A stretch of DNA of 63,166 bases, the filler included, from Pelomyxa schiedti (lineage: Eukaryota > Protista > Evosea): assembly GCA_020536535.1 (NCBI GenBank). It is 10 parts of 10 records of this genome, joined end to end, with 100 filler letters (N's around TTAATTAATTAA, not from the genome) between each part and the next. Parts side by side here need not be neighbours in the genome. Positions count along the whole stretch, not along the records: positions 4,230 to 22,382 come from JAHLWZ010001121.1; 9 more parts are not named here. One strand, written 5' to 3'. The notes under the pieces were generated by a model. That model was not told the DNA's origin and ran no database searches. It saw nothing but the letters and a program-made list of their open reading frames with translations. Every line of letters starts with the position of its first letter. The first letter of the stretch is position 1. Of the stretch, positions 1-63,166 are shown in pieces. Both the position numbers and the translations under genes were made by a program.

Positions 1-1278
1 TTTTTTTACTCACACGTGGGGTAAGTATTGAGGGACATTATATTGGGTATCACTGGTGAGAAGTTTATGCAAGAGCTGTTCAGACCCCAGGAATTGTACA
101 CCCTCCCTGGCACACGTTTGGTTTTTGAGCGGCTTGTTAACACCTCTGCAATGAACCTCAATGCCCAAAGTATGGACAAGGTTTGACTTTCTCCTGTATC
201 CTTCTTCTATTAATGTGAGGCAAACAACAATAGCTTTTTGACGTAATGCTGGTAATACATTTCACATCCCTATCTTCCCTGTAACGGCATCAAAGATGTC
301 ATTTAAATATCAAGTGATGTCTGCTTGCTGTGCAGATGACCTCGCGTCAATAAGTTCAAACCACATTAAGGCAATGATTCAAATGGTTACAGTAGATACA
401 CCTCTTGTCCAAGTTCTTGCGTCATTGAGCACCAAAATTACCGTCGTATGTCCGGACTTTTCTTACATTAATTGACTTGATGTAAAAAGGACTTTGCCAA
501 GCTCACTCCTGGGGATGCACTAGAGCTGCGGATGTCACTTCTTCAGCTTCTTCAAGATAAAAAAGTCAAAGTAACTTATCTTGAGTGAAATTTGTATAAC
601 TAGTGATTCTCACATAGGTTTCTGGTCTTTTGTTAGCATCGAAGCAAACTCCCAAGGGAACATTATTGCGTGATGCAAATGTTCCTTTGGACAAATTCAC
701 TGAGGTTCCCGGGACAATAAGGTTGATATAATTCATACCTTCCTGTCAATGATAGTACTTGGAAGATACTTTGATTTCCGTGGTAACGTGATAAAAACGG
801 ATTACTTTACCGTCTCCTGTGAACTAGCTGAAAGAGCACCTAATTATTCCACCTCTCTCGGCACAAACATGTCTGCCTTTTTCTGCTTTTCCCTGCAGTC
901 TATCTCATTTCCATAGCTAGGTACTGTACAAATACCACACCCCAACCCACAATCGAACCACCCAAGGTAAATAAAGCAATTTTACATCACGCTGCATCAC
1001 TCACATTTCGAACAGGCTCCCTCCCCCACTGCCTCACCAACCAAACCCGAAATCAGTCCATCTGCAAGTCCCACGTATGCTCACTTATGTATCTAATAAC
1101 TCCAAAACAAACCCACACCCCAAATTCCAAAAGGGTTCCCTCTTCACCTCAGTCAAAAGCTGCACCAAAGGCTGATGTTACTACCCTGAGAAAAATATCA
1201 CAGGACCTCAACAAGAACAGCCCTGAACTATCCAAGTTTGCAAACGACCTTGTTGACCTCATAGCAAAAATGTCATAA
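1..1278 (+). CDS. OSCP1: OSCP1-family protein (organic solute carrier partner 1), 5'-truncated, multi-exon
   Basis: Exons read MQELFRPQELYTLPGTRLVFERLVNTSAMNLNAQSMDK / LFDVML / MSFKYQV, matching the OSCP1 core ELFKPQ..SMDKLYDLM..FKYQ. Pro-rich tail; stop at 1278. Confidence 0.8.
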
Positions 1279-1329
1279 ACAAAAAAGGTGAAGGCCTTTT
1301 GTTGAAATCAAAAAAACAACAACAAAATT

Positions 1330-4102
1330 TTACATAAGGCAGCAATCGTCAGCCTTTGGTTTTTTGCCAGTGGCTCTCTCATAGTCTTCAACTTGCTTCA
1401 GATAGGATTTGGGTGGCCTATGTTATTCACAGTTTAGTGTTTTGCAATTTTGTTAGTGGGCTGTTTACCATTGGTTCTCTTCAACATAACTGCGATCAGC
1501 GTCACTCAGTGTCTTGAACTCCGGCCGGCGGCTCATTGGGCCGTAGTTGGTGCACAGGAACTAGTGGGGATAAGTTGGATAAATGAACATAGAGCTTTAC
1601 GTGTTTGAGAAAAGCCACAAGCTGCTCGGCAGAGTTGGATTCGGCCATGGTAAGCATTCCACAAACATCGATCTGGGCCCGGAAAATATCATCTCGGGTG
1701 GCAACTTCAACCGCCTTGGAAAGATAGAGTTCACACAAAGTGACAAGGCGCGGCATTTTATAGCGGTGTGCCACGCAGAGAAGTTCTATTTTATCAGATG
1801 TATCAATTGGAGCATGGCCAGTGTACAAGTATTCTGTAAGTGCAAATGAGTGGCGTGGCGGAAAGGAGTTGTGATTACCGAGGAGGGCGAGAAACGTATT
1901 CGGAGAAGAGTCACCTGGGATTTATGTTAGAAAAGAAAAAAGAGAATGGAAATAAGATACTTATACTAAGTTCATTTGTTGAGACATCTATGCGTCCTGC
2001 TAGAACACTGCATCGGGTGGTGACGATTGCCTTTTAGAGCGTTATTCCTGTTTGGGAACCCAATAGACACTACCTTATGGGCTGGAATTTTAGTACCACC
2101 AACTGTATTTTGTGTTAAATCCTACTAACGAGGAAGTACTGGTAGGTTTGTACCTGTAAAACTCATATCGGCAAATATTGGTTTGTTCACAAAGCTGAGA
2201 GATGCTACATGCCCGAACTCATCATTGAGCCAAGTGCCTAAAGTTTGTTTTAACGCATAAAAGTGGGAGAGCTTGGATGCTCTACCAATACTAGGATTAA
2301 GATAGTCCTCATCATTGGTTACATTGCGGCAGATTGTGGCAAGTTCCGTTAGTTCCAACAATTCTTGGTAAATTAGAGGTGCGGGACATGTGAATATGCA
2401 AGTCACCTGCCAGCATCATGATGTCTGGTATGTTCTCGTCACCTTTTCCTGAAATGGATACACAGCCTGTATAGAGAAACTCTAAAATGCGCAGTAATAC
2501 AATGCCTCGCACAGACTCACTGATGCGGATGAGAACGTGAGAAAGAATGACAGAGTGTCATACGCCATGGTAAAGGTGGTGCGTTTTACTTGATTTCCGT
2601 GTACATCAACGGTCACTACAGTCTGAATACAAGAAAACGCTGGAGACACATAACTCCTGCGTGGGGCTGGGGGTCTTGCGGCAGATCTTGCTATTGGGAC
2701 TAATACTGCTGCCGGCTGAGCACTTGCATCCCCATCTGTGGAGATTAGTTGGCATAGGAAGGAGTTTGTTACTTTTTTCAAGGAAAGCTGTTATCTGACT
2801 TCGAAGGTTATCTGGCCATAGGTTATATGTGAAGTATGGGATTCAGGGTCAAAAAATCGCCTACAGTTTGGAATCAAGGTTTTTCCCTCCAGTTTACTTC
2901 CTTGCGTACAGTTACAAATACAGTGTCAGAAAGAAAAAAATACCAGTCAAAGGAGATGTATCATGACCTACAAACCAGGCACCAATGGAAGCTTGCGAAC
3001 TTGGTGAGATCTATTACGTTACTTATATTTAAAACCTCTGTCGTAAGTGTGCCCATCTAAGGCAATAACAGGGTCTTTAATCTAGTTCTGTATTGGTTCA
3101 AGTTAAATGGAATGGACCAAGATTACCAGTTCTAGTGTTATAGGGTCTTTGAACTCTTCGGGCATTGTGGGGAGAGACACTGGTGTGGTAACTGGTGGCG
3201 CAGTTGCCACTGGTTCTGTGGTTTCTATTGGAAGAGGATCTCTGGGGTGAAGTAAATTTCAGGCAAGTATAAAAGGCACAACGTTTGTCTCCATTGGTCA
3301 GCATAATCAACTAAAATTTGTCTAAACACTTTTGATGCACACGACAATATAATAGAATGTGCTGGGTATGTGCTGCTGCCACATCTAACCAACAGTTATG
3401 AGATAGTATTGCATGGAAACTCCAACTGGAATTCAACATCAGAAAAATCTCTTCTATTCACCATCTTCTTCAGATCCTCAGAAAATGTGCTTGTTAGGAT
3501 ATTGATCCAAGGCGCAGGGATGCCCTTAGGAAGAACTGGTGGTTGTGGAACTGCTCCCGCTGCTGCAGTTTTTTTTGCCTTCGAATGTTTTGCCTTCGAG
3601 GCAGCGCTAATAAAATTAGCCAGAAATGAAACTGGTTTTGTAGTTACGGGGAAAGCGCTGCCCGAATTGCAGTATCAAATACTATTTCGGATTAAGAGCA
3701 ATGGCATTTGTGTGGCAACAAACCGTTCTTCAATCCTTTTTGTGTGAGAGAACTGCACTCTACATAAGCAAATGCGTTGATGGCTTTAGCCATTGCTTCA
3801 CCTTGTTCCGTTGTTATAGGAACAGCATGGAGTGCTACAATGAGCCAAATGGCGTTAGTGGAAGCCAAATAATGAATACGCAACTATGGGGCGGATTTTC
3901 CCTCAGATCAAGTTTCGTCCCAACCAATAAATATCTTATAAAAAGTTAGTGGTAATTAAGAACTGTGAAGATACGGTGTTGAGGCAGCATGGTGATTGAT
4001 TTCTGGAACCCATTTTTCCCGCACATTTTCAAAGGATGGTGGGGAGACTAAAGAAAAGCAGACTAAGAATATATCCGTTTGTGGGTAACTCAGAGGTCTC
4101 TG
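1330..4102 (-). CDS. RhoBTB/RacA-like atypical Rho GTPase (Rac domain + BTB domains), 5' end cut by contig edge
   Basis: Rac motifs [43 protein letters not shown] and [14 protein letters not shown]. Pro-rich linker, then BTB motifs (LEFLYTG; [26 protein letters not shown]). Ends [11 protein letters not shown]. Confidence 0.88.
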
Positions 4103-4129
4103 AGGAGCCATTATTTAGTGAAGCAGATT

Positions 4130-4229
4130 NNNNNNNNNNNNNNNNNNNNNNNNNNNNNNNNNNNNNNNNNNNNTTAATTAATTAANNNNNNNNNNNNNNN
4201 NNNNNNNNNNNNNNNNNNNNNNNNNNNNN
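4130..4229. other. Artificial contig spacer (N44-TTAATTAATTAA-N44). Identical spacers at 22383, 24114, 25282, 27402, 54661, 56451, 57736 and 61640.
   Basis: Identical 100-nt linker with stops in all six frames. Adjacency across spacers is not biological. Confidence 0.98.
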
Positions 4230-4383
4230 AGTTGTCAACCCACAGGGAGTGCGTGAAGCTGCGCGGTGCATGGCACCCTGGGGTCCGTGGTTACAGTAAT
4301 AGATCAAGTTCTATTTATTTTCTTCTGTTCTTTTCTAAGGGAGAAAACCCAAAAAGGTTTCAACAACCAAAAACGGACAGATT

Positions 4384-6599
4384 TCAGAGAAACTGGCTTT
4401 CAAACCCAACACGCTCTGCTGAACTTGAATCGTCAGGCCAATACTTGCCACTATTGTTATTTGCGAGGAGGGCCACGTTTTCGGGGTCTGTTTGGTTCGT
4501 TGAGACAGTATTAATACCTGCAACCTAATCAAATCAAGTGTGAGTGTCAGTAGTTGGGATGTGGTTGGTGACCTGTGTCCATGAAGTCTTGGCGAGAACG
4601 GTTATAAGCAGAGCGGCTGAAACAGCATCACTGAGGGCGATTCCACACCACAACCCTGCTGATGACAAGCCGGCGGCGAAAGCAAGAGCCACACCTCAGA
4701 GTGTTAGTGCACGAACCAAAGAACACTGTCATACCAAGGGGAATTCCACACAAGTAAAATGCAATTATATTCAGTATCACACCAATGGTTGAGTGGTTGG
4801 TTCCCCGTATTGCTGCACCACTTACGATTTGTACACCATCAACTACCTAGTTTTCTTACGAAGAGAGACGGAGACTCAATAGTACCATCACTGCTGAGAG
4901 AATGGGACTATATAAATCAAACATATAAATCATTTCCTCGTCCGTTGTAAATAAATGTGCTAGTGGATTCCGGCACAACAACAGTAATATCCCACATATA
5001 ATTTCTATAACTTGACGTGATTGTAAGGGATTAACAGATCACTTGGTACATTTTACTTGTACCTGTGTTGAGAAGAATAGTCAGCCAGCACGATAGTTTT
5101 GCCTGGCTTGGATTATTGTTTCCCAGTAACTGCGAAATTCTTGTACAACTTGCCAGCCCAATACCACTTGGAACCATATACAAGATATAATATGTATTCA
5201 ACAAGAGGGTGTAGACAGCAAGCTGGTTTGTAATTACTACTGAAACTAATCCATCCCACTTTACCTCCAACGTTCCCAATAATCCGGCAATGAATGTCAT
5301 AATTTCGAAACCCCATCTGGATCAAATTTCACTTCTTGATTGGGGCTCTGCACTTACCCTTCAACACAGAGCATTAAAGCCCCTTTGTAGTAAGGTTGGA
5401 AGACCTCAAGACCATTGAAAACTTACCGGGAATTGCAATTTTAAAATAAGTTCCCCAGTCACTGCTTAGGTTAGTTGAAAGCTGTGTGGGTAATTTTCAC
5501 AAACCACATGCACCCTGAAAATCCTTTGGGCCAACATTTGATCCTATTTCCCATGAAGAACGTGTACCTTGTCTGTGTCAATGATTCTTCATTTCGCTCT
5601 TGGTAGTACTTACCCCACAATTCCCAGGAATTGCATCCAGTAAACAAGTGATAAACCAACAGGACATCTTCTCTTGTGAGGAGCGAATTGAAGGGTGAAG
5701 GGTATACAATACCCCAGGAACCCAAGCGGAGTAAATAGCACAAGACACAGCACAGTGACTAAGAGCAGTGGCAGTGATACTGCCAGAATTACAGTGGCAG
5801 GAAGTACGATTGATTGCGCTTGCAACCACCTCCTAATAACCTCAAATTGGAGTGCAGGCCATAGCCCTAGAATCATCCACCTGAAGATGTAAGAGAAATA
5901 GCCTCTATCACGAACCTTGTAAACTGTCCTGCCATTTTGGAGAGAACAGGATCCTGCCCAAGGGCTAGGAGAATGTATTCCACAAAAACCCAAATAACTA
6001 TACTCCATAAGGTTAGGCTGACTCAATGGCCTAACCTGTAATCGGCACGCAGAAGATACTGATTATAATTGAAGCTCTCATTGCAATTCGGCCAACTGAC
6101 TTGAAGTTCCCTACCATAACAACTTATAATTTAGACTCTGAGGAGTGAAATACCTGCCCCCCACGCTTGGGCAGCCAATGTATCCACGCCTACAAGTAAT
6201 CCGAAACCGAGAGAAAAGCTGCTACTAGTTAATTTCAGAATCTTGGAAAAGGTTTTACCCCAGAATGCTTGTAATTCCAAAGGCCAGTGAACTGGCAGCA
6301 AGCTCTGACGCGCCAATGTGGCCCTGTGATCAGTCTTAGTCAGCACAATACTTAAGCATGTATGCACCAGTATAAAGAGACACATTATATTCATTGCCAT
6401 TTCTAGAAAATAGCCAACAGAGAGCGGCCAAGCCAGCCTACAGGGTGTGCGTAACTCCGCATTTATAAAGTGGGTAGGGGTACCTCAGAACTTCCCTAAT
6501 CTCTCCTCCAAAGATCTTCAACTTATCCCAGTGTTTGCTTAAAGTGCAAAATACCACACTGTTTCCTACTACCTCCCCATGGATGCATGTCCGTGACAT
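4384..6599 (-). CDS. MATE-family efflux transporter, multi-exon
   Basis: EIREVLRLAWPLSVG, GFGLLVGVDTLAAQAWGA, RRWLQAQSIVLP and LYMVPSGIGLASCTRISQLLGNNNPSQAK; many TM segments. Ends approximate. Confidence 0.88.
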
Positions 6600-6738
6600 T
6601 TTTTTTTCAAAAATGAGTTCTTTCTTGGATCTTGGGTGTGTTCCCGAGTCCGGGCAAAGATGTCACTGTGGAACAAAATAAATGTTACTTGTTTGTAAAG
6701 TTCTATTTAATTTATCTTTCACAAAAAAAGGTGCTTAT

Positions 6739-8235
6739 TCAGCTATAAGGGCAAGACTGGGGTGAATCATCTGGTGGTGTTTGAATGGAGAACGAGACCT
6801 CAGATAAGGTAGTCCCATCAACAAGCGGTACTCCCTTCATTGTCACTTGGTACTGTAATGTGTTGGTTTATTCTAGTAACTACAAAAAGGAGGAAAAGGA
6901 AAACATACCGTAGCAGAATACTTCAGGGGGACATGTGGCCTGACTGTGACCATTCGGGAGTACCCAATACCACTGAACACACTGCCGGAAACGCTGTAGT
7001 CACTGACTTCGACGAGTTGGTCATTGTCAACCAGATAAAGCTTCACTGTGGAATTCAAGGTGGGCTGAAGAACACCTATGCCCAGGTAGGCAGCAATGAC
7101 ACAGTTCAGATCACTGGGATCCACGGTTCTTCATTATAGTTACTTTCATCCTTCAAGAGGAAATCGCCGCACTTTAAATACGATCCAGGGAGAGGGCTGG
7201 TAGTCAAGATAATGTCCGATTCAACCTTGAACGTACCTAAAACACTCAGGAAAATTGAGAAAGAGAAATTCAGTAACCTTTTAGTCGTTTATATAAGGCT
7301 TTCAAGTACTTTGTTGTTGCAATAATCTCACTAGCAATGCTCCCTGGTTCACAGGGATCCAAAACTGTCTCGGCAATCCATGGTTGATTTTCCTGAGAAG
7401 CCATTACTAATGGAGTTGGAAGTACATAGACAGTACCTCGACCCACTGATCTGTTTTGCGAGATAATATTTGACTGGTTTCTATCCAAATGAGATTTGCT
7501 TCCGTATCAGCAAGCTGGATAGCATCCGAAGGAGGAACCACACCCAAGCTTTCATAGATAGGGGGAAGCTGCTCCAGGGGAATGTACAAAGGTGGTTTTG
7601 GAATGCGGGAGGAATGGTTCGCGAGGAATGAGTCTACTTGGACATCCACTGCGGCATCCTTTGGATCGATATCAATAGTGTAAGTGTACTTTCAAGTTGA
7701 TAAAATGGACCCATACATCAGCAAGCTTCACAGCATAAAGAGAATCCCACGCTTCATCCTCAAAGCCATGGCAGGCACTGCCAAAAAAGAAGGAGATTAC
7801 TTCTGATCTCGTAAAAGAAGCTTGCATCTGTTCAATGGATGATTGCACAAATGGTTCCCAGTGAGCAGTCTCTCCCCAAGTATCATTTTGGGGTGGTATA
7901 TAAGCTGCCAAAGATAGGAAAAAAAAGGAGTAAGAATAGCAAAGAGGTTATTCCCTTTGGGAACGTTACCTCCATCTGGGTATATTGTGCCTACCAAAGA
8001 AGCATTTAAGTTTTCAGTCATTATCTTCTTGAGTTCTCCTTCCTCCAAATCTGCAATGGCCTGGAGCCACAGGTAAAAATTTGCATACAAGTTTCAACAG
8101 AGATAGAGGGGAGAAAAAAAAACCACTCAAACTAACATTCGAAGTTGTATATTGGTGAGTAAATCCTCCATGACAGGAGACGCCGGACTCCCACAACGAC
8201 AGGGCCAAAAAGACCACCCACAAGCGAACCGACAT
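6739..8235 (-). CDS. Secreted zinc-dependent phospholipase C / GPI-PLD-like protein
   Basis: Signal peptide, then HGGFTH, GTIYPDGG, GETAHWEPF and GSACHGFEDEAWD (Zn-PLC/GPLD1-type ligands). Beta-rich C-terminal region. Confidence 0.62.
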
Positions 8236-8621
8236 CCTGAGTTTTTCCCTTGTGAACTTTCACATCTTCACTCTCATTCGGAAATTTCGGAACTTCACTG
8301 TTTGTTGGGTCTTCGGAACCTTAACTTCAGACTTGACTCACCTGAACTCAAAGGGTGACCTTCGACAGTACTCTTCCCCTCCCTTTCCCTTCTCGCTGTA
8401 AACTCCTCCAAATCACCCTCCCAATCCCATACCAAGTAAACATTGCTAGTAACCAAAAAACATTCGAGCCGCAAAAAACAACAGAACAAACAACAAAAAC
8501 GCCGAAAAAGAAGAGAATAGGCAACCAGCAACCCAGCACCGCGTCGCCCGCGGCTGCTGCCACCAAGACCTCCTCGTCCTCGTCCCCTTCCCCAACCAAA
8601 TCTGCTTCTGCCTCGTCCGAC

Positions 8622-10547
8622 ATGGCGTCGTCGTCTTCGCCTGGTGGCAAGGGCTCCAGCAAAAACATGCCGCTGCCGAGCCTCGTTCCCAAACCCATAA
8701 CTGCATCTTCGTCCTACGTCCAGGCTCAGGCTCCTCCCTCGACGACACCAAACGCGCCTGCTAGTGGTGCTTCAGTTGGTGTCAATCAAAGTGCCAGTGC
8801 AACTGCGAATACAAGTGCTAGTGCAACTGCAACTGCGAATTCAAATACTGCAAATAGTGCAAGTACTAGTACTCATTCTGGTTCTAGTGCTAGTGCTGGT
8901 TCTGTTAATGTCACACCACCAAAGCATGGTTCCATTGATGTGGATGAGGAACTACGCCGGTTTGTTTGTGATTCATTCACCCCTATTTTGCAAGCCCATT
9001 TTTTGTGACAGGATGCGTGAGATGGAGGAGGAGCAGTCTCGTAAATTTATTATGGAAATGATGGAAGCTGAACAGAGAGCAAAGGAAGGCAATCAACCAG
9101 CACAACAACCACCACAACTTGCTCCGCCACCCCAACAACAAGCCACTGGAACACCTGTGCCACCCCCACTCACTTCACTACCTGATGATGTGGAAGGCTT
9201 TGAAGTAATCCCCCCAGAATTGGTACAGGACGGACTCCTCTACCAAAAGTCTAGGTACTCAGTGGCCCATTACTTGCCCAACTAAGCATTTACAGAGAAG
9301 ATGAAGAGCGAGCAAGTCAACAAGCTATTTTGGCTCTCCTACGTGAAGAAGCTGAAGAAGAGCGTCGCAGGTAACAGGACATGTGCTCATCTTTCATATT
9401 ATCCACACGAAAAAGGAAAGCTGAGGAGTCGGCACAGGAGGAGGCAGCTTTCAAACTCTTTATACAACAGGAGCAGAGAGCCAGACAGGCCGAACTTGAT
9501 GCCATGAACTATCGTACCTTACCCCCCATGCTAAACTTGTTTTATAAACTGTTGCAGCCTGTGCAATTTGTGGAGACTCTTTTAAGATCGACAACATGTT
9601 TTCCCTCTTCATCTCAATTTTTTCTGAAAAATATCTCAAAAAGCTACATTTTGGAGGAATGCTTTCACAAGTTCTGTGTGGAGGTAATTCAGTATTGTCA
9701 CGATCATCTTCTTATACTCCCAAAAGTGTCTTGAAGGGCATTTTACCACTCAAATTACAGACGGGAATGTCAGAGAAATCAAATGCCCCCATCCCACTTG
9801 CAAACATGTGATTTCTTATGCCGAGGTTCCTGTTCCTTTTTCCCCCGATCCCTTGAATGATTGTCTAAGGTACGACACATTGTTAAAAACAAAGACTTTG
9901 ACAAATTTGACACCTTTTTGTTGAAATCTGCACTGGACGAAGATCCCAATTGCCGGTACAGTTTCATTAGGCAATCTCGAACTTACCTTCAAAAGTTGGT
10001 GCCCACGTGGATGTGGAAGTGCAATGATAGGTACACCACTGAGCCCAATGATGAGATGCCCAAATCCGAAGTGCAACTTCTGCTTTTGTTTCAACTGCCG
10101 GGATGAGGTCAGTTCCACTTTACAGCCCGATTTTTAAAAACAATTTCTGCAGTGGCACAGTGATGCAACGTGTGCCCAGTATCAGCAGTGGAAAAAAGAT
10201 AACAGTGAAGCTGATGCCAAGTTTGCCAAGTGGGCTGCGGAGCACACAAAGGTCTGCCCCAAATGCAAAACTAACATTGAGAAAAATGGTATTGTCTAGA
10301 AAGACATCCTTAAATTTAACTTCTCTCTTCAGGTGGTTGTAACCATATGTAATTCTCTTCCCACTACTCCATCCTTATTTTATTGAAATTATACACAGGA
10401 CGTGTAAGAAATGCAAACATGAATTCTGTTGGCTATGTTTTGGTGATTACAAGGTTTGAATCTTACAAAACCGAAAAAATGCCCACTCACATTCTCCAGC
10501 CAGGACATTTCAACACTGGGCCTTGCAATGGCAAACAATTCACCTAG
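8622..10547 (+). CDS. RBR (RING1-IBR-RING2) E3 ubiquitin ligase, Ariadne/RNF144-like
   Basis: RING1 CAIC..CFHKFC..C..CPHPTC; [25 protein letters not shown]; RING2 [30 protein letters not shown]. Stop at 10547. Start uncertain. Confidence 0.9.
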
Positions 10548-10741
10548 CCCCAGAACCTAATATTATTAATAACCACAAAAACCGTTGGCGAAATCAACTA
10601 GGAGATACCAGATATACCCACTCACAAATCAAAGTATCTCCCGAACCGATCCAGAAAAAAATGAATTGAAATTCCTGGTTTCGATAAAAAACAACAAGTC
10701 AAAAAGTTACAAATTAATTAAGCACCGGCGTTTGCATGTGC

Positions 10742-13700
10742 ATGGGAGACGAGGAGGCGTCACGTCACGAAAGTGACCCGGACGAAGATCTCGAGATCCA
10801 CAGGATCCAATGCGACCACTACGGTAGGTATAAAAACAAAAATAAACCAACGGCCGTGCGTAGTTGTGTTATTTCTTTGTTGTGTTTTGCATGCTTTTTC
10901 GTTGGTAAACAGACCGTGTGGGTGTGTGTTTAATTCAATATTGGAAAAGACATGAACGACTATGATGACAGCAAATCGCACAACAACACATCTGATTGCA
11001 GCACTGAATGCTCGTTGGAGGGAGGAACCCCCCCAAGAATTATTTGTGGTATTGTTCGCCGTTTGACAGCACTTTATTCTTATGGACTGGAATTGCTTGT
11101 AGGGGAGCCAGACGTTGCAGCTGTAACACTTGAGACAATGTACTCGGCACGTTTGTTTTTCCCACAAGACCCATTTCAGGGGGCTGTATGCCACATTTCT
11201 GATCAGCGTATGCTTCTATACCACTAGCTCCTTTCCCCCAGCATTCTCTGAAGAAGACAACAGTTTCAATTGAACTGGTGGGAACTGGTTCATGCACTGT
11301 TACACAATTTCCTTCGTACTATTACTACGAACCTTCTTCCGACGACGCCATGGAATACAACATTAGTCCGTGGAAGGAGAAGCCTATTGACATATATGCA
11401 AAAAGCCCAACCCCACCGTACACAAACATTTCATCATCCTTACAACAATTGGAGGACCCAAACATTCCTTCAACTTGTGCAATCACACGCAGTTTATTTC
11501 AGCACAATAGACTGCCCATCTGTCTTGCCAAGGTGCGAACGTCATGTTTCCTTCTCTCTTTAACCAAGTTGTAGATCCAACTTGAATTTGTGCAAGAAAC
11601 TCTTGAGAGTTTTCTTTCAAAAATTCAACTTCCGGGCCTCATTCCAACCCTCAAAGCTCAAGACATCACTACACTCACTACCCTGTGTGCTGTGACACAA
11701 GCCCAATTCGAAGAAATGAGAATTAGTATTGGGAATCGAATTAAGATTACTTCTGCACTGCGTCAAGTTTCCCTACCTCGAGTTGAACCTGTGAGCCCAT
11801 TCCCCTTGAATTTAATAGTTCATTTTCGCATAGATATGTCTCTGTTTGAAGGCTAGTGAGATCGATGTCTTCTTCAACCGGATTCAACTGTCCTCGCTAT
11901 TTCCTTCATTTACTGCAGAAGACATAACGTCCCTCACTTTACTGCAAGACTTGTCACCAAATGACTTTACCAACCTCAAAATATCCATTGGGCACCGCAT
12001 CAAGATCCAGGAAGCTCTTGCTTCACTTGTAATATCCGACTCGGTACCTTCACCTCCCCATTCACCACCAGTCCTCGTCATGTCATCAACAAGAGCCCCC
12101 TCCCCAGGAACCCCTTCACCACTCAATTTTTCTTCGGCACAGTTTATGTTATCAGCAGCAACGCCCACTATTCCCTCACCTCACCAACTTCCAGCATGTT
12201 CCACACCTCTCCATGCACGTAGGGATATCTCTCCTCCTCCAGTTAATCCTCCCACTTCGTTTTTTTCCTCAGCGTCGTGTTCAGCAACACAACCGGGACA
12301 GGAAGGCGTGGTTTTGACTGGCGTTGTAGTGGACTACAGTCGCCCCCTTGGAAAGGGTTCCTTTGGGACTGTTTGGATGGTACACTTACTCTCTTCTTAG
12401 TGATTAGTTTGACATGACATTATTGGTTTCACTTACAGTCATAGGGGACATGGTTTGGAAGTATTGTAGCAGTAAAACAAGTGCTGGCCACAGATGACCT
12501 AGTAAAAGAAGTAGAAGTAAACAGGTCAGAACAGAGACATTCACCACTATTTTTCACCTCACTTTTTTTTAGGAGGCTAAATCACCCTCATTGCTTGCGT
12601 TGTATGTATCTCTATTCCACTCCTTGTGAATTGATGGTTTTATAGACTACGGTGTATGGTACAACAACAACATACCCCATATGGTTCTTGAGGTATTCCC
12701 ACTGCTAGTAATGCCCATCATTAACCATATTGTGCAGTTCATGGATGGCGGAGACCTCCATACATTTCTACGGAACCATAAAAAATCTGGTGGCACCTTG
12801 CCACCTCTGGACTTGCTCCTTATGGCCAGACATGCTGCTTGTGGTATGATGGCAATGGAAGAGCAACATATTGTGCACAGAGGTAGACAGTGTTTCTAGT
12901 GTAAGTGAGTCTTATGTACATCAGATCTGGCGGCCAGGAATTTGCTAATATCTAAGAATTCAGATGGATTTGTTGTCAAAGTAGGACCTCCGTACTTATC
13001 CCAGCACTTGTTTATTGCACTGTAGGTGGGTGATTTTGGTCTATCAAGGCCAACTGTTGATGGAATATACGAAGCTTCAAAAAGTAAATTCCCAGTCCGC
13101 TGGACAGCACCAGAGTGTGCACTTGATAAAAAGTTTACGACCATGTCTGATGTATGGAGCTATGCAGTGACTTTGTGGGAAATTCTCACCCATGGAGAGG
13201 TACACTCTTAATGCTAAGGGAACTTCCCAATGATAATTTTTCTGGTAGATACCATATTCTACCCTCTCCAATGACAAAGTGCTTGTCTCTATACAAACGG
13301 GCACCAGACTAGTGATGCCGCCAAATTGCCCCTTAGCTGTGTACTTGATGATGAAACAGTGCTGGGATATGTCACCGCACCATCGCCCCACATTCCGTTC
13401 TATCTTCAATACACTCACTGATGTAATGGACCAGATCAGTAAGGCACCAACACAAAATCCCACATCTCCACCCCTTCAGCACAGACTGAGCACATCAGAG
13501 TCACCTCCTGTTTCAAATACAAATGCATTCAACGTGCAGTCCTCACCAATGCAAATTCCCAGTCGCCAGCCTTTAATGTCATCATCGCCAGCACTATCAG
13601 CATCCACCTCAACTGCATTATCAATATCCGCTTCAACACCTACATCAGCACTATCAACCTCATCAACCTCAACTTCAACAGCAACAACTGTTACAACCTC

Positions 13701-14747
13701 CACCACCACTTCTTCAGCTTCCCCTTCCCATGCATCAGGTATAAAGAACACCTATCTTATTAAAACAACAATTTATACCTTGCATCGACACCCTTGCAAC
13801 AGATTCCCATACCTACTAACAGCTTGGTGTGTACTCTCCCAGATCAACAAGGCTTGTCTCAACGTCCCCTATCAACCTCCAGTGCCCGTCTGACGCGACC
13901 CATTTCGGTCTCTGGAGCAAAAGACACACGGTTTGCCTGTTTGACCTTTTATTGTAACTAAATATGTACGTAGATGTTATGCGCAACCAGTATTACATGT
14001 GCCATATGTACAAACTTCAACTGTATGCACTAGTACATCACTCTCTTCAAGGTTATTACTTGTTAACTGAGCTTCAAAACTTATCCCGCTACAGTTCAAG
14101 CACATCTTCCGCCTCGAGCTCCAATCCATCAGGAGAAATGGGAAATAAAGAGCGAGACTTATTCAAGTGGGCACAGGTAACGGATTAAGAATACTTAAGT
14201 TTTCTAATACTAACAAGGCATCTCGATTTGATTTGTTGGAAAAACTTATAAGATTGGAACTATTAAATTTGAATCTAGAGGCCACAACAGAACTTGGTAA
14301 CACATTCCTACATTATCTTGCCGCTTTGAGATACATTGACGAGAAAGTATTTTCTTTTGTAATCATCTCCCAAGCACTTAGTTGTCTAGGTGCTCAATGT
14401 TTTGGAACTGTATTGTGGTCACATATTCCAGCTCAGCAATAACAAGAAGGAGACACCTCTTCACATTGCTTGTCTGAGCAAGAACAAAATCATGATTCAA
14501 TTCCTTGTAAAGCAGCACTGTAATCCAGAAGCAAAAACCACGTATGCACTCCCACCAACCATCATTTTCTCCGCTCTTACCAGTACTTGGCAGACAAAGT
14601 TTAACTTGCTACGACTACGCACTCTCCGATGAGGGAATTATGCAAAACCTGGAGTATGACACCATGTCAACAACACAACATTGTAGTGTAGATCCTTCCC
14701 GGGCACAAGACCTGGGACTGGAACTTCCACCTCCATTTAATTGCTAA
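10742..14747 (+). CDS. Tyrosine-type protein kinase with two SAM domains and C-terminal ankyrin repeats
   Basis: Two SAM-like repeats (ISIGNRIKI, ISIGHRIKI). Kinase GKGSFG, HR/DLAARN, DFG, KFPVRWTAPE and SDVWSY. Ankyrin motifs GNTFLHYLA and KETPLHIAC. Single-gene linkage and ends inferred. Confidence 0.78.
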
Positions 14748-14843
14748 ATGGAGACTATATAAAAGACACAATACTGTTTCATTATCCAACAAAATCGCTA
14801 CTTATTATTTTGGGCACTGGGTAATAGTGGAGAGTAATCTCAA

Positions 14844-17711
14844 TCACAGTTGTGCAACTGAGAAGCACAGAGCCACAAGAAGGAGACACAAAGGTGAAGA
14901 GGCGATGCGGCCAGCGCCGCTGCTGTAGTCTGTAAGTGATTCCGATGATTCCACCGTGGTACTGCTGGAAGTGGACTCGCTGTACGATGAAGAGGTAGAG
15001 GTGGATGTGGATGAAGATGTGGAAAGGGAGAGGGATGAGCTCGACATGCTGCGTGAGATTGAGGAGGAGAAAGAGGGGTATATCTGGGTGCTGCGGCCGG
15101 GGTTGAGCTTGTCCATGTCAATGAACCCATCGAGCCCAAACGGGTCACTTATGTAGCTGTTCAAGCCATCTTGGTCAACTACCTGGTGTGGAGTACATAG
15201 GAACCATAAGAATTAATTACTGAGAGGAACTGTTTTTTTTTTCCTCGAACCTCAGTGTTGATAACATCTGTTGCGTTCAGTAAAACATTGTAAGAATCTC
15301 CACCATAAGCCAAAAAGTTGTTGGTGACAATTCTGGTGCCGGGTTAGAACCTCCAAGTTACAAAAGAACGTACCGATAAGAGGCAGACAGGTCCAAATCT
15401 ACACCCCGGACTTTTACGTCTTGCACTCCATAGTGGTACATATCATAATTCCACCAATCAAAAGTGATACCAGAGAATTGAAGCATCCCATGTGATAGTT
15501 GAGCTGATTGCAGCAGAACTTGATTTAGCTGTTGGTTTAGTGAGCCAAGTGTTTAGACCCTTTTGTTTGTCACCTGTTGACCAGTCAGAGTCATTACGAC
15601 CAGAGTATTTGCAAATGGAAGTACATTGTACGTGTCACCCCACGTTATGTTGCAAACTGCAGTGATGTGGGTTTTTTGGGTTGCATAACAATTTCTCCTG
15701 TAGATTTCATACTTGAATATGGACATATGATATCCGCTCGAATACCACCAGGATTGCAAAATCCCACGTCAACACTATTACCCCACAGATCCGCACTCCA
15801 AGCATAAGAATCAGCTATCAAGTCACCCTAAGAGCCAGAAGTTACTTTAGTCTTGATTGAAGATAGAAAGAAACCAAAAGGGATTCTGTATCATAAGCCC
15901 TTGTGAGGTTTACAGCAGTCTGCCCAATGATTTGTTCCGTCAAAGGTTCAACCACCTCCGCCCAGTATTCAACTCGGGCAGCAACTTCAGGATCCTCTTT
16001 ACAAGTGGTGGTATTTATGACATTCAACCAACCACTTAGTTGCGAATGGGTTCCATTGTATTGTAAATCAATCTGTCTTTGGTCAAATATGCATTTGCGG
16101 ATGGTCAAATTACCTCTCCCACCCAATGCCCTTTTTCACCGGCTTCACAAATCATGGTGCCATTCACTATGAACGGTGGGTCAATTGCAAGATGGTCATG
16201 TCCACCAAGCATCAGTGAAACTGGTTTATCGGCAGCTACAAGTTGGGCAGCAAGTGATTCAAGTCCCTACCTCTCCTCATTATATTTAATGAGTATCATG
16301 GTGGGTAACCTCATAGGTTTCATCAACTGAAACAACGTCATATGGTCCATCATGGCAAAGTAACATTAGAAAATCACATGCTTGGTTGACCTCATCATAG
16401 TAATGGCTCACTGTTTCAAAGAGATCTCGGAAATAAAGTCCTTGTAGAAGTTGAGGATGCAGGCCATGTTTATTTAATTTAGTCTTACATTCGCACCATC
16501 AGTCATGCCTCTAACAGAGATAGAAGGCGTTTCCGTTGTTGTCAGGCCTATTATCCCTACCTTAATTCCTGGGAACTCGAAAATGACGTAAGGCTTGAGC
16601 CATGATGGTTGGTCCCACTCAGTTCCATTCAGAATTATGTTGGCGGAAATCCACGGGAAAGTGGACTGTGCTATTCGGTCTGAAAAAGAATAAATCAGAG
16701 CTACACAGATACCAAGAAACGAAAAAGTACCCTGCAGGGTGGAAATGCCTTTGTCAAACTCATGGTTACCGATAGCAGCAACATCATATTCTTTGAGAGA
16801 ATGAAGAGTTAAAATGCAACCAAAGGCCAGAGAGGAAGATACCAATCATATTATAGATGTCAATTGTACTTTCTCCATAAACAAGAGAAGATATTGCAGG
16901 ACCAGAAAACATCACATCACCAGCATCCACAAGTAGAACTGGCGTACCACTGTTTTCTCGTACCTGGTCCACAAACCAGGAAATTCTGGCAGAGCCTCCT
17001 TGACCCTGGGAGTCTCTAAATCGATTGGTTAGTTCTATTGAGAGTGGAGAGGGATGGATGTTACGTCTCCAGATTCCCGTGAAAATCATTGGTGTATAGG
17101 ATAGTCAAGTGAGCAGTCTGCTGACTTGAAGATGTTGAAGAAGACAATGAATCGGAAGTTGACAAGGAATGGGAAGAGGACAAGGAATCAGAAGAGGATA
17201 AGGAGTCGGAAGAGGATATCGAAACAGAGTTTGAACTGGAGAGTGAAACAGATTCAGACTGTGAAATAGACTCTGAGCTTGACTGTGACGAAGATTGGGA
17301 GCTCGAAAGCGAAATAGATCCAGACTGAGAAGAAGAGCAAGAAATCGATTCAGACTCCGAGAGAGAAACGGACTCGGAGACGGAGTGCGAAAGTGACAGC
17401 GAATCCGAGCTGGAATGCGACATAGATTCCGATAAAGAATGTGACGAAGAGTACGACTTCGACTCTGAAAGCGAGTCAGACCCCGATGAAGACGCTGAAA
17501 CCGAGCCAGACACAGATTCCGACGAAGACACAGAGGAAGATTCAGAGGACGAATATGATCCAGAGGAGGACAATGAAAATGGCGAGGAGTCCCCCGCGGC
17601 TTCGCCTTGTGCGTGCTCGTGGTTGTAATGACACGCGCTCAGAGGTGGAATTGCAATCATAAGGCTCACTACAACACAAAGCCACAACCCTCGAGTCGTG
17701 CGCTGTGTCAT
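14844..17711 (-). CDS. Ecto-5'-nucleotidase/apyrase family protein with signal peptide, Ser-rich stalks and probable GPI anchor
   Basis: ILYTNDFHG, LVDAGD, AIGNHEFDKG, GIIGLTT, LGGHDH and VLPFANTLV motifs; hydrophobic C-terminus. Confidence 0.9.
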
Positions 17712-17842
17712 TGTTTCAAATTGATTGGGAGACTTCTCAAGGATAACGCGAAAAGAACAGGAAAAGGAAGGCGAAAGAAGGAAATCGAAAAAATCGAAAT
17801 TTCGCCAAAGTACACGCCAGAATTGAACTGACAAGGTATCTG

Positions 17843-20800
17843 TCACCAGTCGGGAGTCTGGCCCGGGTGCACAGCAAGGAAGAAGTACTCTGTTGTGACC
17901 TTGAGCCCGGCTTCCATCACTGTGAAACCCACCTTCCTGAATTCTTCGAGAAGTATGTCGCTAGCCCCACCGGCGTGGTACCAACTCCATCGGCTTTTCT
18001 CGTCAGCCACGAAGATATATCCAGTAGGCTTGCATATTCTCGCGGCCTCTTTTATGGCTTGCTGAACGAATTCCGGCCTGGCTCCGCCCCAGCCCAGTGA
18101 CATGCAGAACACAACAATATCGAAGGAATGTTCCTGGGCTCCAGTGGTTCTGAAGTCACACTGCACTATCTGGTAATCAGTGGGCTCTTCAGCATACAGT
18201 GCGTGGTCATAATTGGTAACCTTCCCCATGATTAGTTGTTGGTAGTACTTGAGTAAATTCATAAATGAACCTGTATTTGACGGTTTGTGTCCAGGTATCT
18301 TGCCAGTGCACAGGTTCCGCAGCCCATGTCTGCAACCTTACATGAAGTCGGACCAGACAGAGAACGAACGAATTTGGCCGCTCGTGCTGATGGGATTACT
18401 TCTTCGGGGGGTTGTCCTGGCCTCAACATTGTACGAAAATACTCATCTTGAAGCGCATGTAACCTCCTCCACTGGTCGAGTGTATTTCTGTCAGTTGACA
18501 AATTCTGATGGAGCTTCTCGGGATTCATTGTTGTCAAGCTCTGAAGAAGCGCATGAAGTTTCTTTTCGTTCTTGTCAATAGGTGGAAGATTAAAATGTTG
18601 GACAAGGAGCTCAATGAAGTAAAGGTAAGCCCCGGTCTTGCCAATCTGTGGTTCAGCGGAAATCACAAATCGCTGCTTCAGTTTGGATGCTAAATTTGGG
18701 ATGTTTTCCAGTTTCCACTGGTCCCTGTCAGATTGCTCCCAGATAAAATCGGGGTGGAAAAAAACAGCAAGTGATTCCGGTTGTGGCTGGTCAGATGCCT
18801 TCAATAGTAAAGGTGAGCCCTAGAAGACAAAAAGGCAGGTGACACACTTGCTCTGGTCTGTCAGTCTTCTTCAGACAACGGTCCAGTTGACCATCCGAAT
18901 CCCTGAGGGCGGCAACCGGATTTTCTGCATATTTGTATGCAGTTGGATTGAGAAGTACGCGCACACACGCTGAAGCTGGTGTATCAGCCTTGCACCACTT
19001 GAATGCACGTCCAATATCCTGCAGAAAAGCTGCAAACACGAACTTTTTTGACTTATAACGTGCCCGAAGGTCAAACAGCTTGAGGTGGCTTGGCATTGTG
19101 TCTCCCATTCGCGCCTTGTTGAGAAAAAATCAGAAGTGAAGTTAACTCAAGGTACATTGGCACAATTGGTAACCTTCTCAACCAGAACAAGCAAGAAAGG
19201 GAGTCTATTAAAATCCTGGTAACTTTTGACCACAGCATTGTTCGTCTGTTGTAATTCTGCGAGTTTTGCAGCGCAACTCGTACTAACCAACGTTTTGGAG
19301 CGGATGTCACCCTCAAACCCCGCAGAGTCAATTGCGTCATGAACACAGAAGAACCTTTCTTCTCCCATTCCAGCCAGGAGCCGCGAGATAATCTCGCCAT
19401 AATAACGCGAGAGTATACTCGGGAGCCGCACGGCCACCATGTACCCCTCTTTTATCAATCTTACAGCCTCCAGTGTATAGGGACAATCTACAATTTGAAT
19501 CCATCTTGCATCTGGAACTGCTTCACCATACTGTGGAACGAGTCTTAGTACCAATGAGAAACAAATCGTACCCTACCTCTTCGCAATGCCGCTTGATGAA
19601 CGCTGCGGCATAGGCCATTAGGCTCACGAAAGTGGACCAGTCACCAGAGTCGATAAGTTTGCTATATGTTGATGTACTACTATCATCAGCATCATTTGGA
19701 AAAAGGTCCTTGCAAAGTTCCTTGCAGGTACCTGGGGAAATCAAGTCACTTTTCAAGATGCATTGAAGATCCATCAGTTTTCGGCGGCCCATGTACTCCA
19801 TTCCAGTTTCAGGTGTTGCCGTTGTCAGCCATCCGTGCACGTGCTTCTCAAGCAACCCAGCGATATTTGAGAATGATTGCTTCAGCAGTTCAATCTGGTT
19901 CCACGCTGTGGCTGAAATCTGAAGTGTCAGCATATTGGAGCCTGGGGTAACAAGGGCCTTCCTGAGGATGGAGCTAATGCGACCCAATTTCTTGTCGCCA
20001 GAGGTCCTTGCTCCCCAATGGCACTCGTCATGTATGATGACAAAGAAATGATCGGGGAGGGACTTGCACCTTGCAGCTTTCTCAAAGAATGCCTTTGTGT
20101 CTTCTTTGCTCTGCTTATAATTGTTACCCTTGACAACAGAGATTCGCAGATTTCTCTTCCCCCCAAACTCACTGGCGATGTGTTTCTTAAAGCTCTCTAC
20201 TCTCTGTTGGGTCTGGTTGTACAGTGAGTTTCGTGGAGGTACCAAGATAAGGACGTCCAAGCTACGACATGAGTTGGGGAATTCGTTCCAGTTCTCCTTG
20301 ACCCTCTGGAAAAAGAGGTTGGCCTCTGCCTTCTGTGCTGGGAATACTTGGTACTCTGAAGGTGTGGTCAAGGGTTGTGTGCCATGGTGTGCTTTTGGTT
20401 TGATATCACGCATGTGTACTGGGGGAAGGATCTCTGCATATTTACTAAGGGATCGCAACGCCTCTCTTACACGGTTGATGACAGTGTCTATTTCACTTTG
20501 ACTGAGCGCTTTTTTCTTTGTTTCCTGCTGTTAAAATATGAATAAAAGACAGCAACCACGGAGATGGTAAAAGTTAGTTTTTTTACCTTCGAAATATTTC
20601 CTATATGTCCCGCATGTCCCTGCTGGGTGGGGAAGTCTACTCCACAATGGCGACATCGCCAAAGCGTAGGGCCTTCATGTTTCTGCTCCTTTTTGTGCTT
20701 CTTAAGGGACCGGCCGTCCTCAAGTACGACTCTACAGACAGAACATGGGAATGCGGCACTTGTCCACGGTATTGTGCTGGAGGTGAGGGTAGTTTGTGGT

Positions 20801-21537
20801 GGTGCTTGTAACGTATGAGAAGCTGCGCTTGCGTGCGAATCATTGGTGACCGTTGGTTGCGGTGGCTGCGTTGGTGGAACTGGCTTTTTGTGTTCACTGT
20901 TGACATGAGCGGTAAACTTCTTTCTTTCACTGTCTTGGAACGCAACCTTTGGCCCGCAGATGGGGCAGATCCATATTTTCGACTTATTCGGGCATTGGTG
21001 CGCGGCCCACTTGGCCTGGTCGACGCGGTGTTTGCACACGCCGCAAGCGAGAACGGAGCTTATCCTCGCGCCCCGAGCAGGAGTGCCGACCATCTGCGTG
21101 CTGTCTGGCGACAATGGCGCAGTAGCGAGATTGTCGGGCGGCGGCGCGGCGGCGGCGGCGGCGGCGGGCCCGCGCTTCGGCGCAGGCGAAGCGACCTGGG
21201 GGTCACCGCCAAGAGAGACGGCGGCGCGCTTTTGGGGAAGTGCGGGGTCGTCGTGGCTTGCAGGGTTCGTTGGGGAGGACCTCCTGCGGTGGCGATGGTG
21301 GTTTTCGTGCCGGTTGTGGTGATGGCTGTGGTCTGCTGCTAATGGAGTATCGGGATCCCTAGCAACCGTCGCACTTGTACTCGTTGTAGTGGTTGTGGTT
21401 GACGTTGCGGTTGCAGATGGGGCTGGGCTCGGGTTCCGGCTCGTTTGAATATCTGAGGGCCGAAGGGGAGGGACGGATTGGACGGGAGGGCCAGGAGGCG
21501 GAAACGATAGCGAGGGGGGTGGAATGCGTCCTGCCAT
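17843..21537 (-). CDS. C2H2 zinc fingers + circularly permuted SF2 helicase/ATPase + RRP8-like class I SAM methyltransferase (~1143 aa, 6 exons)
   Basis: GT-AG introns at 20528-20586, 19531-19576, 19115-19173, 18799-18847 and 18221-18270 give 3432 in-frame nt. Motif order: Ia ILVPPR..L..Q; DECH; SAT; EKARMGDT; QDIGRA; AEPQIGKTG; VADMGCG; DIVVFCMSL. Confidence 0.82.
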
Positions 21538-21790
21538 GAGATGTACAACCTGGTTGACCCCGACCAACAGTAACCGTACGGCTGAAGCGAAAAAAAAAAT
21601 AAAAAGTTGCTTGAACTTGGCGTTTTTTTCTGTTCCCAAGACTTGTTCCGAGCAGGTGGAGTTGCTTTCCACCAGAGTCATTCTGGGACAGCTGTGGGTA
21701 CTCGCCCACCGAACATCGAAGGTGTGGAGCCAGACCGCCATCAGTTGGATTCAGAAGGGACTTTCAGTCTCACCCATTTTTCGTACAAAA

Positions 21791-22382
21791 ATGAAGTGCT
21801 ACCCGATGGAGTCGTGGCAGCAGATGGACATAGGGCACGGGGGGGCGCTGCTGCTGGTGGGGGACATGCACCACGCCTACATGGAGGAGGGCCCCGGCAC
21901 CAGCTACTTCTCGCGGCAGGGCCAGCGAGCCGTCTTCGACTCCCTCCCCGTCATCCTCTCCCGCCCCCCTCCCGCTCCCCCGGCCTCGCCCTCGCCCTCG
22001 CCCCAGCCCGCATACCCTCCCCCTCTCCCGCCCAGCGGCGCCCCGTGCACTCCCTCCACAGCGGCGGCCTCCTGCACCTCATGCGCGGCGGTCGCGAGCA
22101 GCAGCGGCACGGGGGCGCAGGGCCGCGGGTGGTCGGCGGTGGTGGTGATGGGGGACACGCTGCACGACGGGCCGATGACGCTCGAGTTCGAGGACGGCGT
22201 CGTTGGGAGGCTGGCCGATGCCTGCGGGGGCCTGACCGTCGTGTTTATGGGAGGCAACCACGATCGCAATTTCTTCAGAGACTCGTGGCAGCTTCAAAGG
22301 TTGTGTTTTTGTTTGCTTTTCGTGCTGTTTGTCTTGTCGTTGTTGATGAGAGTGTTTTGTTCTCTTCTTCTTTACCCCCCCA
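21791..22382 (+). CDS. Calcineurin-like metallophosphoesterase, 3'-truncated by contig end
   Basis: LVGDMH, VMGDTLHD and MGGNHD motifs with a Pro-rich insert. Runs into a probable intron at ~22290. Confidence 0.75.
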
Positions 22383-22536
22383 NNNNNNNNNNNNNNNNNN
22401 NNNNNNNNNNNNNNNNNNNNNNNNNNTTAATTAATTAANNNNNNNNNNNNNNNNNNNNNNNNNNNNNNNNNNNNNNNNNNNNATGCATCCCCAAACCACA
22501 GCCAAAAAAGGGGGGAAAAAAAAAATTGTGAGATAC

Positions 22537-22607
22537 GGACACGGTGGGAGTCGAACCGACACTTCTAACCCTGTTCTCCAGGCGCTCTACCGTTGAGCTA
22601 CGCGCCG
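22537..22607 (-). pseudogene. Degenerate tRNA-like gene
   Basis: GGCGCG-TA-GCTC-AACGGTA-GAGC D arm; GGTTCGACTCC T loop; CGTGTC acceptor complement. Anticodon arm is non-canonical (CCTG-GAGAA-CAGG). Followed by a T10 run. Confidence 0.65.
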
Positions 22608-22771
22608 TTCCCACATAAGGTGCAAATATGAAAATCGGTTTTGTTCTGTTTCTGTTTCGACTCTGGGTGCGCTCTGTGTGTGGTGTGTGACTTGTTGTGG
22701 TGGGTTGCCCTAGGCTAATTACCCGACACCAGACCAGGAGATCATAGATCCTAATCATACTTCGAAGATCT

Positions 22772-22837
22772 GGTAGCATAGCGGATAAAAATAGATTTCG
22801 CATGCAACAGGTCGTGGGTTCGAACCCGGCGCTCCCC
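22772..22837 (+). pseudogene. Degenerate tRNA-like gene, Ala(CGC)-like 3' half
   Basis: TT-CGC-AT-GCAAC-AGGTC-GTGGG-TTCGAAC-CCGGC-GCTCCCC; the 5' half does not pair. Downstream T-run. Confidence 0.5.
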
Positions 22838-23626
22838 GAAAGGACCAGCCGGTAGTAGGAAATTTTTTTCCCCCCTCTTTCCAGGCCATGCACACACACA
22901 GCCTGAGGCGTTGCAGGGTGCTTTTTTTTTTTTTTTTTTTTTTTTTTTGGTTGCACACCAGCATACCAGCACACCACACAAGGAATTGAATTTTTTTTTT
23001 TTTTTTTTTCCTCATCTCATGCACTTGGCCTCTGTGATTGGCTGTATGTTGAGCACCATTGAGAAAAGGGACACCTTGGAGTCCAAATCAACTGAAACCA
23101 TTTCCAAAAGTTATGTTACGATTCTGACAATCAACCACAGCATGGGCATTGAGTATGGTATGGGCTGCAGGATTATTTACAAGGTATTGGTATTTTTTTT
23201 TCTGTTTTTCAAACATTCAGTGTGCAGCAACACACAGACGTGGGTTTTCTTGGGAAAAACAGTTTACACAAGATGAAATAAGTGGTTGAGGCACGCAGCA
23301 ACTGAGGGTTGAGTGCCAGAAGTGATTTTTACTGGTTAATTGTGTCTTGACACAATTGATTTTTTTTTTTTTTTTTTTTCCCCCTCCACCAACACCATCA
23401 TCCTGTCCTTCCAGAACAAGAGCAGAGAGTGAGGTGTCAGGTGCTATTGGTTGTAAGCAGTGGGTTAAACGTCAGTGGCCATAGGCCATATCAAAGGCAC
23501 ACCCAATTTTGTAGTTTGTGTGCCTCACCTCACCACATGGGGGTAGGTACCTTTGGTACCTTTTGTGTGGGGTTCGAAAACCAACCCCCAATAGTAGTAG
23601 CCACATATGGGCAGAACGTGATAACA

Positions 23627-23698
23627 ACCCGGCTAGCTCAGTGGTAGAGCCATTTGGTTCGAATCTGATAGACCGAGGTTCCATTCCCACCGCAGGCG
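23627..23698 (+). pseudogene. Degenerate tRNA-like gene (Lys-like scaffold; TCG at the anticodon position)
   Basis: CCCGGC-TA-GCTC-AGTGGTA-GAGC intact D arm; GGTTCCATTCC T loop; mismatched anticodon and acceptor stems. Downstream T-run. Confidence 0.6.
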
Positions 23699-26600
23699 AC
23701 TCCCGAAAGGACCAGCAGTGATGGGGAAAGGATAATTTTTTTCTCATTTTTATTTTTGCACAGGCCCTGTCTGTTGGAGCATGCTGATTACAACGGCCCA
23801 GCATACCTGCATGACTGCATGACAGCAGGGAATAAATTCCTGTGCAGCATTGTGTGTGCAATTGCATTTTTTTTTTTGTTTTTGAGATGAGCCCAAACAT
23901 GGCTGCTTGCTGGCAAGGGAAATGAATGAAACACCATGGCCTTTTTTTTATTATTTTATTTTATTTTATATTTTATTTTCGCTTTGCTCAATCTTTTGGG
24001 TGGGGCACGCAGCAGCAGTGGATCTCTCTGGTGTTGTGGTGTTTGGGGGTGAGTATCATGCATCCCCAAACCACAGCCAAAAAAGGGGGGAAAAAAAAAA
24101 TTGTGAGATACGGNNNNNNNNNNNNNNNNNNNNNNNNNNNNNNNNNNNNNNNNNNNNTTAATTAATTAANNNNNNNNNNNNNNNNNNNNNNNNNNNNNNN
24201 NNNNNNNNNNNNNGAAATTATGATTTTTTTGTTTCGGCTTTAATATTACATTGTTTTTGGGTTTTGGTTTTTTTTTGTCGATGTGTCGCAGAGCCAATAA
24301 CAATTTTCGAGATCGAGATCTCCAAAAGGAGGGACACTGTGGGGGACTCTGATGGCACCAGCGGTAACGAACAACTGACAACGTGTCACCCACCCAGTCC
24401 CTCGTCTCGTCGTGGGAGCTCTACTGCTATGCCTTCACAACTTGGCGCCCCAGTTATCACACGATCGACATTCCCTGAATCAGTAGCCCCATCGCGCTCT
24501 CGTTATTTGCATAGGCCAGGTTGCCTAGCTTCTTTCGTGCCAAGTGTCCTCGCTGTGTTTCCATAGATATATGCGGCAGGGGTCCCGCTGCACTCCCGTG
24601 TGATTGGGCGCTTCTTAAGAATTCCATATCACTTGCAGGAATCCTAAACTTTCTCGCCAGTGTTGCCAAGTTTTCAGCAGATAGTTTTCCTGTCCCTATG
24701 CTCAGTGCAGAAGCGTGATGGTTTGCCACCAGAGCAGATTCGACAAATTTCGGCAGCAGTTTTTGGCCCTTGCCACAGGCCACCCCTTCCCAGCCTCGGT
24801 CTTAGAGGAGAAGAGGAAGGAGTGGTCCTATGTAGGGCAAGCATATCTGTTTGTTGAATCCCAAGGGTGGTTCGAAAAACCAGTAGTTACTAGGTTTTTT
24901 TCTTAGAAAACCTATGTTGTGGTTGAAACAAGGTTGGTTTTGTTATAGTTCAACAAGCACTGTTCGCACAAAGAAAAAAACCATGTTGGTGCCGATGTAC
25001 ATACAAAGAAGGGTGCTTTTTCAAGTAAAAAAATCATTTCTCCCGTGCAGGCAACCAAACCAGGGGCATATCGTCATCGGCTGTTTTTTGGCCCAGGTCA
25101 CAGCCCAGGAGCCAGATTTTTCTTGCGGGACGCATTTTTCACCGAATTAGATGTCTTTGTGTCCCAAGGTTAATTAATCAAATACACCAAGTGCCGACAA
25201 TGCCGAAGAAGACCAGCGCTGCACAACAGGAGACTACGCCACCTACAAACACCACCACGGCCACAAGTTGCACCACGCCAANNNNNNNNNNNNNNNNNNN
25301 NNNNNNNNNNNNNNNNNNNNNNNNNTTAATTAATTAANNNNNNNNNNNNNNNNNNNNNNNNNNNNNNNNNNNNNNNNNNNNCATACGTCACCACAGAGCC
25401 ACCAGTGCTTGAATCTCTTCATTGAGTTGGGTGCTTGCTTGGGTTTCCTGCCATTGTTGAGCACTAGGTGCCATCAAATTGCCTTGAACGAAAACCACAA
25501 AAAAGCACCAAAAAAAATGTGAATTGCTTGAAGGCCATCAAAACAAGGGACTCAGTATCAGATTCTCTCCATTGCAAGTTGTTTCTGTAAAGCATGATCT
25601 CCCAGTAATGGCAAGGGCTATTTCTTTATGCACACATTCCACTCTTTCTCTCCCCACCTTCTCAATAAAAATATGGACAGTGAGGTTGGTGACCTGTGTC
25701 ACTCGCCAAAATATCAAATATCAATTTGATTTCGGGGAAGTTGATCTTTAACAACGAGTTTTCGATTCAATGTCAAACAATGGTTTTGCCATTTACTGTA
25801 CCGCCAAATGTGAACGACAACAACTGACATGACACTAAGGGTAACGTTTTGTCGTCAGTGCATACAATGTCGTGGCAGGCATATTTTTTTTGAATGTGCG
25901 ATTTTTGGCCACAGTACATAGCAATGATCAATCACTTCTTCATTTTGTATGGTGCTTCCTTGGAGTTTGTTGCTCGTTGATCATTCAGTGTCATCAAATT
26001 GAATTGTCCATTGGCTCTTGTTTCAAACCATAGATTCTTTGGTGCTTTTCGTCCATACGTTGCAGCCCCCTCAGATTTCCTCTCGATGGCCATGGCCAGT
26101 TTCTTGGCTAACGCACGCTCTCCCAGAAACAAAAAGCGCCATTCTGTGATGTACACGTCATGTTCTTTCCTTTCCCACGTGTTCAACAACAACGGAGGAA
26201 GTGACAGAAAGTGAGCAGCCTGACCAGCACTTCGCTTCAGAGATGGAATGATTTCCAATAAGGTCAATCTGTTAATTTAAATTCTCATTCGTTTCTAAAT
26301 AAATTGGCACCCAGAGGGGCCGGGTGTCCGGCGGCACGATGGTCGCCGTTGGTTGTGCACAACCTCACCACACGTCAGCAAACATCGTGTTGTTCGTTGT
26401 TTGGGGGTTTGGGGGGCTCGTTTCGATGTCGTGGTTGCGGTACATGCCACTCCACAACAAGTTGGAGTTCCCCGACGAAGTCTAGTAACTATTTGCTCCA
26501 CTCGACAAAGAAAATAGTTACTAGACTATAGTCCCCATTGCCAAAAGTACTCCGAGTGGCATGTACCGCAAAAAAAACCACATGCCACGCCAAAAACCTG

Positions 26601-27501
26601 GCAACCACGCCAACCACCTCGTTGTTGTAAACACAAGTCATCTTTCCAAACCCTACTGCCGCACTTCCTTGTGGAGGTGTCACACCCACACTGCCTCGAT
26701 TTTTAGCTTAGACCGTGGTTTAGACCGTTTTTCGTCGTCTCTCATCGATTTTCCATTCTATCCCCTAAGTTTAGCAAATTCTATCCTAAACCTATCCAAT
26801 CCCTACGCGTTTTGCCACATGTGAAAATTTTAGTTAGTGTTGTGTCCTGCGTGCGTTGCGTGCGGTGGTGTAGCCAAGTGATGTGGTGTTGTTTTACTGT
26901 CGGTTTTTGTTGTACCCACCGAGCATTGAGTTTTTGGTTGGTTGCCGACCGTCGGTTTTTTTTGTGGTCGGGCTCGGTTTTTTTGTTCGGGATGTGGTGT
27001 TGGTTATACACCACATCTTTATTGAAAATTTTTCGGGAGCTACATAGAGGTAGGTCGGTCGCGGTGCGCAAGGGGGAAACATTTTTTTTTTTTTGGGCAA
27101 CGGCCGAAAAGAACGGAGTGGTGCACCAAAACGTGTTCCCCTCCCGACACAGAGCGTGCCCGCGGGTGGTGATGAAACGCTTCGTTGAACATCACTGACT
27201 TAGAAAATTTTGTTTTAAGAGGCTTGAAGGTTGTTCTACTGACAATCAAAGTATTTTTTTTTCCTTTGGGCCCAAACATCGGAACCACAGGGCCTCCGTA
27301 CCCAGATGTGCGTCCATACGATGTGTCACACCGTGGGTAGGACTGTTGGCGCGAGCAGGGACGTCGAGGGTCACTTGTGGCCGAGAAAACCAATGAGGGA
27401 GNNNNNNNNNNNNNNNNNNNNNNNNNNNNNNNNNNNNNNNNNNNNTTAATTAATTAANNNNNNNNNNNNNNNNNNNNNNNNNNNNNNNNNNNNNNNNNNN
27501 N

Positions 27502-28233
27502 TTCCCCTTTCCGATTTCATTTTACCCTTGTTTGTTGTCTATTATGGAACATTACATTCCAGTCTCAAATAGGTTCAATTGCGTTTCTATTTAAATCTCC
27601 CTCATAATCGTACAAGGTGTAATTCAATTGCAAGCAAAGTCGTACAAGTACATACAGTCTCTGGAAGTTTGTTGGAGTTCGGCTGGCATCAAAAAGGTTT
27701 TGTGTTTTTATGTAGCTCTCCCTAACATTCGTTATGAGGTGCTGCATATTCTGAACGATTTCTGCAAGCTACAACAAGTACATACAGTCTCTGGAAGTTT
27801 GGCATCATTGGCATCATTGGCATCATTGGCATCATTGGGATGGTGGCAGTTGGTGGGATGTTGATGGAGAATCACGTGTCATCAAATGTGGGGGGGGTGT
27901 GGGGTGCTAGGCGTGGTTTTGGCTACAAAGTTCTGAGGTGTCACGCCTCTTCTATGGCGTGATAGCTGCACTACTTTAATCCCCAGCCTCACACCCCCCA
28001 AGCCAAACTGCAGCTAGCTCAGCCTCGCCTCCTTCAAATTGAATCAGAGTGGTTATTAGGTTGGTTGAGTTCTTCACTTTAATTCACTTCATTAACATCC
28101 TATCCTAGGTTTTTCCCCTTTCCGATTTCATTTTACCCTTGTTTGTTGTCTATTATGGAACATTACATTCCAGTCTCAAATAGGTTCAATTGCGTTTCTA
28201 TTTAAATCTCCCTCATAATCGTACAAGGTGTAA
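27502..28233 (+). repeat. 121-bp direct repeat (27502-27622 = 28113-28233; third copy 53025-53145) plus a (GGCATCATT)x4 minisatellite at ~27801-27838
   Basis: Direct sequence identity. Confidence 0.85.
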
Positions 28234-29715
28234 GTTACCGTGTTATGCCCACATTCCTCTAGGACCACACAGAAGCCTGTGAGACATATGCAAACTTATT
28301 GGGGCTGCTCGTTGCTAGATGTAACTGTCACACAACAACAGACAACCTATCCCCCTGGCCGGAGCTATTGATTTAATTCTGTTTAATCCATCAACCAATA
28401 CTTCTTATTCAATCCCTCGTTTTAGTGAGTTCGTAGAGTTTTGAGGCTTTGCCAATTTTTGTGGGTGGGGAAGATGGTGGGTAGTGTGAAAAGTAGGGTC
28501 GGAGTGGGGCTGAGCCGAGTTTAACATATGAAGAGGCAGGAAAGGGTTGGTCCAATGTACTTGGTGTTGGATGGGAGCTTTCTGATAATCAGTGCAAGCT
28601 GTGAATTCCTCCAAAATGCCTGTTCCCTGAGACCTCGCACTTGGCATGTTGGTGTATTGCCACTTTTTCTGAATTTTTGTTGGGGAGAGAACGGCCTCAC
28701 TGAGTTCGGACTTGAGGCAACCTCGAACCTATTTTTTTGGTGGGTCGTAAGATGAGAGGGGATAGGAAACCATGGGTTAGTGCTATAACATCGAACAATA
28801 CATCCAACTTTGAGTGCTAGAGGAGAAAATTTCACCCACCAGGAGAAACTGTGAGTTGTTAGCTTCTTTCCAGTTATAACGTTCCCAGTAAGCATTTGAC
28901 CAGTAGTTTGAATTTCCAAGGAGTGAAGGAATATCCTCAAATGATCCGGCACACGTTAGATTCCAAAGAAGCAAACCGAAGAAGCGTCATAGATACCCAG
29001 GCTATCGGAATACAGGTAGTACTATGAAAGTCCAGGAGGTTGGAAGTGGAAGTGGAAGTGGCGGAAGCAGAAGAACTATTAGCTTCAATGGTTCTCTATG
29101 TCAAGAATTTCACAGTGGCTCTTGACGAAAGTGCAAACAGAATCGCCGTCCCTACCCAAAACACTAGTTACTGAAGATATTGCAGAGTTTACAACCATCT
29201 GGGCCTGTTTTAGGGATCAGTTGCAAGATATAAATGACGTCCTTGTGAGATCGCCTTTGAGTATCTGTTTTGTTGAAGCAGCGCCTGTTGCTCCTGTTTA
29301 TACTTCTTGCACGACAACGATGGTGCTGGCGGGCGCCCCATCCAATTCAGAACCGTCGAAAAGTGAGAAATTGGCCGGCCTCAACTCAGCCAGTATTGTC
29401 TTTCTGTATGTGTACCAGAAATTGTAGTGGCTCCTGTGAGGTTCCCTGAGGAAGAGGCAACTGTCGGACCCCCCTTCAGGAGTGGTTACACAGTGCCGAA
29501 GACAACGGCTGTGCTGTTGCCAGAAGCTGTATGCGGCAGTGGCAAGTCGGGCCGTACCGCCATGCCCGGGACATGTCCCCTTTCTCTTTCCGTTCCTGGC
29601 GGTGCTGTGCTTTTTCTTCATCACGTTTGTTCTGTTGGAAGGACACAGTCTGCGCTGTTGTGTCTCGGCCGCCTCCAATCGGTTTGACAAAAAGAAAAAA
29701 ATCAAGATTATCTTG

Positions 29716-31480
<1,765 letters not shown>

Positions 31481-31687
31481 CTTCCTTCTTTGTTCGAAAC
31501 TTTTTTGTTTTATTTTCCTGTTTGATGGGTTATGAACTCAGGCCCCGAAACTAATCTGCCCCAGGAATGCTTACGGCCATAAGCACTATTCTAGAGCATG
31601 TTCGCTCAGTGTCTCCTTGTGATTGCAACCGAGATCCTCCCACTCTTCCAAGAAACCGTTCATTCGTGAAAAAAACCAAAAAAAGAA

Positions 31688-32881
31688 ATGGCAAGTAGTT
31701 ACGATGAAACGGCCGAAGGTGTAACCGAGGACACCCACAGCGTAACACGCGACGAAGAGGAGATCCAAATATCAGGCGACTTCGTTCGCCCCAAGAAGGA
31801 AGGCGCCAGGCCACCGCCCGAAGGAGGCAGCGCCCAGTATCCAGAGTACTTCGTGGTCAAAGGAGGGCTGTGCACCTTCAACCACCTGTTCGACTTTGCC
31901 ATCCACGACGGCGAAATATGGTACCGCAAGCACCTCATCCCTCCCCTCTTCCGCTCAGCCCACAACATCACCAGCCCACACGACTCCCCTTCCTCTTCCT
32001 TTTTCTTTCCTTATCCCTCTTCCTCTTCCTCTTCTTCATCTTCGGCATCATCATCCACTTTGTCGGACCCCGGTCGTACGTGGCGCCACATTCCCTTCGA
32101 TGCAGAAGAAGGCGAGGACCCCGTCGCGCTCTCGGCGGACGGCGCAAATCTGATGGTGCTGGACACCCGCCACGTGATTCACTACAAGAAGGTGTGCCGC
32201 GAGACCCGGCGCCCCAAAATGGGCGAGTACTCCTTCGTCGACACCTGCACGGCCCATAATTGGGTGCGGCAGTGGTTCGCCTTCCCAATCCTGCGCCTGG
32301 CCTCTCTCGTCGTCCGGCCCTCCAAGCTGAAGCTCCCTCACGACCACCTTCTGTGGTCCTGCTCCCACAGGGGCAGGTTCAACGAATTCTGGGAGGATTC
32401 CTCCGGCCGCAGGCACCCGGAATTCTCGATGGTCACTACTTCCTATGCCGTGAAGCCTGATGGAAAGGACCTGGTATTCGCGGACCCGTATCTGCCGAAC
32501 CACTTTGGAATCCGCGGTGGAATCGTGGGCCCGGTCCACGAACCTGAGTTCGACATTCACTGCTTGGATTCCAGTGCTTCCTGTGTGTGCGTGGTGGGAC
32601 GCAGGCCTGGTGGCAAGGACAGGCTTTTTGTTAGGTACACTGACTACGACTTGCTTGGGAAGAACCCGATTCTGTTTGGCTTCTACCGTAACGGGTTTAC
32701 TGTGGATCAGACGTGGGTGGAGCACAGCCTACCAAGGGACGTCTCCAATGTATCTGATGTAAGTGTGAGCCAAGTCGGAATGGGCAATGCTGAGAGGCTT
32801 ATTGTAATAAGGGATGCTACCACCTCCGCCATTTTCTCGAAAAAGGTGTTTGATGCTGTGTGGGTAATGTACATTCCATAA
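31688..32881 (+). CDS. Intronless 397-aa hypothetical protein, beta-rich (possible propeller)
   Basis: Uninterrupted ATG-stop ORF with high GC3 and globular, Trp-rich composition. Confidence 0.75.
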   Translation: MASSYDETAEGVTEDTHSVTRDEEEIQISGDFVRPKKEGARPPPEGGSAQYPEYFVVKGGLCTFNHLFDFAIHDGEIWYRKHLIPPLFRSAHNITSPHDSPSSSFFFPYPSSSSSSSSSASSSTLSDPGRTWRHIPFDAEEGEDPVALSADGANLMVLDTRHVIHYKKVCRETRRPKMGEYSFVDTCTAHNWVRQWFAFPILRLASLVVRPSKLKLPHDHLLWSCSHRGRFNEFWEDSSGRRHPEFSMVTTSYAVKPDGKDLVFADPYLPNHFGIRGGIVGPVHEPEFDIHCLDSSASCVCVVGRRPGGKDRLFVRYTDYDLLGKNPILFGFYRNGFTVDQTWVEHSLPRDVSNVSDVSVSQVGMGNAERLIVIRDATTSAIFSKKVFDAVWVMYIP

Positions 32882-32940
32882 GCCCCGAATGTATGGATTC
32901 ATGGATTTTAACATAATTCTATTCTTGTGAATCATTTATT

Positions 32941-35900
32941 TCATTCACAAGCGATTTTCGTGTCACAGCTTGTTAGTGCAATGCCAAGTGCTTGTAGTGG
33001 TGAAAGTGGGTACTGGAAATCCAGTGTAAAAACATCCTCTGTGAGTTTTCCAAATTGTATAATTACATTTCCACCTAGAGATTGGGTAAGGGAAGGAAGC
33101 ACTATTTTGGTACACACTTGGGGTTGTAGAATCCACAAGCTGAAAGTTTTTTACAGAGTGGAGCTTGAGAAATGTTAGGGGAAAAAAGGAGAGTGATTAG
33201 AAATACTCGTGTGCTTCCTCCACCTATTGGTAGTTCTGAGTTTGGTTAGTTTATGTTTGGTGAATTTACCGTAATCTAGAAGGTACATCCTTTTCCCTGT
33301 AAGCAGTGAGGTTTGTTTTTTCACAAGCTATTATGCCAAATACCTTCATCCCAAACAGGTGCTTTATTTACAAGAACAATCATGCCTTTGAACTCATTAA
33401 ATTTTGCTCTATCAAGAAGGCTCTCTGGCATTATTCCTTTTATTTCAGTGGATGGAATAAGGACTGTCATCTAAAACAGTGAGTTAATTTGGGTTAAAAA
33501 GCGGTTTCTACTTTTCTGCTACTTAGTCCCAGTACGTTTTTCGACTGCGGAACAAAAGATATTAGTAATGTCTGAAAAAAAGAAATTGAATTGTTTGTTT
33601 TTCTATTTGTTAGGATAAGAAGAGAGATTACATAAATTACTGCTGCAAGTTCGTGCCGCTGGTTGGAAGTGGAAGGATTTTTCAAAGGGTTATCACCTTC
33701 ATCAAAAATTTGGTATTCTGTGCCAACAAAATTGCTCCTAGCATGAACCTTAATTTAATAAGCTATTGGATTGGTAGTACCTCACTTTCCCTAGATAACA
33801 GGCAGACTTTCTAGCTAAATTTGTCTCATCTGAAGATATGAGATAGTTGGAAGATGTTGAACGCTTCCTCTTTCGGGCTGACATTATGAACTGTCCGGTA
33901 TCTTGAAGATGAACCTGAAAGACCTTTAGTTTGAAAATAAAATAACCTACTGTTGTACCGCATAGGTGGAGTACAGCTTGGAATTTCTATGAACCTTACA
34001 GTGTACTACAGTGTTTACAGGTGGTGGTGAGGTTAAAAAGTGAAGCAACTCTGTTGCTGCTGTAGGGAGTGCGGGGCTGGGACCTGAAAGTGCTCCGTCT
34101 ACTTGCAGTGGCTCGTGATGTGTGATGGTTGTTGTGCATGGTTGATGAGGGTCGGTAGTGTGCCTGGAATCTGATATTGCAGACTCCATCTTCTCACCGT
34201 TATCTGCGTCTGTATCCTGCAAAGTTATCGTTAGAAAGAGAAAAGACCCCAACTCCCAAGTTGACAGACTTACAGCCTGTACTGTATTATTTACACGCTT
34301 CTCTTTTCTGGAATTGGCTTGCTTTCTGCCGTTGCCGGAATGTACACGATTGTTTGTGGCTTCGTGGTGAGATTCTGTTGGTTGTGTGTGTTCATTTGAT
34401 TTGGGACTGCTTTGAGTGTAATTGTGGGTTCTAGTTGTTCTACTACTCTCAGTGCAGGTCGTACTGTCGGTGTTGGTATTGCTGTGAGAGTTGGCGCGGG
34501 TAGCACCCTGGCTATCACCTCTGTTTTTCATATGAGCGTCCCTACTTGGGGTGTGGCTGGTAGTTGTGTGAGTTGTGCCAGGGGGAATTGATTGGGGATT
34601 GGCAATCCTATTAGTGGAAGGGGTGTTGGGGTGAGTTCTGATGTGAGTGTGGTTTTGTGGGTTGGCAGTGGAGTTAAAAGCGGGACCTGAGGAAATAGGG
34701 ATATACTCTGCAGCATCAACACAAGATTGAAGCGGTTTTAATGGAGGAATTGTATTGATGTTTGTGGCTCTTGACTGATCAGGTTTTATAACGGGCTCAT
34801 TTGAAGCTTTGACCAAGGGAGCAAAATTAACTGGAACAGCTACAGCTTTCTCATAGATTACATGGGGCTGTGCTGTGGGAGTTGGAGTGGTGGTAGTGGT
34901 AGTGGTAGTGGTTGTGGTTCGTGCTGTTCCTGCAGATGCTGTAGAATTTGAGGTCCCAGGTTTGGCTTGGCTATGTGTGGTTTTTACTGGTGTCATTGTA
35001 CCATGGTGTCCCCTTGTCTCACTGTGCTCTGTGGTGGAAATGACACCTCCTGTTTGAGAATTTATGAATTAAAAAATCTCCTTAATTCCCTGCAACCTTG
35101 TAGAGCCCTTTCTCGGCGCTTTTGGGCTGCTATCAGTTGGGTACGTCGTCTAGCATCATATTCCAAATGTGCTGAATCAAGTGCTGAAATTTTTGAAGGC
35201 GTGTGAGGCTCGTTTTGGCTAGGAGTCAGGGAGGAAACAGAGTAACTGGGAGTGGAGGGAGTAATTTCCTCGGAAGGGATGGGTAACTTGTTTTCCAACA
35301 GCACGTTTGCCGAATTTACAGTTCTATTTACAGTATTTGCACATGCCATTCTTGATTGCTTTCTCTTTGGCTCAGAATTGGCAATTGCCTGGTCACATGT
35401 GGAATATGAATTTGCCTCTGTAGGGATTTTCGTTCGATGTGCATGTGTGACAGGGGTACCAGTTTCTTCAGGTATGGGTACATCAACCTGGACTTGTTGT
35501 TGTTGTTGTTTGCGATGGAGTGGTTGAGGAATCCCCTGGGGTTGTAATGTATGGTGAGGTTGTTTTGGCTTGGATTGTGATGGTTTGGGTTTTATATGTT
35601 GATGTGGGATTTCTGAATGCTGCACCTCGCCAAAGGGCACATCAGTCCCACAATCGCCGATTGGGAAGTCGGCTCCGTCACCAGTGGCTACCACAGCCTC
35701 CTGAGGTGCAACAATCACGCGAGTGGACTTGACATTGACATTGACACGTGAGGCTGTTGCTGCTGTTTCGCCCTGCTTCTGCAGATGTGGGTCGTTTCCT
35801 TTTCTTCGGGGGTTGCGAGGCTCCCCACCACTCCCGCCCTGGTGGGCCTTTTGAATTGTGGGATCCTGGGTGTTGTGGACGGTACTCTGTGGCGTGTCCT

Positions 35901-36528
35901 GTCGTGCCTGCAGTTGCTTATTGTGGCTGTGCACTTGTAGTTGCTGTTGTTGCTGTTGTTGCTGTTGTTGCTGTTGCTGCGTTTGTTGCTGACGCGTCTT
36001 CTGTGGCTGTGGTTGTGCCTGTGTCAGTGGCTGCTGTTGCGGCTGTGCCGCCTGCCTCTGCCTTGGCCGCTGCTGCGGTTGTTGGTCTTGGCCTGGCAGC
36101 GGCGGCCGCTGGGCCTTGGGGGCCCCAGAGGAGTGGTGTACCCTGGTGGCGGTGGCGGCGGAGCCGTTGGTAGCCGCAGCCGTGCTTGGGTTGTCATTGT
36201 CGGCCCCGCCATGGCGGGCGGCAGGCGGATGCGCTGTCACCTCGGCCTGCCCGACAGTGGCTGCCGCTGCTGCACTTTGGCGGGCGCGGCGCTGCGGGTC
36301 CCCGGGGTTGGCCCTCGCCGGCGGGGCACCGCGGTGGGCCACGGCCACGGAAGCGTGGGGGTGCGTGGGAGAGGCGGCTGCCTTGTGCGTGTTTGCGGCG
36401 GCTGCCGTGGCGGTCGTTGTTGTAGGCTGTCGCACTCGGCCAGTGGCCGCGTCTGTGTGGTGGTGGTGATGCTCCACGCCACCAGGTGTCGGTCTCGAGG
36501 CACGAGCTTCCGTGCTGGTTTGGTGCAT
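32941..36528 (-). CDS. Tubby-like protein (C-terminal Tub domain; long Q/T/P-rich N-terminus)
   Basis: KRKKRSTSSNY, SNFVGTEYQIFDEG, RHELAAVIY and IIQFGKLTEDVFTLDFQYPLSPLQALGIALTSCDTKIACE*. Start and N-terminal linkage inferred. Confidence 0.85.
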
Positions 36529-36769
36529 CACGCAATTTCCGGTAAAAGACAAAATGACAAAAGCAGGGGGCTGATTGGTGTGAGGGAGTGGGAGGACTTG
36601 GGCTCTGTTGTCGTGGAATGCACCCTAGAAAGGGAAAAAGAGGAAAAAACCGTTTGTGTCCTGGAAACAGTTCCGTTCTCACATCAAGGTTACTCGCCGT
36701 GATGCGAAAGCCAAAAGAAAGAGCAAGGCAGACAACGCCCCCATAATTATCTCACAATACTTGCGAGTG

Positions 36770-37652
36770 ATGTCGTCTTCAACCGAAGGTGTTGCTTCGG
36801 CGAGGCCCGTGCGCGTTGCGCCGTCGTTGCTCAGCGGGGACTTTGCCCGGCTGGGCGAGGACGCCAAGTTGGTTCTCGACCAGGGCGCGGACTGGTTGCA
36901 CATCGACGTCATGGATGGGCACTTTGTTCCAAACCTCACAATAGGTTGGTGTTGGTTTGGCTTTTGTCAGTTATTTTTGGTTGTGCTGGGCTGGTTCTCA
37001 TTCAAATATTTCCTGGAAGAATTCTTTTTAATAGTATATACCATTAGGAGCTCCGGTTGTTAAGAGTCTGAGGAAGGCGCTACCCACTGCGTTTTTTGAC
37101 TGCCACTTGATGGTAACACATCCGGAAAAATGGGTGACTGACTTCAAGAATTCTGGCGCCAGTCAGTACACTTTCCACATTGAAGCAACTGAAAATCGAC
37201 CAGAGGTCTTTCAACCTGAAAACAATCTTACATCACATCAACTACCAAAAACACTGGCTACTTTGCTAACTGCCACATGATAGGGTTCTATTACCGATTC
37301 TCTCATTGATTCCATTAAAGCTGCTGGCATGCGTGTTGGAATTGCAGTGAAGCCCAACACCCCAATTTCATCAGTCTTTCCCTATGCCAACAAAGTCGAC
37401 ATGATCCTCGTCATGACTGTGGAACCTGGATTTGGTGGCCAGTCTTTCATGGCAAACATGATGCCCAAGGTGGCTGAAATTCGCACCAAGTTCCCTTCTG
37501 TGGATATCCAAGTTGATGGTGGAATTGACACCACCACAGTACATCAAGCATCACAAGCTGGAGCTAATATAATGGTTGCTGGAACTGCTGTATTCAGGCC
37601 ATCAGGAGGCCTTACAATGCACCAAGTGATTGAAGCAATCAAGAGGGGATAG
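36770..37652 (+). CDS. RPE: Ribulose-phosphate 3-epimerase
   Basis: [47 protein letters not shown] and IQVDGG. Confidence 0.97.
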
Positions 37653-37974
37653 CCACCATATTTTTTCCTGTTTCTATGACTTCTATTTTAAAAACACGCA
37701 ACATTTTTCATCCCAAAATTTTCTTTTAGCCACACCCACCACCGCGATTAAGACGAAACAACTCTGGCCATTGTTGGGACACAGCGACCCGAACCGGGCT
37801 CTGTGCTTTGGTTTAGGGTTCTTGCCGAGTCCCATACAAAACAGCAACGATGAGTTCTGTGCTACTCACAATCAGTGTGGGCGGTGCTCTTTTCAATCGT
37901 GGTAAATATTTTTATTTTTTTATTTTTGGTTTGTTTGGCTGTGTGGTTGGTGTGAGTTTGTTTGTAGGGTGCCT

Positions 37975-38814
37975 TTACTCTAGCTTTTTCCTTTTTCCAC
38001 GCAGCTTGGTCAATGGAGATAACATGGCGCGCAGGTGGCGCAGCACAATGCCCTTGGTGAGACTCATAACATCGTCAACTCGTTGCTTGTTCTTGTGGTA
38101 GAAGGCTGGAATGACCATTGTCATAACAAATACTAGCCACAACAAGACAGTTCCAGGTATAAACACGCCAAGAAAAGCAAGCACAGCCAGAACGGAACAT
38201 GCCTAAGGGAGGTCAATTTACTTATTTGATTATGTTTTAACGAGTACCACTGACGAGACCATAGGATTCCAAAATGAGAGAATTCGAAGAGCATTCTGAA
38301 CCAGGTCCTCCAAGGTCTTTAATACAATTTGAACTTCAACGGATCCTACTTGGAACACTCTACTTTGCCTAAAAAGGAAGTAAACAATATGTTACTGCGG
38401 ATGTCCGCGCATACTCCTCCAGGGATTCTGAACAACCAAGGTAGTTTACGGCCAGCTTTGTACCATAATGGTAAACAGCAAATGAAGCGAAAATGCACAA
38501 CAATGCGCCACAGATTAAGGTAACTACTGGAATGTCCTTAGCCATCAACAGGAAAAAGAATGCGTTCACTGCAATGAATGCTGTCCCCGTATGATAAGGT
38601 TGCTCCCACATTATAAAGTGACGAACTGCACAAACAAGCAAGAAAGATAAGCCGCACGAAAAAGGGCATTGGGCATTAAAAAAAGAAATAAAGAAAGAAA
38701 GAAAAACACACAAAGAGGCCACCAGTGATGATTATCGCGGATCGAGCAAGCACTGTCGGTACTTTCGTCGTCCTTAGATCTCAGTAGCTCAGGTTGTGCT
38801 GGTCGGTCGTCCAT
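37975..38814 (-). CDS. Reticulon-domain protein
   Basis: HFIMWEQPYHTGTAF followed by two long hydrophobic hairpins and the IPAFYHKNKQRVD motif. Confidence 0.75.
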
Positions 38815-38898
38815 GGACCCGATGGGCGGAGATGTCGTGTCTGTAGCCGTCTTTGTCCTGCCCTTGTGGTGTTGTTTGGGTATTTGTTTGTTTTTATT

Positions 38899-43454
<4,556 letters not shown>

Positions 43455-43792
43455 TTTTGCCACCTCAGTCACCAACCAATCTTGTTCTTGGCCAGAACCC
43501 CATCAACAAAAAGATCACCGGGTTCTGATGAACGAATGAAACGACCCCTTTTTTTTTCCCGTTCTTCTTGTTTCTCTTCACCAAACTTGGAACCCCCAGA
43601 AAAGCCAACAACAAAAAACACAAAAGAAAAGAAAAAAAAAACAAACACCCACACAAGGGGCACCCCCATCACCGACACGCCCGGGTCTACGACACGACAC
43701 AAACACGACACCGCAGACTCTAACATACACTACTACATTACTACAATTGCCACATAGTACGTAACTCGTGGAGAGGTCGACAATACTCAAGG

Positions 43793-45643
43793 ATGAGCAG
43801 GCAGCACGGTGGGGGAGGCGCATCTACTAGGAGGTCACAACAACAGCAGCAACAGGACCACACTGCGGTGGCACCTACTTCGTCTCAGCAACAGCAGCAG
43901 GCGGCGCCAAATAATACAGTAGTGGCGTCGGATGTGGGGGTGTCGGGTGGCACGTCGCAGCAGCAGCAACAACAGCAACAGCAGGCACAGCAGCAACAAA
44001 TGGTGCAGTTGCAACATCACCAACAGACTGCCTTGTTGCAGGCTCCGCCGGCGCCCCTCCAACAGGCACTGCAAATGCAACAGGTGGCGCCTCGTGCTCA
44101 GCAACAGCAGCAGCAACAATTATCTGTGGTGAAGCTTGGTTTTTTTTACTATTACAAAATTGCTACTTTTGTTGGAGAGTTCATTTAATGATTACACACA
44201 GGTAGAGGAACTCGAAAAAGTGAGACTGGCCTTGCTTCAAGTGAACCGTACCTTCTTTTTCTTCTTTTGCAATAATACTCAAATATAATATGAAAACAAC
44301 CTCACAACTCACAGAGTACATCACTACCTTCACTCACTATAAAAACAACCTCCTGGAGAGAGAGAACATGCTAATTCAACTTCTGCAATTGCATCAGCAA
44401 CAGCAGCAACAACAGCAGCAGCAACAACAACAGCAACAACAGCAACAGCAGCAGCAGCAGCAACAACAGCAGCAAATAAAGCAGGAAATACCGGAATCAG
44501 AGAAGCCACACCAATCAGGAGTGCTCCCTTTACCGTTGCCTTTGCCTCTCCCACTCCCTCTGCCTCTTCCAAATCCAGTTCAATCCCAAATTTCGACTGC
44601 ACAACGACGAGTACAGCATGTGTCCCCTTCAGTATTGCCAATGCCCACTCCCCCTGTAGGGCATCATCCTGCTCTTCTCCCTTTTCCCACCCCTGGCCCT
44701 GCAATGGGAAGTAACAAAACGAAACAGCCAGAACCACAAATACAGGCTATGCCTCAAACAGAGGTGGCACAATCCCCGCTTGTTGTTCCACAGAATTCGC
44801 AGAAGCAAGTCCAACCAGTGGGTGAACATGAAACAAAGAAAAAGAAGAAGAAGCATTCCTCCCGTTCCCAAGCAAACAATGGCCAGTCTCCGCCTCAAGT
44901 GCAGAACGAACCTCAGTCTCAAGTGCAGGCACAACCACCACCGATGCAAGCACAAACTCAGCCAGCAGCTCCTACTCAGTTGTCCGCAGTTCAAAAACAA
45001 CAAATCAACGAGGTGTCACAAGTTACACCACCAGCACAAGTTAGCACAGGTATCCAAGTGCAACCGCAACCTTCTTCACAGCAGTTGCAGCAAGTACAAG
45101 CCATTCACCAAGGAAGGGCAGATATGACTCAGGTCACCTATGACAACAACGGTTATATCCAGGTTATTTTCTTTTCTTTCCGTGTAGACTCTTATTTTCT
45201 TACCAGACACTCCATCTTGGGAACCTCCCATACGATGTGACAGCAGGTCATCTGGCAAGTTTCTTCTCGCAATTTGGTGCCGTGGCTGACGCATGCGTTG
45301 CCCCAAATCCACAGACAGGGAAATCAAAAGGTTACAAATTTCCTTTATATGTTGGTCTTCTCACTATTCCAAACAGGATTTGGATTTGTGACTTTCGCAG
45401 ATCCACAAGTGGCCGCGTACATCATGTCACAGACCATACAAATTGCTGGTAGAACTGTCATAATTAGTGTTGCCAAGGTTTGTTGTAGCCCGGAATACTA
45501 CCATAGATAACTGTTGTATCCCTCTTCCCTATTTCAATGTGCAGAGGCAATCTTGGCCTCAGAGAAGGCCCTACAATCAGCAATCAACACCATTACTCCC
45601 CCAACCACCTTTGATGCAGTTACCTTATGAAAGGAAGTGGTAA
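43793..45643 (+). CDS. PolyQ-rich RRM RNA-binding protein
   Basis: RRM LGNLPYDV..FFSQFGAV..TGKSKG|FGFVTF; long CAG/CAA tracts. Confidence 0.75.
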
Positions 45644-46245
45644 ACACGACCTGAGTTCAGGAAACACCCAATAACAAACTCAGTCTAAAATGTCCCTAGT
45701 TTCGGGACTGAAAAGATCTTTCTTTTCACCAAGAGGATTTTCCAATCCTCTCTTAAAACAATTTGTTTTTTTGTCATAAAGCCTCTGTTATAAGATAGAC
45801 TTTAGATTGCGGGATTAGAATGGCAAGAGATTCACCAAAGCTTTACACTTTTTGCACCATTCCCTGCGCAGCATTGATAAGGTCTCCTTTTCAACGAGAT
45901 CACAATGGTCGTTAAATTGTTGTTGAATAAGGTATTGTTTTGAGTTATTTAGTCTTGGAGGAAAAGCTAAGTCGCTATGACGAGCGTTGTGTAGGGTACC
46001 TCTTTCCCTATCCGGCCATGGCATTAAGGCGAAATTTAATAGTAGAATCACATCATTGGCACAGCGGAAAATAAACGGTGAAGTACCGGGGATACCACAC
46101 AAGCGCGACTCCCTAAAATGGCCAGCACAAACCAACACTATGTCATTGTGGTTTTGGGGCGCTTCAATTGACGTGAACGCAATCAGTCTACAAAAAGAAC
46201 GAAAAAAAACACCAACACAGAAAGACACTTTAGTTGCAAGGAAAA

Positions 46246-47227
46246 ATGTCCAAAGCACTCCTTTTGATTTGTGCTTGTTGCACTTTGGCGTTTGTGAGTT
46301 GTTTGGAGGCACCACTGATTCCAGAGGAGTTTTGCACACACATTGTACAGAACAAGTGGAACATGAATGGTGACTACATGAACCACACTTGGGTTGGAAC
46401 TGTACGTTGCCATGCCTTCACTTTATTATCTTTTTCTCAACCCTTTTAGTACTACAGCAGCTATGCTCTTATGATGGCGAGGTACGATGGTGCTTATTTT
46501 GGCACTGGGAATGTCTCAGACCCGACACCGCCTGAAGCCGATTGGGCAATGTCATTGATGGACTTCACTCAAGGTTGCTATCCTTTCTAACCTTCACATA
46601 ATTCCAAAAACCCACCTAAAAAAAACGAAATTTCAGTTCCTACTCTCAACACATACATCTCGAAGACCTCCATCGTGGACCCAATTGAGTGCTACATTGG
46701 CACAGCAGTGACACTCCCACCCCAGAAATCCACCTTCCTGGCGTATGTAACCAAACTCTTTCAATTCTCATCTCCCCGGCTCTCTATCTCACTCTCATCT
46801 CCTATCTCCAATCTCCAAATCAATCCTCCCCCACACTGACCGACACAGCGACATCGGAGCCACGTTCTCGGGCTACGCCGAAGTCACAGCGCACGGGGTG
46901 TGCGAGAAGTGGAGCTTCCCACTGGCCAGCGTCGTCCCCGACGCCCCGACCGTCGACGTGACGTGGATCACGTTCTACTTCGACTACCCAGGGCGGTCCT
47001 TCGTGAGGTGGGACATCGCGGCCACCAACCTCATGACGGGCGTGATCACCGAGTTCGTCTACAACCTGGAGCTGGAGTCGCCGCTCCCCGCGTCGATGTT
47101 CCAGGGCAGCGGCGTGTGCCCGACTGGGAGCACCAGGGTGTACAAGGAGATGCCCCCAGTGCCCACGGGACTCCCAGGCTACCTCCTGTCGGATCTACTC
47201 ATCGAGGTCAAGGGCACAAAGTTCTGA
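46246..47227 (+). CDS. Secreted protein, possibly ependymin-related (LolA-like fold)
   Basis: Signal peptide; PLIPEEF start; ATFSG..GVCEKW..TFYFD and PASMF..VC pattern typical of ependymin-like proteins. Family call is tentative. Confidence 0.5.
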
Positions 47228-47437
47228 TCTCCACTAGAGATGTACTCTTCGAGATTGTTTGTTGTCAACGCAAAACAACCCCTAAACGCGAGGTGACAAT
47301 CAGCTTTTTTTTTTTTTTCTTTGGCCGAATTCTGTATCAGCGTTGAATTCATTTCTCTTCTTCAGAGCGACACGTAGAAGAGATTTTTAATTACGGAAAG
47401 GAGGAAAAAACATAAAGACAAAACAAAGATCTCCGAG

Positions 47438-49779
47438 ATGATGCTGTCATCTGCGTCTGCCGCCGCGACGTCGTCGTTCGTGCCCATGTCCACAACGTGC
47501 ACATCGTTGTCGGCCATCGCGAGGCGTGGTTTGAGTGGGAAAACCGCCGTCGCGCGTCGTCACGCGTCCACGCACAAAGACATCAGATACGGGCCAGAGG
47601 CGAGATCGTTGTTGCTCCAGGGTGTGGAGAAATTGGCCAGGGCCGTGGAGGTCACCCTTGGTCCCAAGGTTTTTTTTTTTAGTTTGATTTTGTCCCATTT
47701 GACTTTCAAAAGGGAAGAAATGTTGTCTTGGGGCAGTCTTTTGGAGTACCCAAGATTACAAAGGATGGAGTAACAGTGGCAAGGCACATCGACTTTAAAA
47801 ATCCACATGAAAACCTGGGTGCTCAACTTGTCCGTGGAGTTGCATCCAAGACTAATGATGAGGCTGGCGATGGTTCTTTCTTTCTTTGAAGCATGCATCT
47901 TGTGACCATTGCTTAGGCACAACAACTGCCACTGTTCTCACTCACGCGATTTTCTCTGAAGGGTGTAAAGCTGTTGCAGCTGGAATGAACCCAATGGATG
48001 TAAAACGTGGCATAGATACCGCAACTGAAGCCGTGGTCACAGCACTAAAATCGATGTCAAAGGAAATTTCCTCCCAAGAAGAGATTATGCAAGTTGCAAC
48101 GGTTTCAGCTAACAATGACCGAGAGATCGGAAAATTGATTGCAGATGCAATAGAGAAAGTCGGAAAAGAAGGAGTTATCACTGTCCAAGTGAGCCAAAAA
48201 TGACATGTCCTATGCCTAACTCCACCGAGGATGGGAAGACACTGAAAGATGAACTGGAACTCATTGAAGGAATGAAGTTTGACTCTGGTTACATTTCTCG
48301 TTACTTCATGACCGATATGAAAACGCAAACTTGTGTATGTTACTTTTCTCCTCTTTTCCTGCTAAGATAAAACAGGTTTTTGACAACGCGTTGCTTCTCA
48401 TAACTGACAGAAAAATCAGTACCCCTCAGTCTCTCATCCCGGTTCTTGAGGTTAACTGGCTCAGCCAATTCAATGCCATCTGAGCGACTTTCCAACAGAT
48501 CGCTCACAATGAAAGACGACCACTTGTCATCATTGCCGAGAATGTGGATGGGGATGCTCTAACAACATTAATCCTCAACAAGCTCCGTGGGCTTCAGGTC
48601 ACTGCAGCTAAAGCACCAGGTTAGGGCCAGAAGTAAAAGGGAGTCCATTGACGAATTTGTATGTAGATTTTGGGGAGACCAGAAAGATGATCATGCAAGA
48701 TATTGCTACATTGACAGGCGCTACTGTATGCTGTTATTTTTCTTAACTGCATTAACTCCTTTTCAGTTCATTACTGAAGATCTGGGACATAAGTTAGAAA
48801 ATATAAACCTTTCCCATCTCGGTTCAGCTAAGCAAGTCACCATGACACAGGTTTCGTGTAACACTTCGAAACTTCCTTCCTCACTTGATCTATTAGGATG
48901 ACACTCTAATTCTTGATGGCGCAGGGGCAAAAGAAGTAAGCAGTTCCATACACAAACCGAAGAGAGAGTAATAGGTTCCAGAAAGTGGATGAACGATGTG
49001 AACAAATACGCCAGCAGCTTGCTAAAGCTACCTCTGATTATGAAAAAGAAAAGCTTCAACAACGGCTCGCCAAGTTATCACGTGGTGTTGCTGTTTTGAA
49101 AGTACTGAATATCTTAAACACCGGAATCTCACAACATTTCAGATTGGAGGAGCTAGTGAAGTTCAAGTAAACGAAAAGAAAGACCGAATAAATGATGCGC
49201 TAAATGCAACACGAGCCGCCATCGCTGAAGGGATCGTTCCTGGTGGTGGTGTTGCCTTGCTGAAGGCTTCAAAGCACCTGGACACACTCAAGGGAGACAA
49301 CTTTGATGCCAATGTGGGGATCAAGATCGTAAGAGACGCCATCAGAGTATGTTCCATTGTCCCTCCTTGTTTAATAACAGTAGCATCCACAAGATTCCAG
49401 CCAAGATGATTGCGCAGAATGCAGGTGAAGAAGGAGCAGTTGTTGTACAGAAACTTCTGTCTTCTGACGCACCAAACCTTGGATTCAATGCCCAAACAGG
49501 TTGGTGTATTGTACTGTGTGTTCGGCTTTTTCCAACTTATACCTCTTTCAGGAGAGTATGTGGATATGATGTCTGCAGGTATAGTTGACCCAACGAAAGT
49601 TGTGAGAACCGCTTTTGTTGATGCAGCCAGGTTTATTTCTGCCACTTATTACGGCACTGTTAACTCTCCATAGTGTGTCCTCTCTCATGGCCACAACAGA
49701 GGCCATGGTAGTCGAGATGCCAGAGAAAGAAGAGTCGCGCTGTGGCTCACATGCACCCCCAACCTCCTATGACCTTTGA
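47438..49779 (+). CDS. HSP60: Mitochondrial-type chaperonin 60 with N-terminal presequence
   Basis: [28 protein letters not shown]|[30 protein letters not shown] and IVDPTKVVR; many short introns. Confidence 0.96.
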
Positions 49780-49856
49780 ACACGCAAATTTCCAATAAAG
49801 TGAAGAAACAAAAATAATCAATACAAACAATTTTTCTTTTCTTTGGTTATTTACGG

Positions 49857-52365
49857 TTATGGTATCTTTATCTCACCCAGAGCTGCAAGGACCATGACCA
49901 ACTCTGGGGTTGAAGCGGCGAACACCTTACCCTTACGTGAGAGGTAGGAGTACTTGAGAGGACCATCCTTCCTCACTCTACATGGGTATTGTCAAGGGAT
50001 ACAACCAAGTTTAGGAGGATAGTCTTGGGGAGTACACATTCTATGGATTACGTTGCCGGATTCCTGCCTCGATACCACCATTGGGTGCTCTACGGGTGAC
50101 ATCTGATTAAGGCGCACCAGGAATGTGCCTTCTGCGGCAGAGGAAAGAGCTCGTTCAGCATCTTCCAAGGTGGCAAACGGGACAAACCATCTGAGTGTAT
50201 GAGAGGAAATATTTAAACAGGCACACCTACGGCTGTGAGCAGAGAACATTCATCTTGGTAATTCAGCATTAGAGGTAAGGTTATTTTTTGGGAAAAGTGC
50301 TCACTTCATTGAGAAGCCCACTGTTGGGCATAAAGAAATCCCCGAAGCATTTGCACAACAAGTCAAATCTTTCTATAGATACGGTCTGTCCTACTGAATG
50401 CACGCATGACTAGAGTTCCAGCGAACAGGAACTCATACCACAAGCAAGGGTTTGGACAGCCACAAATGAGTGAAGTGGCACCTGCGCCACTGCGGCAACT
50501 ACTGAGGCAAAGTGAGTCCAGGCGACTTCATCTGCGAGCACTGGCCCATTTTCCGACAGCTGAGCCCACAGGAATCTGGCAGGGGTTGATGAAATAGCAT
50601 ATTCGCCCCAGGCTCGGTCAAACAGAGATAGCACTTCTGAAATGCTCGGTCGCTTCAAGACGTTAGAGCAACAAAGAGATAATCAAGAGAAACTTGATCT
50701 GGGTCCAACTGTAAACTCCTCTCAAGCAGTTCTCTCTATGTGCAGGTAAACACGAAAACGAGTTGGTATAGACGTCATTACCAAAGACGGGGGTACTGGT
50801 TCATGAGACCCTGCTTGATCATGGGGGTGTGGAAGATTGGGAGGTACTTCCGGGTGGAGGTGTGGTTTTGCGGCGAGTTTTGCTTTGAGATCATCAACAT
50901 CAGTATATTCACCTTTAAAAAGGACGTTCTCGGTTAACATTTCCCAGATCAGCAGTGCTAGGGCGTAACTAGATAGTGTTGGAACCAGAAGTAGACTCGA
51001 AAAGCTTACATGTCAGATGAAGTAGAGGCGGGTCTTGTATTCCGCACCAATTCTGGTGCCATATACAGGGCTTTTAAATTGTTCAGATGAAGGGTCTACA
51101 AGGAGGAGCTTACTCGTTCCACAAGTTGGTTCATTGACAGCAATCGCCAGTGTGCCTGGCTGAAACCATTTACCAAATCCAAAATCGGCCACCTATTTAG
51201 TGTTTACCACAATAAAGTACATCGCAAAAGGTGACGAAGAAACTTTAGCATTCAAGTGTCTATCAACAAGTACATTTCCTGGTTTAATATCTCTTCTAGA
51301 TATAAGAATGGTTCAAAGTAACAAAAAGAACCAAATTACCTGTGAACTATTCTTTTGGTATTATGCAGGAACTCGATTCCAACAATCTAAGGGTGTGAGA
51401 GGAGTAGGTTGTCATTGAAACGCACTATGTCACGAGCGATGTGAAATTTGATCTTCAGTGTCAATCCTCGTTGAAGGTAGGAAAGGTCATGTGGCAGGTG
51501 CATAGGGTCATGGATCAAGCTGTCCAAATTGCATGAAAGTCTTTCGAACACCAGATTTATCACGTTGCCAGTTATGCACGTACCTTGTAAAAGTAGATTA
51601 GAAGATGTGTGAAAAGAAAGTAATGTAATACCAAGGAAGGTCACGATGTTGGGATGACGGATTCGTCTGAGTAAGTTAAGTTAATAAGAATGCATAGAAA
51701 GGGATACTTTAACAGAGCTGCTTCGGCTTTAAACGAGCCTATCTCAGTAGAATTGATACTCGACAGGGCACCAATGGCACCAGAGCGTGGAATTTTTATA
51801 ACCACTTCTGAGCCTCCAAGCCTTCCTGAAAGAATGAAGAAGGAGTGAGGAAGTGATACTCATTCTATCATGGAATTGAGAGAGTGAGAATTACCCCCAA
51901 AGACATCCCCATAGGTCCCTGAGCTGATCAAAAAGTTCCGATCGACGTACAAGTTCCCAGGTGAGATATCTTCCTCCTGCGACGAACTGGTAGTGACCAC
52001 CACGCTTGCAGAACACAATTGTGGGTCGACTCCGCTCCCGCCATCACTTTGATTTCGTTTCGTTGGCCTTAGCCAGATTCTCTGTGTGCAACTTGCCCCT
52101 TTGTTGTTCACATACTGCACCGTGAATATCTCCCTTGACGCAGACCTGGCCAAATCAGCAGTCGCGAAAGTTGCCCGTAACTTGCGCCCCTGAGCGTAAT
52201 CCACGGTCCTGATTTGGATTGATTCAGTAAAAACAACACTAGCTCGCGGCGGGTTGGTGGTCGTGATTGGTTATTGTATTATGGGAATGCTTACACGTTG
52301 CCATAGGTGTTGTTCTTGTTGAGGGCCTCACGCACAGCTCGGCGTGGCACTTGATCTGCAAGCAT
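49857..52365 (-). CDS. TKL kinase with C-terminal SH2 domain (Dictyostelium Shk-like)
   Basis: SGTYGDV, RHPNIVTFLG, DIKPGNVL, VADFG and YMAPE; SH2-like WF..DAERALSSAAEGTFLVRL. Start approximate. Confidence 0.82.
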
Positions 52366-52745
52366 AATTTCGCGTTCACAGCTCTCACTGCCACCACCTC
52401 TATCTCCAGCTGCCAATACTAATCTCTGATTATTTGTGTTGCTTTTGATTGTGTTGAGCTAATTTTGTTTATTCACAGAGCCAGATGACAACCACTTCTG
52501 GGTCTGATTGAAAGGAATGTTGGTTTACACTTACCGATACCAGCATCATTTACTTCTCGTCTCTCTGAATCCCAGATCCCAGAACAATCAGGCAAAAATA
52601 TTTTCCCAGCCTTACTCAAAATTCCCCCGCAAATCACACAACCACTAAATAAAACTAAGCAAGGCGTATATAAAGAGACACATAAAGCGTCGCGGAACAG
52701 CGACACACAGATCTGGTTCATCGATTACAGGGGTGTCAGCGATTA

Positions 52746-54660
52746 CATTGGGATGGTGGCAGTTGGTGGGATGTTGATGGAGAATCACGTGTCATCAAAT
52801 GTGGGGGGGTGTGGGGTGCTAGGCGTGGTTTTGGCTACAAAGTTCTGAGGTGTCACGCCTCTTCTATGGCGTGATAGCTGCACTACTTTAATCCCCAGCC
52901 TCACACCCCCCAAGCCAAACTGCAGCTAGCTCAGCCTCGCCTCCTTCAAATTGAATCAGAGTGGTTATTAGGTTGGTTGAGTTCTTCACTTTAATTCACT
53001 TCATTAACATCCTATCCTAGGTTTTTCCCCTTTCCGATTTCATTTTACCCTTGTTTGTTGTCTATTATGGAACATTACATTCCAGTCTCAAATAGGTTCA
53101 ATTGCGTTTCTATTTAAATCTCCCTCATAATCGTACAAGGTGTAAGTTACCGTGTTATGCCCACATTCCTCTAGGACCACACAGAAGCCTGTGAGACATA
53201 TGCAAACTTATTGGGCTGCTCGTTGCTAGATGTAACTGTAACACAACAACAGACAACCTCTCCCCCTGCCCGGAACTATTGATTTAATTCTGTTTAATCC
53301 ATCAACCAATACTTCTTATTCAATCCCTCATTTTAGTGAGTTCTTAGAGTTTTGAGGCTTTGCCAATTTTTGTGGGTGGGGAAGATGGTGGTGCCAGGGA
53401 TTGTTGGTGTTGTGCTGGTGATAATGGGTAGTGTGAACAGTAGGGTCGGAGTGGGGCTGAGCCGAGATTAACATATGAAGAGGCCGGAAAGGGTTGGTCC
53501 AATGTACTTGGTGTTGGATGGGAGCTTTCTGATAATCAGTGCAAGCTGTGAATTCTTCCAAAATGCCTGTTCCCTGTGACCTCGCACTTGCATGTTGGTG
53601 TATTGCCACTTTTTCTGAATTTTTGTTGGGGAGAGAACGGCCTCACTGAGTTCGGACTTGAGGCAACCTCGAACCTATTTTTTTGGTGGGTCGTAAGATG
53701 AGAGGGGATAGGAAACCATGGGTTAGTGCTATAACATCGAACAATACATCCAACTTTGAGTGCTAGAGGAGAAAATTTCACCCACCAGGAGAAACTGTGA
53801 GTTGTTAAGAAGCGTCATAGATACCCAGGCTATCGGAATACAGGTACTATGAAAGTCCAGGAGGTTGGAAGAGGAAGTGGAAGTGGCGGAAGCAGAAGAA
53901 CTATTGGCTTCAATGGTTCTCTATGTCAAGAATTTCACGGTGGCTCTTGACGAAAGTGCAAACAGAATCGCCGTCCCTACCCAAAGGACTAGTTACTGAA
54001 GATATTGCAGAGTTTACAACCATCTGGGCCTGTTTTAGGGATCAGTTGCAAGATATAAATGACGTCCTTGTGAGATCGCCTTTGAGTATCTGTTTTGTTG
54101 AAGCAGCGCCTGTTGCTCCTGTTTATACTTCTTGCACGACAACGATGGTGCTGGCGGGCGCCCCATCCAATTCAGAACCGTCGAAAAGTGAGAAATTGGC
54201 CGGCCTCAACTCAGCCAGTCTTGTCTTTCTGTATGTGTACCAGAAATTGTAGTAGCTCCTGTGAGGTTCCCTGAGGAAGAGGCAACTGTCGGACCCCCCT
54301 TCAGGAGTGGTTACACAGTGCCGAAGACAGGCCCATCCACAACGGCTGTGCTGTTGCCAGAAGCTGTACGCGGCAGTGGCAAGTCGGGCCGTACCGCCAT
54401 GCCCGGGACATGTCCCCTTTCTCTTTCCGTTCCTGGCGGTGCTGTGCTTTTTCTTCATCACGTTTTTTCTGTTGGAAGGACACAGTCTGCGCTGTTGTGT
54501 CTCGGCCGCCTCCAATCGGTTTGACAAAAAGAAAAAAATTCAAGATTATCTTGTTATCTGTAGAAGTCGTGGTCTGTGGTGTTCTTGGTCACTGTTTTTT
54601 TGTAGCCCTTCTCGAAGTCTTTTGGTAGTATCACGTAACGGTTTTTGCGTACGGCTTGCA
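52746..54660 (+). repeat. ~2-kb direct repeat, copy 2; ends at the contig edge in a second RPT3 3' end (54554-54660, minus strand)
   Basis: Colinear with 27833-29822. Carries 36-nt and 12-nt insertions and a ~118-nt deletion relative to copy 1. Confidence 0.92.
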
Positions 54661-55599
54661 NNNNNNNNNNNNNNNNNNNNNNNNNNNNNNNNNNNNNNNN
54701 NNNNTTAATTAATTAANNNNNNNNNNNNNNNNNNNNNNNNNNNNNNNNNNNNNNNNNNNNGCCAGAAAGACCTTGACGATCTCCGCAAGAAAAGGTCTGT
54801 CAACCTGTTGTCAGTTTTCTTACTTTCACACAGAGTTTGTGTGGAATGCTTTTTTGGTAGGATGACTGTACTATGGCGTATGGTACAATGCTCACTAATG
54901 CTCACATAGGGTAAGAAGCTGTTTTACACAACTGTGATTTACAATTCTCACCAGGGAACGTGACTTGCATTCTGGGGACCAGAACTCCTATGTTAGAATT
55001 TGCAAACTCCGGGAGAAAGAAGCTGCAGATGTAAGACACAAACGTCAGCAGCAGCGGGACAGTTCAATGGACTCCGCCAGTAAGAGGCCCAATCTCAGCA
55101 AACAGTATGAAACAAATGAACCACAACAATCCCCACCTTCTCCATCGCCACTTCAGTCATTGCATTCACAACCGCAACCGCAACCACAATCGCAGTCGCA
55201 GCCACAACCACAATTGCCATTGCAGCTGCAACCTCAATCGCAATCACCATCGCAGTCTCAACCACAATCGCATCCACCGACACAGGCACAGACACCACCA
55301 CAAACTCAGCCACAGCCGCAACCACAACTCCAATCCCAATCGCAATTGCTGGCCCAGCCACAAACCAATCCCTAGAGGCAGACACAACCACAACCACACC
55401 ATCACCTGTGCCACAAATCATACTCTCACACAAATAACCACATACGAAGATGTCTTCAGATTGCATTCATACAACAACCCTCCAATCCCCACAACTCTTG
55501 TAAGCAGCAAGCACACACAACCCCTGTGAAGTTCACTTGTGGCTAAACTCAACACAACTAATGCGTTGCCAGAAAACAAACAATAGGGATTTCTACTGC

Positions 55600-55990
55600 C
55601 GATAACCCTTGTCTGTCTTTGGGATCCAAACAATCAGGAAAAATCCCACAACACACAAGACAGAAAGGAAATACTGGGACATTGTGTATTGAGCAACGAT
55701 GCCACTTTCGTTATTGGTGCACTTGAAGAGTTCACCACAGACCACCTTGACGAGTTTCAGGGATTTCTGACATCAAGCTCTTCACAGACAAAGGCCCACA
55801 CTTCCACAACTTTGAGGTGGCACATCTATTCCTTTGCCGTCTCCCTCAGAAACTGAACTGCCACCTTTCCTGGCACTTGTGGGCAGCAAAGCATGGAAAG
55901 TCCGAAGTTGATGGGCACTTTGGGCTGTTGTCCCGATTTTACAATGAGCGGACAAAGAAAACCAGAATTGACACAATGGAGCAGTATACT
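55600..55990 (+). mobile_element. Frameshifted DNA-transposase catalytic remnant (Sola2-like HGK..DG signature)
   Basis: Three frames give RKYWDIVY / SNDATFVIGALEEF / IKLFTDKGPHFHN..WAAKHGKSEVDGHFGLLSR. Confidence 0.6.
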
Positions 55991-56983
55991 CCCTCATCAC
56001 CATCACAACCGTTGCTGTATGTTCCACCACCGCGCTACCAGCAAGCTGTATTGCCTCCACAGCAACAACCTGCTGCTGCTGTCCCACAATGGCGCTGTGC
56101 TAGGGCAGCACTTTATTAGGACTACTACTACTTACTATTCGCCGGCTACTACTAGTGCTACTACTACTTCTACTCCTAATCTCTATTACGCCGCTATTAT
56201 TATTATTGTACAAATAGCAATTCCGGGATACCCGGAAATTTATAAACCTCTACCGCACACACTGCACTTACTTGTACTATACAGGCCGCCTTGCAACTCC
56301 CTCCCTTTGGAAGGATGCACATGTGGGGATGGGGATACACTCTGTGGAAGGGTGTATCATTCACACGCACCTGGCACCCTGTTTATAGAACCGCACACAC
56401 GCACTTGCACCCCCCACACGCACCTGCATCCCACACACCTGCACCCTCCTNNNNNNNNNNNNNNNNNNNNNNNNNNNNNNNNNNNNNNNNNNNNTTAATT
56501 AATTAANNNNNNNNNNNNNNNNNNNNNNNNNNNNNNNNNNNNNNNNNNNNGTTTTCAAATGTGAGAAGTCGAAAAAGAAAAACGGAGAAGAGAAATGGAA
56601 ACATACCGCTGTGCCCCTTCCCCTCGTCATGGAATCTTCAATGACCTGTGTTGTTGTGAGAACAAGAACAAAAACAGAAAGAAGACTAAGCTAAACGACA
56701 ACGAAATAAAACAAAGCTATACAACAGTTCGGGAAAAAAAAAACAAAACTAAACCGAGAAACAACAACGAAAGACCGGTGCGATAAAGCGCAATAAAATT
56801 AAAAACAAACAAAGAAAACAACATCGGGAAAAAAAAAACCGATACCAAACAACACTTACCTTGCAAAATGTGAGGTCTGTCGCACCACCAGTCACCCACC
56901 CACCTGCGTGACACACGCCACACCGGCCGGCTCCGGCCCACCAAACGGCATTAAATTTTATTTGTTGCAACTGGCAACGAAAG

Positions 56984-57278
56984 GAAAATCCTCACTCTCA
57001 GCACCAAGTCAGATCGTGTTGCTGCAGTCTGCACCAACTGAGAGGAGACAAGTGTATAAACAATCAACTCAGTTAATTAATCCTGGGCGTGTTGGTGCCT
57101 TCCCGGTTGGAGCTAACCGACTTCTGCGTCTGACTTAGTGGGATGGAGAGATCCCCCACTTTGGGTTTAACGGACCAATTTGGGTACAAGTTCAGCTCTC
57201 CAATGTACAGACAAATTGTGTTAAATCTCCCCAATTCCATCCAAATTGGGGAACTTGCACACACTTTGGAATCAGGGT
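56984..57278 (+). repeat. ~295-bp dispersed repeat; diverged reverse-complement copy at ~61314-61610
   Basis: Colinear match, e.g. caccaactgagaggagacaagtgtataaacaatcaactcag is present in both. Confidence 0.85.
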
Positions 57279-58580
57279 GAAGTTCAAACTTCATCATCAC
57301 CACTGCAGAGATCCCCACCAACACAAGCATCAGCAACGCCACGAATTGTGACCGTGCGTCCACCACTCGTCAAACCACCTTCACTGGGGAAAAAAAATGC
57401 TTTTTTTCATTCATCTCTTCTGTTTTTTCATGTGGCGTTGGTTTGGTCGCTTGGCACCTTTGCCTGTTGATGTTGTCGACGACGATGACCCGTTGATGGC
57501 GTTGTGATCACGTGACCAGGGAGCCAGCCTCAGTCTCTCGCGCTCGGGTGTGTTGCTGCTGTTGGACTGCGAAGTTACCTCGACGATGCCCGCCCGGTGC
57601 AGAATGTCCTTTGAACCCTCGAACAGTGACGCCTGGGTGGCCTTGCTGATGCCACGCACGTGGGTCTGTGCTATGAACTTGCTGCGTAGTGCTGTGCATG
57701 GTGCTCCTGTTGTGGTTCTGGATAGGGAGGATGATNNNNNNNNNNNNNNNNNNNNNNNNNNNNNNNNNNNNNNNNNNNNTTAATTAATTAANNNNNNNNN
57801 NNNNNNNNNNNNNNNNNNNNNNNNNNNNNNNNNNNAGCGGGAGAATACGAACAGGGCTGTCTACGCCGCAGCGAGGGTGCACGCCAAGTGCCAACGCAAT
57901 GAACTGTGTGTCCCCATCAATGGTGTAAGTCTTGGATTGATCTCGACCCGTGTGTGGTCCCTTGGGCATGGCTTTTTTCTTTTTTGTGTTTTGTTATACG
58001 TTGGCTAAAAAAAAAAAAAGATGACAATGGTTGGCAGGGGAATTACCTGATCCTTTTTGGCACTTGCTTGTGGTTTCTGCTTCTCGTTTTTTCTCGCCCC
58101 CGAGCCCGCACCTCCGCGATGCATTGATGTTGTGGGTAATAAAAATGAAGCAGTTTTTAAATGCCGCTGACCAGTCCCACCACATCATGACTACTCATTT
58201 GGATGTGAAAACTCCTACGCTCAGGAAAACCAACCGGGTACATTGACAGCTGGGCCGAACGGAGACGAGCTGTTGTTGCCCTGGAGGCCGCCACTAGTCG
58301 AGTACGTGCAGTGTGCCTTCGTCCCTGTAGTTCTAAGTACGGTTCTGATCACTGATGGATTTCACACAAATGCGAGTCTGTTGGGACCCTGAGGTAGATT
58401 CCGGCGACACCGACAAGGGATTCTAGTGCTTTATAACACTATTGGGGTCACTCAGCGAAATAGTAAACAATAAACTCTTGTTTGTGGTGGTCACTACCCA
58501 AACCCAATCTCCTCAAGAGAACCTCGGCACAGTTTCTTTTCTTTTCTTTTGTTTGGGGCAGTGGTATGATGTCACGCAGG

Positions 58581-61154
58581 TCAAGGGTCAGTGGGTGGTT
58601 GTTGCTGTTGCTGCTGTGTTGTTTGTTGTTGGTAAGGGCCGATTGTTGGTGTTGAGGTTGTTGGTTGGTTTGAGTGTGGTTGTTGTTCTTGTTGTTGTGC
58701 AGTGATGCCGGTGGCAGTGGTTGTGGTTGTGGTTGTGGTGGATCCGGAATCTTGGGGTGAATTACCGGGGTCGTTTGTGGGGGGTATGTGGCGGTGCGAG
58801 TGCTGCGGTCTGTTTTTGGCGCCGATTTCGCGTATCACGAACTGCGGGTACTTGGCCAGCATGTCCCGTATTTGCTGCTGAATTTGCTCCGCAGCAGCGG
58901 AATCGGATTCCGGGAATGTTCTTCTCCTCCCGACTAGGCAAACGTTCTTGGTACTGGGAATGCGCATGTAGTCTCGCTCTGCTTGGTATCCACAAGTTTC
59001 TGCCACTTGCTCTAGCCATTGTAGGTATGTCTGCCATTGATGGGATGAGAAAAAGAAGGATTTATACTGTAAATTGAATTATATGCCTTATAGCGGCCTT
59101 GGTTGTGGTCATTGCCATGGAATCTCCCGGAAAAGTCATGGAAGCAGCACGGTATAGAAAGAAATCTGTGCTTTGGTGTTAACCTCCAAAATGTGATGAA
59201 AGCGGGACCAAACTTGACATTATAGTTGGAGTGAGCAGCAACAACAGAGATCCAAGGAGTTAATTCATCCGCACTATGTCAAGGGGGAGTAGAAGGTCAT
59301 TATAACAAGTCACAGAGGTTTCTCTTGTACTGGTTCCCAATAATCCAGTCCGTGTCAAGCAAAGATTCACGAGAGGGGTCAAACTGTTGCACAACGAGCT
59401 TCGTTGTTTCTCTGTTGTATCCGTTCCAAACAACTCTCTGAACAAGTTATTATGCAATGAGTGGATAGGAGGAGTGTTGTGGTTTGAATAACTTCATTCA
59501 GGTCAATTCCATAACCAGGATATCCTGACAACAATGAGCAATTCGTTACGAAAAACTTGGAAACCTTCAGATGTCAGAATGTTAACTAGAAATCCATTTC
59601 CGCATCCAAGATCCACAAATCGTTGTAAGCTGAATTAAGTCAAACCAAGGAGCACTTTGCTGATATAGATACGCTGTTTGACCGGTAACCTTGCGCTCTG
59701 CCTCACAAAGGCATATAAAGTAGGATGCTAATACCAACCAAATATTTAAACATGAGCTGTTCGGTATTCCATGTTCGTAATACCTATTCCGATGTCTTCA
59801 TAAACATACTTCTGCGTTTGCTTTCTTGTCTTCCACTCATCAACCCAGTGACTGGGTATGCAAGTGAGCGGAAAAGATATGTTCTTTGTACAAATCACCA
59901 ATATTTTTTCTTCAGTTGTTCATACTTCTGCACATAATCGTATTTGGGGATCAACTGGTCGTGCACAGCAGTTTTCTTATAAGTTCCCCTTCTGAACAAT
60001 TGATTAATATCACTCATTCGTGATTTCCACAGAGTACTCACGTGAGCGCCCAGCGTTGTAATTTTTTCAAAGATTTTGCCGCTATAGTTTTCTAATAAGA
60101 TCAGATTAAGACAAAGTCATTTTTCAACACTTACCATATTTGCTACGTAGGAGTCGCCAGGCTCTGGAAAAAAGACCACTTTGACGGAGAGAGCTGAGAC
60201 TAATGGGAGTGGAGGAGAGGTACTAGTATCGCATCCTTTCTTTACTTTGGGCATCTTTTTTTTCCCCCTGTTTTCTGTTGCAGAGGCAGTCTCAGAGTTT
60301 ATAGATGTGACAGGCGCGAGACCCGGAGGAGCTGAGGTCTTCTCAACGTTCTCGTTCGTAATTGTTGAACTCGTTGTAGCACTTCCAGAACCACTTGTAG
60401 TCAGAGATGTTGAAGGAAACACGCCCGGTAATGGGTTTGGGGGCACAGGTTCTGGGCTTTTTGGGAGTAGTGCAAATACAAACGATAGATGCTTTACCTG
60501 TGGAATACAAGTCAGTTACCGAGACTTGGTAGGCTTGGTAAAAACCTTTGGGTAAAACTTTGGGAACAGTTTCCATGGAGTGGGACCATCAGCAACTATT
60601 GGAGAAAAAGTGGCTGATGCAATCTCGGAAGTTTTCACAAAAGTAACAGTGTCATAAAGAATAGAGCCACCAGCACACTCCTTAGACAGTGGTGAGACAA
60701 ATCAACACCCCACAAGAATCCAACAACAACAAACAACCTTGGGAATGATTTTTCTTGTGACCACGTTTGGATTGTCTTGACGTGCAACTTCACAATGAGC
60801 AACTGCACGCCAAATGAACTCTGGGTGCTCCCGCCATTTCTCCTGAGGATCTTCATTAGATAGAAAACAAAAGAGGGACAGGTGTGAACCCATAATAGTG
60901 TCCTTATTATTACTATTATCGCTGGGGATTCGTTAAGCCACAAGGAGGACCATACGTCACCCCCTGATTTTGTGTGCCGAGAAAGTGGTGTGAGTCACAC
61001 ATACCATGACATACCAGAATGAATCCTCATCGACAGGCGTGGCCGCCGCCTCCCCAACACTCACCCATAATTCCTGCCCGTCGACGGCCCCCGTGCTCGT
61101 GCTACTCGCAACTGTCTCCCCCGACCCCGACGCAGCTGTCGATGTCGCCGACAT
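58581..61154 (-). CDS. TRM44: tRNA(Ser) Um44 2'-O-methyltransferase
   Basis: KYVYEDIGI, RFVDLGCGNGFLVNILTSEG, GYGIDL, DWIIGNH|ADELTPW and MRIPSTKN. Confidence 0.9.
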
Positions 61155-61739
61155 TGTAACCAAGTTTCTTCGAAATCAAAGTCGACTAAGTTCGCCTAAA
61201 CAGCAGTGCAATGACACCACAGACGTCAAGAAAACGGGTACTTAATTTAATACTGTCAGAAGAACGACGGGTGCAATGACATAGTCCAAAGGGGGGCGAA
61301 ACCCTCCTCAGGACCACCCTGATTCCAAAGTGTGTGCAAGTTCCCCAATTTGGATGGGATCGGGGAGATTTAAGACAATTTGTGTGAACATTGGGGAGCC
61401 GAATTTGGGCCCAAATTGGTAGCCGAAACCCAAAGTGGGGATCTCTCCATCGCACTAAGTCAGACTCAGAAGTCGATTCCCTCCGACCGGGAAGGGACCA
61501 ACGCGCCCAGGATTAATCAACTGAGTTGATTGTTTATACACTTGTCTCCTCTCAGTTGGTGCCGACTGCAGCAAGACGATCTGACTTGGTGCTGAGTGTG
61601 TGGATTTTCGGGGAACATGTTGTTTCTGTATCTTCCGTTNNNNNNNNNNNNNNNNNNNNNNNNNNNNNNNNNNNNNNNNNNNNTTAATTAATTAANNNNN
61701 NNNNNNNNNNNNNNNNNNNNNNNNNNNNNNNNNNNNNNN

Positions 61740-62387
61740 AATCTCATCGCCACAAGGATCAAATGGAGACATCCTGGCAGCGCGACGGCTCATTGGCACA
61801 GTGCACCTCACACTAACACCGCCGCCGAACGCAGGCACGCCGTTGCTGCCGTCCATCCTCAACACGATCACCTTGTTCGCCGATGTGTCTGCGGTCTGGT
61901 GTGGCGGCCCCTGTACCCTCACAAGCCACCGCTTGTTGCTGACCCAGAACCCATCGTCGTCGCCGCACATCATGGCGCCCACCAGCGCCGCCACAATTCT
62001 CCCCGCCCCATTCGCAATTATGGAGCCGCACTGCACGAACCTGTCGTAGCCCACGCACTCGCCGACGCGCCCGATCCACAGCCCCGACAGACCCCACTCC
62101 CCGACACACCTGTACGACACGACGCCGAGCGTCGCGCTCACCCCAACGAACACGTTGACGGCCATGCACCTGGCATTCTTGAGCGCGACGGATGTAGCGA
62201 GCCACCTGGAGCAGCCGACGACCCAGTCGCGGCCGAACTGCTCGCACAGCGCGCGATTGTGGGACAGCAGACTCGCTGGGCTCCCTCTCCCGCACCTGTC
62301 CAACACCGAGCACCCAAAACCAACAAACTGCGATCGTGCCTCGATCACTGGACGAATCGTCGCTGTTGGTTTCATCCTGCTGTTCAT
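61740..62387 (-). CDS. Member of an expanded lineage-specific family (ARSQF..RCG..SP N-terminal motif), 3'-truncated
   Basis: Intronless GC-rich ORF IEARSQFVGFGCSVLDRCGRGSPASLL..WVV..GVSATLGV. Related motifs at 57836-57969 and ~57366. Confidence 0.65.
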
Positions 62388-63166
62388 TTGTTTTTATAAC
62401 CGAACCCATCGCCTGTTTTCCTCCCCTTGATTAAACAAGAATACGGCAAACAACGGTGATGGGGTCCAATCACTCACGCACACCGCGGTTGCTGGACAAC
62501 AACAATACTGCGCATCGGCATACTCTCCCTGCACCGGCGCCGTACACCACCACGGTGACGACAGCCAAGTCACAAGCAATGGCCGTGTGTTGTGCCGGAA
62601 TCATCACCAACAGAAAGAATGGAAACAACCACACCAGCACCAACGCCAGTAAACACAACACAACGTCACCATCACCGACGCCGATGATTGCGCAGTGGGT
62701 GCGGTCGGGGGTGTTGTTCAGGACGTGGGCCGAGGAGTGGGTGCTGGCTCCCGCAAGGGAGGTTGAGTGGGAGGTGCCAATAAAGGGGGAGGATGAGAAC
62801 ACGGAAACGAAGGACGTTGAGAGCCACCTGTATGTGAGTGTGTCACTGACACTGGGAGTGGTCGCACACAGGTGGTTCACGTGCGGCGTCACCAGCCATC
62901 ACCCTGTGGTCATTGGGTGTCTTGGCCATGACAGGATACTTCACAGCTGGTGGGGCCCTGCTGCTGGGAGATTGTACAAGTATGGTGTCGTGGCCCTGGG
63001 TTGCATGCCAGAACCACCACAGGTGACACCAGCACCCCTTGATGATGGTTCTTCCTCCTGTTTCCTTACTGCTGACTGTGGTGTGAGTGTGATATGCAAC
63101 AGAAAATGGGTTGTGGCGTTCGCACCACGTGAAACCCTTCGTGCTTGGAAAGTTGTTGGGGGTTGT

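Follow-up and report, generated by a model that had tools for sequence, protein, structure and literature searches.

To our knowledge, animal GREB1, a much-studied hormone-response gene, is the only studied member of its family, and we know of nobody who has assigned a job to its permuted helicase domain. RRP8 is a stand-alone nucleolar protein free of any helicase, and fungal DNMT5 joins a SNF2 motor to a C5 methyltransferase. In GREB1 and GREB1-like proteins, a circularly permuted SF2 motor (PF20692) lies between an N-terminal zinc-binding or other module and a C-terminal transferase, the TAGT glycosyltransferase (PF20691), a relative of the enzymes that glycosylate DNA bases (PMC7968844). 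Human GREB1 attaches O-GlcNAc to ER-alpha and has a helicase that is reported to be catalytically inactive (PMC7968844). According to a further report, RRP8 makes m1A645 in yeast 25S rRNA (PMC6085284).

Here we analyzed a locus of Pelomyxa schiedti within a stretch of DNA of 63,166 nucleotides, filler included (the window), along which all positions below are counted. The encoded protein resembles GREB1 in its layout of N-terminal module, motor, and C-terminal transferase, and its motor is a homologue of the GREB1 motor in which the motifs follow one another as they do there (Q, Ia, II, III, V, VI, Walker A). In contrast to GREB1, however, its effector is an RRP8-like SAM methyltransferase rather than TAGT, and its ATPase motifs are intact. 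We hold this architecture and the family assignment with very high confidence.

Gene structure and transcript

The locus consists of six minus-strand open reading frames that are spliced via five introns into a protein of 1143 amino acids (317 + 317 + 119 + 89 + 176 + 125) with no internal stops. In a scripted search, every junction between reading frames proved to hold a short GT-AG intron whose removal keeps the frame, and all five introns were observed as exact joints in RNA contigs from single-cell RNA runs (Table 1). The RNA evidence forms a tiling path in which one to three contigs cross each junction, and all four runs derive from a single sample in a single study, which may also have supplied the data for the genome annotation. 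A poly(A) loose end at 17775 marks the 3' end of the transcript, and its 5' end was placed at approximately 21555-21584, given a template-switch-oligo loose end at 21555 and contigs extending to 21582-21584. No RNA depth was detected above 21672, and no ATG was found between the RNA 5' ends and 21537. The locus is one expressed six-exon gene that is not split by transcripts, just as the initial annotation had proposed in describing a single 1143-residue product with five GT-AG introns. Variant letters in some RNA contigs were considered as editing or alleles, which was ruled out, as all 23 covered positions matched the paralogue on C146.

Table 1. Features of the locus in window coordinates; residue numbers refer to the 1143-residue protein.
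Feature	Positions	Strand	Evidence or remark
mRNA span	17775..21584	-	Tiled by RNA contigs
CDS, 1143 codons plus TGA stop (17843-17845), five introns	17843..21537	-	RNA contigs and scripted frame check
Exon 1 (1-317), Pro/Thr/His/Ala-rich low-complexity N-terminus, then zinc-finger cluster	20587..21537	-	
Four zinc-finger-like units: C2HC 165-182, C2H2 191-216, C2H2 265-287, C2H2 295-311	20605..21045	-	Pattern scan
Intron 1, 59 nt, GT..AG, phase 0	20528..20586	-	Joint in 3 runs
Exon 2 (318-634), motor RecA1 without P-loop	19577..20527	-	PF20692 E 2.8e-22, profile 2-157
Q-like motif VFPAQ (378-382)	20333..20347	-	Q kept across family
Motif Ia ILVPPRNSLYNQT (411-423)	20210..20248	-	SLxxQT kept across family
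Motif II / Walker B DECH (484-487)	20018..20029	-	D, E, H invariant in 29 sequences
Motif III SAT (522-524)	19907..19915	-	A, T invariant, S nearly so
Intron 2, 46 nt, GT..AG, phase 0	19531..19576	-	Joint in 2 runs
Exon 3 (635-753), RecA2, first part	19174..19530	-	PF20692 profile 298-389, weak (E 0.045)
Intron 3, 59 nt, GT..AG, phase 0, within motif V (EK/ARMGDT)	19115..19173	-	Joint in one run
Exon 4 (754-842), RecA2 motifs V (ARMGDT) and VI	18848..19114	-	PF20692 profile 392-436
Motif VI QDIGRA	19004..19021	-	QD-GR invariant in subfamily
Intron 4, 49 nt, GT..AG, phase 0	18799..18847	-	Joint in run X1; NCBI model differs
Exon 5 (843-1018), late P-loop strand and helix, helical linker, methyltransferase start (motif I)	18271..18798	-	PF20692 profile 662-703, E 3.5e-8
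Walker A AEPQIGKT (890-897), sole P-loop of the protein	18634..18657	-	A-P-GKT invariant in subfamily
RRP8/nucleomethylin-like class I SAM methyltransferase (~915-1143, split by intron 5)	17846..18582	-	Methyltransf_8
SAM-binding motif I VADMGCGTC (997-1005)	18310..18336	-	D-G-G invariant in subfamily
Intron 5, 50 nt, GT..AG, phase 0, within methyltransferase domain	18221..18270	-	Joint in 3 runs

Although no individual RNA contig covers the whole locus, and the joint between exons 3 and 4 was seen in one contig with 47 nt on its shorter side, it is highly improbable that the locus comprises separate helicase and methyltransferase genes or is a prediction artefact. Every junction is bridged, the frame is open throughout with all introns in phase 0, intron 5 interrupts the methyltransferase domain itself, and the P-loop shares exon 5 with methyltransferase motif I. 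Moreover, the intronless relative P0036 and the transcriptome-derived fusion proteins of Mastigella carry the same fusion.

The NCBI model of the gene product (P0001) lacks residues 777-816, since intron 4 was wrongly called and helicase motif VI was deleted. For this reason, P0001 was dropped as a folding subject and its paralogue P0033 was used instead. Database searches were queried with exons or database proteins, and the joined 1143-residue model served only in local motif scans and MAFFT/BLAST alignments.

Permuted motor and its predicted fold

The Pfam family of the GREB1 circularly permuted SF2 helicase (PF20692) matched exons 2-5 in profile order, with E-values of 2.8e-22 to 1.3e-5 for exons 2, 4, and 5, and with scores of 79.6 bits for exon 2, 33 for exon 5, and 152.4 for P0001 against the curated cut-off of 26.2. 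A PF20692 scan of the organism's own genome returned the locus itself among its matches, and exon 3 was 66-84% identical to the closer paralogues. The ResIII match to exon 2 started only at profile position 55. In a motif scan of the 1143-residue model, no P-loop was found upstream of motif Ia, and the single GK[ST] of the protein was located approximately 400 residues after DECH; a single Walker A following motif VI was likewise seen in every relative examined. When isolated P-loop segments, which are too short to be telling, were compared with Pfam, they matched the C-terminal end of PF20692 alone and no canonical helicase N-termini. The motor is a circularly permuted SF2 ATPase of the GREB1 family, whose RecA1 domain lacks its first strand and P-loop. 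The initial annotation had described a permuted motif order of GREB1-like type without an N-terminal Walker A, and both the Pfam matches and the motif coordinates obtained by our scan agree with that description.

Its statement that the core motifs are intact was also sustained. Among 11 subfamily members, DECHWG, SAT, K-R-GDT of motif V, QD-GR, and A-P-GKT were invariant, as were D-G-G of methyltransferase motif I and the Asp of motif II. The two catalytic centres are conserved throughout the subfamily, and both enzymatic activities are likely to be retained.

The folding and docking analyses were predictions performed on P0033, which is ~83-86% identical to the 1143-residue protein. Its motor was modeled as one confident unit (pLDDT 81, pTM 0.83), with pLDDT values of 89-96 for the late P-loop strand and helix. 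In split-chain docking, the late P-loop element was placed onto RecA1 with an ipSAE of 0.78 (0.76-0.79 among runs), and the best of three controls gave 0.02; the runs shared 74% or more of their contacts, and the partner pLDDT was no lower than 65. Of 78 solved complexes, 51 attained the pass mark used for docking, as did 2 of 108 mismatched pairs. The modeled interface involved residues 478-484, that is, the motif II strand with D484, and residues 516-526 of the motif III strand. In these models, the late P-loop element, which follows RecA2, is predicted to fold back beside Walker B and complete RecA1, so that the GKT loop would pack against DECH, as had been envisaged.

Compared with known structures, the P0033 motor resembled SF2 two-RecA translocases at Z 8-10. 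The top Foldseek matches included the dsDNA enzymes HSV UL9 and EcoR124I HsdR, and Type ISP LlaBIII (Z 8.9), RecG, and FANCM were among the structural neighbors at Z of about 9-10. Since DNA and RNA enzymes tie at Z 8-10, with dsRNA and RNA helicases scoring equal to DNA motors, these neighbors are uninformative as to the substrate.

Effector domain, zinc fingers, and relatives

The C-terminal domain is specifically RRP8/nucleomethylin-like and occupies the position of TAGT in GREB1. Methyltransf_8 (PF05148) matched exon 6 with an E-value of 6e-12 (46.3 bits, cut-off 27) and P0001 with 2.9e-16 (60.4 bits), and was the top methyltransferase family for the gene and for most relatives examined, the exceptions being P0002 and P0015, for which Methyltransf_11 scored marginally above it. 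A phmmer search matched nucleomethylin (2zfu) at 5e-8, and the P0033 model aligned to the same structure with a Z of 20.6 (rmsd 2.8 over 192 residues, 22% identity; next entry 15.5), in accordance with a Foldseek E-value of 6e-9. Motif I VADMGCGTC aligned with VADFGCGDC of human RRP8, and motifs I-IV were alignable overall, so that fold and SAM-binding motifs match those of RRP8, which in contrast has no helicase. The C-terminal SAM-dependent methyltransferase recognized initially is thus real as a domain assignment. TAGT (PF20691) gave no match in P0001, P0033, or the draft genome.

The fused domain did not prove to be orthologous to stand-alone RRP8, as a Methyltransf_8 match of 112.7 bits on Pelomyxa contig C213, an apparent separate RRP8 orthologue, was a much better match in the genome. 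The fused domain was nearer to the domains fused to helicases in giant viruses (~70 bits) than to the C213 orthologue, to which it showed weak similarity, an underestimate because that comparison was exon-split. As for classical DNA-methyltransferase signatures, neither a DPPY-type (D/N/S)PP(Y/F/W) motif nor PCQ or ENV motifs were found in the 1143-residue model, and no DNA_methylase Pfam match was obtained with the exons or P0001.

The N-terminus is disordered and carries four C2H2/C2HC-type zinc fingers, and the pattern scan, yielding four CxxC...H/C units, conformed to the earlier count of about four at 20600-21045. In Pfam, they gave weak zf-C2H2_6 and zf-BED matches below the curated cut-offs. 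Their Cys/His columns were kept among the Pelomyxa paralogues, with partial conservation in Mastigella, and among the relatives examined the fingers were found almost only in Archamoebae, with one finger-like pattern in the unplaced P0007 as the exception.

P. schiedti has seven paralogues, of which three lie in tandem, all seven with identical module order; their N-termini share 28-35% identity versus 50-70% in the core. Methyltransf_8 fusions also occur in Mastigella, in Echinamoeba and the aphelid Amoeboaphelidium (both weak), and in five further sources including metagenomic eukaryotes. The family is rare: of 1.84 billion representative proteins, only seven matched at better than 1e-10. 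The motor tree placed the methyltransferase-bearing members opposite the TAGT-bearing GREB1 branch, a single change dividing the two in 97% of bootstrap trees, and the branch between the two subfamilies had moderate support (81/75). The protein belongs to an old and rare sister branch of the GREB1 family that is conserved over amoebozoans, an aphelid, and other eukaryotes. Homologues with the same motif order but swapped effectors, for which the initial annotation had suggested a search, thus exist, with methyltransferase in this branch and TAGT in that of GREB1. An N-terminal OTU peptidase-like domain was identified in P0006 of the methyltransferase type and P0013 of the TAGT type.

Other SF2 motors followed by a C-terminal RRP8-like methyltransferase were found in giant viruses, where P0045 and P0046 (helicase + HA + Methyltransf_8) stand for clusters of 92 and 89 members in the ESM Atlas, and on a contig of archaeal-like character (P0047, SNF2/ResIII + Methyltransf_8). 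The methyltransferase domains of these fusions and of the gene are mutually related (E ~1e-18). Their helicases, however, have the canonical order with Walker A first, and scored only 0-5 bits against our cpSF2-core HMM, so that a common origin of the entire helicase-methyltransferase unit is unsupported. Such fusion of non-permuted SF2 motors to related Methyltransf_8 domains argues for a functional link between SF2 motors and this methyltransferase type, a pairing with an RRP8-type base methyltransferase that appears to have gone unrecognized. No functional characterization of these fusions was found in the literature searched.

Candidate function and standing in the public record

RRP8 places the methyl group of m1A on the Watson-Crick face of adenine, a face closed off within a duplex, and this would account for the presence of a helicase. 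The protein probably methylates RNA or DNA using ATP, and a helicase-coupled nucleic-acid methyltransferase is, on balance, the explanation that we favor. In the proposed mechanism, the zinc fingers would guide the protein to a nucleic-acid target, the motor would use ATP hydrolysis to open or remodel a structured or duplex segment, and the RRP8-like domain would then methylate the exposed base. DNMT5 and Type ISP LlaBIII (PDB 4xqk) apply the same principle of motor and methyl writer in one polypeptide; nevertheless, their motor clades and methyltransferase classes (C5 or N6 DNA methyltransferases) differ, and the present protein has no nuclease, DPPY, or PCQ, so that the similarity is one of analogy and not of family membership.

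As to the substrate, RNA is a reasonable candidate at somewhat less than an even chance, DNA is unlikely, and protein slightly more so. That DNA ranks no higher than RNA follows from RRP8 being an rRNA m1A enzyme and from the absence of the classical DNA-methyltransferase motifs. A DNA-directed machine, in which the fingers bind DNA, the motor translocates on or opens the duplex, and methyl marks serve epigenetics or defence against transposons or viruses, along the lines of the role proposed in the initial annotation, would accord with the common DNA binding of C2H2 fingers, with the dsDNA enzymes among the motor neighbors, with the kinship of the sister TAGT to DNA-base glycosyltransferases (PMC7968844), and with the seven partly tandem paralogues, whose N-termini diverge faster than the core as in conflict systems. 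We nonetheless consider it unlikely, given the RNA-enzyme relationship of the methyltransferase (PMC6085284), its lack of DPPY and PCQ/ENV motifs, and the equal scores of RNA and dsRNA helicases. PADLOC returned no significant defence-system match beyond generic methyltransferase, matches in PADLOC and NCBIfam being only generic and sub-threshold, and the genome showed no TAGT and no Tet_JBP, an absence that is weakly supported, as the genome is a draft and the Tet_JBP control matched in none of the control genomes.

The reportedly inactive helicase of GREB1, a protein that acts on ER-alpha, and the OTU-bearing relatives of both effector types are compatible with a protein-directed role. In that case the protein would be a methyltransferase that modifies proteins, as reported for the GREB1 effector, or a regulatory scaffold, and the permuted ATPase would serve as a nucleotide-dependent switch or a platform for nucleic-acid binding instead of a helicase. 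This is improbable, since the ATPase motifs all show no or almost no variation across the subfamily, unlike in an inactive scaffold, the nearest characterized methyltransferase acts on rRNA, and the finding of ordinary helicases independently joined to this kind of methyltransferase suggests that helicase activity itself matters.

Returning to the helicase-coupled methyltransferase, we offer as a long shot that these cpSF2-RRP8-like proteins write an m1A-type, pairing-blocking mark on the Watson-Crick face of a base laid bare by ATP-driven strand opening, and that their fingers, diversifying among the seven paralogues, aim it at selfish or invading nucleic acids, for example retroelement or viral RNA or DNA, with giant viruses using an analogous fusion of ordinary helicases. 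If true, this would constitute a new eukaryotic defence or regulatory system based on nucleic-acid poisoning, and would mean that the GREB1 family originally served to modify nucleic acids in an ATP-dependent manner. In any case, a sister form with intact motor motifs and a simple, assayable methyltransferase offers a tractable route to the target of the permuted motor.

The architecture had been annotated as undescribed. This stands insofar as no description of it was found in the literature that could be searched. The GREB1 helicase itself was reportedly defined by Iyer and colleagues in 2013. Nor is the protein an isolated case, since it belongs to a conserved subfamily, and both Pfam domains are already listed for the gene product in public databases. 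The product name on the public record is that of the neighboring gene.

Transcript structure and the public gene model

The initial annotation had joined six minus-strand ORFs through five short GT-AG introns, and all six ORFs were found in the window. A script seeking, at each junction, a short in-frame GT-AG intron that removes the frame-ending stop returned candidates at 5/5 junctions, and RNA contigs assembled from four public single-cell runs (labelled 'protist metagenome', from one sample of one study and not mutually independent) displayed exactly five joints, confirming the splice model. Up to 60% of the sampled words of the locus were present in these runs. Each junction was bridged by one to three contigs, and the whole transcript was covered by tiling, by no single contig. 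Of the loose ends on the contigs, one at 17775 carries poly(A) and another, at 21555, is taken to be the reverse complement of a SMART template-switch oligo; the contigs extended to 21584. The exons were translated without stops into 317+317+119+89+176+125 = 1143 aa, and the gene structure was thereby demonstrated. In exon 1, a poly-Ala run is encoded by a GCC-rich simple repeat (21131-21177), which was skipped as repetitive in the read mapping and at which the RNA contigs break.

Introns and zinc-finger units of the studied gene (introns in window coordinates, finger units in residues)
Feature	Position	Strand	Description
Intron 1	20528-20586	-	59 nt, phase 0, RNA-contig joint
Intron 2	19531-19576	-	46 nt, phase 0, RNA-contig joint
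Intron 3	19115-19173	-	59 nt, phase 0, RNA-contig joint
Intron 4	18799-18847	-	49 nt, phase 0, RNA-contig joint
Intron 5	18221-18270	-	50 nt, phase 0, RNA-contig joint
Zinc-finger unit	residues 165-182		CxxC...H/C pattern, Pfam support weak
Zinc-finger unit	residues 191-216		CxxC...H/C pattern, Pfam support weak
Zinc-finger unit	residues 265-287		CxxC...H/C pattern, Pfam support weak
Zinc-finger unit	residues 295-311		CxxC...H/C pattern, Pfam support weak

The NCBI model of the gene, P0001 (window 17843-21537, minus strand; 1113 aa), disagrees with the RNA at intron 4 and thus loses residues 777-816 and, with them, helicase motif VI (QDIGRA). Its product name, 'bifunctional metallophosphatase/5'-nucleotidase', refers to a domain absent from the protein and probably belongs to the neighbouring gene. 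Downstream and likewise on the minus strand, the adjacent gene (16474-17846) opens with a signal-peptide-like ORF that is very rich in Ser and has LTILYTNDFHGNLET at its end; this resembles the beginning of a 5'-nucleotidase/metallophosphatase, but a Pfam scan of the ORF fragments of this neighbour gave no match. Elsewhere in the window, a SAM (sterile alpha motif) domain and the C-terminus of a protein kinase domain were recognised in ORF fragments at 11846-13890 (plus), which probably form a single multi-exon kinase gene.

Genome and single-cell transcriptome studies of Pelomyxa schiedti are available (PMC8887013, PMC10579272). In the 52-Mb assembly, the order of fingers, cpSF2 and methyltransferase was found at no fewer than seven loci, namely the studied gene, one on contig C146, three on C275, and those on C97 and C1659. 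The C146 paralogue (P0033, Pelo_1690) is 83% identical to the studied gene; those on C275 are 50-70% identical to it in the core and ~30% in the N-terminal finger region, the N-terminus diverging faster than the core among the Pelomyxa paralogues. The three C275 paralogues lie head to tail within ~11 kb (G000:C275:92513-103729; loci L002, L004, L005, L010). Some RNA contigs (X1 rec 2/3, X3 rec 14; window 18087-18217, 19577-19917, 20144-20506) were ~95% identical to the studied locus, with 27 differing places listed. Editing or alleles as the source of these differences were ruled out, since the letters of the C146 paralogue were found at 23/23 covered places, and this paralogue is therefore expressed too.

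Zinc fingers and the permuted motor

Of the N-terminal fingers, put at about four in the initial annotation, four CxxC...H/C units were identified, and their Cys/His columns were conserved among the Pelomyxa paralogues. Exons 2, 3, 4 and 5 were mapped by Pfam to PF20692 (cpSF2-GREB1, the circularly permuted SF2 helicase) in profile order, at 2-157, 298-389, 392-436 and 662-703 of 716. The ResIII match on exon 2 began at profile position 55, past ResIII's own Walker A. The motif coordinates proved exact on script re-check, and the sole Walker A (AEPQIGKT, 890-897) indeed lies late, ~400 residues past DECH (484-487). This order was common to every relative examined.

Because P0001 is without motif VI, the paralogue P0033 was chosen for folding. 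Residues 330-1142, folded on a 29-sequence alignment, gave a pLDDT of 75.9 and a pTM of 0.68, and the motor alone (370-930) gave 81 and 0.83; within it, pLDDT stood at 89-96 over the late P-loop strand and helix. The motor model was tied at Z 8-10 among SF2 two-RecA enzymes (RecG, DRH-1, FANCM, XPB, INO80, Mfd, DHX36, LlaBIII, HsdR), most of the structural alignments ending ahead of the late P-loop element. In a split-chain test including ATP and Mg, RecA1 (370-560) and the late P-loop element (868-930) of P0033 docked with an ipSAE of 0.78 (runs 0.76-0.79), versus 0.02 for the best of three controls, with contact agreement of at least 74% and partner pLDDT of at least 65; for calibration, 51/78 solved complexes cleared the pass mark, as did 2/108 mismatched pairs. 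Among the interface residues were 478-484, on the strand that runs up to D484 of DECH, those of the SAT strand (516-526) and the helix following the Q motif. The GKT loop was thus predicted beside DECH in this paralogue, a packing that the initial annotation had proposed to check, with the late P-loop docking on the motif II and SAT strands. The model supports, although it does not prove, completion of the ATP site by the permuted element.

Methyltransferase domain and proposed activity

Pfam placed exon 6 on Methyltransf_8 (the RRP8 family), in agreement with the RRP8-like methyltransferase originally claimed. The C-terminal domain matched human RRP8/nucleomethylin (2zfu) with an E-value of 5e-8, and SAM motifs I-IV could be aligned. 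In the P0033 model, nucleomethylin was likewise the best structural match (Z 20.6, rmsd 2.8 over 192 residues; next entry 15.5), with a Foldseek E of 6e-9. A stronger Methyltransf_8 match was found on C213, probably the true RRP8 orthologue of Pelomyxa.

In m1A, the RRP8 product, the methyl group sits on adenine's Watson-Crick face; duplex pairing buries this face, and we propose that a strand-opening motor may be attached for this reason. The zinc fingers would target the protein to its substrate, and the ATP-driven motor would be coupled to base methylation. Owing to the RRP8 affinity and to the absence of the DPPY and PCQ/ENV motifs, both looked for in the protein, RNA is the leading guess for the substrate, ahead of DNA or protein.

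Distribution of the family and parallel fusions

HMMER against 1.84 billion representative proteins retrieved just 32 matches at E <=1e-3 and 7 at <=1e-10. Pfam scans of these and of matches from two word-index searches revealed two architectures: cpSF2 with TAGT (the PF20691 glycosyltransferase; GREB1 type), exemplified by an Acropora protein and several other eukaryotes, and cpSF2 with Methyltransf_8, found in Pelomyxa, Mastigella eilhardi, Echinamoeba exundans (weak), Amoeboaphelidium protococcarum (weak) and five more sources (P0006, P0015, P0022, P0023/P0032, P0036). In a maximum-likelihood tree of the motor core (26 rows; short rows P0009, P0021 and P0024 excluded), one change explained the methyltransferase and TAGT labels, as it did in 97% of 200 bootstrap trees, and the branch parting the two types had moderate support (81/75). 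Residues invariant in 11 methyltransferase-type members included DECHWG, SAT, K-R-GDT, QD-GR, A-P-GKT, the D-G-G of SAM motif I and the motif II Asp, demonstrating that both catalytic centres are under constraint. The human GREB1 helicase has been stated to be inactive (PMC7968844); the ATPase motifs are kept in non-vertebrate TAGT-type members as well, and that statement is therefore not valid family-wide.

An OTU cysteine-peptidase-like domain stood N-terminal to the permuted motor in both P0006 (methyltransferase type) and P0013 (TAGT type), which may point to a connection with ubiquitin-like signalling. An EF-hand was inserted within the motor of P0018. On a ~100-kb metagenome contig, some 4 kb separate the intronless relative P0036 (L011:1817-3959) and a transposase of hAT type (ZBED1 RNase-like + Dimer_Tnp_hAT).

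The motor family and its permutation were already known (Pfam PF20692; GREB1). The claim that the protein is undescribed held in part: the searchable literature, a scope outside which the GREB1-helicase founding paper falls, contained no description of the subfamily with the methyltransferase, of its intact ATPase and its Pelomyxa expansion, or of the viral parallel below, but both Pfam domains already appear in database entries for cpSF2 + Methyltransf_8 proteins.

The subfamily profile also found canonical helicases (ResIII/DEAD + Helicase_C, some with HA repeats) bearing a C-terminal Methyltransf_8 (E 1e-27 to 1e-32). Their helicases are without specific similarity to the cpSF2 core. The Pelomyxa fused methyltransferase is closer to their domains (~70 bits) than to Pelomyxa's own RRP8 locus, the latter comparison being exon-split and thus an underestimate. 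We read these fusions as different SF2 motors joined independently to one kind of methyltransferase. One of them adjoins Erv1/Alr, a poxvirus-type poly(A) polymerase and TFIIS, a neighbourhood read as giant-virus-like, and two ESM Atlas clusters of these fusions, with 92 and 89 members, were annotated Nucleocytoviricota wherever the phylum was known, a high-scoring result of lead level. A literature search for giant-virus helicase-HA-Methyltransf_8 proteins found nothing. In P0046 (L012:8001-11318) and P0045, both in a giant-virus context, a canonical SF2 helicase and three HA repeats share one chain with an RRP8-like methyltransferase at the C-terminus. In P0047 (L014:7001-9316), a SNF2/ResIII-type helicase is joined to Methyltransf_8 (E 1e-32), with an archaeal PriX primase gene on the same contig; a sub-threshold similarity to DISARM DrmD was noted for the helicase of P0047.
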